Origin: an uncultured delta proteobacterium
GTDB lineage: Bacteria > Desulfobacterota > Zymogenia > Zymogenales > Zymogenaceae
Reading direction: 5' to 3'
DNA: 64,000 bases
NCBI GenBank assembly: GCA_963792965.1
Contig: CAWBYW010000018.1
Location: forward strand, 1-64,000
A program made the position numbers and the translations under genes. Numbering within the stretch: position 1 is the first letter of the stretch; each line of letters opens with the position of its first letter. The notes below the pieces were generated by a model. It saw nothing but the letters and a program-made list of their open reading frames with translations. It did not search any database and was not told the DNA's origin. Of this stretch, positions 1 to 64,000 are shown in pieces.

Positions 1-67
1 CGTACGATCGCGAAGGCCCGGAAGGGATAATCCAGCATGTTAACTAACTTAATCTAAATATCGGGAG

Positions 68-478
68 ATGCCGATGGAAAAGGAACGATCCCAAAAAGCG
101 ACTGCTGTTTTAGAGCTCCTCACCGGCCTCGGCATCATCCTTTTCTGGGTCGGGTTCTTCACAATCGGCCTGGCCCCCGAAAACCCGCCGGCCGGCTATT
201 TCGTCTATGAGCATTCGTTTCCTCTGCCGGACTGCCTATTGGCGATCACGCTCATCGTCTCGGCCGTCCTGCTCCTCAAGGGCAGACCCCTCGGACGGAC
301 CCTGTCGCTTGTCGCTGCGGGCGCGCTTATCTTTCTGGGCCTCCTCGATTTCTCCTTCAATATCCAGAACGGCATGTACGCGGCCTCGGTCCTCGATACG
401 ATCCTTAACGTCTTCATCAACCTCTGGTGCGTCGGGTTCGGGGCGTTCCTCCTCGTTCGTTTCGCAAACAGAAATTAG
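68..478 (+). CDS. hypothetical membrane protein (about 4 TM helices)
   Basis: 136-aa ORF with four hydrophobic segments; GGGAG RBS upstream. Confidence 0.75.
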   Translation: MPMEKERSQKATAVLELLTGLGIILFWVGFFTIGLAPENPPAGYFVYEHSFPLPDCLLAITLIVSAVLLLKGRPLGRTLSLVAAGALIFLGLLDFSFNIQNGMYAASVLDTILNVFINLWCVGFGAFLLVRFANRN

Positions 479-557
479 AGCCGGCTTCTCCTAAACAAGA
501 AAGAGACCGAGGGGCTTTGCCCGTCGGTCTCCGTCGCGCTCGGGAAAGAGCGTCTTC

Positions 558-854
558 CTATTTTTTAAGCTCCGCAATCTCATCAAAGATCTGTATTTCC
601 GGCGCGCCCGATAACAGGCCGCCTATCGCCTTGCTGAACGCGGCAAAATGGGGCGACGTGGCGTGCCGTGTAAACGCGTCCTGATCGGTGTACTTCTCAA
701 AGATCACAAACTGGGCCCGATCCTGGGTGTTGCGCAGTATCGTATAAAGCAGGGTCCCCTCCTCCGCGGCGACTTTTTTGACCATGTCTTTGAGATGCCC
801 TTCCATCTCTTGTTCCTTTCCTTCTTTTACTTTGAGCCGAGCGATGACGACCAT
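558..854 (-). CDS. antibiotic biosynthesis monooxygenase (ABM) family / putative quinol monooxygenase
   Basis: 98 aa with ABM pattern (EEGTLLY...FVIFEKY...AFTRHATSPHF); GGGAGG RBS. Confidence 0.85.
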   Translation of the reverse strand: MVVIARLKVKEGKEQEMEGHLKDMVKKVAAEEGTLLYTILRNTQDRAQFVIFEKYTDQDAFTRHATSPHFAAFSKAIGGLLSGAPEIQIFDEIAELKK

Positions 855-960
855 TGTGCACCTCCCTCATTGCCGGTTACGGCCACCGGCTCCTTTGCGG
901 CAATACGATATATAATACAGACGGCGTCGCTCGCGTGACGCCCTCGCCTTCCAGGCCTCC

Positions 961-2298
961 TTACGCGCACAGTCTCCTGACGATATCGGTGACGACCTCG
1001 GTGCCCTTGACGACGTTCTCGATGGAGATCTTCTCGTCCACACCGTGGATCATCCCCGTCACATCGGCGAGAGAAACGACCGCGGGGAAGAGCCCGTAGG
1101 TGGGGACCCCTTTCTCCCGGTAGAAGCGGGAGTCGGAGCCGCCGGTCAAGAGCGACGGCGTCACAATCGCGCCGGGATAGTGTTTCTCAAAGGTCTCGGT
1201 GATCGCCCGGTACTCGTCGTTATCGAATGGGGACTCGTTGGCCTTTGCCGTGTGGAGATAATTGATCTGGATCTCGTCGTCGGCAAGCACTTTCTTTATC
1301 CAGGCGACAAACGTGTCCATATCCTCGTCGGGAAGGAGCCTCGTGTCGAGATGGGCGACGGCCCTGCCCGGAATGGAGTTCGTCTTTCCCCCGCCTTCAT
1401 GACGTTGAGGCTTATGGTGTTTTTCAATAACGCCGCGAGCTGTGGGTTTTGGATGAGCCCGAGGTCGGTCATGAGCTTGATGAGCGTCTCGGGCTTACCG
1501 TCGTCCTTGTACGGTTTCAGGAAATCCCAGCCGGAGGCGAGGTTCTTGAAGTACTCGGCGACGGCCGGCTTCACGACATAGGGGATCTTCTCCGAGAGAA
1601 CGCGGGAAACCGCGAGATTCAGCTTTTCCAGGGCGTTCTGCCCGTGGGGCGTCGAGCCGTGACCGGGAGGGCCCGTGCGGACAAGCTCCAGCCAGCAGAG
1701 CCCCTTCTCGCCGGTCGCGATCATATGGAGCTCTTTTCCCGCGATAAGGTCACCAATGGCGATCCCGCCTTCGTTGATCACCAGGCTCCCCTTGATCTTA
1801 TCGTAGTGATTCTCGATAATCCAGCCCGCGCCCCAGTCGCCGCCCATTTCTTCGTCGGCGCAGGCCAAAAAAATCAGGTCGCGCGACAGCTTCACTCCTT
1901 CGCGCTTTGCCGCAAGAAACGCCGCAAGCTCCATGATCCCGAGCCCCTTGGTGTCCAGCGCCCCCCTGCCGCAGACATGGCCGTCCTTGATCTCGCCGCC
2001 GAAGGGGTCAAAACTCCACTCGCTCTTCTCGGCAGGCACCACGTCGCTGTGATGCATGAGGACGAGCGCGCCCCTTATCGGGTGATTTCGCGTCCTTCGC
2101 CCTGCCAATCCGCGCCATGATCGAGCCCCGGCCCGGCTTGGACTCCCATACGGTATGCTCAATGCCCTCGTGCTTGAAGATATCCGCAAAAAAAGCCGCG
2201 GCTTTCGTTTCGTTCCCCGGCGGGTTGGTCGTGTTGATCCTGAGGTACGCGCAGAGCAAATCGACCGTTTCTTTTTTCCAATCGTGTGTCCCGGACAT
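961..2298 (-). CDS. M20/M25/M40 family metallo-hydrolase (frameshifted in this assembly)
   Basis: Three consecutive ORFs (2008-2298, 1296-2189, 961-1320) supply INTTNPPGNE, HSDVVP, GRGALDTKG, DEE, GHGS and HGVDE motifs. Confidence 0.85.
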
Positions 2299-2342
2299 GA
2301 TAGAACCTCCGAAATAGTGACGCGTTTCCCGATGGGGAATTC

Positions 2343-3251
2343 CTACCGATCACGCGCGACATATAACTCTCCGACCTCCCGCACCTCAACGGCCGTCGCC
2401 AGAAGCCGCTTCCAGCGCTCGTCGATGCGCGCCTGGGCCGCCTCGATCATCTCGTCGGTCAGGTGCGAAAAGCGCCCCTGGATCCCAAGGTATTCCCTGA
2501 TCGCCACTTTTTGGCGTGGCAGGTGCGTGACGATCGTCTTGGTCCCGCCCTCAATCTCAAACAGCGGGAAGGCGCAACTCTCGACCGCGAGACGCGCCGC
2601 GGTGATCGTCAGGTCCGGGGGCATCCGCCACCCGGTGGGGCAGGACGAGAGGATATGAAGGAATTTGAAGCCGGCAAACCCTATTGCCCGCCGCACCTTT
2701 TCCTTCAGGTCCTCGGGGTATGCGATCGAGGCGGACGCTGCGTAGGGAATCCTGTGGGCCGCCATGATCGCCATGATGTCCTTTTTTTCTCCTGATTCGC
2801 CCGTCGGCGTGGTGGTCGTCCAGGTGTAGCGGGGCGTCGCGGAGCTGCGCTGGTTGCCGGTGTTCATGTAGGCTTCGTTGTCGTAGCAGACAAACAGAAT
2901 ATCCTCGTTCCTCTCGGCCGCGCCCGACAACGCCTGGAGGCCGATGTCAAACGTCCCGCCGTCTCCCGCCCACGCCACGACGTTGACGTCGGGCCTCCCG
3001 GTCATATCCAGACCCGCCTTCAGCCCCGTGGCGACGGCCGCCGCCGTCTCGAAGGCGACATGCACGAGGTTCACCCCGAGCGGGAAATGGGGGAACGCCC
3101 CGCTGATGATCGAAAAGCAGGAGGCCGGAAGAACCACGGCGCTCTTCTTCCCGAGGACCGAAAGGACCCAGCTCATCGCGAGGGTAGCCCCGCAGCCGGG
3201 ACAGGCCAGATGCCCCGGCGTGATAGGCCTGTATTCGTCCGACATTACCAT
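2343..3251 (-). CDS. porB: pyruvate/2-oxoacid:ferredoxin oxidoreductase beta subunit
   Basis: ACPGCG, TPP-binding GDG...YDNEAYMNTG, CPTGW. Confidence 0.9.
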   Translation of the reverse strand: MVMSDEYRPITPGHLACPGCGATLAMSWVLSVLGKKSAVVLPASCFSIISGAFPHFPLGVNLVHVAFETAAAVATGLKAGLDMTGRPDVNVVAWAGDGGTFDIGLQALSGAAERNEDILFVCYDNEAYMNTGNQRSSATPRYTWTTTTPTGESGEKKDIMAIMAAHRIPYAASASIAYPEDLKEKVRRAIGFAGFKFLHILSSCPTGWRMPPDLTITAARLAVESCAFPLFEIEGGTKTIVTHLPRQKVAIREYLGIQGRFSHLTDEMIEAAQARIDERWKRLLATAVEVREVGELYVARDR

Positions 3252-3261
3252 TGCATATCCT

Positions 3262-4413
3262 TTACCGTTTCAGGCCGAGAAAGACAGGCGACGCACCCTC
3301 TTTCGAAGAGAGGACGGCCCGAAACGATTCCTTCACATCGTCGACGGTGATATCCCTGCCCCCGAGCCCCCCGATGAGCCCCGTGACGACAGGGGCATTC
3401 GGAAGGCCGAACAGCGCCGCCCGGACCTCGGCCACGATCGGCCCCCCACCCCCCGGGAAGACGCTCTTATCCAGCACCCCCACCCGCGCCACGGACGAGA
3501 GGGCCTCCTGGAGTTCCCGCTCGGGGAAGGGACGAAACGCCCTGATCTTTACCGCGCCGACCCTCTTTCTCTCGGACCTCAGCTCGTCGACCGCATTCCT
3601 GATCGTCCCGCAGACCGCGCCACACGCAACAATCACCGCTTCGGCGTCGTCGGTCAGGTAGGGGGAGATGCGCGGATATGACCTCCCGAAGGCATCGGAG
3701 AATCTTGCATTGACCTCGTCGATGACCGCGGCGGAGGCCGCGGCGGCGGAAAACTGCCGATATTTCATTTCAGAAAAATGCTCCGGAGAGGTCACCGGGC
3801 TGAAGGCCCGCGGGCTCTCGATGTCGAGCGCCCAAGGGCTTCTGTGCGGCGCGAGGAACGAGTCCACCTCCGCCTGCCCCGGGATATCCACGATCTCCTG
3901 GGTGTGGGAGAGGATGAACGCGTCCAGCACCACCATCGAGGGGACAAGGCATTTCTCCGAGACCATGAAGGCCATGATGATCGAGTCCAGGCACTCCTGG
4001 TTGTCTTCGCAGTAGAGCTGGATCCATCCGGTGTCTCTCTGTGACATCGAGTCGGACTGATCGTTCCAGATGTTCCACGGCGCGGCGATCGTCCGGTTGA
4101 CGTTGGCCATGACGATGGGAAGCCGCGCTCCCGAGGCCCAGTGGAGGAGCTCGTGCATGAGGAGGAGCCCCTGGGCCGATGTGGCGGTAAACGACCGCGC
4201 CCCGGCGGTGGCGGCTCCGATGCAGGCGGCCATCGCCGAGTGCTCGCTTTCGACCTTGATGTAGCGGGCCTCCAACCTTCCGTCGGCGACCATCTCGGCC
4301 AGCGCCTCGGAGATATGGGTCTGGGGGGTGATGGGGTAGACGGGGATCACCTGCGCGCGGGAAAGCATCACGCCGTATGAGACCGCGAGGTTACCTTCAA
4401 GGAGCCTTCTCAT
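3262..4413 (-). CDS. porA: pyruvate/2-oxoacid:ferredoxin oxidoreductase alpha subunit
   Basis: YPITPQT, ESEHSAM, TATSAQGL, GGLGGRD. Confidence 0.9.
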   Translation of the reverse strand: MRRLLEGNLAVSYGVMLSRAQVIPVYPITPQTHISEALAEMVADGRLEARYIKVESEHSAMAACIGAATAGARSFTATSAQGLLLMHELLHWASGARLPIVMANVNRTIAAPWNIWNDQSDSMSQRDTGWIQLYCEDNQECLDSIIMAFMVSEKCLVPSMVVLDAFILSHTQEIVDIPGQAEVDSFLAPHRSPWALDIESPRAFSPVTSPEHFSEMKYRQFSAAAASAAVIDEVNARFSDAFGRSYPRISPYLTDDAEAVIVACGAVCGTIRNAVDELRSERKRVGAVKIRAFRPFPERELQEALSSVARVGVLDKSVFPGGGGPIVAEVRAALFGLPNAPVVTGLIGGLGGRDITVDDVKESFRAVLSSKEGASPVFLGLKR

Positions 4414-4414
4414 C

Positions 4415-6086
4415 TTACTCCCCCTCCCCCATGACGATCACCCCCCGGGGGCACTCCCGGGCGCAGATCCCGCACCCCTTGCAGTACGCGTAGTCGATCC
4501 CGGCCGTCCGCCCCGCGATGGAGATCGAAAAGTCGGGGCAAAATGTCTTGCAGACCTCGCACCCCACGCAGCTTCCGCACACGAAACATCGAGACGATTC
4601 GCGCGCCGCCCCCGCCTCGTCGATCGTCGACACTATCTCCCCAAACCCCGCGGTCCTGATCTCGGGGGTGAGCCTCTCGAGCGCGATCTGTGGCGTCTTC
4701 TCAAAATAGGCGGTGTTCACATCGCCGTAAGCCACGGGATCAGCCCGCATGACCGATCTTCTCTCGAAGTGCGCCCTGAAGCTCTCTATCGGCCGGTCGC
4801 CCGGACCGGCGGCATTGCCCGCGAGCCTCCGGTCGATCTCGATGGCCGCCCGCTTGCCCGAGGCCGCCGCATGCGCCACCGTCCGTGGGCCGCCCGCCGC
4901 GTCTCCACCGATCGTTATTATCCCGCCTTCGAGCCCGGCCGCCTGAGGCCACGACCGGTCCGTCGCTTCGCCGACCGCCGTGATCACGCTGTCCACATCC
5001 ATGGTCGATTCACTGCCCGGGACGGGGATAGGGACGGGCCTCCCCGATGCGTCCGGGTCGCCCGGCCTCATCGTGATCAGGGTAACCAGGAGCCTCTTGC
5101 CCCTCGTCCGCTCGATCTTGACCGGCGCCCGGAAGAATTCCATGGGGACGCCTTCCTCGGACGCCTCCTTTATCTCATCGGCAAAGGCCGGCATGTCGTT
5201 CTGTCCCCGCCGGTAGACGACGGTCGGACGTGCCCCGATACGGAGGAGCACCCGCGCCGCGTCAAGCGCCGTGTTCCCGCCGCCGACGACCAGCACGTCA
5301 CCCGAGACCTTTCGGGCCTCCCCCGAGTGAAAATCCCGGAGGAAAGCAAGCCCGGACTCTACGCCGGGAAGGTCTTCGCCGGCAATCCCCATCCGTACCG
5401 GAACGTGAGCGCCGGGAGAGATTAGCAGGCCGTCGAACGATCGTGAGAGGCTCTCAATGTCCCCGGACGCTATGGGTTTTCCCGTCCGAACCTGGGCCCC
5501 CATCCCCGTTATCCGCCTGACCGCGGCGTCCAGCACTTCCCGGGGGAGGCGGTAGGCGGGGATGCCCGCCCGCGGGACCCCGCCGGGCTGCTTTCTCCCG
5601 CTCAAAGATCGTAACAGCGTGGCCCAAGAGCCCGAGGAAATAGGCGGCGGAAAGCCCCGTCGGTCCCGAGCCGACGACCCCGATCCCCTTTCCGCTCGCG
5701 CTCCGCGACGCCATCGGGAGGGCGGTGCCTGAAAATCGGTCCCCTAAGAACCGCTCAATGTCCCGAATCGAGACCCGGGAGTCGAGCTCATTCCGGTTGC
5801 ACTTTTCCATACAGGGGCCGGGGCAGACCCGGCCCAGTAGCGCCGGAAACGGGTCCTCCCAGGCCAGCGCCTCCCACGCGCCCGCAAGATCCCCCTCTCG
5901 AACCAGGCGCATGACCTCGGGGATGGGATTGAACAGGGGGCAGGCCCGCGCGCACGGAGAGGGCCGGGGCGAGAAGAAAGGTGTGACGAAGCGCCAGCTC
6001 CCCGTTTCGTTCCACTCCATCCCCCCCTCGGAGATCGGGATCTCGGGATAGTCTGAAAGCCTGTCCAGGATGATTTTATCTTTCAT
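4415..6086 (-). CDS. GltD-like FAD/NAD(P)H oxidoreductase fused with PorD-type ferredoxin (one frameshift near 5590)
   Basis: N-terminal TGSWR, CxxxCP...RVCPGPCxxxCNR, GSGPTG, GGGNTALD, C-terminal two CxxCxxCxxxCP motifs. Confidence 0.8.
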
Positions 6087-6645
6087 TGCGCGTCTCTATG
6101 ACGACCGAGCCGTGTGCCTGTCGGGCGGCGGATTGGTTTGCCTCGGCGCGCTTCGGCCCGATGGATTGCCCGATGGCATCAAGGAGGCTCTCCATCGAGA
6201 CGACCCCCGTCATCCTGACCAGCGCTCCGATGATCGTCGTGTTGATGATGGGAAGAAGGCGGTTGCCGAGGTTATGATCCAGCGCGATATCCCGGGCGGC
6301 CACCGTACCGATAGTGAGTCCGCCGGGGGCGTCCACGGCCGAGGGCGGGAGCGTCGTGTTTACGAGGATTCCCCCGCCCGGCTTGAGCCCGGCCAGTGTC
6401 GCACCGATATCAAGGAGCGTGGGGTCCATCACGACCACAAAGTCCGGGTGATAGATCCCCTGCCTGACGGTGATTTTTTGGTCGTCGAGGCGGAGGAACG
6501 CGGCCACGGGCGCCCCCCGCCGCTCCAGCCCGAAGGAGGGGAAGCTCTGAGGGTACTTGCCGTCCAGGAATGCGGCCTGGGCCATGATCTCGGCGGCCAT
6601 TACCGCCCCCTGCCCCCCCCGCCCGTGAAACCTGATCTCGAACAT
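6076..6645 (-). CDS. porC: pyruvate/2-oxoacid:ferredoxin oxidoreductase gamma subunit
   Basis: EIRFHGRGGQG, FGLERRGAPV. Confidence 0.9.
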   Translation of the reverse strand: MFEIRFHGRGGQGAVMAAEIMAQAAFLDGKYPQSFPSFGLERRGAPVAAFLRLDDQKITVRQGIYHPDFVVVMDPTLLDIGATLAGLKPGGGILVNTTLPPSAVDAPGGLTIGTVAARDIALDHNLGNRLLPIINTTIIGALVRMTGVVSMESLLDAIGQSIGPKRAEANQSAARQAHGSVVIETRNER

Positions 6646-6766
6646 AGTTGGTCAAACCAAAAAAGGCGAAGTATAAATTTACCACAGATCGCACGGTTTG
6701 TGCAACAAAACTCGGCGGGTAAATCGGCAACGCCGATCGTATTGAAGTGTGAGGCAGATGATAGGT

Positions 6767-7099
6767 CTATTTCATAAAACACCCGCATGCCCGGGCCACG
6801 AGGATTGAGTGCTGTGCTTCAGGGCTCTCGAGCAGCTCGTCCTGCTGCGCCAGACCCATGGCCTGCGTCTCATCAAGCGGAGTATGGTGCCGGTACCCAC
6901 GCCGGGCCATCTCGGCGACCTCCGCCTCATGACGGAGGAACAGCGCCTTGAGCTTTCCCCTCCAGCGCCGCGTCTCGGGGTGAGTCGCATATCCCTTTTT
7001 ATCGAGCGTGATGATGTTCCAGATTGCGTGCAGCTCACGGTGCTCGCCCAAGAGATGATTCCTGCACAGTTGACGGACCGGCACGTCCCATATCCGCAT
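6767..7099 (-). CDS. pyrimidine dimer DNA glycosylase / endonuclease V-like family protein
   Basis: MRIW...LCRNHLLGEHRELH...HPET...EMARRGYRH; start moved to ATG 7099 after GGGAG RBS. Confidence 0.75.
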   Translation of the reverse strand: MRIWDVPVRQLCRNHLLGEHRELHAIWNIITLDKKGYATHPETRRWRGKLKALFLRHEAEVAEMARRGYRHHTPLDETQAMGLAQQDELLESPEAQHSILVARACGCFMK

Positions 7100-7131
7100 A
7101 TAACGACTCCCTGGTGAAGAGTCCCCTTTCG

Positions 7132-8415
7132 CTACCCCTTTTTCAGGTGGCACACCGCTTCCACGTGGAATGTCTGGGGGAAGAGATCGAGGGGCACGGC
7201 CTTAAGGACTCGGTAGCCGTGCGCGAGAAGTATTTTAACGTCACGGGCAAGGGTCGGGGGATAACACGAAACATAGATAATCTCGGGGGCACCCAGCGCC
7301 GCCACCGCATCCACGACAGGGTACGCCCCGGCGCGGGGAGGATCCAAAACAACGACATCCCACCGATCACGCTCATTCGAGAGATCGCCGAGGACGCGCT
7401 TCACGTCCCCGGAGATAAAGCCGATCTCCTCGATCCCGACTGTTCGACCGGTTTTCCGCGCCTGGGCGACCGAGGCGGGAACAGACTCAACCGAAAGTAC
7501 CCGAGCCCCCGCCGTCGCCATCGGGATGGTGAGCGTCCCGATCCCCGAATAGAGCTCCAGGACGCTCTTTTGTGAAAGATCAAAGGAGAGCAGCAGGTCA
7601 ACCAGCCGCCGGGCCGCACCGGGATTTGCCTGGACGAACCCGGAGGGCCGCGCGCCGAGGGGGATCTCTCCCTTCCCGTCCCAGCCGGGGTAGAAGATGA
7701 CGGGGTCGCCGAAGGTAACCCTCCCCCTTTTTGTCACCACCTCAAGGCCCGAGAGAGACGCCGCCTTAAGGAAGGTGTTGACCGCATCCCGCGACTTGAC
7801 TGCCCGGCCGTCAAATCTGAGGTGAGCAGCGGCCGTCCCTCCCATTCCGGTAAGGAGCTCGATCTCCCCTCGTCCCTCGATGCCGAGGGCCGAAAGCGCC
7901 TCCGCCAGTCGCGGGATCCGGGCGTTGATTTCGTCGTGGGCGACGGGGCATTCACGTATGGGGACGATCTCAGTGCTCTGCCGGGCGTAAAAGCCAACCC
8001 GGATATCCCCCCCGTCCATATCGAAGGCAAGGTCGACTTTCCACCTCCACGCATACTCCCGGGGCGACGGGATGGTCGGGTCGGTCGGGGTACCTGCGAT
8101 GTGTCCGATCCTCGTCAGGGCGTCGGAGAGGATATCCCGTTTTGCCGAAAGCTGCCGGCCGTAGGAGATGTGCTGCCACTGGCATCCCCCGCAGCGCCCG
8201 AAGACCGGGCACGGGGGCTCGGTCCTCTCAAGAGACGGGGTGGTAATCTCCGCGAGCCTGCCGAAGGCAAAACGCTCTTTTTCCTGGACTATTTCGCACC
8301 GGATTGTGTCGCCCGGTGCCGTAAAGGGGACAAAGATTACCTTTCCCTCCAGGCGCCCCACACCGTAGCCGCCGGCGGCAAGGGAGTCAATGGTCAGTTG
8401 TATCGTGCTGTTCAT
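7132..8415 (-). CDS. rlmD: 23S rRNA (uracil-5-)-methyltransferase RlmD/RumA family
   Basis: TRAM domain, CPVFGRCGGCQWQH Fe-S motif, LDPPRAG, YVSC, DLFPQTFHVE. Confidence 0.9.
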   Translation of the reverse strand: MNSTIQLTIDSLAAGGYGVGRLEGKVIFVPFTAPGDTIRCEIVQEKERFAFGRLAEITTPSLERTEPPCPVFGRCGGCQWQHISYGRQLSAKRDILSDALTRIGHIAGTPTDPTIPSPREYAWRWKVDLAFDMDGGDIRVGFYARQSTEIVPIRECPVAHDEINARIPRLAEALSALGIEGRGEIELLTGMGGTAAAHLRFDGRAVKSRDAVNTFLKAASLSGLEVVTKRGRVTFGDPVIFYPGWDGKGEIPLGARPSGFVQANPGAARRLVDLLLSFDLSQKSVLELYSGIGTLTIPMATAGARVLSVESVPASVAQARKTGRTVGIEEIGFISGDVKRVLGDLSNERDRWDVVVLDPPRAGAYPVVDAVAALGAPEIIYVSCYPPTLARDVKILLAHGYRVLKAVPLDLFPQTFHVEAVCHLKKG

Positions 8416-8483
8416 ACAGTTTGTGCAAAAAGAGAAGGGGCGAAAACATGCCCCTCTCCCATCGATTCAGCTATCCTTGTTAC

Positions 8484-10313
8484 CTATGTTGTGGACGCGC
8501 CCGTCTCGGGCTTTATTCCCAACAGTTGTTTCAGCTCATCGCCTTCCAGCATTTCTATTTCCAACAGTCTCTTCGCGACCTTGTTGAGCCGCTTGACCTC
8601 TTCCTTGAGTATCTTCTGAGCGGTTTTGTAGGCTTCGTCAACCATGCGCTTCACCTCGTTATCGATCTCCCGGGAGGTATTGTCACTGTAGTCGGGCGGG
8701 GCCTCCGTCTCGATGCCGAGATAGCCGGTCGGTCCGTTGTCAAACGTCACCAGGCCGATCCTCTCGCTCATCCCGTATTCCTTGACCATGCGCCGGGCGA
8801 TATCGGTCGTCTTGATGAGGTCGTTGTGCGCCCCGGTGGACGGCTCCGAGAAGATGAGCACCTCGGCGGCCCTTCCCCCGAGCAGCGTCGCCAGCTTCCC
8901 CTTCAGCTCGGTTACGGTCATGAGGTAGCGGTCCTCCGTCGGCAGCTGCAACGTATAGCCGAGCGCGGCGATCCCGCGCGGGACGATGGAGATCTTCTCC
9001 ACCGGGTCGGTCCCGGGGAGCCGTGTTGCGACGATGGCATGGCCGACCTCGTGGTAGGCGACCCGTTCTTTTTCCTCCTGATTCATGAGCCGATTTTTCT
9101 TCTCGAGTCCCGCTACGACACGCTCGATGGCCTCGTCGAAATCTTCCTGATCCACGGCATCCTTGTTGCGGCGCGCCGCCAGAAGCGCGGCCTCGTTGGC
9201 GATATTTGCGAGATCGGCCCCCACAAAACCGGGGGTCTTGGACGCGATTTTCTCAAGATCCACGTTCTTGGACATGACGAGGTCCTTGCAGTGGATTTTC
9301 AGGATGTCGAGACGCCCCTTCTTATCGGGCTTGTCCACCAACACGTGGCGGTCGAACCGGCCCGGCCTGAGGAGCGCCGGGTCGAGGATCTCGGGGCGGT
9401 TCGTGGCAGCCATGAGGATGAGCCCCTTGCGGGCGTCAAAGCCGTCCATCTCGACAAGGAGCTGGTTCAACGTCTGCTCCCGCTCGTCGTGTCCACCGGT
9501 GGGGTTGAGCCCCCTGGCCTTCCCGAGGGCATCCAGCTCGTCGATGAAGATAATGCAGGGGGCTTTGAGCTGCGCCTGGGAGAAGAGATCACGCACCCGT
9601 GCCGCACCCACGCCCACGAACATCTCCACGAATTCCGAGCCGGATATGGAGAAAAACGGAACCCCCGCCTCCCCGGCCACGGCGCGGGCCAGCAGTGTCT
9701 TTCCGGTCCCCGGGGCCCCGACCAGGAGGATCCCTTTGGGTATCTTGCCCCCAAGCCTCTGAAACCTCCCCGGGGTCTTCAGAAATTCGATGACCTCCCC
9801 CAATTCCTCGATCGCCTCGTCGACCCCGGCCACGTCCTTGAAGTTTACCTTGACCTGGTCCTCCGAATAGATCTTCGCCTTCGACCGCCCGACCGACATG
9901 AAATCCGGCCCCCGACCCGACCTCCTCATCATATAGAACCAGAAGACACCGAGGATGATGAAGAGCGGAACCCAGAGGAGGAGCTGAATCAGGAAAGTAT
10001 TCTCGACTTTACCGGTGTAGGAAATCCCTTTCTCGTTGAGGAGCCGCACGAGGTCGGGGTCGTCGACCTTAGTGGTCTCAAACTTTTCCTCCTGCGCTTT
10101 CTTCTTGTCGCCGACCAAGAGCGTCCCCGTGATCTTATCCTGGCCGATGGTGATATCCGTCACCTGCTTCTGTTCGACGTAACGTCGAAACTCACTGTAG
10201 CTGATCTCCTTGGTTCCGCTCTGCAACAGGAGGGTCGCTGCCAGATAGACGGCGACGACGAGAAAGATGAGGTACCAGGGAGAAAATTTTCTTCCGATAT
10301 CTTCAGGCGGCAT
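8484..10313 (-). CDS. ftsH: ATP-dependent zinc metalloprotease FtsH
   Basis: Two TM segments, [39 protein letters not shown]. Confidence 0.97.
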
Positions 10314-10645
10314 TGCTTTTAGTCCTTTGTTATTTCCTGTATTTCAGTATATCCGATGATGCGAAAAAAATAAACGAAAAACGCCTTTCGTATGACGGCA
10401 CTCGAATACGCGCATTCGACAAGGCGTTCGCGACAATAATGAGATAACGTGAGGCCGGAAATGCCGGGCGCATTCACGCGCACCGGATCGGAGGTGTGAA
10501 AAGTTTTGGAGAAAAGCCGTGCGACTCACCCAAGCCGCGAGATGTCTCTTGCGTGGCGGGTACAAACGCAGCGGCGCCCCCGTATGAGATGAGCCCACGG
10601 AAAGATGATGTCTTCCCATGGGCGATGCCGCACAACGCAGGCCTG

Positions 10646-11518
10646 TTATATCAAGCCATAATCGGTCATGATCTTCTTGAGCGTCACCATACTCGCCTCG
10701 GAAAGAGGAGCAAGCGGCAGCCTCACCTCGGGGCTGATCTTCTTCATCAGCGAGAGCGCCGCCTTGGCCGGAACGGGGCTCGTCTCCAGGAACATCGCCC
10801 GGGCAAGCGGCAGCAGCTTGAAGTGCAGCTTGCGTGCCCGATCGAGATCGCCCGAGAGGTACGAGGTCACCATATCCGTCGCGTCCCTCGGCGCGATATT
10901 GGAGTGCACCGAGATCACCCCGACGCCGCCGACCGAAAGGATGGGCATCGTCGTGAAGTCGTCTCCGGACAGGACCACGAAGTCGTCCCCGACGAGCTCC
11001 AGCACTTCCGAGACCTGTCGGAGGTCGCCCGTGGCCTCTTTGATCCCGACGATGTTTTTAATCGTCGAAAGCCTTGCCACCGTCGGGGGCAGCATATTGA
11101 CGCTGGTCCTTCCCGGGACATTGTAGAGGATGATGGGGATCTTTACCCGGCGCGCCACCTCGCTGAAGTGGAGGAACAGTCCCTCCTGGGTGGGTTTGTT
11201 GTAGTAAGGGGTGATCAGGAGGGCTGCGTCGGCCCCGACCTCCTTGGCGTGGGTAGTGAGGCCTACGGCCTCGTCGGTACTGTTGGATCCGCTCCCCGCG
11301 ATGACCGGCACCCTTCCTCGCGCCTCTTTGATGACAAATTCCACCACGCGCCGATGCTCTTCGTGGGAAAGGGTGGAAGACTCCCCGGTCGTTCCGCAGG
11401 GCACCAACCCGGATATTCCCTCCGAGATCTGAAACTCAACGAGATCGGCAAGCGCGTCGTAGTCGACCATCCCTTTCTTGAAAGGGGTCACCAGCGCCGT
11501 AAAGGCTCCTTTAAACAT
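10646..11518 (-). CDS. dapA: 4-hydroxy-tetrahydrodipicolinate synthase
   Basis: GTTGES, PYYNKP, YNVPGRT, IKEATG. Confidence 0.97.
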   Translation of the reverse strand: MFKGAFTALVTPFKKGMVDYDALADLVEFQISEGISGLVPCGTTGESSTLSHEEHRRVVEFVIKEARGRVPVIAGSGSNSTDEAVGLTTHAKEVGADAALLITPYYNKPTQEGLFLHFSEVARRVKIPIILYNVPGRTSVNMLPPTVARLSTIKNIVGIKEATGDLRQVSEVLELVGDDFVVLSGDDFTTMPILSVGGVGVISVHSNIAPRDATDMVTSYLSGDLDRARKLHFKLLPLARAMFLETSPVPAKAALSLMKKISPEVRLPLAPLSEASMVTLKKIMTDYGLI

Positions 11519-11520
11519 GA

Positions 11521-12363
11521 TTAGACTCCAAAATCCAATGCCTCACTGTTAAATCGTCCCCGATACACCACTCGGGCATCACCCGTAAGCGAGACGCGTC
11601 TGATTTGGTGACCGTCGGGCTCAAAATCGACGACCAGCCCGATCAGCGACGTCGGAATAACCGTCACGGGAAGTTTCACCTTACCCTTAAGAAAGCTCGT
11701 CACCGCCACGGCGACCGCCCCGGTCCCGCAGGCCAGCGTCTCCCCTTCCACTCCCCGCTCAAATGTCCTGAGCCGGATAGTGTTTTCCCCTGTAACGGCT
11801 ACGAAATTGACGTTCGCGCCCTCCGCTCCGAAGGCAGCATGACCCCGTATCTTCCTGCCGATGCCGTCCACGTCCACCGCGTCTACGTCCATGACCGTCA
11901 CGACGGCGTGGGGAACGCCGGTGTCCACAAAATCATAGACGATGTCCGAACCCTCAATGGAAATCTCTTCATCCAGCCGTGCCTGCGAGGGATCGGTCAT
12001 CCCGATCCTCACGTGCCCCGACCCGAGGACCTCCCCCTTCACGACGCCCGCCCCGGTAAGAAACGATACTTTTCTGCCGGAGATCCCCAACAGGAACGAC
12101 AAACGGGCGGCGCAGCGCGCCCCGTTACCGCACATGTCGGCTGCCGATCCATCCGCATTATAGAACCGCCATCGAAAATCGATACCGGCCGCATCCGGCT
12201 TTTCGATGAGGATAACCCCATCGGCGCCGATCGAGATCCCCCTCGTGCAGAGCTTCCGTATCGCGGCTCCGACATCCGGAAAATCGAAGACGCCCGACCG
12301 GTTGTCCACAAAGATGAAGTCGTTTCCGGCCCCAGACATCTTGTAGAATTCAATATCTTCCAT
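11521..12363 (-). CDS. dapF: diaminopimelate epimerase
   Basis: KMSGAGNDF, MCGNGARC, ERGVEGETLACGTG. Confidence 0.97.
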   Translation of the reverse strand: MEDIEFYKMSGAGNDFIFVDNRSGVFDFPDVGAAIRKLCTRGISIGADGVILIEKPDAAGIDFRWRFYNADGSAADMCGNGARCAARLSFLLGISGRKVSFLTGAGVVKGEVLGSGHVRIGMTDPSQARLDEEISIEGSDIVYDFVDTGVPHAVVTVMDVDAVDVDGIGRKIRGHAAFGAEGANVNFVAVTGENTIRLRTFERGVEGETLACGTGAVAVAVTSFLKGKVKLPVTVIPTSLIGLVVDFEPDGHQIRRVSLTGDARVVYRGRFNSEALDFGV

Positions 12364-12429
12364 AGCAATCGAGGTATCTTTCTATTCAGACACCGGTTTT
12401 CCCGATAGGTTCTCGCCTTCCCAAAATAA

Positions 12430-13671
12430 TCATTCGGCAGCCTCCCCGCGGATCAGGTCCTCAAGGCTCTCGCGCTCCCTGATGATCCGATACGATCCCC
12501 CGTCCACCATCACCTCGGCCGCACGCGGCCGGGAGTTGTAGTTGGACGACATCGAAAAGCCGTACGCCCCTGCACTCATGACGGCCAAGAGGTCGCCCCT
12601 GCTCACCCCCGACAGCCGCCTCCCCTTGGCAAGGTAGTCGGAGGACTCGCAGATCGGTCCCACTACGTCAGCGATTATCTCCGCCCCGGTCTTCTGAATC
12701 ACCGGGACCACCTCGTGATACGAGTCATAGATGGCCACTCGTGCAAGGTCATTCATACCGGCGTCGACGATCACGAAGTTTTTCTCGGCCTCTTTCGTGT
12801 AGAGCACACGCGTGAGAAGGATACCCGCGTTGCCCACCAGCACCCTGCCGGGCTCCAGGATGAAGACGACGCCGAGATCACCCGCGATATTCTTGATGGC
12901 CTGGGCGTACGAGGTGGGATCGGGCGGCTCCTCGTCCCGGTAGGTAATCCCAAGCCCCCCTCCGAAGTCAAGATACTTGATGACGAAGCCCGACTTCCTC
13001 AGCGTGAGAACCAGCTCTTTTACCCGCCCGAGGGCGTCAACAAAGGGGTCAAGCTCCGTCACCTGCGAGCCGATGTGGCAGTCTACGCCGACCACCTCGA
13101 TGTTGGCAAGCTTGCGCGCCTGCTCGTAGTCCGAGACGACCTTTGTGATGTCGATGCCGAACTTATTGAGCCTGAGTCCCGTGGAGATCTTCGGGTGAGT
13201 CTTCGGGTCCACGTCGGGGTTCACCCGCACCGAGATTCTGGCCTTCTTGCCCAGCCGGCCCGCGATCTCATCGATGACCATCAGCTCCTGAAACGATTCC
13301 ACGTTGAACATCAGGATATCGGAAACAAGGGCCTGCTCGATCTCCCGCTCGGTCTTTCCCACCCCCGAATAGACGATCTTCTGTGGATCGACTCCCGCCT
13401 CTCGCGCCCGAAACAACTCCCCGCCCGAGACGATATCGACGCCGGCCCCCATCTCCAGAAAGAGCTTGAGAATGGCGAGGTTGGAGTTCGCCTTCATGGC
13501 AAAGCAGATGAGATGGGGCAGCTCGCCGAAGGCCTCGTCGAAGACACGCAGGTGATGGACAAGGGTCTTTTTGCTGTAGACGTAGGCCGGCGTCCCCACC
13601 TCGCCGGCCAGTCGCATGAGCGGGATATCCTCGGCACAGAGCTCCGATTCGTGGAAGGTGAAGAAGTTCAC
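12430..13671 (-). CDS. lysA: diaminopimelate decarboxylase
   Basis: FAMKANS, HIGSQ, GGGLG, EPGR, GPICESSD, GAYG. Confidence 0.97.
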   Translation of the reverse strand: MNFFTFHESELCAEDIPLMRLAGEVGTPAYVYSKKTLVHHLRVFDEAFGELPHLICFAMKANSNLAILKLFLEMGAGVDIVSGGELFRAREAGVDPQKIVYSGVGKTEREIEQALVSDILMFNVESFQELMVIDEIAGRLGKKARISVRVNPDVDPKTHPKISTGLRLNKFGIDITKVVSDYEQARKLANIEVVGVDCHIGSQVTELDPFVDALGRVKELVLTLRKSGFVIKYLDFGGGLGITYRDEEPPDPTSYAQAIKNIAGDLGVVFILEPGRVLVGNAGILLTRVLYTKEAEKNFVIVDAGMNDLARVAIYDSYHEVVPVIQKTGAEIIADVVGPICESSDYLAKGRRLSGVSRGDLLAVMSAGAYGFSMSSNYNSRPRAAEVMVDGGSYRIIRERESLEDLIRGEAAE

Positions 13672-14132
13672 TTGACCCTCTCGAAATAGACGTCGATGAG
13701 GTTTGACGGGCTGCTGAAATTCCCCATCGAGTTATATGAGACCACCTCATACGTATAGGTGATGGACGGTGAGAGGGAGGTGTCCGAATAAAGCACGGAG
13801 CCGCCGGATATCTCGGCCTTTCCCGGGACGGTGAGGGTGAAGTCGGCGATCTCCTTGAACTTCATCGAGCACGGTGGACAGTCGATGTCTTTGTCCGGGA
13901 TGTCCTTCCTCAATATCTTAAAACCCGTGAGGTCGGCCAAGTCGGTCCCGTCGGAGTTCTTGGTCGGCACCGTCCACTTGAGCATGATACCGCCGTCGAT
14001 CTTTTTCAGCCTGAGATCGGATATCCTGTTCGGAACCACCACCTCCGGGGGAAGCGGGGGCGCCTTGAGCCCGCAGGAGACCAGGAAGAGAGCCGCAATA
14101 AAGAAGAGAAGATATTTCTTCATACTACCCAC
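13668..14132 (-). CDS. lipoprotein with LptM/YifL-like N-terminus and fibronectin type III-like domain
   Basis: Lipobox LVSC followed by GLKAPPLPP; beta-rich LKW...Y.Y.V pattern; position just upstream of lysA. Confidence 0.7.
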   Translation of the reverse strand: MGSMKKYLLFFIAALFLVSCGLKAPPLPPEVVVPNRISDLRLKKIDGGIMLKWTVPTKNSDGTDLADLTGFKILRKDIPDKDIDCPPCSMKFKEIADFTLTVPGKAEISGGSVLYSDTSLSPSITYTYEVVSYNSMGNFSSPSNLIDVYFERVK

Positions 14133-14179
14133 CTTATTATCTTGTCTTACCGTCTATAGGTACGCACGATACGGAGAGC

Positions 14180-15605
14180 CTATTTGGTCTTCCCCTTCCG
14201 GGGCTTCTCCGCTTCCCGTCGACCCTCCTGGTCCTCGATGCGGCTGATCTCTTCGATCATCTCCCGGATCCGCTCGGGAGCCGTCCCCCCGGTGACAAGG
14301 CGGGAGCCTGCCGACGCCTCGGGCCTCAATACCTCCAGGATATCGGGCTCGAAGAGCGGCGAAAATACCTTCAGGTCCGAGGCCGCCAGATCCGTCAGTC
14401 CCTTTCCCTCGCTCTCAAGCTTCAGCACCATCTTCCCCACCACTTCGTGGGCGTCCCGAAAGCTCATCCCCTTTTTCACGAGGTAGTCGGCGGCGTCCGT
14501 GGCGGTGATAAACCCCTCCGAGAGCGCCTTTTTCATACGCCCGGCGTTGAACGAGAGCTCACCGAGCATCCCGGCCATGACGGAGGTCGAGGCGACCACG
14601 GTATCGGTGGCGTCGAAGAGGGGCTCTTTGTCCTCCTGCATATCCCGGTTATAGGTTAGGGGCAGCCCCTTCATCACGACAAGCACCGAAAAGAGGTCAC
14701 CGTATACGCGGCCGGTCTTTCCGCGTATCAGCTCGGCCACATCGGGGTTTTTCTTCTGGGGCATGATCGAGGAGCCGGTTGCATATCCGTCGGGCAGCGT
14801 TACGTATCCGAACTCGGAAGACGAAAAGATGACCAGCTCCTCCGAGAGCCGCGAGAGGTGCATCATCGTGACGGCCGCACCAAAGAGAAAATCGATCACG
14901 AAGTCCCGGTCGGAGACGGCATCCATGCTGTTTCGTGTCTCTGCAGAAAAGCCGAAGAGATCGGCGGTATATTTCCGGTCAAGCGCGTACGGCACCCCCG
15001 CCAGCGCCCCGGAGCCGAGGGGAGAGGCGTCCGCGGACTTCTGGGCCGCGGCGAACCGCTCGCCGTCACGCCGAAACATCTCCCAGTAGGCCAACAGATA
15101 GTGGGACAAGCAGCACCGGCTGCGCCCGCTGAAGGTGGGTGTAGCCGGGCATCATGACCCCGAGCTGCTCACGCGCCCGCCCGATGATAACCTTCCTGAG
15201 CCCCTTCAGCTCTGCGGCGGCCCTCCCCGCCCAGTCTTTCACAAACGCCCTCGTATCGGCCGAGACCTGGTCGTTTCGGCTCCTCCCGGTGTGAAGCTTG
15301 CCTCCCAGCTCCCCGAGGCGCTCCGTCAATGCCGCCTCGATGTTCATGTGGACGTCTTCGAGATCGTCTCGAAAGTCAAAGGTGCCGGCCTCTATCTCGG
15401 CCCCGATCCGACAGAGCTCCTCCACCAGACGGTGCGTCTCCTGGTCGGTGAGCACCCCCGCCTTATTGAGCGTTCGTGCATGGGCGATGCTTCCGGCGAT
15501 GTCGTATGGGGCAAGGCGCTTATCGAAGGAGACCGAGGCCGTAAACCGCTCCACCTCGCTTTTCGTCTCCTTCGTGAATCTCCCGCCCCACGGTTTCTTT
15601 GTCAT
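14180..15605 (-). CDS. argH: argininosuccinate lyase (one frameshift near 15110)
   Basis: WGGRF, HTGRSRNDQ, MPGYTHLQRAQP in 15066-15605; GSSIMPQKKNPD in 14180-15109. Confidence 0.95.
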
Positions 15606-15622
15606 CTCGGCGCCGCCTTACG

Positions 15623-16831
15623 CTATTCGATGCCCATGAGGGCCTTGATCCGCAGCCTCAGCGCGTTGAGGCGTATGAAGCCGGTGGCATCCTTCTGGGA
15701 ATAGACCTCGTCCTCATCGAAGGTGGCAAAGCCGCCGTGGTAGAGGGTCTGTTCCGATCTTCTCCCCGAGACGGTGACGTTACCCTTGTAGAGGTCAAGC
15801 CTGACCTCACCCGAGACGTTCTTCTGGGCCTCGTCGATCGACTTCTGGATCATCTCGCGCTCCGGAGAGAACCAGTAGCCAAAGTAGATCAGTCGGGCAT
15901 ACTGGGGGATCAGGCCGTCGCGGACGTACATCACCTCACGATCCATGGTGATCGACTCAACTGCGCGATGCGCCGCCTGAAGGATGGTCCCCCCGGGGGT
16001 CTCGTAGACGCCGCGCGACTTTATCCCGACGTAGCGGTTCTCCACCATGTCCACCCTGCCGATGCCGTTTTCCCCGCCGACCCTGTTGAGGTAGACGAGG
16101 ATCTCGGCCGGGCTCATCCGCTTCCCGTTGATCGCCACGGGGTTGCCCCTGTCGTATTCGAGCTCGACGGAGGTCACCGTGTCGGGCGCATCCTTTGGCG
16201 ACTTGGTCAGTTTGAACATGTCGGCCGGGGGTGCCGCCCAGGGGTCCTCGAGGATGCCGCCCTCAAAGCTCATGTGAAAAAGGTTTCGGTCGGTACTGTA
16301 GGGCTTTTCCGCCGTGACGGTGATCGGGATCTTATGCTGCCGGGCGTAGTCTATCAGGGACTTGCGCGAGTTGAATTCCCATTCCCGCCACGGCGAGATG
16401 ATGGTAATGTGCGGCTCGAGGGTCAGATAGGCGATCTCGAATCGAACCTGGTCGTTTCCCTTGCCCGTGCAGCCGTGGCACACGCTGTCGGCCCCCTCGA
16501 GGCGCGCGATCTCTATCTGGCGCTTGGCGATCAGGGGCCGGGCGATGGAGGTGCCCAACAGGTAGGTACCCTCGTAGATCGCGTTTGCCCTGAGCATCGG
16601 GAAGACGAAGTCCGAGACGAACTCCTCCCTCAGGTCCTCAACAAAGACCTTATCCGCGCCCGTGTTGATCGCCTTCTCTTTGAGGCCCTCGGTCTCCCCG
16701 CTGCCCTGGCCGACGTCGGCGGTGTAGGCAATCACCTCGGCTCCGTAGTTTTCCTTGATCCACCTCAATATTACCGAAGTATCCAGCCCGCCAGAATAGG
16801 CCACTACCACCTTCTTGACCTTACCTTTCAC
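15623..16831 (-). CDS. argG: argininosuccinate synthase
   Basis: [33 protein letters not shown]. Confidence 0.97.
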
Positions 16832-17751
16832 CGATTTTTTCCATCCTTTCGCTCAAGATATCCATGATCGCCTTCTGAACGTGGAGGCGATTGTGAGCCT
16901 GTAAAAAGACGATCGAGTTCTTCCCGTCCATGACGCTGTCGGAAATCTCCTCGCCCCGATGCGCCGGGAGGCAGTGCATCACCCGAACGTCTTTCGGGGC
17001 CGCCGACACAAGCTCATCATTGACCTGAAAACCCTTCAGGAGCCCGATCTTCTTTTGCCGCTCCTTGTCCTGTCCCATGCTCACCCACGTGTCGGTGTAG
17101 ATGATATCGGCCGTCTGGACCGCCTTAAACGGGTCGTGGACGACCGAGAGCTTGTCTCCGAGCTTCTGCTTTCCCGCGTTGAATACCTCGCCGTCGGGAA
17201 GCAGCTCGTTTGGGCAGGCCAGGATCAGCCTGAAATCGAAGAGGGCGGCGGCGTTGATCCACGAGTTGGCCAGATTATTGCCGTCCCCGACATAGACGAC
17301 GGTGAGGTCGTTGAGGCTTCCCCCCCGGCCCTCGGCGACCGTGTAGACATCGCTCATCACCTGGCAGGGATGGAGGAGGTCGGTCAGCCCGTTGATCACC
17401 GGGATCGTCGCCCAGTGGGCCAGTTCTTCGACCATCGCCTGCGAAAACGCGCGGATCATGATCATATCCACGTAACCCGAGAGCGTCCGGGCCGTGTCGG
17501 CCACGGTCTCCCCGCGGGACAATTGCAGGTCCGTCGCCGAGAGGTAGAGCCCGACCCCGCCGAGCTGGTAGATCCCCACCTCGAAGGAGACCCGCGTACG
17601 GGTCGAAGGTTTTTCAAAGATCATGGCCAGCGTCTTACCCTTCATCGGAGTATAGGTGATCCCGTTGAGGTACCGCGTCTTGACGTCTTTTGCCCGCTCG
17701 ATTATCTCCCAACCCTCATCGGCCGTCAAGTGGGAAATCCTCAAAAAATCC

Positions 17752-17759
<8 letters not shown>
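16821..17759 (-). CDS. argF: ornithine carbamoyltransferase
   Basis: STRTR, HPCQ, HCLP. Confidence 0.97.
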
Positions 17760-18951
<1,192 letters not shown>

Positions 18952-18962
18952 TGAAAGAACCT

Positions 18963-19850
<888 letters not shown>

Positions 19851-20020
19851 AGTCTATCCGATACGGGGACACTACTCGGCACGACGCGTCACGACGTGCG
19901 GTGCGGGCGAGCCTCGAGTGCCTGTCTGAGACAGAGGACAGTGGATGCTTCGCGACGACACGGGACAAAATGGTCGATGGATCGCCACTGAGCCGGGCGC
20001 CCGCCGTGCCGGCCCACCCG

Positions 20021-21409
20021 TTATAGAATAAATCTGCTCAGGTCCTGATCCTCGATGATGTCCTTGAGCTTCTCTGGACGTAGGCCCGATCGATGCTGAT
20101 TTTCTTTGTGGAGAGCTCCGGTGCGGTGAACGATATCTCATCCAGCAGCCGCTCCATGATCGTGTGCAGGCGCCGGGCGCCGATGTTCTCGCTCCTGCTG
20201 TTCACCAGCGCCGCCATCTCGGCGATCTCCAGGATCGCGTCGTCCGTGAACGAAAGGTTGATCGACTCCGTATTCATGAGCGCCACGTACTGCGTGATGA
20301 GGGCGTTCTTCGGCTCGGTGAGGATACGCACAAAATGATCCTTGGTGAGCGGCTCGAGCTCCACTCGGAGGGGAAATCTCCCCTGGAGCTCCGGGATCAG
20401 GTCGGAAGGCTTTGAGACGTGGAACGCCCCGGCCGCGATGAAGAGGATATGGTCGGTCTTGACGATACCGTACTTTGTGTTGACGGACGAGCCTTCCACG
20501 ATCGGAAGGATGTCCCGCTGAACCCCCTCCCTTGAGACATCGGGCCCGTGGCTTGTCTCACGGCCCGCGATCTTGTCGATCTCGTCGATGAAGATGATCC
20601 CCGATACCTCGACGCGCTCCACGGCCTGGCCCACCACCTTATCCATGTCGACCAGCCGCTGCGCCTCCTCCTGGGCCAGGAGCTCGATCGCCTCGGATAC
20701 CTTCACTTTTTTTCTCTTGGTTCGCTTGGGGAAGAGGTTGCCGAACATGTCCTTGATGTTGATGTCCATCTCTTCCATGCCGGACGCCCGAGAAAATCTC
20801 CACCATCGGGATGTTTTTTTCCCGCGTCTCCAGCTCCACCATCCGGTCGTTCAGCTTTCCTTCCCGGAGGAGCTTCTTGAGCTTCTCCCGGGTATTCTTA
20901 TAGCTGCTGTCCTCAATCGCCACAGCAGCCGGCTCGACCGCGTCGACCTCTTGGGGCTCTTCGGGCGCCTCGGACGAGGTAGAGACTGCCTTGGTCCGGG
21001 GCAGGAGTATATCAAGGATCCGCTCTTCCGCCAGCTCCTGGGCCCTGATCTTGACCTTCTGGATCTCCTCCTCCTTGACCATACTGACCGAAAGCTCCAT
21101 GAGGTCACGGATCATCGACTCGACGTCGCGCCCGACGTAACCGACCTCGGTGAACTTGGACGCCTCCACCTTCAGGAACGGCGCCTGGGCAAGCCGCGCC
21201 AGTCGCCGCGCGATCTCGGTCTTGCCAACGCCGGTGGGGCCGATCATGATGATGTTTTTCGGGGCGATCTCGTCCCGAAGCTCTTCCGGCACCCGCATCC
21301 GGCGCCAGCGGTTCCTGAGCGCTATCGCCACCGCGCGCTTGGCTTTATCCTGGCCGACGATATATCGATCCAGCTCCGAGACGATTTCCCGGGGCGTAAA
21401 TGTCTGCAT
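20021..21409 (-). CDS. hslU: ATP-dependent protease ATPase subunit HslU (two frameshifts)
   Basis: [27 protein letters not shown]; conserved C-terminus DLSRFIL ends at TAA 20021-20023. Confidence 0.95.
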
Positions 21410-21551
21410 CTATTTCTCCTTCGCTGAGATACCCCGGGAAAATTCTCTTTTCCCGGGTGCCCCGTCAAAGAGATCAACGGGACGAAAAGACGATTTCCCG
21501 ACAGGGCCGTTCGGATATGCGAATGCCATCCGGATGACCCGGTCTCACTGC

Positions 21552-22085
21552 CTATAGAACTTCTACGGTAATTCGATCGTTGGTATAGATACAAATATCG
21601 GCGGCGATCTTCAGCGCCTCCTCGGCGATTTCGCGCGCCGAAAGCGACGTGTGGCGAATAAGCGCCCGGGCCGCCGCCTGGGCGTATCCGCCGCCGGAGC
21701 CGATGGCGATCACCTCGTCGTCCGGCTCCAGCACGTCCCCGCCGCCCGAGATAACCAGCGACACTTTGTCGTCGGCCACCAACAGCAGCGCCTCCAGGCG
21801 CCTCAGGTATTTGTCCGTCCGCCACTCCTTGGTCAGCTCGACGGCGCTCCTGAGGAGGTTCCCGTTGTACTGCTCAAGCTTGGTCTCAAACCGCTCAAAA
21901 AGCGTGAAGGCGTCGGCGGTGGTGCCCGCAAAGCCGGCCAGGATCTTACCGTTATACAGACGCCTGAGCTTCTTTGCGCCCTGCTTGATGACCGTCTCCC
22001 CCATGCTTACCTGTCCGTCACCGGCAATGGCGACCTGCCCGTCCTTCCTCACCGCTAAGACCGTCGTTGAGCGTATTGTGGTCAT
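21552..22085 (-). CDS. hslV: ATP-dependent protease peptidase subunit HslV
   Basis: STTVLAV, GDGQV, AGFAG, IGSGG, DICIYTN. Confidence 0.97.
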
Positions 22086-23020
22086 ACTTCGTCCCTCTTC
22101 CTCCCCGACCGCGGGTGCGCCCTGTCATAGACCTCCATGAGGGTATCGACGGAGATATGGGTGTACCGCTGGGTGGTCGATATGCTCTCGTGTCCCAAGA
22201 GCTCCTGAATGTCACGAAGATCCGCCCCCATTTCGAGAAGATGGGTGGCGAAGGCGTGCCGTAATTTGTGGGCGCTCACGTTGAGGGTAAGCGCGCCCAT
22301 AAGGATATATTTCTTTATGATGCGGTTGACGCTTCGATCGGTAAGCCTCGTTCCCCGTTTGTTGAGGAAGAGGGCGTCCGGGTCCATCCCCTGTTTGTCC
22401 GAGCCCCAGAGATCGGGAGTTCGAACGACGCGGTAGTCCGAAAGGCTCGTCAGTGCCGGCCCCCCCATCGGGACGATCCGCTCTTTCTTCCCCTTTCCCG
22501 TCACCCTCACGAGCGACTCGTCCGGATCGATGTCGGACAAATTGAGCCCCACCAGCTCACTCACCCGGATACCGGTCGAATAGAGGAGCTCAAGTATGGC
22601 CGCGTCCCGCCTGCCCGCCGGCGTATCACGATCGGGCAGGGAAAGGAGGGCAAAGACGTCATCCACCGTGAGATAGGCCGCCAGCTTCTCCGAGCCCCGC
22701 GGATAGGAGACGAGCGCGGCGGGGCTGGCGTCTCGATAACCCTTCTTGACGAGAAACCGATAAAAGGTCCTCAAGGTGGAAAGCTTTCGTGATACCGAGC
22801 TCCTTTCACGGTTTTTCACGAGCGAGCCGAGCCAAGCACGGATATCATGATGAGACGCATCTTTCAGACTTACGCGCCCGACCCGTGTCTGCTCCGAAAG
22901 GAAAAACTGGAATTCGTGGAGGTCACCGACATAACTCTTCACGGTATGCGGCGAAGCCCCCCGCTCAAAGGTGAGGTGATATGAAAAGAGCTCTATAACA
23001 TCTGCCTGACTCATTAACAA
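22082..23020 (-). CDS. xerC: tyrosine recombinase XerC
   Basis: [34 protein letters not shown]; usual position upstream of hslVU. Confidence 0.9.
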
Positions 23021-23238
23021 TACAGGCTATCACGATATCGATCAATTATCAATAGAAATTTCACGACCGTAGGCGTATCAGAAGGGCCCGTCTCTCTGAT
23101 GAGCTGCGGAAACGCCCGCAAAGATTTCTCTTGCGGGGTGACCCGCGGATAAGGAATACCCAGTAAGGGATGACAAAGAGTACCCATAACATGAGAAGTC
23201 ACTCGTTTCTTTCCTCTATTTGTAATCCTGTGGCGGCC

Positions 23239-23267
23239 TTGACAGAAACGGGACATCGTACTATTAT
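23239..23267 (+). promoter_or_regulatory. sigma70-type promoter of the small Cys-rich gene
   Basis: TTGACA-17 bp-TATTAT. Confidence 0.65.
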
Positions 23268-23327
23268 AGTAACAAAGGGTTTTTTTGTGCAAGAGGAGAT
23301 ACGATAAGAAAGAGGAAGGAGGTTGTC

Positions 23328-23495
23328 ATGCCAAGCTGTGAAGAGATGAAAAAAGGTCAGATCTATATGTGCAAGGAGTGCGGACTCGAATTGCAGGTGG
23401 TGACCGAGTGCAAGGCCTGCAGTTCTTCTTCTTCAGACTGCGGATGCCCGTGCAGCTTCACCTGCTGCGAGAAGCCGCTCGTCCTGAAGAAGTAG
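23328..23495 (+). CDS. 55-aa Cys-rich desulforedoxin-like / metallothionein-like protein (absent from ORF track)
   Basis: AGGAGG RBS, then MPSCEEMKKGQIYMCKECGLELQVVTECKACSSSSSDCGCPCSFTCCEKPLVLKK (10 Cys; YxCxxCG...CC pattern). Confidence 0.8.
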   Translation: MPSCEEMKKGQIYMCKECGLELQVVTECKACSSSSSDCGCPCSFTCCEKPLVLKK

Positions 23496-23801
23496 GCTGC
23501 TGGGGGCGACGCGACATTTCGACGTTGATGCGATAAGACATCATAAAGGATTCCAGGTTGTTACAGCCTCTCCCGGGAGGGTTCTTCCTCCCGGGTTTTC
23601 TTCTTCATTAGCTGCATTTCCGCCCGTTGCAGGGAATAATTCATGCAAATTTCGTTCGACCTTATCGGCTCGACTGACCTGCGCGCAGCGGACCGCAGAA
23701 GATGATACCTGATTCTCACGGCAAAAAAAGCGCCGATGAGCACGAAAAGCCTTGCGTTCCTCTCCTCGATTTGTTATTAAAAGGTAATCCAGATAAAGGA
23801 C

Positions 23802-23830
23802 TTGACAAAAACGGGAATTTCTATTATATT
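23802..23830 (+). promoter_or_regulatory. sigma70-type promoter of the DUF1858 gene
   Basis: TTGACA-17 bp-TATATT. Confidence 0.7.
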
Positions 23831-23868
23831 AATAGTAAATGAACTTTACGCATAAGAGGAGCTACGAG

Positions 23869-24105
23869 ATGTCTGAGACGAAAAAGATAACGGCCGATAT
23901 GTCCATCGATGAAGTGCTGAAGCTCTATCCCGAGACGGCGGATGTCTTCAAAAAATATTTCCACGGCGGATGCTTCGCCTGCCCGGCTTCCAGGATGGAG
24001 ACGCTGGGTGACGGCGCGTCGGTCCATGGGCTTGATATTGACTTCATTGTCGGCGAGCTGAATAAGAAGGCCGACGGCGCGAAGGTCAAGGCGGCCGGCC
24101 ACTAA
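23869..24105 (+). CDS. DUF1858 family (hybrid-cluster-associated redox disulfide domain) protein
   Basis: ITADMSIDEVL..YPE..VF..GGCFACPAS.METL...A..HG.D; GAGGAG RBS. Confidence 0.8.
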   Translation: MSETKKITADMSIDEVLKLYPETADVFKKYFHGGCFACPASRMETLGDGASVHGLDIDFIVGELNKKADGAKVKAAGH

Positions 24106-24120
24106 TTACCGCTCGAGGCG

Positions 24121-24162
24121 CGCAACAAAAAAACCCGGGAGTTCCCGGGTTTTTTTGTTGCG
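24121..24162. terminator. bidirectional rho-independent terminator
   Basis: Perfect 20-bp inverted repeat with A and T tracts between convergent genes. Confidence 0.85.
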
Positions 24163-24204
24163 ATCGCCGGCTCTGTACGCCGGCCATATCACGGCGTCGG
24201 CGGC

Positions 24205-25089
24205 TTAGTTCAAGATATAGTAGAGCGGGTTGACGTGTACGCCGTTCAGCTCGACCTCGTAGTGGAGGTGCGGGCCGGTAGTATTGCCGCTGTTTCCGGA
24301 CAGCGCGATCCGGTCACCCCGCTTGACCTTGTCACCCACCTTGACGAGCGCCGAATAGAGGTGCCCGTAGTTGGTCGTAATCCCGTAGCCGTGGCTGATC
24401 GTCATGAAGTTGCCGTATCCCTGCTGGATGCCGACGAAGATCACGACGCCGTCTGCGGGGGCGAGTATTACCGTCCCGACCTTATTGGCGATGTCGATGC
24501 CCATATGGAACCTTCCCCAGCGGGGACCGAACGGCGAGCTTAAGAACCCCCTCATGGGCCAGACCGCCGGGGTGGAGTCTATGACGTCTTTTTGCTCTTC
24601 CATAAAGCTCATCAGCTCGTTGAAGCTCTCTTCCTGCTGCCTCGATTCGGCAAGGAGACGATCGAGGTCCTTGTCAACGGCGGCGGCCAGATCGTCGTGG
24701 CGTTCCGCGAGATCCTTCAGGGATGCGTCCTCCGGCGACGGCCCGCCGATACCGAAGACCTCACTTGAGCCCGAGTCCACCACCGTAAGCGTGCGGAGCT
24801 GCTGATCGATCTGTTTGATCGTCTCGACCCGCGCGGCGATCCGCTTATAGGATTTCTTGAACCCCGTGAGCTCTTCGGAGAGGAAGCCGTTTTCTTTCTT
24901 CAGCGTGTAGAGCTCTCTGACCTTCACGTGGAAGTTCATGTAGGAATATACCATGATTACCGATGCGGCGACCGCGGTGAGGATCGACAGCGAGATGATG
25001 CCGATGACGATATTTGAGAGGTTGAACTTATGGAATGTCTTGGCGTCTTGGCTCGTGATGATAATGGAGAAGTAGGACTTCTTGATCAT
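24205..25089 (-). CDS. M23 family metallopeptidase with N-terminal TM and coiled coil
   Basis: HMGIDIA, YGHL, TGPHLHYEV. Confidence 0.9.
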   Translation of the reverse strand: MIKKSYFSIIITSQDAKTFHKFNLSNIVIGIISLSILTAVAASVIMVYSYMNFHVKVRELYTLKKENGFLSEELTGFKKSYKRIAARVETIKQIDQQLRTLTVVDSGSSEVFGIGGPSPEDASLKDLAERHDDLAAAVDKDLDRLLAESRQQEESFNELMSFMEEQKDVIDSTPAVWPMRGFLSSPFGPRWGRFHMGIDIANKVGTVILAPADGVVIFVGIQQGYGNFMTISHGYGITTNYGHLYSALVKVGDKVKRGDRIALSGNSGNTTGPHLHYEVELNGVHVNPLYYILN

Positions 25090-25253
25090 GATAGGTTCCC
25101 GCGCAGGATGAGCGTGCGCAAAAGTACGAATAGTGGGTATGTATGTCACGGAATATAGGGATAAATCGACGGATAGTCAAGAAAATTAGAGAAAATTAAT
25201 GGAAGGTAAGACCGTAAATAGGGTGAGCGGGCCGCTCTGCGATTTCAGTTGCC

Positions 25254-26087
25254 TCACGTTTCTCTTAGCGAAAGGATTTCATTCATACTCCCGGTCCGAT
25301 AGCCGAGGGGGTCGATCACGACGGACGAAAACCCACACCCTTTGATGCCTCGCTCAACCGAGCCCCGAAAGGACCGGGACGAAAAGCGCGCAAGCTCGTC
25401 CGTCCCGACCTCGATCTTTGCGGTCTCGGCCAGAGATCTCACCCGACAGACGCGGAAACCGAGCCTTCTGAGTAAGGCTTCAGCCTCCCGCACGCGGCGA
25501 ATCTTCTCGCTCGTCAGCGCTTCGCCATAGGGAAACCGGGAGGCGAGGCAGGCCATCGGCGGCCGGTCAAAGCCGGGTATCCCCCTAAAGTGGGAAAGGC
25601 GCCTGATCTGATCCTTGTCCACCCCAAGCTCAAGGAACGGGGAGCGTATTCCGAGCTCGCCCAGAGCCCTCATCCCGGGACGGTAGTCCGACATGTCGTC
25701 GGCGTTGGTCCCGTCGATAACGGTATCAAGCCCCAACGATCGCGCCGCGTCGATGAGGATGGAAAAGATCGCTTTCTTGCAGAAATAGCAGCGATCGGGG
25801 TCGTTTGTTCTCACTTCCTGGATAGTGAGGGGCGAAAATTCGTACAGGATATGCCTGATTCCGGCCCGCCGGGCGGCCAGCCTCGCCTCCTCGATCTCAA
25901 AACGGTGCTGAAGAGGCCCTGTCACGGTCACGGCCGCCGCGCCGTCGCCAAGCGCCCCTTTGGCGAGGTACACCAACAGCGTCGAGTCAACCCCGCCCGA
26001 GAATGCGACCAGGCACCCCCCGCGCTCCGACAGCCATTCTTCGATCCGGGCCGACAGCATCTTCATGTCGTCTTCCTGGTGCTCCAT
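25254..26087 (-). CDS. larE: LarE-family ATP-dependent sulfur transferase
   Basis: SGGVDS PP-loop, RCYFCK, DGTNADD, DYRPG, ACLASRFPYG. Confidence 0.85.
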   Translation of the reverse strand: MEHQEDDMKMLSARIEEWLSERGGCLVAFSGGVDSTLLVYLAKGALGDGAAAVTVTGPLQHRFEIEEARLAARRAGIRHILYEFSPLTIQEVRTNDPDRCYFCKKAIFSILIDAARSLGLDTVIDGTNADDMSDYRPGMRALGELGIRSPFLELGVDKDQIRRLSHFRGIPGFDRPPMACLASRFPYGEALTSEKIRRVREAEALLRRLGFRVCRVRSLAETAKIEVGTDELARFSSRSFRGSVERGIKGCGFSSVVIDPLGYRTGSMNEILSLRET

Positions 26088-26180
26088 TGGCCCCCTCCGA
26101 TGCCTTTATCCCATTATAGCAGAAAACGGCCCGGCTCTCCAAAAAAACATAGCGGTTGGATCGACTTTATGTTATAAATA

Positions 26181-26741
26181 ATGGAATTCCTACGCTTAAA
26201 AGGAAACGCCATGAATGTGACCAGGAAGAGCTTCTATATCCTGACAATTGTCTTTTTCTTGATCGTCCTTTCGTGCGGTAAAGGCTCCCCTCCGGCGGAG
26301 GCCGGCGGAAGGGCCGCCGTGGGCGGGACGGCTCCCGATTTTGTTCTCAAGAACATCGACGGCACGGACGTGCGCCTCTCGGACTTGAGGGGGAAGGTGG
26401 TGCTCCTCAACTTCTGGGCCACCTGGTGCCCCCCGTGCAGGTCTGAGATGCCTTCTATCGAAAGTTTGAATAGAAAGATGAAGGGGTACGACTTCATCGT
26501 GCTGGCGGTCAGCATCGACGGCATCGAGACTTCGCGGCTGAGGAATTTCGTCGTGGGAAACGGATACACCTTTTCGGTCCTGCACGATCCCGAGCAAACC
26601 GTGGCCGATACCTATCTCGTCATGGGAATTCCGACCACCTACATCGTCGACAAGAACGGGACGATCGTGGATAAGTCGGTCGGAGCCGAATCGTGGGATT
26701 CGTCGGAGCGGATAAGACAGCTCATGTCGCTCGTCCGGTAG
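26181..26741 (+). CDS. TlpA/ResA-family thiol:disulfide oxidoreductase (lipoprotein)
   Basis: NFWATWCPPC, cis-Pro GIPT, lipobox VLSC; start may be ATG 26211. Confidence 0.9.
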   Translation: MEFLRLKGNAMNVTRKSFYILTIVFFLIVLSCGKGSPPAEAGGRAAVGGTAPDFVLKNIDGTDVRLSDLRGKVVLLNFWATWCPPCRSEMPSIESLNRKMKGYDFIVLAVSIDGIETSRLRNFVVGNGYTFSVLHDPEQTVADTYLVMGIPTTYIVDKNGTIVDKSVGAESWDSSERIRQLMSLVR

Positions 26742-26871
26742 GAATCTGCCACGACTTGAACCGTCGATACGATCGGAAAGTCTCAAAATACGACCGAGCA
26801 CATCTACGGTTCCGGATAAAGCGCGCCTGCAACGAAAAGCGACCTTTCGGTTTTCGGCGTGAGTTTATCGG

Positions 26872-27576
26872 ATGGCGTCCGCGCCCAATCCGGTCCACCC
26901 ACTGCAAACGGATTTTCCTCTCATGGAACACACCATCTTCCGGCTCCTCATCACCGAGGCGCTACCCGTCGCCTTTGTCGTCCTCTTTATTTCTTCAATC
27001 GTCGAGTATATCTTTCCTCCATTCCCCGGCGACACGGTCATGCTTTTCGGGGCCTTCCTTGCCGGGAGGGACGTCCTCTCCATCCCCCTGGTCTTCGCCG
27101 CCGGCACGCTCGGAAGCTTTGCGGGGTCGCTTTTAGTATACGTCCTCGGGAGGGCCTTGGGGAGGGACTATTTCCTGAGGAAGGATTTTTCCTTCTTCTC
27201 GGCCGAAAAAGTAACGATCCTCGAGGGGTGGTTTGCCCGGTGGGGCGGCGCGATTATCGCCGTTAACCGGTTCGCCCCCGGCTTTCGCTCCTTTTTCTTC
27301 GTAGCGGCGGGGATTGCGAAGATGCCCCTGTTCAAGGTCGCGGTATACAGCCTGGTCTCCGTTATCCTCTGGAACCTCGGCGTCTTCTACCTTGGTTACC
27401 GGATGGGACAACAATGGGAGAAGATGAAGGGTTTCCTCGAGCTCTACTCAAACGTCGTCATTATCTTCATAGCGGGCGTTATCATCATATATATCATTTT
27501 TAGAATCATCGCATCCAGGCGAAAGAAGGCCGAAAAATCAGATTCATACGGAGGCACCAAGACCGATGGAGTTTAA
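26872..27576 (+). CDS. DedA family membrane protein
   Basis: EYIFPPFPGD, RFAPGFRS; start uncertain (26923 possible). Confidence 0.88.
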   Translation: MASAPNPVHPLQTDFPLMEHTIFRLLITEALPVAFVVLFISSIVEYIFPPFPGDTVMLFGAFLAGRDVLSIPLVFAAGTLGSFAGSLLVYVLGRALGRDYFLRKDFSFFSAEKVTILEGWFARWGGAIIAVNRFAPGFRSFFFVAAGIAKMPLFKVAVYSLVSVILWNLGVFYLGYRMGQQWEKMKGFLELYSNVVIIFIAGVIIIYIIFRIIASRRKKAEKSDSYGGTKTDGV

Positions 27577-28600
27577 ATCGATCACAAAGAACGCCGTATT
27601 CCACGATCCCTTTAACAATTTCCAGCTGACCGAGCGGCCTACGGAAATCCGTGTCGACCCCCTCTCGGGAAGGACCTCGCGGGTCATCTATTTTCCCGTG
27701 ACCCTTCCCCAGCCGCCGGACCAGACTCCGCTTGCCGAGTTCACCAAGCAGTTCTGTCCCTTCTGCAGGCCGGCGGTCTTCGAGAGGACCCCGAAATTCC
27801 CCGAGGAGATCATCCCCGAGGGAAGGATGGCGCGGGGCAGCGCCGTGGTCTTCCCCAACGCCTTTCCGTACGACACCCACAGCGCCGTCGCCGTCGTTAC
27901 CGAGGGACACTACGTGAAGATGGACGCGTTTGATCCCCACGAGCTCGCCGACGGGATTATCGCCGGCCGGGATTACCTCAAACGGATAAACGGGCACTTC
28001 CGGGCCTGCGTCCATCTTTCCATCAACATGAACTATATGCCGCTGGCGGGCGGAAGCATACTGCACCCCCACATCCAGCTCATCGCGGGCGATATACCGA
28101 CGAACTACCAGCGAGAATGGTCCCATCTGTGCCGTACGTACCGAGCAGATAAGAAGAGTGACTATTTCGACGATTTGATCCGCGAGGAAGAAAAACGGGA
28201 CGAGCGCTTTATCATAAGATCGGGGGGGATCGTCTGGCTCTCCTCTTTTGCCCCGATGGGGATCACGGAATTCTTCTCGATCTTCGAGGACGGGGCTTCG
28301 ATCATCGAGACGTCGGAGGAGGCGCTCGAACATTTCGCACTCGGATTGACGGCCGTCCTGAAGTACCTTGCCTCGATGAATTTCATGAGCTTCAACATGT
28401 CCATCTACGGTGCTGCCCCGGCGGACCGGTCCGTAAAAACCCACGCGCGGATCGTGCCCCGGACGCTGCTCCCCCCGGTCGGCGCAAGTGACGTTAACTA
28501 TTTCGAGATGCTCCACCACGAGGTGTTGACGATCATCAAGCCGGAGGAATCGGCGAGGGGGGCGAAGGCCTTTTTTGACGGGCTGTCAGGGGAGAAGTGA
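27566..28600 (+). CDS. galactose-1-phosphate uridylyltransferase-like (HIT superfamily) protein
   Basis: DPLSG, CPFC, FPNAFPY, GGSILHPHIQ. Confidence 0.8.
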   Translation: MEFKSITKNAVFHDPFNNFQLTERPTEIRVDPLSGRTSRVIYFPVTLPQPPDQTPLAEFTKQFCPFCRPAVFERTPKFPEEIIPEGRMARGSAVVFPNAFPYDTHSAVAVVTEGHYVKMDAFDPHELADGIIAGRDYLKRINGHFRACVHLSINMNYMPLAGGSILHPHIQLIAGDIPTNYQREWSHLCRTYRADKKSDYFDDLIREEEKRDERFIIRSGGIVWLSSFAPMGITEFFSIFEDGASIIETSEEALEHFALGLTAVLKYLASMNFMSFNMSIYGAAPADRSVKTHARIVPRTLLPPVGASDVNYFEMLHHEVLTIIKPEESARGAKAFFDGLSGEK

Positions 28601-28659
28601 GGCAAGCAGCGGTCCCGGGATGGGAGGCACGTGAGAGATATCGCGGCATCCGTATCCCC

Positions 28660-29532
28660 TCATGGGGCAGTGCCCTTCATATCTGCCTCGGCCTTTTCCA
28701 TGAGCGACCTCACGGTGTCGTCTCGGGAGTACTGGGCCGTGCCGATCATGATCTGGATCTGACGGGGGATGACTAAGGTCGAGTCTTCCTCGATAATCTT
28801 TTTCATCTTCTTGGCCGCGGCGCTCGTCTCTTCCTCCTTTGTGTTGGGGAGCAGCACGAGGAGCTGTTCGGGGCCGAGCCTCCCGCTGATATCCCCCCGC
28901 CGCATGTTCATCCTGAAGAGATACCCCACCCGCTGCATCACCTCCTCGGCCTTTTTTGAGCCGAATTCCTTTTTGATCGGTTCAAGGTCGCAGATACGGG
29001 CGATCATCACGCCGAGGGGAGAACCGTAGCGGACGGCGTTCTCGACTTTCACCTCGAAATACTCCATGATCTTGTGGCGCGTATAGAGGCCGGTGAGGAG
29101 ATCCACCGGGGTCATCCGCTGGATGTCGCGTTTGAGCTCCTCGACCTCGAGGCGCGGCCGATCGTCCCGCATCACCTCCACGACCCCGATGACCACTCCC
29201 CCGGGGTCGAGCACCGGGATCACGCGGACCTCCACGGGAAAGATGTTATTTTTTCTATCCCGAAAGAAGTTTCTGCCCTCATAGACCTTTCCCTCGGCAA
29301 GCGCACGGTCGAGCGGACAGGAACAATCGCAGAGGCTGGCGCCGTCGGCGTCGGTATGTCTCTCGGGGAAATCCCCGCACTTTTTCCCGGCAAGTTCCCA
29401 CATCCGATACCCGAGGAGACGCTCGCTGTACGGGTTGATATAGAGAATCCGTTTTTGAATGTCTACGAATCGGACGCTCTGATCGAGGTTGTCGGCCAGT
29501 GTCAAAAAGAATTTCGTATTGATCGCTTCCAT
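28660..29532 (-). CDS. PAS + degenerate GGDEF domain protein
   Basis: PAS domain, DLLTGLY, RRGD I-site, active-site motif altered to GPEQL. Confidence 0.8.
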   Translation of the reverse strand: MEAINTKFFLTLADNLDQSVRFVDIQKRILYINPYSERLLGYRMWELAGKKCGDFPERHTDADGASLCDCSCPLDRALAEGKVYEGRNFFRDRKNNIFPVEVRVIPVLDPGGVVIGVVEVMRDDRPRLEVEELKRDIQRMTPVDLLTGLYTRHKIMEYFEVKVENAVRYGSPLGVMIARICDLEPIKKEFGSKKAEEVMQRVGYLFRMNMRRGDISGRLGPEQLLVLLPNTKEEETSAAAKKMKKIIEEDSTLVIPRQIQIMIGTAQYSRDDTVRSLMEKAEADMKGTAP

Positions 29533-29540
29533 GGCCCCGC

Positions 29541-31247
29541 CTATAGTACGCGCAGTGTTCTCATCCTGTTGACCGCCCCGACGGCCTCAAAAATCCGGGG
29601 ACAGGCCAGATCACCCACCCTGTACGGGAGTAAGACGTCGAGCCCCTCTTTTTCTATATCGGAAAAGACGCGGCCGAGCCCCTCGGCAAGCGGGAGTCCG
29701 CCGGGGGCGTATTCGGACGCGTAGCGATGGATGATATTTCCGACGGCCCGGGTCTGGCCCGTTTCCACCAGTTGCGAGAGGGAAGACAGGTCTATCTCGA
29801 GGGCGCCGAAAAGTATCTTTTTACTGCCTCTTGCGTCGATCCTGACCTCCCTCTTCCCCCACGAGGGGTCAAACGAGGACGCATCGGGCACCCTCTTTGT
29901 GATTTCTCCGAAGGTCTGGCCGCCCTCGTCCCGGCGCGAGGCGCGGTGCCTGAGCGAGACCTCTTTGGCGCGCTCAGTCACATCTTTGGGGAGGTAGTTA
30001 TCCATCGCGATGACCGTGTCGGCCACGTCCAGATAGTCACCGCTCCCTCCCATGACAAGTATCGTGGACACCCCGTGGTCCCGATAGAGTTTTCCCACCT
30101 TGTCCACGAAAGGCGTGATCGGCTCCTTATCCTTGGAGATCAATTCCTGCATCCGCTCGTCCCGGATCATGAAGTTTGTGGCCGAAGTATCCTCGTCGAT
30201 GAGGAGAAGCCGCGAACCCGCGTCGAGCGCCTCCATGATGTTAGCCGCCTGAGAGGTGGAGCCGCTCGCATTGTCCGTCGAAAATCGTACCGTTTCCCTG
30301 CCGAAGGGGAGATTGGTAATGAAGGGACTGATATCGACCTTCTCGACGTACCTGCCGTCCTCGGCCCTGATCTTGACGGCCGTCCCATCCGTGGCCACGA
30401 GCTCCCGGCCATCAGTCGGGATGTGGGGGTAGACGGCCCGCTCGAGAGCCGAAAGGAGCGTCGATTTCCCGTGGAACCCCCCGCCGACGATCAGCGTTAC
30501 TCCTCGCGGGATTCCCATGCCGGTGATCCGGCCCCGATGGGGGAGCTCGATGGAAACCGCGAGCGAATCGGGCGCGCAGGTAGGCACTCCCCCCCGGTCG
30601 AGCGGACGGTCGTCGATCCCGCTGCTGCGGGCAAGCATCGATCCATCGCCGATAAAGGCGCAGAGCCCCAGCTCCGAGAGCCGCCCCTGAAGGTGGAGAT
30701 AGTCCTCAACCGTATTGACGTGTCGGGCAAACTCCTCTGGGTCGATGTGAGACGTAAATAGAGACTCGGCGGTCACCTTCGGGATTTCGTCAAAGAAGAT
30801 CGCGATCGCCTCGTCGCCGAGTATCGTCCTGCCGACGGCCGGGAGCCCCACGACGAACCTGATCTCGATTGTCTCCCGGCTGATAACGCACGAGTTCCTC
30901 GACAGCACTTCCTGGCCGGGAAGATCGATTGCGACCAGCCCGCTCTTTCCCATGCCGCGGTGACCCTTCGTCATCGTGACGATCGCCTGATGAAATCGCC
31001 GAGTCAGGAAGTCGGCGGCGGCCGTTTTCCTCACGTGGTTGGAAAAGAGGGAGGGATCCAACCCCGTGTCTGTTCTCTTGACGGAGACGCTCACGCGTGA
31101 CGGCGCGGCGAAGGGATCCCCTTGGACATGGTCGATGGAGAGCGTAAAACTCCCGAAGTCGTAGGAGCCACTTATTCCCGCGTAGGCCTTGTAGCCTTTC
31201 CGGTCGATGGCATTAAGGGTCGAGAGGAGCTGTTGTTTCGGCTTCAT
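29541..31247 (-). CDS. ABC-ATPase domain protein (predicted P-loop ATPase family)
   Basis: HVQGDPFAAPS, GGGFHGKST, ASGSTSQAA, LLIDEDTSATNFM. Confidence 0.85.
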   Translation of the reverse strand: MKPKQQLLSTLNAIDRKGYKAYAGISGSYDFGSFTLSIDHVQGDPFAAPSRVSVSVKRTDTGLDPSLFSNHVRKTAAADFLTRRFHQAIVTMTKGHRGMGKSGLVAIDLPGQEVLSRNSCVISRETIEIRFVVGLPAVGRTILGDEAIAIFFDEIPKVTAESLFTSHIDPEEFARHVNTVEDYLHLQGRLSELGLCAFIGDGSMLARSSGIDDRPLDRGGVPTCAPDSLAVSIELPHRGRITGMGIPRGVTLIVGGGFHGKSTLLSALERAVYPHIPTDGRELVATDGTAVKIRAEDGRYVEKVDISPFITNLPFGRETVRFSTDNASGSTSQAANIMEALDAGSRLLLIDEDTSATNFMIRDERMQELISKDKEPITPFVDKVGKLYRDHGVSTILVMGGSGDYLDVADTVIAMDNYLPKDVTERAKEVSLRHRASRRDEGGQTFGEITKRVPDASSFDPSWGKREVRIDARGSKKILFGALEIDLSSLSQLVETGQTRAVGNIIHRYASEYAPGGLPLAEGLGRVFSDIEKEGLDVLLPYRVGDLACPRIFEAVGAVNRMRTLRVL

Positions 31248-31393
31248 CTCCGCTCCACATAAGAGGGTATTACTATATCATTTTGAGACATTAATGTAAA
31301 TTAGTTTTGACGGCCCTTTCATATGAAATGCGAGCGGGGCCGGGTGGTTGTAGCCGGCCCATAATCAGGCCTTTGGATATAACCGATGGAAAC

Positions 31394-31430
31394 AAGAAAA
31401 GGCGTCCGGAAAAAACCTGGACGCCCTCTT
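31394..31430 (-). terminator. probable rho-independent terminator
   Basis: GGCGTCC/GGACGCC stem followed by a U-rich tail on the minus strand, downstream of the DUF3426 gene. Confidence 0.55.
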
Positions 31431-31479
31431 CTCAAAATAAATAGTCCTTAACACGATAGATATCTCGTGACCGCTTCTC

Positions 31480-32835
31480 CTATTTACCCACAACCTGAGC
31501 GTCGACCACCGTCACGTTATAGCCGTCGGTGTTCTTGGGGACGCTGAAGACAACCAGCATATACGGGATGGACTCCGCCGGCTTGATCAGCGCATTGTTG
31601 AACTTCTTACCCGCCTCGACGGAAAGCAGCTTTGTGATTTCCGTTCTGGGAAGAGCCTCGAGCTGGCCGAGATCGAGAATATTACCGGCATACGACTCCG
31701 ATCTTCCTATCTCCTTGCCGGCCTTGTCGTAGAAGGTCACTCTGACCTTAATGCGTCCCTTGGGAACCTCTGAATGGTTCAGGATAGCCCCCTCGACGAC
31801 AAAGATCTTTCCGATCTCTTTGTTCTCGACATAATAGTACTGCATCTTCGTTTCGACGTTCTCAAAGCCTGCCAGCGGGTCCTCCTTGCCGGAGAAAAGG
31901 GAGAGCAGCTTTACCGGATCGAACCCCTTGGCGAAGTACGTCGTATATCCGTAATATCCCACCGCGGCCAACAAGAAGATGATCAAGACAGCGACCATCA
32001 TGGGGCTTGTCCGCGACGCTTTCTTTTTCGGCTTCTTTATGAGCTTGGGCTCCTCGATATCCCCTATGCCCGAGTCGTCCATGCCGATGCCGACCGAGTC
32101 GCCGAAGCCGATGTCTCCCCCCTTATTGCCCAGGAAGTCATCATTACCCATGGGAAAGTCATCGCCGATAGTCTTTGCCTTCCCGGGTTGCGGGCCGGCC
32201 GCGGAAGCGGGAGGACGGCTGGAGGCCTGCGGTTTTTCATCCTCGAGCGCGGAGAGGTCAAAGTCTCCGCCCTCGTCGAGCACCGACTTCGCGCCGCCGG
32301 CAGTGGAGGCCTCGTCAAAGGAGATGTCAAGATCACCGAGATTGCCCTCGAGCCCTTTGTCCGAAGAGGCACCCACCCCGGCATCCGGCCCCTTTTTCTC
32401 TCCAAGATCAAATTCGAGGGAATCGCCGCCGCCTGGCACCCCCCCCGTCCCTTTTCCGAGATCGAATTCGAGAGAATCGTCGGCCGATCCCCCCGTCTTA
32501 CGTGCGGATCCCTGGTCGAGATCGGCGTCGAGATTGAAATCGGAATCTCCGGTATCAAGGCCGAAGTCATCCGTTCCAAGGTCCTGGTCCAGATCTCCCC
32601 CGAGGTCGGACTTCTCAGTCCCTTCCGCCGAGAGATCGCTTCCCCCCTCACTGAACGCGGACAAGTCATCATCAAGACCGGCGGAGAGTGAGTCTTCCTG
32701 GGGTCGGGCCTGATTCGGGGGAGTCACGGTAAAGACATTCTTGCAGCGGGTGCAGCGGATCTTGACACCCTCGGGTTTGACCTTATCGTCGGGGAGGTTA
32801 AATTTTGTATTGCAGTGGCTGCATTCTACGATCAT
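31480..32835 (-). CDS. zinc-ribbon (MJ0042-type) + acidic linker + TM + DUF3426-like domain protein (ZitP-like architecture)
   Basis: MIVECSHCNTKF...KIRCTRCKNVF, Asp/Gly-rich linker, single TM, periplasmic C-terminal domain. Confidence 0.8.
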   Translation of the reverse strand: MIVECSHCNTKFNLPDDKVKPEGVKIRCTRCKNVFTVTPPNQARPQEDSLSAGLDDDLSAFSEGGSDLSAEGTEKSDLGGDLDQDLGTDDFGLDTGDSDFNLDADLDQGSARKTGGSADDSLEFDLGKGTGGVPGGGDSLEFDLGEKKGPDAGVGASSDKGLEGNLGDLDISFDEASTAGGAKSVLDEGGDFDLSALEDEKPQASSRPPASAAGPQPGKAKTIGDDFPMGNDDFLGNKGGDIGFGDSVGIGMDDSGIGDIEEPKLIKKPKKKASRTSPMMVAVLIIFLLAAVGYYGYTTYFAKGFDPVKLLSLFSGKEDPLAGFENVETKMQYYYVENKEIGKIFVVEGAILNHSEVPKGRIKVRVTFYDKAGKEIGRSESYAGNILDLGQLEALPRTEITKLLSVEAGKKFNNALIKPAESIPYMLVVFSVPKNTDGYNVTVVDAQVVGK

Positions 32836-33015
32836 CGGGCCATCCTCCCTTGTAAAGAAGAGAGATGTATTTTGTGTTTTCATTATATCACCCGAGAAAC
32901 TTTTGACAAGCAAAAACACCGGTGATGCGGTATATACTTGTATTCGGAATAGTTTAAATATATAATACGGTCAGAGATTTTGTGATTTTCATTCCGATTC
33001 ACATCCGATTGGATC

Positions 33016-34080
33016 ATGGAAGACAAGAGTTTCTGGGAGCAGATCCAAAAAAGAAACGAGGAACTCTCGACAATCAATGAGATTGGAAGGGCCCTCACCT
33101 CAAGCCTTGACGTCAGGGAGATCCTTTCGATCATCATGCAGCAGATCAGCTTCCTTCTCCAGCCGAAGAACTGGTCGCTGCTCTTGGTCGATGACGTAAA
33201 GGGAGATCTCTACTTCGAGATCGTCGTCGGAGATAACGCCGACAAGATAAAGAACCTCCGGCTCAAGATGGGCGAGGGAATAGCGGGGTGGGTGGCCGAA
33301 AACGGGAAACCGGTCCTCGTCTCGGACGTCTACAAGGACCCGCGCTTCTCCCCCAAGGCCGACAGAGCCTCCAACTTCAAGACGAAGTCCATCGTCTGTG
33401 TGCCCGTGGTAAGCAGGGACAGGGCCATCGGAGTCATTGAGCTGGTCAACTACTGCGACGACAAGGAGTTCACCGAAGACGACCTGCGCATCCTCTCGAT
33501 CCTGGCCGACTATACCGCCATCGCGCTTGAAAACGCCCGCTACTACGACATGGCCAGGCGGCTTATCCTCACCGACGAGCTGACGGGCCTCTACAACTCC
33601 CGTTATCTCCACCAGCTCCTCAACGGGGAGGGTGAAGACGAGATGAAAGACCTGAGCCAGGTCTCCATGATCTTCGTCGATCTTGACTACTTCAAAAATA
33701 TCAACGATAAATACGGGCACCTCATCGGGAGCAAGACCCTCAGGGAATTGGGAGGACTTCTGAAGGGAACGCTCAAAGGAAAAGAAAAAGGGATCCGTTA
33801 CGGGGGCGACGAATTCGTCATCATCCTTCCGAAAAGCGACAAAAGCCAGGCGTATGAGATCGCCAAGAAGATACGGACCAGGATCAAGAAGACCCGCTTC
33901 TTGATCGCCGAGGGCCTCAACATCAAGCTCACCGCCAGCTTCGGCGTGGCCTCCATACCGGAGGACGCCTCAAACTATCAGGAGCTGATCGGCGAGGCGG
34001 ACAAAGCCATGTATCAGGTAAAAAACACCTTCCGCGACGGCATATCTCTGGCCAAGACTACCTGGGTCAGCGGTTTTTGA
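33016..34080 (+). CDS. GAF + GGDEF diguanylate cyclase
   Basis: GEGIAGWVA GAF domain, TDELTGLYN, DLDYFKNIND, RYGGDEF. Confidence 0.92.
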   Translation: MEDKSFWEQIQKRNEELSTINEIGRALTSSLDVREILSIIMQQISFLLQPKNWSLLLVDDVKGDLYFEIVVGDNADKIKNLRLKMGEGIAGWVAENGKPVLVSDVYKDPRFSPKADRASNFKTKSIVCVPVVSRDRAIGVIELVNYCDDKEFTEDDLRILSILADYTAIALENARYYDMARRLILTDELTGLYNSRYLHQLLNGEGEDEMKDLSQVSMIFVDLDYFKNINDKYGHLIGSKTLRELGGLLKGTLKGKEKGIRYGGDEFVIILPKSDKSQAYEIAKKIRTRIKKTRFLIAEGLNIKLTASFGVASIPEDASNYQELIGEADKAMYQVKNTFRDGISLAKTTWVSGF

Positions 34081-34133
34081 CGCGCCCGGTAGGCGGCCGA
34101 TTTCCCCTATAGACATAAGACAGGAGACGATGA

Positions 34134-35231
34134 ATGAACTCACGAGAGCGGGTCGACGCGACGATCAACCTCCAGGAGCCGGATCGCGTTCCGGTGGGCC
34201 CCTTCATGATCTGGCACAACGCAATAGCCGCCGGAGTCAGCATCAAAGACTACGCATGGAACGTGGACACCTGTTTTCGGGCGAACAAGAAGTCCCTCGA
34301 GTTCTATGACAACGGCTTTGACGTCATGAACCTCGCCCCGATGCTCTTGGCCTACTCCAACATCAACCCGGTTCTCTACAGCGCCCTCTATTTTGACTGG
34401 CGGTTCCCCGAGGACAACATTCCCCAGTTCTTCGAGGCAACCATGGGGGACGAGACACTCTACGATACGATCCTGAAAAAAGGCTTTTCCACCGTCAGGA
34501 CCTTCAAGCGCGTCGGCCTTTCCCGGGTAGTGGTAAACCTTACCGTCGACGTTATAAAATATATGCGATGGATGAAGGTCGTGAAGCGAGAGTGGGACGT
34601 CGTTCCCTTCGGGGATATGGTCTGCTATACGCCGGCCGAGATCATGCTCTTCATGCGCGCAAACCAGGGTTTTGTAGACATCAGGAAGCGCCCCGAAAAG
34701 CTCATCGAGCTCAACGAGAAGTACAACAAGATCTTCATCAAGAGATCTATCCAGCTGGCCAAGCTCCTCAAGACCGAATTCATTTTCATGCCTTCGCTGA
34801 AGTTCTCCACGAGCTTCATGAATCCCAAGATCTTCGAGAAGATCCAGTGGCCCTGGTACAAGGAGATGGCAGAGTCGTTCGTCGGCGCCGGTTTCAAGGT
34901 GCTGCTGCATCTGGACGGCGACTGGGGACCGCTGCTTGAGCACTTCACCGAGCTGACCCCCAAGAAGTATGTCATGGAGCTCGACGTGACCGACATGAAA
35001 CGCGCAAAGAAGACGGTCGGGCATCTCATGTGCATCAAGGGGATGGTCGGCCCCCTGACGCTGGCCATGGGGACGGTCAAGGAGGTGGAGCGGGAGTGCA
35101 AGCGTTTCATCGACGACTGCGCGCCCGGTGGTGGTTTCATCCTCTCCTCCGGGTGCGAGGCGCCGTCCAATACAAAGCCCGAGAACATGCGGATGATGAT
35201 ACGATGCGCACGGGAGTACGGAAAGTATTGA
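34134..35231 (+). CDS. uroporphyrinogen decarboxylase-like / MtaA-type methyltransferase family protein
   Basis: ERV....PDRVPV N-terminus, LHLDGDW, GGGFILSSGC, TKPEN. Confidence 0.8.
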   Translation: MNSRERVDATINLQEPDRVPVGPFMIWHNAIAAGVSIKDYAWNVDTCFRANKKSLEFYDNGFDVMNLAPMLLAYSNINPVLYSALYFDWRFPEDNIPQFFEATMGDETLYDTILKKGFSTVRTFKRVGLSRVVVNLTVDVIKYMRWMKVVKREWDVVPFGDMVCYTPAEIMLFMRANQGFVDIRKRPEKLIELNEKYNKIFIKRSIQLAKLLKTEFIFMPSLKFSTSFMNPKIFEKIQWPWYKEMAESFVGAGFKVLLHLDGDWGPLLEHFTELTPKKYVMELDVTDMKRAKKTVGHLMCIKGMVGPLTLAMGTVKEVERECKRFIDDCAPGGGFILSSGCEAPSNTKPENMRMMIRCAREYGKY

Positions 35232-35374
35232 GTCGGACAGAAAGTCTCACACGTGATAACGGGCACCCACGGGGTGGGCCCGTTATCGTTCTATCGGCCG
35301 TTCGCGTTCCGCATGCGGTACCGACCGGCCCCGAATAGGCCGGCTGCAGGTACGGTGCCCGACCGCCGAGTCTG

Positions 35375-35785
35375 CTATCTGAAGAGGTCTCTGATCGACG
35401 CGATCTTCTTGTATATCTCTTCAAGCCCCGCGTATCTCAGGATATCCTCGAATGTCGTGGATTTGAGCGATTTGAGTTCTTCGAGCTTCTTTGTCGCATC
35501 CTCCCGCTGAGCCTTCAGCATCTCGACGTTCTTATCGATCTCTTGTTGCGTCTGCCCGCCGACTACGCGCGCCTGGGCGGTGAGCTCAGCGATGGAACGA
35601 TCGTACTGCGTGAGCTGTTCCTCCAGCTGCCCCGTGAGCTCATCGATATTCTTGCCCGCGCTCTCCTTCAGCGTCTCGGGAATCGTCCCGGTGCCTTCCG
35701 TGCCGTTCCTCCCACACGAGGCGACCGAAAGGCCCAGGCAGAGGATCGCCGATGCGGCCACCACGGCTAACATTATCCGCTTCAT
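35375..35785 (-). CDS. helical (coiled-coil) lipoprotein
   Basis: Signal peptide with lipobox VASC; GGAGGAG RBS. Confidence 0.7.
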   Translation of the reverse strand: MKRIMLAVVAASAILCLGLSVASCGRNGTEGTGTIPETLKESAGKNIDELTGQLEEQLTQYDRSIAELTAQARVVGGQTQQEIDKNVEMLKAQREDATKKLEELKSLKSTTFEDILRYAGLEEIYKKIASIRDLFR

Positions 35786-35871
35786 TTCTCCTCCTCGCCG
35801 AGGAGCGTCGAGGCGATACGCAGCGCCTTCCTTTCCTTCAGCTTCTTTTCACGTACCGTATGATTTTCCTC

Positions 35872-36288
35872 TTAAAAGATCGATTGGAATATTCCTCTGA
35901 TCGTTTCCCACAACCCCGTGAAATAGGCCACGGCCTCCGGATTGGCTGTCGTCGGCGACCAGACGTGTATGCCCAGGCCCAGCTGGGCGCGCACCCAATC
36001 GCCAACCGCGAACTGCCCGATCGCGACGTGGCCCGTCGTGAATTGCCCGATGCCGAAGAAGACGGCCGGGGCAAACTGTCCCAACGCAAAGAGCCCCCCC
36101 ACGAACTGGCCGAAGGCGAACAGGACCCCGAGCCCTGCCTGGGCGATAGTGATCAGCCCGTACCCGTACTGGCCGATTGCGATGATACCCTTGGCGACGA
36201 GAGTTCTCCCTTCTTTGTCCCTCCCGAAGGCGATGTGAACCAAGGGCCAGCCGTAGATCGTCAGATGAGTCTTATATTCGAATCCCAT
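35872..36288 (-). CDS. Gly-rich hydrophobic repeat protein, paralog 2
   Basis: GWPLVHIAFG...AKGIIAIGQ and repeated GxxAxGQF units; AGGAGG RBS before ATG 36288. Confidence 0.75.
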   Translation of the reverse strand: MGFEYKTHLTIYGWPLVHIAFGRDKEGRTLVAKGIIAIGQYGYGLITIAQAGLGVLFAFGQFVGGLFALGQFAPAVFFGIGQFTTGHVAIGQFAVGDWVRAQLGLGIHVWSPTTANPEAVAYFTGLWETIRGIFQSIF

Positions 36289-36447
36289 CGTGGGCCTCCT
36301 CATAATCCCTGAGAGGCGGTCTGTCAATATAAGCGGTGCGCCATACGACGTACAGTCGTTTCCCCCCCTCGGGACTGCTGCGGCGCATTGCCGTCTCTTC
36401 AGGCACAGCCTCGGTTTTCCTCGATCGCTTATTCAGTCTACGAGGCG

Positions 36448-36852
36448 CTATAAAACCCCCTTGACCGCTTCCCACAACCCCGTAAAATAGGCCACCGCCG
36501 CGGGGTCGGTAGTCGTGGTCGACCAGACGTGGATCCCGAGGCCGAGCTGGGCCAGCACCCAGTCCCCAATAGCCATCTGGCCGATCGCGACGTGCCCCGT
36601 CGTAAACTGCCCGATGCCGAAAAAGACCGCGGGCGCCACCTGCCCGATGGCAAAGAGCCCCCCGACAAGCTGCCCGAACGAAAAGAGCGCCCCGAACCCG
36701 AGCTGGGCAATGGTGATCAGGCCGATCCCGAACTGCCCGATCGCGATGACGCCTTTGGCGATCCGAAATCGTCCATTCTCGTCCCGCCCGAAGGCGATGT
36801 GGACGAGCGGCCATCCATAAATCGTCAGTGGAGTTTTGTATTCAAATCCCAT
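36448..36852 (-). CDS. Gly-rich hydrophobic repeat protein, paralog 1
   Basis: Highly similar to 35872-36288 over its whole length; AGGAGG RBS. Confidence 0.78.
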   Translation of the reverse strand: MGFEYKTPLTIYGWPLVHIAFGRDENGRFRIAKGVIAIGQFGIGLITIAQLGFGALFSFGQLVGGLFAIGQVAPAVFFGIGQFTTGHVAIGQMAIGDWVLAQLGLGIHVWSTTTTDPAAVAYFTGLWEAVKGVL

Positions 36853-36917
36853 GATAGACCTCCTTATAGTCCCTGAGAGTGACCGGCACGGCCGGCCGTA
36901 CGCTTCAAGAGGGGCGC

Positions 36918-37460
36918 TTATATTTTCTTCTCCGCGTCCTGGTCCAGCACCCAGATCTCCGGGAGGTTGCGGTACGCCTCATTGCAGTCAATACCGTATC
37001 CCATGATGAAGCCGTCGTCCATCTCCAGCCCCACATAGTCGACCTCTATCTCCACCTCGCGCCGGGCCTTCTTATCGATAAGCGTGCAGATAGCCAGCGA
37101 CTTCGGCCTCCGGCGCAGGAGGATATCCTTGAGATACTTCAGCGTGATCCCGGTGTCAACGATGTCCTCCACCACCAACACATGTTTGCCCTCGATGGGG
37201 GCCGACAGGTCCTTGAGCATCTTGACCTCGCCCGAGCTGCTGGTCCCCGACCCGTATGATGCCAGAGCCACAAAATCGACCGTCACCTCCACCTCCAGCT
37301 TGCGGATCAGGTCGGCCATAAAGACGAAACTCCCCTTGAGGATCCCAACCACGATAAGCGGTTTGCCTTTATAGTCCCGGTTAATTCTCTCGGCGAGGTC
37401 CGAGACCGCCTTCTGGATTGTGTCGTGAGAAAAGAGGAGCCTTCTTTTCATTGATTTCAT
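36918..37460 (-). CDS. hpt: hypoxanthine phosphoribosyltransferase
   Basis: LKGSFVF, VEDIVDTG PRPP motif, GYGID..YRNLP. Confidence 0.95.
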   Translation of the reverse strand: MKSMKRRLLFSHDTIQKAVSDLAERINRDYKGKPLIVVGILKGSFVFMADLIRKLEVEVTVDFVALASYGSGTSSSGEVKMLKDLSAPIEGKHVLVVEDIVDTGITLKYLKDILLRRRPKSLAICTLIDKKARREVEIEVDYVGLEMDDGFIMGYGIDCNEAYRNLPEIWVLDQDAEKKI

Positions 37461-38547
37461 CGCTTGCTTCCTTCCTTATCAGCTCGGCGACCCGTCCCAC
37501 CGCAATGTTTACACCTGCCGGTGACCAATGGGTGTCGCTCGGATAATAGAACAATACACTGTCCCCGTTGACACGCCGACAGGTCTTATACTCCGTGTAC
37601 AGGTCAACGGTTGGGACATCTCTTTTACGCAGTTCTTTGGTCAGCCGTGGTATGAGCCCGTTATACGGGCCTGCGCCGGCCAGATCACCGTAGATAGAAT
37701 ATTTATCGGGTATCGGCAGGAAAATTAGCTCGATGTTGTACTCCGAATCGAGCCTCTCGCTCTCGCGCTGTATGACGTCGGCGATCTCACCGATTTCGCT
37801 GGAGGAAAAGACCCGAGTATATGATTCGATGTCCCCGTGATAGAAAAGCATTTTTGGGTCAAGGGAATACTTCGGGGTCAGCTCTGAAATCTCTCCGAAG
37901 AGTAGAAACCTCGCGGTAGAAATCCCGGAGAGAAGCCTCACCATTATCGGCGTGTTGGTAAACAGATACTCGAAGCGCTCCTTATCGAACAAGATAATAA
38001 GAGTCTTACTGAAAAGAACTTCAAGCCGGTTTTCACTCTCCCTCTCTTGTTCCCTGACCGTGTTGACCGTAACACCCGGGTCGGCCATATTGGAAGCAAT
38101 CTCCCGCTCTACGAGCTCCCAAACGAGGAACGTCCGTCCCTTTGGTCTATATCCTTCTTCGATCAGCATCACGATTGGGTCTGCGGATACGACGGCCATA
38201 TCCCTGATATAGACGAAGGACGTCCGCTCCTTTGTCCGGCTTTGCAACAGGTGGGGAAAAAGGCCTTCGTGCACATTGGAGAAACTGTCTCCGAAGCAGA
38301 TGATCTGAGCCTTGCTCAGGGGGTCGAAACGATAGGTGCCCTCGCCGGGGTAAGCGGGGATCTCGACTCTGAAATAGTTATTCTTGGACATTACGTAGAG
38401 ATCACCGTAGTTCTTGCCCAGGGGCACAAGGATGTTGCCGATGAAGGGGATCTTGCTGGATAAGACGAGGAGAAAAGAGACGACGGCCAGCGTGTCGATC
38501 AGAATCAGGAGCACCTTTCCTTTTCTTTCGGAGGATATCTTCATCAT
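37381..38547 (-). CDS. AlgJ/AlgX-like SGNH O-acetyltransferase
   Basis: N-terminal TM, GDSF, IPDK, DTHW; ATG 38547 overlaps the algI stop (TGATG). Confidence 0.75.
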   Translation of the reverse strand: MMKISSERKGKVLLILIDTLAVVSFLLVLSSKIPFIGNILVPLGKNYGDLYVMSKNNYFRVEIPAYPGEGTYRFDPLSKAQIICFGDSFSNVHEGLFPHLLQSRTKERTSFVYIRDMAVVSADPIVMLIEEGYRPKGRTFLVWELVEREIASNMADPGVTVNTVREQERESENRLEVLFSKTLIILFDKERFEYLFTNTPIMVRLLSGISTARFLLFGEISELTPKYSLDPKMLFYHGDIESYTRVFSSSEIGEIADVIQRESERLDSEYNIELIFLPIPDKYSIYGDLAGAGPYNGLIPRLTKELRKRDVPTVDLYTEYKTCRRVNGDSVLFYYPSDTHWSPAGVNIAVGRVAELIRKEASDEINEKKAPLFSRHNPEGGLGPRREN

Positions 38548-39984
38548 CAAAACTTGAAATAAATAAAGTCGGAGCTCTTGAACACACCAAGAAGTGCAAA
38601 TGCGATGATGAACAACATATAGGACGCCGCCTTCACGGACGCCGGCAGGCCTTTGATCCTTCTCCCGCGCGCTCTCCTTGCCGAGGAGTATCTCGGCCCC
38701 CACAAGCCCCACGATCAACGCGATCGAGAGGACCAGGTTGATGCTTCCAAGCCCCGCGTCAAGATGATCGGGCCGGCCCGTGACGCCGCCCATGTTATGG
38801 ATGATGGTGAGCGCATCGACCATGGTGTCGGCCCGAAAGAAGATCCAGCCGAACACGACCAGGTGAAAGGTAAACAGGATGCTCAATAGGCCGGCCAGCC
38901 TCCGTCCACCCGGCTCGGGGCCCTTCACCTCCCAGAGCCGGCTGCCGCCGGCGATTGTGACGATATAGAACAACCCGTGCAATAACCCCCAGAAGATGAA
39001 TGTCCAGTTGGCCCCGTGCCACAGCCCGCAGATAAAGAAGGTAATGCATACGTTGATGTACCGGCGGGGCGTCGAGGTCCGATTTCCCCCGAGGGGAATG
39101 TAGATATAGTCCCTCAGCCAGCCGGTCAGCGATATGTGCCACCTCCTCCAGAAGTCCGGTATCGAGTACGCGAAATAGGGTCGATCGAAGTTTTCCATCA
39201 CGTCATATCCGAGGATCCGCGCACTCCCTATGGCGATATCGGTGTAGCCCGAGAAATCGCAGTAGATCTGAAACGTGAAGAAATATGCCGCGAGAATCGC
39301 CGGGATGCCGGCGAATTCGGACGGGGACCCATAGACGTTGTTGACATAGAGCGCCAGCCGGTCGGCAATGACGACCTTCTTGACCAGTCCCCAGAATATT
39401 CTGTTGAGGCCTCCCATGACCCGGTCATAGTCAAACGGCTTTTCATCGCGGATTTGGACAAGCTGCGTGCCGGCCCGCTCGATGGGACCCGCGGTTATAA
39501 GCGGGAAGAACGAAACGAAGAGGGCGAAGCGCCCCACGTTTTTTTCGGGCCGCTGTTTTTTCCGGTAGACGTCGATCGCATAGCCCAAAGACTTGAAGAG
39601 ATAAAATGAAATACCCACGGGCAAAAGGATCGTGAGAGGGCGAAGATGAAGCGAAACGTCCAGCGACGAAAGCAGGCTATTGAGGTTATCGACGACGAAA
39701 TTCGTGTACTTGAAATAGAAAAGAACGCCGACGGCCGCAATGATCGTGAGCGCGAGGAAGACGGCCTTCGTCTTCGGACTTTTCGCTCGGTCGATTACCA
39801 GCCCCGAGATGTAGTGGATCGCGATGACGAAGAAGAGGAGAAGGATAAAAAGGGGACGAAACGACATATAAAAATAGACGCTTGCCAGAAGGAGGAAGAG
39901 CCATCGAAACCGCTCGGGAAGGTTATAATAGATCGCGACGACGACGACAAAGAAGATGAGGTAAAAGATAGAATTAAACTGCAT
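38547..39984 (-). CDS. MBOAT family O-acyltransferase AlgI/PatA (frameshift near 38660 joins it to the next ORF)
   Basis: LPVGISFY, GPIER, YCDFSGYTDIA, FWRRWHISL, GLWHGANW; typical FIYFKF-stop end is in the alternative frame at 38547. Confidence 0.88.
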
Positions 39985-40183
39985 GTTTGTTACGCGGCCA
40001 CTCTATGACGGAACGTACTACCCATAAAAAGGAGATAAGTCAAATCGTTATTTTTCGTAAAGATTAACAAATCGGGACTTTTGAGTCAAGCTCTTAATCG
40101 GTGCCGGGGGCATCGCGGACCAAGCGTCATCATAGACAGGCCGATGAGTGCGCCTCAGCGCCGAATGCGGAAGGTATAATACC

Positions 40184-40212
40184 TTGACCGCCTTTTATTA
40201 TTAATGTAGAAT
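40184..40212 (+). promoter_or_regulatory. sigma70-type promoter of the peptide ABC operon
   Basis: TTGACC-17 bp-TAGAAT. Confidence 0.55.
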
Positions 40213-40298
40213 AATTCCTTCAGAATTCATCCGTTCGCAGTCCGGATACGAAGCGGGCAACGGCACGTCCCATGAAAGGACTCCGGAGGGTAACGTCC

Positions 40299-41930
40299 AT
40301 GAAAGTCATGAAACCTGTCTTTTCGCTGGCCTTCATCCTGCTTTTCATCTTCTCCTGTTCAAAGGGCTCGACGGCCCCGAATGGTAACGGCTCCGACACC
40401 GGCCCCGCGTTTGGGGACGCCATCATTATCGGGTCGATCGGCGACGCCTCGACGCTGATCCCGGTCATCGCCTCCGACAGCTCGTCGTTTGATATCGCCG
40501 GTTACATCTACAACGGACTGGTGAAATACGACAAGGACTATAATATTGTGGGCGACCTGGCCGAGTCGTGGGACATATCGCCGGACAACCTCACCATCAC
40601 CTTTCACCTGAGAAAGAACGTGAAGTGGCAGGACGGCGTCCCCTTCACGAGCGCCGACGTCATGTTCACCTACCGGCTGATGATCAATCCCAACACGCCG
40701 ACGGCCTACGCCGCCGATTTCCTTCTCGTCAAGGAGGCAAAGGCCCCCGACCCGTATACCTTTGTCGTCACCTATAAGGAGCCCTTTGCCCCGGCCCTCA
40801 TCAGCTGGGGTTTCTGGATGATGCCCAAACACCTCCTCGAGGGCAAGGACCTCACCACATCCAAGCTTAACCGCAGCCCCGTCGGAACCGGCCCCTACCG
40901 CTTCGTCGAATGGTCCGCCGGCGAAAAGATCGTCCTGGATTCCTACCATGACTATTTCGAGGGGAGGCCCTATATCGACCGTCTCATCTACCGCATCATC
41001 CCCGATACCGCCACGATGTTCCTTGAGCTCAAGGCGGGCGGGGTGGATTGGATGGGCCTTTCTCCCATCCAGTACAAGCGCCAGACCGACAACGATTTCT
41101 TCAAAGAAAGCTTCGTGAAGTATAAGTACCTCGCCGACGGCTATACCTACCTCGGTTTCAATCTCAAGGACCCGAAGTTCACCGACAAGCGGGTCCGCAA
41201 GGCCATTTCGTACGCCATCGACAAGCAGGAGATCGTGGACATTGTCCTGTTGGGGCTCGGCGATATCGCCACCGGCCCCTATAAGCCCGGCACCTGGCAG
41301 TACAACGGGAAGGTCGAGCGCTACGATTATAACCCGGAAAAGGCCAAAAAGCTCCTGAGGGATGCGGGCTGGGTCGACACGAACGGCGACGGGGTCCTCG
41401 AAAAAGACGGCGTGCCTTTTACTTTCACCATCGTCACCAACCAGGGAAACGAATTGCGCGCCAAGACCGCCGAGCTCATCCAGAACAAGCTCAAAGACGT
41501 GGGGATCAAGGTCCAGATCAGGATCGTGGAGTGGGCGGCCTTCCTGTCGGAGTTCGTCGAGACGAGAAATTTCGAGGCCTTGATCCTGGGCTGGAACATA
41601 ACGAAGGACCCCGACCTCTACGATGTGTGGCACTCGTCCAAGATCGGCCCCAACGAGCTCAACCACATCTCGTTCAAGAACGCCGAGGTCGACAGGCTCC
41701 TCGTCGAGGGGCGACGGACGTTTGATAAAGAGCTGCGCAAAAAATACTATTTTCGTCTGCAGGAGATCCTCGCCGACGAGGCGCCGTACGTATTCCTGTA
41801 TATCTCCGACGACCTGCCGATCATCCACGCCCGGTTCAAAGGGATTGTGCCGGCCCCGGCGGGAATCAGCTACAATTTCAACAAGTGGTATGTGCCCAAG
41901 GAGCTTCAGCGATACACCAACCTCAGGTAA
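40299..41930 (+). CDS. peptide ABC transporter substrate-binding lipoprotein (OppA/AppA family)
   Basis: Lipobox IFSC, GDLAESW, LRKNVKWQDG.PFTSADV, PVGTGPY; GGAGG RBS. Confidence 0.92.
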   Translation: MKVMKPVFSLAFILLFIFSCSKGSTAPNGNGSDTGPAFGDAIIIGSIGDASTLIPVIASDSSSFDIAGYIYNGLVKYDKDYNIVGDLAESWDISPDNLTITFHLRKNVKWQDGVPFTSADVMFTYRLMINPNTPTAYAADFLLVKEAKAPDPYTFVVTYKEPFAPALISWGFWMMPKHLLEGKDLTTSKLNRSPVGTGPYRFVEWSAGEKIVLDSYHDYFEGRPYIDRLIYRIIPDTATMFLELKAGGVDWMGLSPIQYKRQTDNDFFKESFVKYKYLADGYTYLGFNLKDPKFTDKRVRKAISYAIDKQEIVDIVLLGLGDIATGPYKPGTWQYNGKVERYDYNPEKAKKLLRDAGWVDTNGDGVLEKDGVPFTFTIVTNQGNELRAKTAELIQNKLKDVGIKVQIRIVEWAAFLSEFVETRNFEALILGWNITKDPDLYDVWHSSKIGPNELNHISFKNAEVDRLLVEGRRTFDKELRKKYYFRLQEILADEAPYVFLYISDDLPIIHARFKGIVPAPAGISYNFNKWYVPKELQRYTNLR

Positions 41931-41945
41931 AACGGCGAGCGTCCC

Positions 41946-42920
41946 ATGGTCCGATATCTCATAAAAAGACTCCTGATGATGATTCCGATCCTTCTGGGGA
42001 TCACGATCATCTCGTTTGCGGTGATGCAGCTTGCCCCCGGCAAGCCGACTGATATAGGACTTGCGGAAAATCCGAAGGCGGCCCCGGAGGCCAAGGAGCG
42101 CCTCAAGAAGCTCTATGGGCTGGATAAACCGATCCACGTTCAATACTTCAACTGGCTCCGGCGGATCGTAAGGCTTGACTTCGGACTCTCTTTCTCGCCT
42201 GACCGGAGGCCGGTGATCGATAAGATCGTCGAAACGATCCCGATCACCATCGGCATCAACCTCCTCTCGATCATCCTCATCATCGTGGTCGCCGTTCCCC
42301 TCGGGGTCTTCTCGGCGACACACCAGGACACCTTCTTCGATAAGGCGGCCACCGTCTTTGTCTTCGTCGGCTTCGCCGTGCCGACCTTCTGGCTGGCGCT
42401 GTTGATGATGCGGTGGTTCGGCATCCAGCTCGGCTGGCTTCCGATATCCGGGGTGAAGTCGATCATGTACGATTTCTTCTCCCCCGCAGCAAAGGTCTGG
42501 GACATCACCAAGCACCTGATCATGCCGGTGGCGCTATCCGCTTTCGGGGGTTTGGCGGGCCTGTCGCGCTATATGCGCAGCAACATGTTGGAGGTGATCC
42601 GCCAGGACTACATCGTTACCGCCCGAGCCAAGGGATTGCCCGAGCATGTCGTCATCTATAAACACGCGCTGCGAAACGCCCTGATGCCGGTCATTACGAT
42701 CCTCGGCCTCTCGGTCCCCGGGCTCATCGGAGGGAGCGTCATCTTTGAGAGCATCTTCTCGATCTACGGAATGGGGAGGCTCTTTTACGCGAGCGTAATG
42801 GCGCGGGACTACCCGGTCATCATGGGGATACTCGTCATCGGCGCAGTCCTGACGCTACTCGGCAACCTCCTTGCGGACATCTCGTACGCCGTCGTCGATC
42901 CGCGCATTAGAAAAGGATAG
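41946..42920 (+). CDS. peptide ABC transporter permease (OppB/DppB family)
   Basis: GLDKP, EAA-loop TARAKGL, HALRNA, RDYPVI, DPRIR. Confidence 0.93.
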
Positions 42921-42930
42921 GGAGGCGGCT

Positions 42931-43656
42931 ATGCAGACACGAATGCGATTGGGCGAATTTCTTGTCAACAAGAACATCGTATCCCATGCGGACCTCTCCC
43001 GCGCCCTCAAGTACCAGGAAAACTGGGGAGGAAGGCTGGGCGAGGCGCTCATCAGCCTGAGGATCCTCACCGAGGACAAGCTCCTCGCCGCGCTCAAGTA
43101 TCACCTTGAGCTCCCGGTGGTGAACCTCGAGCAGCTCAGTATCCCCCGCGAGGTTATCAAGCTGATACCAAAGGAGACCGCGAAAAAATACAAGGTCGTC
43201 CCCGTCAAGATGGGAGAGGTGGCGGGCAAAAAGGTCCTCTTCGTGGCCATGAACAACCCGCTGGACCTGACGGCCATCGAGGAGATACAGTTTGCGGCGG
43301 GGATGAAGGTCCAGCCGGTACTCTCGCGGGAGAAGGGGTTCCTCTACGCCCTGAAGCATTATTACGATATCGATGTCGGCTACATCTCGCCCAAGGGTGA
43401 GGAAGTTTCGCCGGAGCCCAAAGAAGATGCGATGACGATCATACGCTCCGGCGAAGAGGTGCAGATAGAGGACGGGCCGGAGGTGGCCCGGGAAAAACTG
43501 GTGGACGCGGTCATCGAGAAGCGGAAGGCCGACCAGACCCCGCCTCCTGCCCCCGAGCAGAGCGAAAAAAGGGTCCTCCAGGCCCTCATCAGGCTCCTGA
43601 TCGAAAAGGAATACATCACGCTCGACGAGCTCCGGGAGAAGATGTCGGGCAAGTGA
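42931..43656 (+). CDS. stand-alone MshEN / T2SSE_N domain protein (putative c-di-GMP receptor)
   Basis: Tandem RLGxxL motifs (RLGEFLV...LKYQ, RLGEALI), AKKYKVVPV, VAMNNPLD; no ATPase domain; GGAGG RBS. Confidence 0.8.
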   Translation: MQTRMRLGEFLVNKNIVSHADLSRALKYQENWGGRLGEALISLRILTEDKLLAALKYHLELPVVNLEQLSIPREVIKLIPKETAKKYKVVPVKMGEVAGKKVLFVAMNNPLDLTAIEEIQFAAGMKVQPVLSREKGFLYALKHYYDIDVGYISPKGEEVSPEPKEDAMTIIRSGEEVQIEDGPEVAREKLVDAVIEKRKADQTPPPAPEQSEKRVLQALIRLLIEKEYITLDELREKMSGK

Positions 43657-43753
43657 CGCGCGGCCAGAAGCAGGCTTCGAGGGCGGGCCCGAGGGACGCC
43701 GCCGACGGCGCACGGTGCGAAGCGTCCAATAGAGTTGGAGAAACATAGGGGCG

Positions 43754-44611
43754 ATGAGACTTTCTTTTTCACGATACGATTTCCTCGGACGCTTTTTCAG
43801 GAACCGGCTTGCCGTCTCCGGCCTGATCATCGTCGCTTTTTTCTTTTTCGTCTCCATCGCCGCCCCGGTTATCTCCCGCTTCGACCCCGATGAGCCGGAC
43901 AGCGGACACATCCTCACCGCCCCGGACTCGACCCACTGGTTCGGCACGGACGAATCGGGCCGGGACGTATACTCGCGGATGGTCTGGGGGTCGCAGATTT
44001 CGATCAAGGTTGGGTTCGTGGCGGTGGGCATCTCGATCCTCATCGGCACGCTCCTCGGCGCGCTGGCAGGATTTTACGGCGGCATCATCGACGGGGTGAT
44101 CATGCGGTTTGTCGACGTAATGCTCTGCTTCCCGTCGTTCTTCCTGATCCTTGCCGTCATCGCGATCCTTGAGCCCTCGATCTATAATATCATGATCGTC
44201 ATCGGGATCACGGGATGGATGGGGGTGGCAAGGCTCGTCCGGGCGGAGTTTTTGACGCTTATCAAGCGCGATTTCGTCATGGCCGCGCGGGCGCAGGGGG
44301 CGCGGGACTTCAGGATCATCTTTTCCCACATCCTCCCCAACGCCATGGGGCCGATCCTGGTCACGGCGACGCTCGGCGTGGCCGGCGCGATCCTCACCGA
44401 GAGCGCGCTCTCGTTTCTCGGCATCGGCGTCCAGCCGCCGACCCCCAGCTGGGGCAACATCCTCACCGAGGGCAAGGACGCCATCGAGGTGGCCTGGTGG
44501 CTCTCGCTCTACCCGGGGCTCGCCATCCTCGTGACGGTGCTGGGCTATAACCTCCTCGGGGAAGGCATCCGCGACGCCATGGACCCGCGGCTGCGGGATC
44601 AGGCGGGATAG
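43754..44611 (+). CDS. peptide ABC transporter permease (OppC/DppC family)
   Basis: FGTDESGRDVYSR, AARAQGA, HILPN, PTPSWG, DAMDPR. Confidence 0.93.
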   Translation: MRLSFSRYDFLGRFFRNRLAVSGLIIVAFFFFVSIAAPVISRFDPDEPDSGHILTAPDSTHWFGTDESGRDVYSRMVWGSQISIKVGFVAVGISILIGTLLGALAGFYGGIIDGVIMRFVDVMLCFPSFFLILAVIAILEPSIYNIMIVIGITGWMGVARLVRAEFLTLIKRDFVMAARAQGARDFRIIFSHILPNAMGPILVTATLGVAGAILTESALSFLGIGVQPPTPSWGNILTEGKDAIEVAWWLSLYPGLAILVTVLGYNLLGEGIRDAMDPRLRDQAG

Positions 44612-44641
44612 CGCGAATCAGCGGTTGAGAGGGGTCGCGTT

Positions 44642-45259
44642 CTATCTGTCTTTCCCCACCTTCACCACCGGCAGCGACAGCCGGTACCTGATGGAGAAAA
44701 GCCTGAGCCCGATGACCGCCGTCATCGTGGCAAAATAGATGATCGTCTCATCGACGCCCAGCCACGCCAGAAAAAAGTAAACGACCCCACCCAGGATGCA
44801 CGCCGTGGCGTAGATCTCCTTCTGGAAGATCAGCGGCACCTCGTTGACCAGCACGTCCCTGAGCACCCCGCCCATCACAGCCGTGATCACCCCCATGAAG
44901 GCCGCAAATATCGGGAGCACATGGACCCCGAGCGCCTTGTTGATCCCGATGAGGGTGAAGACCCCGATCCCCACGGCGTCAAAGACCAACAGCACCCGCC
45001 GGTAGGCCAGGATGTGCCGGGCGAAGAGGAAGACCGCGCCGGCGGCAAGGACGATCACCAACAGGTAGTTCACGTCCTTGAGCCAGAAGACGGGCGTCAC
45101 CCCGAGGACCACGTCCCTGATCGTCCCTCCCCCCACCGCCGTCACGAAGCCGACCGAGAGCGCCCCGAAGAGGTCAAAGCGCTTGCCGGCCGCCGACAGG
45201 GCCCCGCTGACGGCGAAGGTGAAGGTGCCCAACAGGTCAAGGATATAGATAATTTCCAT
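44642..45259 (-). CDS. trimeric intracellular cation channel / UPF0126 (YadS-like) membrane protein
   Basis: Duplicated TAVGGGTIRD and TAVMGGVLRD motifs. Confidence 0.88.
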   Translation of the reverse strand: MEIIYILDLLGTFTFAVSGALSAAGKRFDLFGALSVGFVTAVGGGTIRDVVLGVTPVFWLKDVNYLLVIVLAAGAVFLFARHILAYRRVLLVFDAVGIGVFTLIGINKALGVHVLPIFAAFMGVITAVMGGVLRDVLVNEVPLIFQKEIYATACILGGVVYFFLAWLGVDETIIYFATMTAVIGLRLFSIRYRLSLPVVKVGKDR

Positions 45260-45356
45260 CGGTTGCGTCCGCTACTGTCTCTCGGTTACGTGTGGCGCCC
45301 TCGGTCGGGGGACCGGCGCGCTGCCTCGCGGTGGTGCGCGATGACGCTTACTTCGC

Positions 45357-45423
45357 TGTCATTGCGAGGAGCGTTCCTGCCGAAGCCGCGAGGAGAAAAG
45401 CGACGTGGCGGGACGAAGCAATC
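45357..45423 (+). repeat. CGTC-type palindromic (REP-like) element, left part
   Basis: TGTCATTGCGAGGAGCG...GACGAAGCAATC; matching right-end sequence GATTGCCACG...CTCCTCGCAATGACG at 53201-53233. Confidence 0.55.
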
Positions 45424-45476
45424 CCCCCACTGTCACCGTGGACTTTATCTCTTCTTACTTTCTGCAGTGACCTGGC

Positions 45477-46472
45477 CTACTTCCCCCTCTTCCGCCTCGG
45501 AATATAGACCTCTTTCACCCACCGCTCGATCCGGGCCATCGCCTCCTTTTCCCCGACTTTCGGCTTCCAGCCGAGCTCCTTCTTGGCGCGGGAGTTATCC
45601 ACGTCGAGGTTTCTCCCCATAACGCCGGCCGCAAGCCTCGTCACGGGCGGCCGGATTCCGAAGGGCGAAAGCACCGCCTCGAGAAACCACCCCAGCCCCC
45701 ACGCGAGCGAAAACGGGAGATTGCCCACGGGCTTCTTGCCGATCAGGCCCCCTAAGAACCGGGTATACTCTCCCCAGGTGATCGCATAGTCGTCCCGGAA
45801 GTGATAGGTCCGGCCGGCCGCGCCTTTCTTCTCGGCAGCTAAGATCGCCCCGTCGGCGAGGTTCTCAACCCAGACGAACGCCCCGGGGTCTCTGCCCCCG
45901 TTCATGAGAGGCAGAGGGCCCCGTGAATACGCATCCAGCACGTCCCTCACCCAGACGCTCCCCGGCCCGATGACGTTAGCGGGCCGGACGATGACGTATT
46001 CGATTTTGTTCTTCTTGCAGAACCCCGCCACGAGGTCTTCCGCTTCGATCTTCGTGTCGCAGTAGGGGACACCACAAATAACACGCTCGGCGTCCTCGGA
46101 AAGCCCGTTGATGTTCCGGCCCAGGCCGAGTGCCGCCACGGAGGAAAAATAGACGAACCGTTTGACCTTCCCTTTCGACTCGGAAAGGAGGTTTTCCGTC
46201 CCCGTCACCATGATCTTTCGGAAAAGCTCCATGTCCCCCCAGTCCAGCACCCGGGTGGCCAGGTGGAAGACGATGTCCACCCCGTCGGCCGCCCCCACGA
46301 GGCTCTGCCGATCCGTCAGGTCTCCCCGGAAAATCTCGACGCCGAGCATTTCCGCGCCCGTCGCGCTCTCCCCCGGCAAGAAGAGACCCCTGACCCGATA
46401 TCCCTTTTCGATGAGGCGCGTGACGAGAAACGACCCGATGAACCCTCCCGCGCCGGTCACGAGTGCTTTCAT
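45477..46472 (-). CDS. NAD-dependent epimerase/dehydratase (3-beta-HSD-like SDR)
   Basis: VTGAGGFIG, SSVAA, YCDTK, RPANVIGP. Confidence 0.88.
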   Translation of the reverse strand: MKALVTGAGGFIGSFLVTRLIEKGYRVRGLFLPGESATGAEMLGVEIFRGDLTDRQSLVGAADGVDIVFHLATRVLDWGDMELFRKIMVTGTENLLSESKGKVKRFVYFSSVAALGLGRNINGLSEDAERVICGVPYCDTKIEAEDLVAGFCKKNKIEYVIVRPANVIGPGSVWVRDVLDAYSRGPLPLMNGGRDPGAFVWVENLADGAILAAEKKGAAGRTYHFRDDYAITWGEYTRFLGGLIGKKPVGNLPFSLAWGLGWFLEAVLSPFGIRPPVTRLAAGVMGRNLDVDNSRAKKELGWKPKVGEKEAMARIERWVKEVYIPRRKRGK

Positions 46473-46486
46473 ATATTCCCCCTCAT

Positions 46487-47932
46487 CTATTTTGTATGAT
46501 GCCTCCGGTACCACTCGTACATCGCAAGCGCCGCCGCCGTGGCCGCGTTGAGCGATTCGCTGCCTACTTCCATAGGAATCCCGATCGTCCGCTTCTCGCG
46601 GAACCGCTGGGGCACTCCCGGCCCCTCCACCCCGATCAGGAGCCCCATGTTCGGCGGCAACACGGCCCGGGCGATATTTTCGCCCTCGGCCGTCAGCGTG
46701 AAGAGGGGCACCCCGGCCACCCTCAGCCTTTCGATCGCCGGCCCCCGCATGAGCGGCACCCGGAAGGGCGCGGTCCCCGCCGCGCGCAGCGCCTTGGAGT
46801 GATAGGGGTTTGCCGCGCCTTCAAGCAGCACCACGCGGCCCACCCCGAAGGCCGCCGCCGACCGAATCACCGCCCCGACGTTGGCCGGGTCCTGAAACGG
46901 GACGAATAGCGTGAGCCCCATATTCTTCTCGGAATCGACCCATCCCGGCAAGTGCGGGCACCCTGAGCAGGACGAGCGGCCCCCCCGTCCCGTGGACGTC
47001 CAGCTCATGGAAGAGCGGCCCGGAGAGCCGGTACCACGACGACGTCCTGTAAAGTGTCTGGGCGGCGCGGCTCCGTTGTGGGGGGTAATCCAGCCGACGA
47101 TGTCGCCCGGAAAATCGCGCACGACCTCGTCGGTCAGCTTTGCTCCGCCGAACAGCGCCGTCCCCTCTTTCTTGAGGCCGCGGCCGGAAAGGAGGCTCTT
47201 GAGCTCCTTGAAGCGCGCGTTGGCCGCGCTCACGATGTCCACGGCCCGGCCGCTCCTCCCCGTCTTCCCCGGTTGTCGCGAGGCCCACTCGCCTTTTGTC
47301 CGCTCAAAGACGAGGAGCCGCCGCTCGTACGCGGTGCCGGGGATCGCGTAGGGGATGTCTCGCGAAAGGGTGAAGTATTTCTCGATTTCGCCGGCCGTCT
47401 CGGCGAGCTCGTCTGTGGCCGCGGGCCCCTTCATGAGGATGACCCTCCCCCCCGGCGCCAGGAAGGGGGCGCAGCGCGCCAGCGTCTCGGCGGCCGACTC
47501 CAGCGCCCGCGTGATAACCCCCGCCACCTCGAGTGGAAAGTCGGGCAGCACCTTATGGGGGTAGACGTGCGCGCCGGCGAGCTCCAATTCATCGATCATC
47601 TCCATGAGGAACGAGATGCGCCTCCCGCGCGGCTCGGCAAGCACCATCTCAAGCCCCGGGTTCATGATCATGAGCGGCAGCGCCGGGAAGCCCGCCCCCG
47701 TCCCGATATCGAGGAGCGGCGAGGGGAGCTCGACCAGACGCCCCGGCATGATGGAGTCGACGAAATGCTTGACGACGATATCCTCGATGGTCGTGAGCCT
47801 CGTCAGGTCGGACTCGGGGTTCTTTTCCACGAGCCTGTGCAGAAGGACCCGGAATCGGTCGAGCTGCTGGTCCGAGAGCTCGATTCCCGATCGGGCAAAG
47901 AGACCCCGTATATCCTCTCTGTTCTCTTTCAC
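46487..47932 (-). CDS. rsmG: RsmG 16S rRNA m7G527 methyltransferase fused to a TrmH/SpoU methyltransferase (compensating frameshifts near 46950-47050)
   Basis: KHFVDS, LDIGTGAGFP, VITRA; then QDPANVGAVIRSA, GVEGPG, SLNAA; start approximate. Confidence 0.82.
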   Translation of the reverse strand: MKENREDIRGLFARSGIELSDQQLDRFRVLLHRLVEKNPESDLTRLTTIEDIVVKHFVDSIMPGRLVELPSPLLDIGTGAGFPALPLMIMNPGLEMVLAEPRGRRISFLMEMIDELELAGAHVYPHKVLPDFPLEVAGVITRALESAAETLARCAPFLAPGGRVILMKGPAATDELAETAGEIEKYFTLSRDIPYAIPGTAYERRLLVFERTKGEWASRQPGKTGRSGRAVDIVSAANARFKELKSLLSGRGLKKEGTALFGGAKLTDEVVRDFPGDIVGWITPHNGAAPPRHFTGRRRGTGSPGRSSMSWTSTGRGGRSSCSGCPHLPGWVDSEKNMGLTLFVPFQDPANVGAVIRSAAAFGVGRVVLLEGAANPYHSKALRAAGTAPFRVPLMRGPAIERLRVAGVPLFTLTAEGENIARAVLPPNMGLLIGVEGPGVPQRFREKRTIGIPMEVGSESLNAATAAALAMYEWYRRHHTK

Positions 47933-48020
47933 GCATTGATGTCCGCGCCGACTTCGATTTAAGGTGAAAAAAAGTGCGCCCTGATGTATCCTTATACCAC
48001 ACAATCGCGCGTGAGGGAAG

Positions 48021-48737
48021 ATGAGAAACCGGCCGGCGTGGGACTTCGACGAGATAGAGAAGCTTGTCCTGTTCGAGGATAACCACGTCCTGGCGATGGT
48101 CAAGCCCGCGGGAATGTTGACGCAGGGAGATCGGACGGGCGACGTCTCACTCCTCGATCTCGCGAAGAAATACCTCAAGGAGAAGTACAAAAAACCCGGC
48201 GACGTCTACCTCGGCCTCGTGCATCGGCTGGACCGCCCGGTCGGCGGGGTGATCGTCTTTGCCCGCACGTCCAAGGCGGCGGGGCGCCTGTCCGGGCAAT
48301 TCCGCTCGCGCGAGACAAAGAAGGTCTATTGGGCGCTCGTGGAGGGAAAGCCGGACCCGCCGGAGGGGGAGCTTGTCCATTTTCTCGTCAAATCGGGCAC
48401 GATGATGAAGACGGCGCAAAAGGAAACGGCCGGGGCCCAGGAGGCGCGGCTGATCTATCAGACGCGTGAGACGAGGGGAGATGAGAGCCTCGTCGAGGTG
48501 GAGCTGATCACGGGCCGCAAGCACCAGATCCGGGCACAGCTTGCGGCCGTCGGCTGCCCCATCGTCGGCGACATCAAGTACGGGGCAAAGGAGAGGCAAC
48601 ACACAGGGCGAGACCCCGGGGAGATCGTCCCCGGCATCCGGCTCTTCGCCCGCTCGCTGACGTTTCATCACCCCGTCACCGGCGAGGAGATAACGATCGA
48701 GGCGGAGCCGCCCGCGGGATTTTCTCTCGGCGGATGA
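48021..48737 (+). CDS. RluA family pseudouridine synthase
   Basis: KPAG, VHRLDRPVGG, TGRKHQIR, PIVGD.KYG. Confidence 0.92.
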   Translation: MRNRPAWDFDEIEKLVLFEDNHVLAMVKPAGMLTQGDRTGDVSLLDLAKKYLKEKYKKPGDVYLGLVHRLDRPVGGVIVFARTSKAAGRLSGQFRSRETKKVYWALVEGKPDPPEGELVHFLVKSGTMMKTAQKETAGAQEARLIYQTRETRGDESLVEVELITGRKHQIRAQLAAVGCPIVGDIKYGAKERQHTGRDPGEIVPGIRLFARSLTFHHPVTGEEITIEAEPPAGFSLGG

Positions 48738-48799
48738 CCGATGAGGGCGTGAGAGGCCGCGTCGAGTATCGTACATACATATGATGGTAGGAGTTCACG

Positions 48800-49057
48800 G
48801 TGATCTCGGGAAAAAAATTGATGAAGATCGGGTGGTACATGCTGGCGGTGCCGCTCATACTTCTGTTTCTGTCAATCATCATCAGCATGATCGTTTCCGG
48901 AAGAGAAGATGCGGTCAACCCGGTCGTTCGTCTTATCGGCATGGCCCTCGTGTTTTTCTGGGCCCTCTCGCTCTTTCCCCTCTTGATCGGGCTTATCAAA
49001 ATCATCGCCGAGGCAATCGCACGCAAACGCAAGGGATCCTCGACAAAAGGGGAGTAA
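48800..49057 (+). CDS. small hypothetical membrane protein (2 TM)
   Basis: AGGAG RBS before GTG; two hydrophobic segments. Confidence 0.6.
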   Translation: MISGKKLMKIGWYMLAVPLILLFLSIIISMIVSGREDAVNPVVRLIGMALVFFWALSLFPLLIGLIKIIAEAIARKRKGSSTKGE

Positions 49058-49175
49058 GGTTCGCGGGGGCGATACGCCCGCCCGTGCGAGGGTTTCGCGC
49101 CAATAGATAGGGGCGGCTCGCAAGCCGCCCCCGGGCAACACGGCACCGTACCTCTACGTACGGAATCTCATCTCC

Positions 49176-49603
49176 CTAAATCAACCAGGCGTAGACCAGC
49201 CCGAGCACAAGGCTCGAGATGATCCCGTTGACCAGCTCGATAGATAACAGCCTGCTGGGGTGGATCGCCTCGAAGGTGCATGTCCAGGAACTTCGGGGAT
49301 GTTCTTGGTCACGATAAGGATGAGCCCGAAGAGCAGGCCGGCCGCCACGAGCATCGTGGGCAGGACGGGCTTGATGAACGCGTAGACCACGGCCCACAGG
49401 AAGCTCTGCACCACGATAATCAGGATCAGAAACCCCATCATCGCGCCCATGCTGCTCCACTTCTTGACCAGCTTCTTGGCTTCAAACGACTTGTAGTACT
49501 TGGACACCATCGGGTTCATGTAGAGGACCGCCCCCAGCACGAACCAGACCACCGACGCTACCAGCGTTGCGATCAACACTCTCACGATATCGATATTCAT
49601 CAT
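49176..49603 (-). CDS. membrane protein, DUF1761-like (frameshifted near 49280)
   Basis: VASVVWFVLGAVLY N-terminus, four hydrophobic helices across two frames; GGAGG RBS. Confidence 0.6.
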
Positions 49604-49713
49604 TTTTCTACCTCCGTCAAGCGTTGACAGATTACATCTTCCGGGGCGCGCCCACCTTGACGCGCCCCACGAAACAACTCTCATGAAACCCGCCCTTCCG
49701 GCGCTCTATATCT

Positions 49714-49731
49714 ACCTATCAGTAGATAGGT
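49714..49731. promoter_or_regulatory. TetR operator, copy 1
   Basis: Perfect palindrome ACCTATC-agta-GATAGGT upstream of the membrane protein gene. Confidence 0.7.
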
Positions 49732-49748
49732 TTTACACGTAAAAAAAA

Positions 49749-50312
49749 TCATGCCCGCATCGACTCCATCGCCCGCCGCGCGACGGCCGTCAGCCTGTCG
49801 GAACCCTCAAGGCGCGAGATCTGGAGCGCCCCCTGCAGCGCGCACATGATCAGGAGCGCCTGATCGTGCGGCTCGCCCTCGTACCGAAAGACCCCCTCGT
49901 CCCTTCCCTGCCCGACCACGTCGGTAAGCCAGAGGACAGGTCATCGTACATGGCCCTGAAGGCAGCTCCTCATGCGCTCGGGGATGACGTTGTACTCCGC
50001 CTCCATGATCCCGAAGGGGCAGATGCGGGTCTTGGCGTCAAGGAACGTGCGGATGAGTCCCGTGTACATCTCTACCTTTTTTCCCGGGCCGGCCCCTGAC
50101 GCATCGACACCCGCCAGATATTCGCGCATCAGGCCGTGCAGCCGCTCGCACACCGCCACCCCCAGGTCTTCCTTTGCGGGGAAATGGTGGTGGATGCTCG
50201 CCTTGGTGATGCCCAGCTGCTTTGAGATATCGTTGTAGCTGAAGCTGTTGTAGCTGCCCGAGAGTATCAGCTCCTCGGCGATATCCAGTATCTGTGTCTT
50301 TCTGTCTTCCAC
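49749..50312 (-). CDS. TetR/AcrR family transcriptional regulator (frameshifted near 49950)
   Basis: ILDIAEELI..SYNSFSYNDIS..LGITKASIHHHFPAKEDL; C-terminus LQGALQISR in the alternative frame ends at 49749. Confidence 0.85.
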
Positions 50313-50350
50313 GATGTATCCTTCCTGTTTTATCCTTCCCTCTATCTATA

Positions 50351-50379
50351 ATTCTACCTACTAATAGGTAGGTTGTCAA
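50351..50379 (-). promoter_or_regulatory. tetR promoter with overlapping operator, copy 2
   Basis: TTGACA-17 bp-TAGAAT on the minus strand; palindrome ACCTAC-taatag-GTAGGT fills the spacer (50356-50373). Confidence 0.75.
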
Positions 50380-50436
50380 GAGCATTAGCTAGTCACGTAG
50401 CAGTGCGGATTCTTGCCGAGAGCGTGATTCAAGTTC

Positions 50437-50525
50437 GTAGGGGCACCATACATGGCGCCCGTTTGCTAGAACGGCGGGTTTCTCTGGCCCTGTGTTTAGG
50501 GCAACAATTTTAGAGCTGCCATTAC
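50437..50525. repeat. GTAG-type REP doublet (REPIN-like)
   Basis: GTAGGGGCACC..GGCGCCC hairpin and an inverted degenerate partner ending GCCATTAC. Confidence 0.45.
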
Positions 50526-50678
50526 GTAAGAAGGCCCCTCATCTCTTCTATATTTTCCTTACTTAATACATTTCTAAAGTTTTCGGTTTCCATGCGCTGG
50601 ATGTGGCATAAATAGAAAGTGGACTATCCTATCAGATAAAGATGCCTGAAGAATATTCTCTCCATCGTGAATTTTAAT

Positions 50679-51906
50679 TGCCCTAGTCACTAAAAGTGTT
50701 GACAGGTGACGAGTTATTAAGAGACGAGTCACGGTCTTCCTGTTAAGATGGATTAGCCACAAAACATCTTAACGTAAAGGAGGAAGAACCATGACTCACC
50801 GAGATTATATCATACGTCGGAAGTTGAACATAGTAGATTTAGGCCGGACGTTGAACAACATCAGCGATGCCTGCCGGAAGTTAGGGGTAAGCAGACAACA
50901 CTACTACGACGTCAAGAAGGCGATAGAAGAGGAAGGCCTGGACGGCCTGTTGGAGAAGAGCCGCCGGATGCCGAGGTACGGCAATCGAGTGGCCGTTGAG
51001 ATCGAAGAGAAGGTGCTCGATTACTCCTTACAGTTCCCCACCCAGGGGCAGGTACGGACGGCCAACGAGCTCAAGAGATCGGGCATACAGATCAGCGCCG
51101 GAGGCGTTCGGAGCATCTGGATGCGTCATAACCTTCACGTGAAGGCGCTGCGTCTGAAGCGACTGGAACAATGGGCGGCCGAGAACACGGAGGTGCTGAC
51201 CGAGTCCCAGGTGAAGGCCCTGGAGGACGCAAAGGAGGAGCGGGAGGCCCACGGAGAGGTCGAGAGCCCTCATCCGGGCTTTTTGGTAGCCCAGGACACC
51301 TTCTATGTCGGCACAATCAAGGGTGTGGGCCGCATTTACCAGCAGACGGCCATCGATACCCACGCCAACGTGGGGTTCGCCAAGGTCTACAGCGATAAGA
51401 CGGCGCTCGTCGCCGCCGATCTGCTTAACGATAAGGTGCTCCCCGCCTACGATGAGCATAACATCACGGTGCTTCGGGTACTCACCGACAACGGGCGGGA
51501 GTACTGCGGATTAAAGGACAGCCATCCCTACGAGTTGTTCCTGCACCTCAACGACATCGAGCATACGCGGATACGGGTCAGACGCCCGCAGACCAACGGC
51601 TCGGTGGAACGGCTCAATCAGATCATCAAGGATGAGTTCTACGAGGTGGCATTCAGGAGAAAGCTGTATCGGACCATTGAGGAGATCCAGACCGACCTTG
51701 ACGAGTTCATGAGATGCTACAACGAAGAGCGGACGAACCAGGGGAGGTACTGCCAGGGGCGAACACCTCTACAAACCTTTCTTGACGGATTGGAGCTCTA
51801 TAGACGTTTCGTCTATGAAGAAACGGTAGCCGAAGAGGACGTGGCGTAGTATACTAAACCCATCTTACAGGAAGGCAAACTGTCAACACAACTCGTGACT
51901 ACTGCA
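50679..51906 (+). mobile_element. IS481-family insertion sequence
   Basis: 27-bp terminal inverted repeats (21/27 match, TGC..TAGTCAC.....GTGTTGACAG), 7-bp direct repeat TTTTAAT on both sides, single transposase gene. Confidence 0.88.
50791..51849 (+). CDS. IS481 family DDE transposase
   Basis: N-terminal HTH, QDTFYVG, LTDNGREY, PQTNGSVERL, YN.ER; AGGAGG RBS. Confidence 0.93.
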   Translation: MTHRDYIIRRKLNIVDLGRTLNNISDACRKLGVSRQHYYDVKKAIEEEGLDGLLEKSRRMPRYGNRVAVEIEEKVLDYSLQFPTQGQVRTANELKRSGIQISAGGVRSIWMRHNLHVKALRLKRLEQWAAENTEVLTESQVKALEDAKEEREAHGEVESPHPGFLVAQDTFYVGTIKGVGRIYQQTAIDTHANVGFAKVYSDKTALVAADLLNDKVLPAYDEHNITVLRVLTDNGREYCGLKDSHPYELFLHLNDIEHTRIRVRRPQTNGSVERLNQIIKDEFYEVAFRRKLYRTIEEIQTDLDEFMRCYNEERTNQGRYCQGRTPLQTFLDGLELYRRFVYEETVAEEDVA

Positions 51907-52246
51907 TTTTAATATTGTCTCCGGTAATTGTTGCCTTTCTGTTGCTACCATCTCCTTATTACCTAATGCTTCAATTATTCCGCCGACAGTAGTTTCTTTT
52001 ATTATGCCGAGTAAAAGCCAAGTTTCCCTATCAAAGAAACAGGTTCCAATCGGAATGTAAAAGTATCCATGCAGCAGGTACGATTCCTTTCTCATCGTAC
52101 CTCGTGTTGTAGTAGCTATACAAAATAGACATCTGTCTTCTGAATTAGTACCTGTATTGTTTAGTATTACTATATATTTGGGAGTTATATTACCATTTTC
52201 ATGTTCGAAATTCCTACAAAGAAGTATCTGTCCCTTTATGAGACTA

Positions 52247-52830
52247 TCAACTCTTAAAACCAAAAAAGCTCTCCAGTTCCTTAGAGGCACGCATCTGCTC
52301 TAAAGCAAAATCCCTATCAACAAGAGATTCATCATCAATAGCAAGCATAAAATCAATATATGCTTTATCTCCTTTAGTTCGTCTTGTTACGTCCCAAGGT
52401 GCGTTCTTAAGATGGGTTGCATTACTCATGTCTTCACCCGTAGCGTCTTTGAATACCTCTGAAACCCACTCAAGTATCTTAATTTCACGCTTTGAAAATA
52501 CCGACGTATTCGGAGACTTTGTACAACTGAATCTTATCCCTTTAACCTTCCCAGTTAATTCATCTCTTTCCTTGATATAGGTCTTTAGTAGCTGTTGCGG
52601 TGGATTATCATTTAATAATTCAAAGTAGAATTTCTTAGGCACGGGGCCAAAATTCCATGCATAATATTCTAAATCAGTTACAGATTTTCCAACTTCCTTG
52701 AAATTAAGGAAGTCAAGATAGTAAAGCAACTTAAACATCTTCGTTTGATAAAGTTTCTTTTTGTTTGTGTGTCTGCAAAAGTAAAGGACACATTTACCCT
52801 TTTTTCTTTTGCCGTGTCAACCAGTTTCAT
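52247..52830 (-). CDS. Panacea / SocA-like (DUF4065) antitoxin (frameshift in poly-A near 52800)
   Basis: CVLYF...TKMFKLLYYLD...Y.AWNFGPVP...THLKNAPW. Confidence 0.8.
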
Positions 52831-53115
52831 TGTATATTCTTCTGCCTAAAGACTTCTTCCATATAATAATACTCGCTCACCGCCTATCTTATCAAGGAAA
52901 CGAGCGAGTTTTTCACCGTCTGTCATTCTACTGGTATTCCGCCTGAATGAGAACTCATTACAGTATCGGAGAAGGTAAGATTTTAATATCTTCTAGAATA
53001 TACCATGAGCCCCATGTTTGAGTAAAGAGAAATATGACACTACCGTATTCATAAAGAAAAGGCGGTCAAGCCCTCTTTTGGCCCTTATCTCTGTATCCTT
53101 CCGGGTATCTATCCC

Positions 53116-53200
53116 CCAAATTAAGTTTACCAAGTTTCAAACTTTCCAAACTTAATTTGGTGTATACCAACCCCAAACGACTGCCAATCCCCTTAGCCCA
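53116..53200. repeat. nested AAGTTT/AAACTT palindrome plus tail, copy 1
   Basis: CCAAATTAAGTTT-ACC-AAGTTT-C-AAACTT-TCC-AAACTTAATTTGG; 13-bp perfect outer arms. Confidence 0.85.
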
Positions 53201-53531
53201 GATTGCCACGCCCCTTCGCTCCTCGCAATGACGAGTGGGGTCTACGGTCGGAAGGTCAGGAAAGACCCCTATAGAGGTGGGGTATCTATGAGTTCTCCCC
53301 TTTACAGGCAGTCCTTCCTACCCCTCCAGGGTCTTCTACCTCCCACACTCCCCATACCCTAATCACTACTATTAATATATAGTATAGTATATATATGTGT
53401 GTATATACGATATAGTAAGGATACGTCCGTAGGGTTACATCGGTCTTATAGGGACGTATCCACCGTACCCTGTACGCTACCCTATCCATCCCACCCACAC
53501 ACCGTTACAGGAGCAGCACGTGTTAGAACCC

Positions 53532-53602
53532 GTAGGGGCTCGACTTGTCGTGCCCGTACCAGACAGCGATTTCCTTGCGGACACCACAAGTGGTGTCCCT
53601 AC
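53532..53602. repeat. GTAG-type REP doublet (REPIN-like)
   Basis: GTAGGGGCTCGAC..GTCGTGCCC and inverted GGACACCAC..GTGGTGTCCCTAC; both halves recur at 55734-55848. Confidence 0.65.
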
Positions 53603-53689
53603 AAGAGACAACCGGTCCCCTTCTTCCCTCTTTCCCCTTCTCCATCGGGGCCCCATAAACGAAGATCTATCGGGTGACGGTACTACACG

Positions 53690-53734
53690 CCAAATTAAGT
53701 TTACTAAGTTTCAAACTTTACAAACTTATTTTGG
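53690..53734. repeat. nested AAGTTT/AAACTT palindrome, copy 2
   Basis: 42/45 identical to 53116-53160. Confidence 0.85.
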
Positions 53735-53819
53735 CCTATAACCCCCCACCCCACTAAAAACACTCTTCCCCCGCTCATAAATTCGATACCTTTACCCCCC
53801 GCCGGGTACAATCGTACCC

Positions 53820-54086
53820 ATGACAACCGACTACCATAACCGAGACGTCCTCCCCTTCTGCCCCTTCTGCAAACACCTCTCCGAGGTCGGCCGGCCCGTC
53901 GGCGGCCACGTCCAGTTTTTCGGAGACTATCTCCATTTCTTTGTATTCCGGGGCACGCTCTACTATTCCCGCCTGGCAGAGTGCATCACCTGCCGGAGGA
54001 CCTACGTCTTCTTTGGGACCTACGGCGGCTACCTGAAGGGGGAGGGCCTCTACTGGCCGTTCCCCGAAGTAATCCCAAACAAGTAG
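53820..54086 (+). CDS. small hypothetical Cys4 (zinc-binding) protein
   Basis: 88 aa, CPFC...CITC, host-like codon usage, stop 14 nt before the next start; no obvious RBS. Confidence 0.6.
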   Translation: MTTDYHNRDVLPFCPFCKHLSEVGRPVGGHVQFFGDYLHFFVFRGTLYYSRLAECITCRRTYVFFGTYGGYLKGEGLYWPFPEVIPNK

Positions 54087-54100
54087 GAAAGGAGCACCAG

Positions 54101-55324
54101 ATGGTGGATGAAAAAGAGCGCCACCTCACGCTGGACGAGCGCCGGGAGGCCGAAAAGGTCGAGCAGCTCATCGGCGATACCGGCTTCATCGAGCGCTACG
54201 TGAACTACGCGCGCGAGCTGACCGACGCCCCCCTCATCTTTCACTTCTTCAACGCCCTGGCGATCCTCGGGGCCGCCGTGGGGCGGCGCACCTACATCCC
54301 CTGGGGCCAGAACAACATCTACCCCAACCTCTGGGTGATCCTGCTTGCCGCCTCCACCAACTACCGCAAGACCACGAGCCTGCGCATCGCCGAGTCTATC
54401 CTGCGCGGGCGCGACAAGGGCCTGGTCTTCCCCAACGAGTTTACGCCGGAGTCGCTTCTCAGGCAGCTGTCGCGCACGCCCTGCGGGATGCTGTCGCTTG
54501 ACGAGTTCGGGCTCTTCTTGACCTCCACGAAAAAGGAATACATGCGCGGCGTGGCTGAGATCCTCACGACGCTCTACGACTGCCCGCCCGAGTACAACAA
54601 GGAGATCATGAGCGGCTCGATATCGATCGAGCTCCCGTTCATCTCGATCCTTGCCACCTCCACCATCGACTGGCTGACGGCCAACGTCAACGAAAAGGAC
54701 ATCCGGGGAGGGTTCCTGGGGAGGTTCCTCTTGGTGCCGTCGTGGGTCAAGTACGGGTGGCTGGCCATCCCGCCGGAAAAAAACATCGAGATCGCAAAGA
54801 AGCTCTCGGAGTGGCTGGGCGAGATCGCCATGGACATCATTTACCCCAAGACCTACCTTTCCGAGGACGCGCAGGATGTTTTCGTCGAGTGGCTCAAGGA
54901 ACACGAGGACGACCTGAGCGCGCGGAGCGAGACCTGCGCGATGCTCTTTTCCCGGATGCCTTCAAACCTCCTCAAGATCGCGCTGATCATCCACCTTGCG
55001 GGCACGCGCGGACCCAGCATCGGGGAGGCGAGCGTGAGGGCCGCCATCGGCGTCATCGAGCTCCTCAAGCCGCGTTACGAGCGGCTCATCGAGCGGGAGT
55101 TCACCTTCACGCGCTTCGAGGACCACAGGAAGAAGGTGCTGGACATCATCGGCAGCAACCAGGACGGCATCACGCGCTCCTCCCTGATGTTCCTTTCCAA
55201 GCTCAAGAAGCGGCGGCTGGACGAGGTGCTGGAGACGCTGATCGAGGAGGAGAGCATCGGCGTGAAGAAATTCAACGCCGGCGGCGTGCGCGACCGGACG
55301 GTGTACCAGCTGCTGGACAGGTAA
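54101..55324 (+). CDS. DUF3987/YfjI-like P-loop protein with C-terminal winged helix (replication-associated helicase-like)
   Basis: YPNLWVILLAASTNYRKTT (variant Walker A), TPESL, DEFG, GFLGRFL, C-terminal GITRSSL...LDEVLETL; AAGGAG RBS before ATG 54101. Confidence 0.72.
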   Translation: MVDEKERHLTLDERREAEKVEQLIGDTGFIERYVNYARELTDAPLIFHFFNALAILGAAVGRRTYIPWGQNNIYPNLWVILLAASTNYRKTTSLRIAESILRGRDKGLVFPNEFTPESLLRQLSRTPCGMLSLDEFGLFLTSTKKEYMRGVAEILTTLYDCPPEYNKEIMSGSISIELPFISILATSTIDWLTANVNEKDIRGGFLGRFLLVPSWVKYGWLAIPPEKNIEIAKKLSEWLGEIAMDIIYPKTYLSEDAQDVFVEWLKEHEDDLSARSETCAMLFSRMPSNLLKIALIIHLAGTRGPSIGEASVRAAIGVIELLKPRYERLIEREFTFTRFEDHRKKVLDIIGSNQDGITRSSLMFLSKLKKRRLDEVLETLIEEESIGVKKFNAGGVRDRTVYQLLDR

Positions 55325-55327
55325 GCA

Positions 55328-55967
55328 TCACCTCACGAAGCAGGCTTCGCGGGGGCCCCGGTAGAGAGGGAAAGCTCGTAATGACGGTGGGGTGGGGTTC
55401 CTTTCCTGTCTTCTCCCCTCTCCCGACGGGGCCCCCAAAAATGCTTGCATTTTTGGGGTGTCCTTGTAAACTTTCCAAACTTAATTTAGCGTATAACAAC
55501 CCCAAACGACTACCAATCCCCTTAGCCCATCCCCCACGGGACAATCACCCCAAAAAGCAGGCTTTTTCGGGGCCCCGATCCCACCCGCTCTTCCCCACAG
55601 CGAAGAAAAGGGGGACCGGGCGGCTCGCAGACGGAAAGGATAGCCAATGTTAGGCCTCTGCTCGTAATGGCAGTGAAACGAATGTTCTTCCCGACGAGGC
55701 CCCCAAAAATGCTTGCATTTTTGGGGTGTCACTCGGACACCACATGTGGTGTCCCTACGGGTTGGTGAACCGGCGATTCAGGTAAGGACGCGTCGATTGA
55801 GCAACACGCCTGTTAGAAACCGAGGGGGCTCACATGTCGTGCCCGTCCTAAAAAAGTCTTCTTTATACCGGGCGGCATATATGCCGCCCCTAGGGTTCAA
55901 ACTCGTCCTCGCTCTCTTCTCCCTCTTCTCTCTCGACGAGCCCCCACGAAGCCTGCTTCGTGGGGTG
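55328..55967. repeat. mosaic cluster of hairpin repeats
   Basis: Five GGGCCCCC-stem-GGGGTG hairpins (55328-, 55428+, 55545-, 55698+, 55938+), palindrome half-copy at 55468-55529, GTAG-type hairpins at 55734 and 55821. Confidence 0.8.
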
Positions 55968-55980
55968 TTATCGGTGAAGA

Positions 55981-56010
55981 TTGCACCACCCCATGGGGCA
56001 AAACGAACCA
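55981..56010 (+). promoter_or_regulatory. putative enhancer (UAS) for a sigma54 activator
   Basis: 27/30 identical to 62106-62135, about 200 bp upstream of a sigma54 site. Confidence 0.7.
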
Positions 56011-56206
56011 CGGGCCTTTTCGTCATCCCACGCCCGGACGCTCCCGCCATAAAATCCGCCCGATATCGTCAGGCAATTCGTCCCCTCCGGGCCACCCTCT
56101 ATATATAAGACCCATATTCCGTAACGATTTCATCGAAAATCAGGCTCCCCGCGTCCCCACGACCCTCCCTTCCCCCGCACCTGTCCGACCTTTTCAATTA
56201 AATATC

Positions 56207-56224
56207 TTGGCACATGAATTGCTA
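56207..56224 (+). promoter_or_regulatory. sigma54 (-24/-12) promoter
   Basis: TTGGCACATGAATTGCTA, GG-N10-GC. Confidence 0.8.
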
Positions 56225-56262
56225 AATAATAACTATGTGGTAAAATATTCAGGTGAACGCGG

Positions 56263-56643
56263 ATGCCGACAGGCAGTGAATTAAGAAGGCTGTTGGTGCT
56301 CGACGACGACCCGGCCTCCCAGGCCCACATCGAGGAGGTCTTTGCGGCGGACAAGCTGGCCATCGACTTCTGCAGCCGGCTGGCCGAGGCGGTCAGGTCG
56401 GCCAGAGACCACGGGTGCTTTTGCGGCATCGTGGACGTGGGGATCTGCGACACCCCCTGGGAGCAGGCGGTGGATATCCTCAAGGCGGTGGACGACACGC
56501 TCCCCATCATCCTGACGGCCTCACACAACACGCGGGAGCTGGAGACCAAGGTGCGCGAGCAGCAGATCTTCTATTACTACATCAAGTCGTTCGACACCGA
56601 GGAGCTGCGGCTCGCGGTGCTGGAGGCGATGCGGCGCCCGTGA
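56263..56643 (+). CDS. single-domain response regulator
   Basis: LLVLDDD, IVDV, IILTA, YIKSF. Confidence 0.8.
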   Translation: MPTGSELRRLLVLDDDPASQAHIEEVFAADKLAIDFCSRLAEAVRSARDHGCFCGIVDVGICDTPWEQAVDILKAVDDTLPIILTASHNTRELETKVREQQIFYYYIKSFDTEELRLAVLEAMRRP

Positions 56644-56676
56644 GTGCCCCATGACCTCATTGTGGAGGGACGTCCG

Positions 56677-57897
56677 GTGAGCTGCGTACAGAAAAAGGGA
56701 CTGCTCACGCCCGCCGACACGTCGCCCGTGATCCTCGTCATCGAGGACGAGACGATCATGCGGGAGGCCTGCGCCGAGATCCTGCAGGGCGAGGGCTACC
56801 GGGTCGAGCTTGCCGACAACGGGACGACGGGCCTGGAGCTGACCAAATCCCTCTGCCCGGACCTGGTGCTCGTGGACATCCGCATGCCCGGCATCGAGGG
56901 CCTCGAGCTCCTGACCCTGATCGCCGAGGTCGACCCCGACATCATCACGATCGTCATCACGGGGTACGCCACCATCGAGTACGCGGTGCAGTCGATGAAA
57001 AACGGGGCCTACGACTTCCTCCCCAAGCCCTTCACCCCCGACGAATTGCGGCTCATCGTGAAGCGCGGGCTCGAAAAGAAAAGGCTCATCGCCGAGAAGG
57101 AGGACCTCGAGCGCGAAAAGAAGCACATGACCGAGTTCTTCATCTCCATCGTCTCCCACCAGCTCCAGTCCCCGCTGGCCGCGGTCAAGCAATACTTCGA
57201 GGTGATCCTCGGCGACCTTGCGGGGCCCGTCTCCCCCGAGACGCGCGACATGCTCGGCAAGGCCGACCGCCGGCTCGACGACCTGATCGTCCTCATCCAG
57301 GACTGGCTCTCCTTTGCCCGCTTCGACCCCGGCAAAGTCAGGGAGGGGTTTGCGCCCGTCGACATCGCTAAGGTCCTCAAACACCACCTCGAGTTCCTCG
57401 CCCCTCTCATCAGGGAGCGTCACATCGACGTTCGCCTGGATATCGACGAGAACGTCGGGGAGGTCTTCGGCGACGAGCGCTCGCTGGGCGAGGCCTTCTC
57501 CAACCTCATCAGCAATGGGGTGAAGTATAATCGCGGAAGGCGGGACGCTGCCATCTCGGTCACAAAAGAGGACGGGACCGGCGTTGTGCGCTTCGCGGAC
57601 ACGGGCCTCGGCATCCCCGAAAAGGACGTTCCCCTCATCTTCACCGAGTTCTTCCGGGCCAAAAGCGACGAGACGAAATCGATCAAGGGGACGGGGCTCG
57701 GGCCTTGCCATCGTCAAGAGGATCGTCGAGGCACACGGCGGGGACGGTCACGTTTGAGAGCGTCCACGGGAAGGGGAGCGTCTTCGCGGTACGGCTCCCC
57801 GATCATGGCACAAGACCGGGAAGGTGCCGGCGCCCAGAAGAAGGCCGCGGCGCCCGGAATTATGATATATAATATATCTCATGATCATGACCGATAA
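56677..57897 (+). CDS. hybrid receiver-histidine kinase (three compensating insertions at 57700-57810)
   Basis: Receiver (VIEDE, VDIRMP, PKPF), H-box SHQLQSPL, NLISNGVKY, DTGLGI, GTGLG; GGAGG RBS before GTG 56677. Confidence 0.88.
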   Translation: MSCVQKKGLLTPADTSPVILVIEDETIMREACAEILQGEGYRVELADNGTTGLELTKSLCPDLVLVDIRMPGIEGLELLTLIAEVDPDIITIVITGYATIEYAVQSMKNGAYDFLPKPFTPDELRLIVKRGLEKKRLIAEKEDLEREKKHMTEFFISIVSHQLQSPLAAVKQYFEVILGDLAGPVSPETRDMLGKADRRLDDLIVLIQDWLSFARFDPGKVREGFAPVDIAKVLKHHLEFLAPLIRERHIDVRLDIDENVGEVFGDERSLGEAFSNLISNGVKYNRGRRDAAISVTKEDGTGVVRFADTGLGIPEKDVPLIFTEFFRAKSDETKSIKGTGLGPCHRQEDRRGTRRGRSRLRASTGRGASSRYGSPIMAQDREGAGAQKKAAAPGIMIYNISHDHDR

Positions 57898-57910
57898 TAA
57901 GGAGGATGCG

Positions 57911-58307
57911 ATGGAACAGGGCAAGAAAATACTCCTCGTTGACGATGACAGCGACTTTCGCGCGTCGACCAGGAAGATCCTTGAGTCCGGCGGCTACGTG
58001 GTCGTCGAGGCGGCCACGGGCCAGGAAGGGTTTGCGAAGGCGAAATCGGAAAGCCCGGATATCGGCCGTTATCGATATCATCATGGAAACCTTCAGCGAG
58101 GGCTTTAACCTCATCAAGAAGCTCTCCGAGGACGAGTCGACAAGGGGAATCCCGCGCATCGTGCTGACGACCCTCGGCCTCCAGCAGGAAGAGGACATGG
58201 TGTCGCCCGAGGAGCTCGGGACAAAATTCATCATCCAGAAGCCGGTGAAAAAGGACGAATTCCTCGCGATGGTCCGCGCCGCCCTCCCCCGGGACGCCTC
58301 AGGCTAA
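57911..58307 (+). CDS. single-domain response regulator (frameshift near 58065)
   Basis: ILLVDDD in one frame, IDIIME...IVLT...QKPV in the next; AGGAGG RBS. Confidence 0.8.
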
Positions 58308-58566
58308 GACCGACGAGCCCGGGGATGCCGGCTAAGGCACGTCCACGCGCCATCCTGAACAGGGACCGGACGCCCAGGGCCCGCCGGAAAAAGGCGGGCC
58401 CGATTCATGAGCCGGCCGCCCGCCGAGAGACCGTGTCGCACGACGCGTGCTACGCGCGGTCGTTTGTGCAAAATTCCCCTTGCCCGACAGACACGGTCAA
58501 AGGTATAATACTATTTCAACTTATTTTCACGACAAATAGTCCCAACAGCGGGGTAAAATTACCCAC

Positions 58567-60435
58567 ATGGTGAAAACCACCATACTCCCGGCGGGGCGCG
58601 AGATGTCTCCGTCCGACTACGAGTGGATCTTCCAGATGGGAGACAACGGCATCTTGCTGCTCTCCGAGGACTACCGGATCAAAAACGCCAACCGGATGGC
58701 CACAGAATTGACCGGCTACCCGTACGACGAGCTGATGGGCAAGGACTTCTCCACCCTGATAGACAAGGAGGGCCGCGATTTCCTCTTCGAGCTCTGCGAG
58801 GGGAGCCCCACTATCGAGAGCCGCCGATTCTGCATGGAGATGGAGCTCTTCACCTCGGGTGGCTCGGCCCGCCTGTTTGACGTCTGCGTGAGCACCGCCG
58901 CCGCCCCCGATAAGAAAAAGAAGATCGCCGTCTTCATCCGGGACCTCACCGAAAGGATCCTGATGGAAGACAGGATCCGCCAGACCAACGAGTTCTTGAC
59001 CTCGCTCATCGAAAGCTCGTACGACGGCATCATCGCGGCCGACATGAAGGGGACCATCATCATCTTCAACAAGGGCGCCGAAAACCTCCTCGGCTACAAA
59101 TCGGAGGACGTGATCGGGAAGATGAGCGCCACGGCCCTCTACCCGCCCGGGGTCGCCCAGGACATCATGAAGAAGCTCAGGGACGAAAAATTCGGCGGCG
59201 CCGGAAGGCTCTCGTCCCAGCGCTACGTCGGGCTCTCAAAGGACGGCCAGCCTATCCCGGTCATGCTTTCGGGCTCCCTCATCTACCAGGACGGCAAGGA
59301 GGCCGCCAGCGTCGGTTTTTTCTACGACTTGAGGGACGTATTGGCCGCCCAGCAGGATATCTTAGAGTCGGAAAAGAATTTCCACTACCTCTTCGAGACG
59401 GTGCGCCACGGCCTCTATATATCCAGCCGGGAGGGGAAGTTCATCGACTGCAACCAGACGCTGTTGGATATGCTCGGCTACCCGACCAAAGAGGAGTTCC
59501 TGGCCATGGACATCCCGCGCGACCTCTGGGTCGACCCCGCCGACCGCCTCGCCTTCCAGGAGGTGATCGAGCGCGACGGGTTCGTCAAGGACTACGAGGT
59601 CACGTTCAAGAAGAAAAACGGCCAGCCCATCGATGTCCAGCTGACCGCCCACACGAAAAAGGATCGGTCGGGCACCTGGTATCAGGGGCTCGTCATCGAT
59701 ATGACGGAGCGCAGGACGCACGAGCGGCAGATGCTCCAGTCTGCCAAGATGGCTTCCTTGGGCAAGCTTGCCGCCGGGGTCGCCCACGAGATCAATAACC
59801 CCCTCGGCGGGATCTTCGTCTACGCCAACCTCCTCAAGGAAAAGATGCCGCCGGATGACCCGCGGTCCGTCCATATCGAGAAGATTCTCAGGTCTGCCGT
59901 CCGCACGAAAGAGATCGTCAAGGGGCTCCTGGAGTTCTCGCGCCCCACCAAGTTCAATTTTGTTTCCACCAGTGTCACCACTGCGCTCGAAAACGTGCTG
60001 TCTCTGTTGGAACAGCAGGGATTTTTCTACCACATCATGATCACTAAAAAGCTCCTCGACAATCCCCCTCACGTGATCGCCGATCCGACCCAGCTTGAGC
60101 AGGTCTTCATGAACATCGTCATGAACGCGGCCGAGGCGATGCACGGGGATGGCTCCATCGAGGTCGCCACGGCATTGTCTGAGGACGGGGACTTTCTGGA
60201 CACGACCATTTCGGACACGGGCCCCGGCATCCCAGACGGCGACCTCGGGAGGATCTTCGAGCCGTTCTTCACCACAAAGGACCCCTCCTCGAAAGGCTCG
60301 TCGGGCACGGGGCTGGGCCTTGCCATCAGCTACGGCATTATCGAGAAGCACAACGGCGCCATCACGGTAAAGAGCGAGGTGGGCAAAGGCACCGCCTTCA
60401 CCGTCCGGCTGCCGGTTGAGGAGAAAAAGGGATAA
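58567..60435 (+). CDS. cytoplasmic triple-PAS sensor histidine kinase (NtrB-like)
   Basis: Three PAS domains, AHEINNPL, NIVMNA, DTGPGI, PFFTTK, GTGLGL; start may be ATG 58603. Confidence 0.92.
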   Translation: MVKTTILPAGREMSPSDYEWIFQMGDNGILLLSEDYRIKNANRMATELTGYPYDELMGKDFSTLIDKEGRDFLFELCEGSPTIESRRFCMEMELFTSGGSARLFDVCVSTAAAPDKKKKIAVFIRDLTERILMEDRIRQTNEFLTSLIESSYDGIIAADMKGTIIIFNKGAENLLGYKSEDVIGKMSATALYPPGVAQDIMKKLRDEKFGGAGRLSSQRYVGLSKDGQPIPVMLSGSLIYQDGKEAASVGFFYDLRDVLAAQQDILESEKNFHYLFETVRHGLYISSREGKFIDCNQTLLDMLGYPTKEEFLAMDIPRDLWVDPADRLAFQEVIERDGFVKDYEVTFKKKNGQPIDVQLTAHTKKDRSGTWYQGLVIDMTERRTHERQMLQSAKMASLGKLAAGVAHEINNPLGGIFVYANLLKEKMPPDDPRSVHIEKILRSAVRTKEIVKGLLEFSRPTKFNFVSTSVTTALENVLSLLEQQGFFYHIMITKKLLDNPPHVIADPTQLEQVFMNIVMNAAEAMHGDGSIEVATALSEDGDFLDTTISDTGPGIPDGDLGRIFEPFFTTKDPSSKGSSGTGLGLAISYGIIEKHNGAITVKSEVGKGTAFTVRLPVEEKKG

Positions 60436-60485
60436 GGATAATGACGTATCGCTTACAGGTGAGCGTATTACAGTTTCCCTCCGTC

Positions 60486-60646
60486 GGGGCCCCCACGAAG
60501 CCTGCTTCGTGGGGTGACGTTGGGCCCCCCGGAAAAGCGCAGCTTTTCTGGGGTACCTTGGGGGCCCCCGCGAAAATGGAGTTTTCGTGGGGTGACTCTG
60601 GGGCCTCCAAAGAAATGAAGTTTTTTTGGGGTGACATGGGGGGTGA
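60486..60646 (+). repeat. tandem array of four variable-stem hairpins
   Basis: Units of 36-39 nt: GGGCC(C/T)CC-stem-loop-GGGGT(GAC/AC) with four different, fully paired stems. Confidence 0.85.
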
Positions 60647-62023
60647 TTGTTGTTGAGCGCCGCCTCCAAGATACTCGTCATCGACGACGATCCCGTGATC
60701 CGCGAGGCGGCCACCGACGTGCTGACCGGGGAGGGCTACATCGTCAAGACCGCCCCCGATGGGGCAACGGGCCTCTCGCTCATCTCCGACCGCGCCTTTG
60801 ACCTCATCCTCGTCGATCTCGTGATGCGCGGTATCGACGGCATGGAGGTCTTGAGGAGCGTAAGAGCCGATGATCCGGACGCGGTGGTGGTGGTCATCAC
60901 GGCCCACGGGACCGTCGAATCCGCCGTGCAGGCCATGAAGCTCGGGGCTTTCGATTTTCTGCCCAAGCCCTTTACCCCCAACGAGCTGAGAATGGTCGCC
61001 AGACGTGGACTCTCGGTGCGGCGGCTCACCCTCCAGAACCGGCTCTTCAAGGAGGAGCTCACGCAGGCCGTCGGGACAGAGCTTGGCGGCATCCACCCGA
61101 TCCTCGGCGAGTCCGAGGCGATCATCCACGTCCGCGAGCAGATCAAGAAGGTCGCCCCCACGAGCAGCACGGTCCTCCTGTTGGGCGAAACGGGAACGGG
61201 AAAGGAGCTCGTCGCCCGGGCGATCCATCAGTTCTCCGAGCGACAGCAGGAGCCGATGCTCATCGTCGACTGCGGCTCGCTTGTGGAGACCCTTTTCGAG
61301 AGCGAGCTCTTCGGCCACGTCAAGGGCTCGTTCACCGGGGCCACGGCCACCAAGCACGGCCGCTTCGAGCTCGCCAACGGCGGGACGCTCTTCCTTGACG
61401 AGATCACCAACATCAGCCTGAAGATTCAGAGCAAGCTCCTCCGCGCCATTCAGGAGCGCGAAATTATCCGGGTGGGGAGCTCCCACCCCATCAAAGTGGA
61501 CGTGAGGATCATCGCGGCGACGAACAAGGACATCCTCGACGAGGTCAGGAAAGGCAACTTCCGGGAGGACCTCTTCTACCGGCTTTCGGTTGTGCCGATT
61601 ACGCTGCCCCCCCTGCGCGAGCGGCGGGAGGATATCACGACGCTTGCCCTCCAATTCCTCGAAAAATATGGGCGGCGCCGCAAGAAGGATATCAAGGCGA
61701 TCTCCGAAAAGGCGATGTCGGCGTTGGTCTCATACCACTGGCCCGGAAACGTCCGGGAGCTGGAGAGCGTCATCGAGCGGGCGGTGGTCTTGACCGAAAA
61801 TGAGATGATCATGCTGGCTGACCTGATGTTTTTCGGAGGAGACCGGACACCCGAGGAGACGCGGACCGACCGACTTCTCGTGACGATCGAAGACATGGAA
61901 CGGGAGCACATCCGCCGCGTGCTGGCCTCAACCGAGGGCAGGAAATCCAAAGCCGCCGACATCCTCGGGATCGACCGCAAGACCCTCAGGCTGAAGATGG
62001 CCAAATACGGGATCGAAGAATAG
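60647..62023 (+). CDS. sigma54-dependent response regulator (NtrC/AtoC family)
   Basis: Receiver, [37 protein letters not shown]-terminal Fis HTH. Confidence 0.95.
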
Positions 62024-62105
62024 CGGCCGGGCACCGGTCGCCATCGTGCAAGCGCGGGAGGCAGTCCGTTTCCGGGTAGCCTCCCGGTCGGGTCCGAGAG
62101 GAATT

Positions 62106-62135
62106 TTGCACCACGATATGGGGCAAAACGAACCA
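62106..62135 (+). promoter_or_regulatory. putative enhancer (UAS) upstream of hoxF
   Basis: TTGCACCAC-GAT-ATGGGGCAAAACGAACCA, shared with 55981-56010. Confidence 0.7.
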
Positions 62136-62322
62136 TGGGATGCGTTGATTTCTCTCGCCGCATTTCCCCTTTCGGGCCGGATCAAGGAAGCCCGGGTCCA
62201 CCCGCACATATCAGATTATCTTGCGCCCTCGTTTCTCAACGATTTCAAACAATAAGCACGCACCTCCCAATTCATCCGACCCCGAGCCGCACGCCGGTAT
62301 GCCGGGCACGCAGCCGCCCGGT

Positions 62323-62340
62323 TTGGCATGTGAATTGCTA
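62323..62340 (+). promoter_or_regulatory. sigma54 (-24/-12) promoter of the hox operon
   Basis: TTGGCATGTGAATTGCTA, GG-N10-GC. Confidence 0.8.
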
Positions 62341-62429
62341 TCTTAAGAAGTGTCGTTCTCCGCGCCGCGGGCGCGCTTTTTTATGAGCCGCCGATTTTTC
62401 AGATCACGTCATAAGAGAGAGGAAAAGAG

Positions 62430-64000
62430 ATGAGCGAAGACCGGGCACTGTTTATTAAGAAGGTCGCGGAAAAATACGGGAGGGACCCCACCCGGCTGAT
62501 GGACGTCCTGTTGGAGGTAAACGCCCAGTACGGCTGGTTCTCGGAGGAAACCATCGGGTACATCGGCGACGCGATGGATATCCCGCGCGTCAAGGTCCGC
62601 GATAAGATCAGCTTCTACACCTTCTTTTCCCGCATTCCCGTCGGCAAGACGGTGATCCGTCTGTCCAACAGCGTCGTGGAGAAGATGAAGGGCTCGACCG
62701 AGATCGCGCGGGCTTTTGAACAAGCCGTCGGCGTCACGTTCGGCCAGACCACCCAGGACGGACAGATCACCCTGGCCTATGCCCAGTGCATCGGCATGAG
62801 CGACCAGGCGCCGTCGGCTCTCATCAACCATATTCCGATCGGTAACCTCCTACCCGAAGATGTGCCGGACATCGTGAACTCGATCAGGAAGGGAGAAGAT
62901 ATCTCCCAACTTCCCCAGGCCCTTATCGACGTGAACCTCAGGCGCTCGGGGCCGGTGGTCTTCGCCCCGATGGATGCCGGCACGGCCCTGCGGGCGGCCC
63001 TCAAGATGACGCCGGAAGGAGTCATCGAGGAGCTCAAAAAGTCCAAGCTGCGCGGCCGCGGCGGCGCGGGTTTCCCCACCGGAAAGAAGTGGGAGGCCGC
63101 CCACAACGTCAAGAGCGACTTCCGCTACATCATCTGCAACGCCGACGAGGGGGAGCCCGGCACCTTCAAGGACCGGGTCATCATGAGCGAGCGGGCCGAC
63201 CTCGTCTTCGAGGGCATGACGATCGCGGGGTATGCTGTCGGCGCCGAATACGGCATCGTCTACCTGAGGGGCGAGTATGAGTACATGCTGGAGGATCTGA
63301 AGAAGATCCTCGAAGAGCGGAGAAAGAAAGGGCTCCTCGGCAAGAATATCCTCGGCAAAAAGGGCTTCAATTTTGCCATCCGGATCCAGATCGGCGCGGG
63401 CGCCTACATCTGCGGAGAGGAATCGGCGCTCATCGAGTCGCTGGAGGGAAAGCGCGGTGCCCCTCGGGAGCGTCCGCCCTTCCCCGTGGAAAAAGGATAC
63501 ATGAACCGCCCCACCTCGGTCAACAACGTCGAGACCCTTTGCGCAGCGGCCCGGATCATGGAACAGGGCGCCGACTGGTTCACCACCATCGGCACCGAGG
63601 CCTCGTCGGGAACGAAGCTCTTGTCCGTCTCGGGTGACTGCAATCGTCCCGGCGTCTACGAGATAGAGTACGGCATATCCGTCGAGAGGTTCCTCAAGAT
63701 GGTCGGGGCCGAGCACGCCATCGCCGCCAAGATCGGAGGCCCCTCGGGTCGCCTCGTGGCGCCGAAGGACTTTGACCGAACGATCTCATTTGAGGACTTC
63801 TCAACCGGCGGCTCGGTCATCTTCTTCGGGCCGGAGCGTGACCTGTTAGTCCATATGCGCCAGTTCACCGAGTTTTTCGTTGAGGAGTCGTGCGGCTGGT
63901 GTACTCCGTGCCGTGTCGGCACCACGCTGATGCTCGTCGAGTTCGACAAGTTCCTCGAGGGCAGGGCGACAAAATCCGACCTCGATAACCTTAAGAGGCT
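62430..64000 (+). CDS. hoxF: NAD-reducing hydrogenase diaphorase subunit (NuoE-NuoF fusion), truncated by the window end
   Basis: Open from ATG 62430 to the end: SFYTFF, CIGMSDQAP, GRGGAGFPTG.KW, CNADEGEPGTFKDR, GAGAYICGEE, ESCGWCTPCRVG. Confidence 0.85.
   Translation, partial: MSEDRALFIKKVAEKYGRDPTRLMDVLLEVNAQYGWFSEETIGYIGDAMDIPRVKVRDKISFYTFFSRIPVGKTVIRLSNSVVEKMKGSTEIARAFEQAVGVTFGQTTQDGQITLAYAQCIGMSDQAPSALINHIPIGNLLPEDVPDIVNSIRKGEDISQLPQALIDVNLRRSGPVVFAPMDAGTALRAALKMTPEGVIEELKKSKLRGRGGAGFPTGKKWEAAHNVKSDFRYIICNADEGEPGTFKDRVIMSERADLVFEGMTIAGYAVGAEYGIVYLRGEYEYMLEDLKKILEERRKKGLLGKNILGKKGFNFAIRIQIGAGAYICGEESALIESLEGKRGAPRERPPFPVEKGYMNRPTSVNNVETLCAAARIMEQGADWFTTIGTEASSGTKLLSVSGDCNRPGVYEIEYGISVERFLKMVGAEHAIAAKIGGPSGRLVAPKDFDRTISFEDFSTGGSVIFFGPERDLLVHMRQFTEFFVEESCGWCTPCRVGTTLMLVEFDKFLEGRATKSDLDNLKR

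Follow-up and report, generated by a model that had tools for sequence, protein, structure and literature searches.

The four hairpins that lie between the genes of a PAS histidine kinase and an NtrC-type sigma54 response regulator very probably represent four distinct members, piled up side by side, of a REP/BIME-like palindromic family that is non-coding and dispersed. The window that we analyzed, i.e. the whole stretch of 64 kb, belongs to contig C18 of a draft assembly (3.36 Mb in 42 contigs, 57.6% G+C, 88.85% complete), in which we found 43 family copies with a pairing-aware scan, 43 with nhmmer (E<=0.01) and 41 with R1, a covariance model built from 27 family copies. These copies occur on both strands and beside unrelated genes, and 40 of 43 lie outside ORFs as predicted by a crude, home-made codon-usage caller, on which the orientation and stop-codon statistics given below also depend. 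The array had initially been annotated as a possible RNA processing or stability array tuning the kinase-regulator operon, or else as an HUH-nuclease substrate array. A device specific to this operon does not agree with the 41–43 copies on both strands of the genome, nor with the orthologous spacer of a sister genus, which holds none.

The array at the kinase-regulator spacer

Read directly from the sequence, the region 60486–60646 harbors four head-to-tail hairpin units of 36–39 nt each, which together span 60486–60635. They are placed in the 211-nt spacer between the upstream cistron, the PAS-domain histidine kinase gene (58567–60435, plus strand; an ORF with the Pfam domains PAS_9, HisKA and HATPase_c), and the NtrC-type sigma54 response-regulator gene (60647–62023, plus strand; an ORF with Response_reg, Sigma54_activat and HTH_8). 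The array starts 47 nt past the kinase stop codon, on the sense strand, and is preceded by a pyrimidine-rich leader (TCCCTCC) and the 5' strand (GTC) of a 3-bp outer helix belonging to unit 1 (60476–60485, plus strand); a CTCTCC-like leader stands before the first unit in most family copies, and the outer helix covaries.

All four units are on the plus strand. Unit 1 (60486–60518; 65.3 bits with R1) consists of a GGGGC tag, a hairpin of 10–11 bp at 60491–60514 and a TGAC tail, whereas unit 2 (60522–60557; 49.8 bits) has a GGGCC tag, a 12-bp hairpin at 60527–60553 with one G-T pair and a TACC tail. Units 3 (60561–60596; 57.2 bits) and 4 (60600–60635; 44.7 bits) again carry GGGGC and TGAC and have 12-bp hairpins at 60566–60592, with two G-T pairs, and at 60605–60631, degenerate and with three G-T pairs. 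In the script that delivered these hairpin coordinates, and which allows G-T, the stems measure 10–12 bp and the loops 3–4 nt (10 bp with a loop of 4 nt in unit 1, 12 bp with a loop of 3 nt in units 2–4), and the number of mismatches is zero. Every non-Watson-Crick pair in the four stems is G-T on the plus strand, and none is A-C; the G-T count is 4 under symmetric scoring and 6 with the 12-bp stems of the initial annotation. The four hairpins and their fixed flanks are real, and the sequence reads as it had first been described.

Tandem Repeats Finder lists the array with a period of 39, 2.5 copies and a score of 110 at 60506–60605; no other array of that size appears in the 25 rows that it gives for the window. 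Five further family copies, seen with nhmmer, with R1 and in the sequence, lie within 55318–55978 (55326–55363 and 55543–55579 on the minus strand; 55424–55465, 55698–55730 and 55940–55971 on the plus strand). Short pieces from three sediment metagenome contig sets also match the region, two of them being identical to 60556–60719 and 60561–60698; among these matches, none bridges the whole array. An Rfam scan of 59900–61200 (E<=10) yielded chance-level matches only, the best of which reached 17.9 bits with a plant miRNA model that has a gathering score of 200.

The predicted fold of the plus strand of 60436–60670 has an energy of -112.9 kcal/mol (z -4.68), which none of 200 shuffles equaled, compared to -82.5 kcal/mol for the minus strand (z -2.11), where 4 of 200 shuffles did as well. 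For the individual units, the RNA energies on the plus and minus strands are -18.5 and -19.1 kcal/mol (unit 1), -20.9 and -20.0 kcal/mol (unit 2), -17.8 and -13.8 kcal/mol (unit 3), and -12.0 and -5.4 kcal/mol (unit 4). The strand asymmetry is therefore confined to units 3 and 4. The unit as such is strand-asymmetric because of its flanks.

At its downstream end, the array is followed by GGGGGGTGA (60638–60646, plus strand), which is Shine-Dalgarno-like, is similar to a repeat unit's 3' end and stands directly before three consecutive in-frame TTG codons (60647, 60650 and 60653). Orthologs of the regulator are found in all four genomes of the sister genus (76–79% identity; 76–78% in G002 and G009). 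Their ATG aligns with the third TTG, the ortholog alignment beginning at residue 3, and judging from this alignment, the real start of the regulator is probably at 60653. GGGGGGTGA therefore precedes the likely start by 6 nt. The native sites of the orthologs, GAGGAG or GGGAGG, are here replaced by this sequence resembling the end of a repeat unit. In the predicted minimum-energy fold, the CCCUCC leader pairs with the GGGGGG of the ribosome-binding site, a structure with an ensemble frequency of 0.001. Simple scans of the spacer yielded neither promoter-like nor terminator-like sites, the only terminator-like site lying inside the kinase gene on the other strand, so that the array is presumably transcribed within the kinase-regulator mRNA.

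A dispersed family of palindromes and its subfamilies

A family unit is ~39 nt long, with a hairpin core of 24–27 nt. In 5' to 3' direction, it is made up of a CTCTCC-like leader, a 3-bp outer helix, an unpaired GGGGC that faces a single T, the stem, the loop, and GGGG with a TGAY-like tail; the leader and the outer helix are features of first or solitary units. The stem comprises 11–12 bp and starts with CCCC, the loop has 2–5 nt, and the hairpin foot is GGGGC or GGGGT in both alignments of the family. Two copies on contig C7 enclose a 326-aa ORF, which matches no Pfam family.

The stem subtypes of the array recur at other loci of the genome. For units 1–4, the best core match elsewhere has 100, 96, 96 and 85% identity, as opposed to 67, 85, 85 and 70% for the best match inside the array. 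For instance, the core of unit 1 is identical to those of copies at C25:70722 and C25:65605, the cores of units 2 and 3 are 96% identical to copies at C37:23489 and C25:65702, respectively, and even unit 4 has its best relative elsewhere (85 versus 70%). Since the units are closer to these copies than to each other, the array did not originate by duplication in place; as judged by sequence similarity, it is assembled from different family members. Consequently, the initial view of the array needs to be amended. Its stems are indeed fully paired when G-T is allowed, but they do not diverge freely, as they represent recurring subtypes of a genome-wide family, and the proposed design of a CRISPR in reverse, with variable palindromes, dissolves into different subfamilies that each recur elsewhere. 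Eight head-to-tail junctions with an envelope gap of 0–1 nt are found at six loci, and the linker between GGGG and the following GGGGC invariably measures 7–8 nt. These junctions and their constant linker point to an oriented addition beside an existing unit.

Base pairing is well conserved within the family. In a model-fitted alignment of 50 distinct copies from this genome and its relatives, 95.1% of the cells are paired, compared to 80.0% after shuffling and 42–57% in controls with slid partners; both partners vary in 10 of the 15 pairs, the three of the outer helix being among these. As such an alignment is biased towards its own structure, the values from a MAFFT alignment, 81.8% versus 72.3% after shuffling, are safer. 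Both alignments strongly support covariation, with pairing being kept through compensatory changes.

The wobble pairs are less clear-cut. While the array shows the strand specificity that the initial annotation had ascribed to it, genome-wide the bias is weak, with 20 G-T versus 8 A-C pairs in 43 copies when both are scored alike, and 25 versus 13 in the 50 distinct aligned copies (binomial p 0.07). About half of the G-T pairs fall on one position, the fifth pair (R opposite T), in either orientation of the copies, which looks intrinsic to some subfamilies. Outside the fifth pair, copies in sense orientation have 7 G-T and 0 A-C pairs and antisense copies 3 G-T and 7 A-C pairs (Fisher p ~0.01, from small numbers, related copies and crude gene calls). 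Wobble pairs that follow the direction of transcription would be expected from selection at the RNA level and from C>T deamination of the non-template strand alike. Given the weak genome-wide bias, this link to transcription and its two possible causes, the proposal of selection on a single-stranded structure of one strand is therefore only partly borne out: the pairing is upheld, whereas the strand bias is weak and, apart from the intrinsic fifth pair, tracks transcription.

Spread, placement and possible roles

Outside the source genome, the family is distributed very unevenly. It is carried by 6 of 41 relatives, a set that includes the source genome with 41 matches; the others belong to the sister genus g3, where all four genomes have it (5, 11, 51 and 68 matches), and, in a single case with 15 matches, to another family. 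The remaining 35, among them the three other genera of the same family, have none. Of 151 genomes that sample the phylum evenly, 4 contain it (E<=1e-5). To look across phyla, we used a pattern scan of public genomes, filtered with a profile; as the pattern fixed both ends of the unit, only the hairpin between them is independent evidence. Among the matches listed, which are dominated by Acidobacteriaceae, the unit is found in metagenome-assembled genomes (MAGs) titled delta proteobacterium (two of them being the sister-genus genomes G007 and G009), Eubacteriales/Clostridia, Acidobacteriaceae, Alphaproteobacteria, Dormiibacterota, Saccharimonadales, Cloacimonadota, Propionibacteriaceae and Eisenbacteria. 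A Eubacteriales MAG of 2.0 Mb (G043) contains as many as 94 copies (E<=0.001), and one genome of the phylum has 16 matches of identical score. Five of these 16 copies were read; they are identical, sit 28–35 nt away from a contig end and each form part of a ~200-nt mosaic that also contains three other hairpins. Such a patchy occurrence, together with a copy number that varies and copies that are identical, is typical of a repeat that spreads.

The copies also have a preferred position relative to genes. In 12 of 43 cases, the 3' (TGAY) end abuts the stop codon of a convergent gene, with 2–11 nt between stop codon and GGGG in the 11 of these copies that were measured, while the mirror arrangement does not occur among the 43. 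Random choice of placement and strand in the same spacers gave a mean of 0.99 such cases (sd 0.95, maximum 5 in 2000 trials). The array studied here differs from the stop-abutting copies in that it is on the sense strand, after the kinase stop codon. In the two intact sister-genus operons, the kinase stop codon and the regulator start are separated by 93 nt (G002) and ~85 nt (G009), and neither spacer contains a hairpin unit, by sequence or with R1 with its filters off. This hairpin-free orthologous spacer marks the array as a lineage-specific accretion; the comparison runs across genera, whose spacers are not alignable, and thus speaks to the presence of the array rather than to exact insertion boundaries.

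The initial annotation had suggested looking for a RAYT/Y1 or other nuclease gene flanked by the motif. In the source genome, PF01797 (Y1_Tnp) has no match, in contrast to control genomes, which do match. Y1 genes are present in 25 of the 41 relatives, including all four sister-genus genomes, but nhmmer detected no family copy at 30 Y1 loci of these relatives. When R1 was run with its filters off, the four sister-genus Y1 loci likewise lacked a copy, giving just one chance-level match (E 0.77, at locus L135), and a total of ten Y1 loci gave two single hairpins, both in Acidobacteriaceae, besides that chance-level match. In G002 and G009, the 230-aa Y1 genes instead lie between copies of another inverted repeat, which ends in GGGGACAC. 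The source genome has two inverted pairs of this other repeat with no gene in between, and a TIRYT must therefore once have been present in the lineage; the Y1 gene at L135 has no bracketing TIR. In Acidobacteriaceae, a single family hairpin lies 130–320 nt from a Y1 gene at three loci, L198 (= L235), L201 and L223, and a scan of 28 Acidobacteriaceae Y1 loci found two with one hairpin, on one side only. Two of the three adjacent genes are of a type with a Y-x3-Q-x2-HH motif, which carries its own GCCC...GGGT hairpins, and the three proteins do not form one close group. These family hairpins look like neighbors of the Y1 genes, not partners.

Searches from the side of the repeat gave a similar picture. 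A tblastn comparison of Y1 ORFs with the 120 listed pattern loci returned four matches, weak or irrelevant, and the six gene sets that are bracketed by copy pairs in G043 and G009 (five -/+, one +/-) comprise no transposase; they encode AzlC, hydrolases, lactate dehydrogenase, transporters and the like. The genomes G043, G028 and G147 contain no intact Y1 gene, G147 having only a broken Y1 fragment with no family copy beside it; these assemblies are fragmented by repeats, and a transposase could therefore have escaped assembly. In summary, the source genome, at 88.85% completeness, has no Y1 or RAYT gene, and none of the Y1 loci examined is bracketed by the motif. With no Y1 gene tied to the family, mobilization of a single strand by an HUH enzyme is therefore argued by analogy. 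Of the options that the initial annotation had offered, a REP-like or HUH-substrate-like repeat comes closest.

How might such an array have come about? We propose that its units would have been added successively beside an existing unit, by a mechanism that likely reads a folded single strand in the style of the HUH/Y1 transposases acting on REPs. Tentatively, the family may have spread through this folded single strand with the help of an HUH/Y1-type enzyme that acted in trans and is now lost or unassembled here. Once in place, the hairpins (-12 to -21 kcal/mol each) could present barriers to 3'-exonucleases and thereby uncouple the two cistrons, and the repeat-like GGGGGGTGA would now serve as the ribosome-binding site of the regulator. 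Judging from the predicted folds, it is a real possibility, if somewhat short of probable, that the array is co-transcribed and that its stable RNA hairpins protect the kinase portion of the transcript against 3' exonucleases or reduce read-through to the regulator, with GGGGGGTGA supplying a ribosome-binding site that the CCCUCC leader may occlude. Such a regulatory effect is probably a by-product of the insertion, not the reason for the array. The sense copies, whose only mismatches are G-T, could, however, reflect selection on the RNA hairpin, which would give the array more of a function.

The opposite emphasis, that of a dedicated cis-regulatory RNA array whose hairpins set the ratio of kinase to regulator via processing, a stability barrier or occlusion of the ribosome-binding site by the CCCUCC leader, appears improbable to us. 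It would agree with the sense orientation of the array in a spacer free of promoter-like and terminator-like sites, with the far better fold of the plus strand, with array wobble pairs that are all G-U in the transcript, with the uneven wobble pairs of sense and antisense copies (7 G-T and no A-C against 3 and 7, leaving the fifth pair aside), and with the pairing of leader and GGGGGG. Yet units of the same family are found in either orientation at ~40 further places, beside genes that are unrelated, the array draws its units from different subfamilies, and the orthologous operon of the sister genus manages without hairpins; moreover, C>T deamination predicts the wobble pattern equally well, and the minimum-energy structure accounts for a very small part of the ensemble (0.001). 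Recognition of the double strand is much less probable still. The GGGGCCCC palindromes are self-complementary and nearly invariant, and the neighboring gene encodes a DNA-binding activator, so one might think of duplex sites for this sigma54 activator or for a nucleoid protein; the compensatory changes in the stems and the outer helix, however, indicate pairing within one strand, copies are found at loci and in phyla that have nothing to do with this regulator, and the array is located inside an operon rather than upstream of a promoter. Least of all do we expect a small protein gene, although an ORF of 71 codons with an ATG start (60441–60656) stays open and in frame through all four units, as both unit lengths, 36 and 39, are divisible by three; its product would be a repeat peptide. 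The AGGA of this ORF is too close to the ATG, base pairing is conserved where codons are not, and the same units are also known from non-coding spacers on either strand and from distant phyla.

Closer to our preferred reading, a pile-up of members of a dispersed palindrome family, are two narrower accounts of the mobilizing machinery. According to one of them, which we regard as doubtful, the array is strictly a substrate of an HUH/Y1 enzyme (RAYT or TIRYT), i.e. its units are REPs or TIR-type repeats whose cognate Y1 gene is lost or unassembled. The REP-like build, in which an imperfect palindrome carries an unpaired tag at its 5' foot and is followed by a short tail, argues for this, as does GGGGTGAC at the end of three of the four units, which fits the TIRYT-associated GGGGWSAS in the relevant passages of PMC3733652 and PMC6006769. 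The co-occurrence of repeat and Y1 genes in all four sister-genus genomes, the gene-less pairs of the TIR known from G002 and G009, and the hairpins near Acidobacteriaceae Y1 genes can be read in the same way. On the other hand, no examined Y1 gene is bracketed (none at 30 loci with nhmmer, and none at four of them revisited with R1), the Acidobacteriaceae cases amount to 2 of 28 loci with one-sided hairpins beside genes that have hairpins of their own, the sister-genus TIRYT carries a different TIR, strict GGGGWSAS is found in only 7 of 43 copies, and the copy-rich G043, G028 and G147 lack an intact Y1 gene. According to the other account, which we think unlikely, the family is an orphan cross-phylum repeat, moved by machinery not yet known rather than by a known REP-RAYT pairing, or of de novo origin. 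The head-to-tail arrangement with fixed spacing, the oriented landing at stop codons, and the 94 copies and 16 identical-score matches in assemblies without an intact Y1 or RAYT gene point in this direction. If this were true, the RNA form may stay foldable by selection in whichever direction it is transcribed.

For the kinase-regulator operon, all of this is of little importance; in all probability, the array is a chance product of the spreading repeat. For the biology of repeats, by contrast, the family is a useful case: it occurs in several phyla, very patchily and with no transposase attached, and it shows a strict preference for orientation and position at gene ends as well as head-to-tail accretion. 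It could help to find the enzyme or mechanism behind REP-like movement, and it may also bear on selection at the RNA level. A more general lesson is that covarying hairpins in a single window can be mere subfamilies of a dispersed palindrome.

Comparison with known repeat systems

In the passages on GTAG-tagged REPs in PMC3733652 and PMC6006769, these repeats are described as hairpins whose 5' foot bears GT[AG]G as an unpaired tag and which have a cognate RAYT (TnpA-REP). Our family has GGGGC as its tag, and no RAYT gene is found in the source genome or beside any copy examined; on both counts, it was rejected as a GTAG REP. The CGTC-1 to -4 REPs are portrayed in part of Di Nocera et al. 2013 (PMC3733652) as having stems of 8–9 bp with A/T in the first two positions, loops of 4–5 nt, a CCA tail and predominantly head-to-head dimers. 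The family resembles them in that no dedicated transposase is known and that it extends over several phyla. As to the terminal CGTC (or TGTC/CCTC) tag of these REPs, some family copies have CGTC or TGTC in front; [C/T/G]GTC stands before GGGG in 6 of 27 seed copies, and ATC, ACC or GAC in the others. Unlike the CGTC REPs, it has stems of 11–12 bp that start with CCCC, a TGAY tail and mostly head-to-tail arrays. Membership among CGTC-1 to -4 was rejected as well, as stem length, stem start, tail and dimer type all differ from these descriptions.

The third comparison concerns the TIRs of TIRYT genes (‘TIRtrons’), where inverted copies enclose a long Y1 gene that often has a DnaA-type HTH. These TIRs share a GGGGWSAS motif in the sections of PMC3733652 and PMC6006769 that deal with them; TIRYT is equated with TnpA-Y1 subclass 2.1 in the corresponding part of Quentin et al. 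2018 (PMC6006769). The GGGGTGAC ends of three array units fit this motif, the family shares the moderate copy number and the dimers and clusters of TIRs, and a true TIRYT-type TIR family coexists with it in the lineage. However, only seven of the 43 copies in the genome fit strictly and most end in GGGGTGAT, GGGGTGTC or GGGGTGGT, no TIRYT gene is flanked by family units, and these units are self-complementary hairpins instead of plain terminal inverted repeats. A search of literature full text for GGGGCCCC as a repetitive extragenic palindrome retrieved only crystallography of unrelated oligonucleotides.

As the features of the family match neither the GTAG REPs nor the CGTC families and the TIRs only in part, it is apparently an undescribed REP/BIME-like family without a known transposase, where the distinction from published REP and TIR families is drawn from text descriptions, not from repeat sequences, and identity with a listed TIR family is possible. 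Its close neighbors are mainly arranged head-to-tail with a fixed linker, unlike the alternating units of REPs and BIMEs. Otherwise, the likeness to these elements is extensive: the copies are likewise short, imperfect, extragenic palindromes, with hairpin cores inside the 20–40 nt typical of REPs, which number in the tens and often cluster; the 5' foot bears a conserved tag that is unpaired, the 3' tail is short, most copies lie downstream of genes, transcription as RNA hairpins is plausible, and in one genome the copies form part of a larger mosaic.

Reading frames and possible strain variation at the array

A 71-codon open reading frame (60441-60656 of the window) stays in frame across the four units of the array, since the unit lengths (36, 39 and 39 nt) are multiples of three. 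Its translation is a repeated ...SWGD/FWGT... peptide, and it is probably not a gene. The sigma54 response-regulator gene that follows begins with three in-frame TTG codons in succession (60647-60655), the third of which coincides with the position where the ATG start of its orthologues falls. A 188-nt metagenome contig (run X2) matches window positions 60561-60698 exactly, but its first 50 letters do not align with the window upstream of 60561; the contig may come from a related strain in which the array is arranged differently, or it may represent a further copy.

Other copies of the family

Elsewhere in the window, five copies in the orientation order - + - + + (55318-55978) fill a gene-free spacer of 0.9 kb. 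This spacer is immediately preceded by a DUF3987 gene (53981-55324), whose stop codon adjoins the first copy. On another contig of the same genome, two copies form an inverted pair (locus L192, C7:565040-565306) about 50 nt downstream of the 5S rRNA gene with which a 16S-tRNA-tRNA-23S-5S operon ends. Three further copies on that contig flank a stretch (locus L191, C7:594500-600500) in which the codon-usage caller mostly called no genes. Because this largely uncalled stretch holds a gene with DUF3644 and restriction-endonuclease-like parts, as well as a 326-aa ORF without a Pfam family, it may be a genomic island.

In G147, a copy-bearing genome of the phylum sample, the hairpin unit sits inside a larger mosaic element, about 200 nt long, that also includes three other hairpins. 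This mosaic has 16 matches with identical scores, and all five copies that were read (L252-L256) lie at contig ends; one of them contains a second unit of the family, in inverted orientation.

Repeats and hairpins near Y1 transposase genes

The genome of the window also carries a second repeat, beginning AATTAAGGGGACAC, as two inverted pairs (C11:5343/5408 and C16:120815/120881), both of them gene-less. The same AATTAAGGGGACAC repeat brackets TIRYT-type genes for 230-aa Y1 transposases in two sister-genus genomes (L136 and L140), and the corresponding transposase appears to have been lost in the genome of the window.

In Acidobacteriaceae, Y1 genes with a Y-x3-Q-x2-HH motif (L220-L236) have hairpins of their own, with 9-bp GCCC...GGGT stems and 4-nt loops, which are located about 40-60 nt upstream and in some cases downstream as well. 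At one of these loci (L223), such a hairpin comes directly after one unit of the family studied here.
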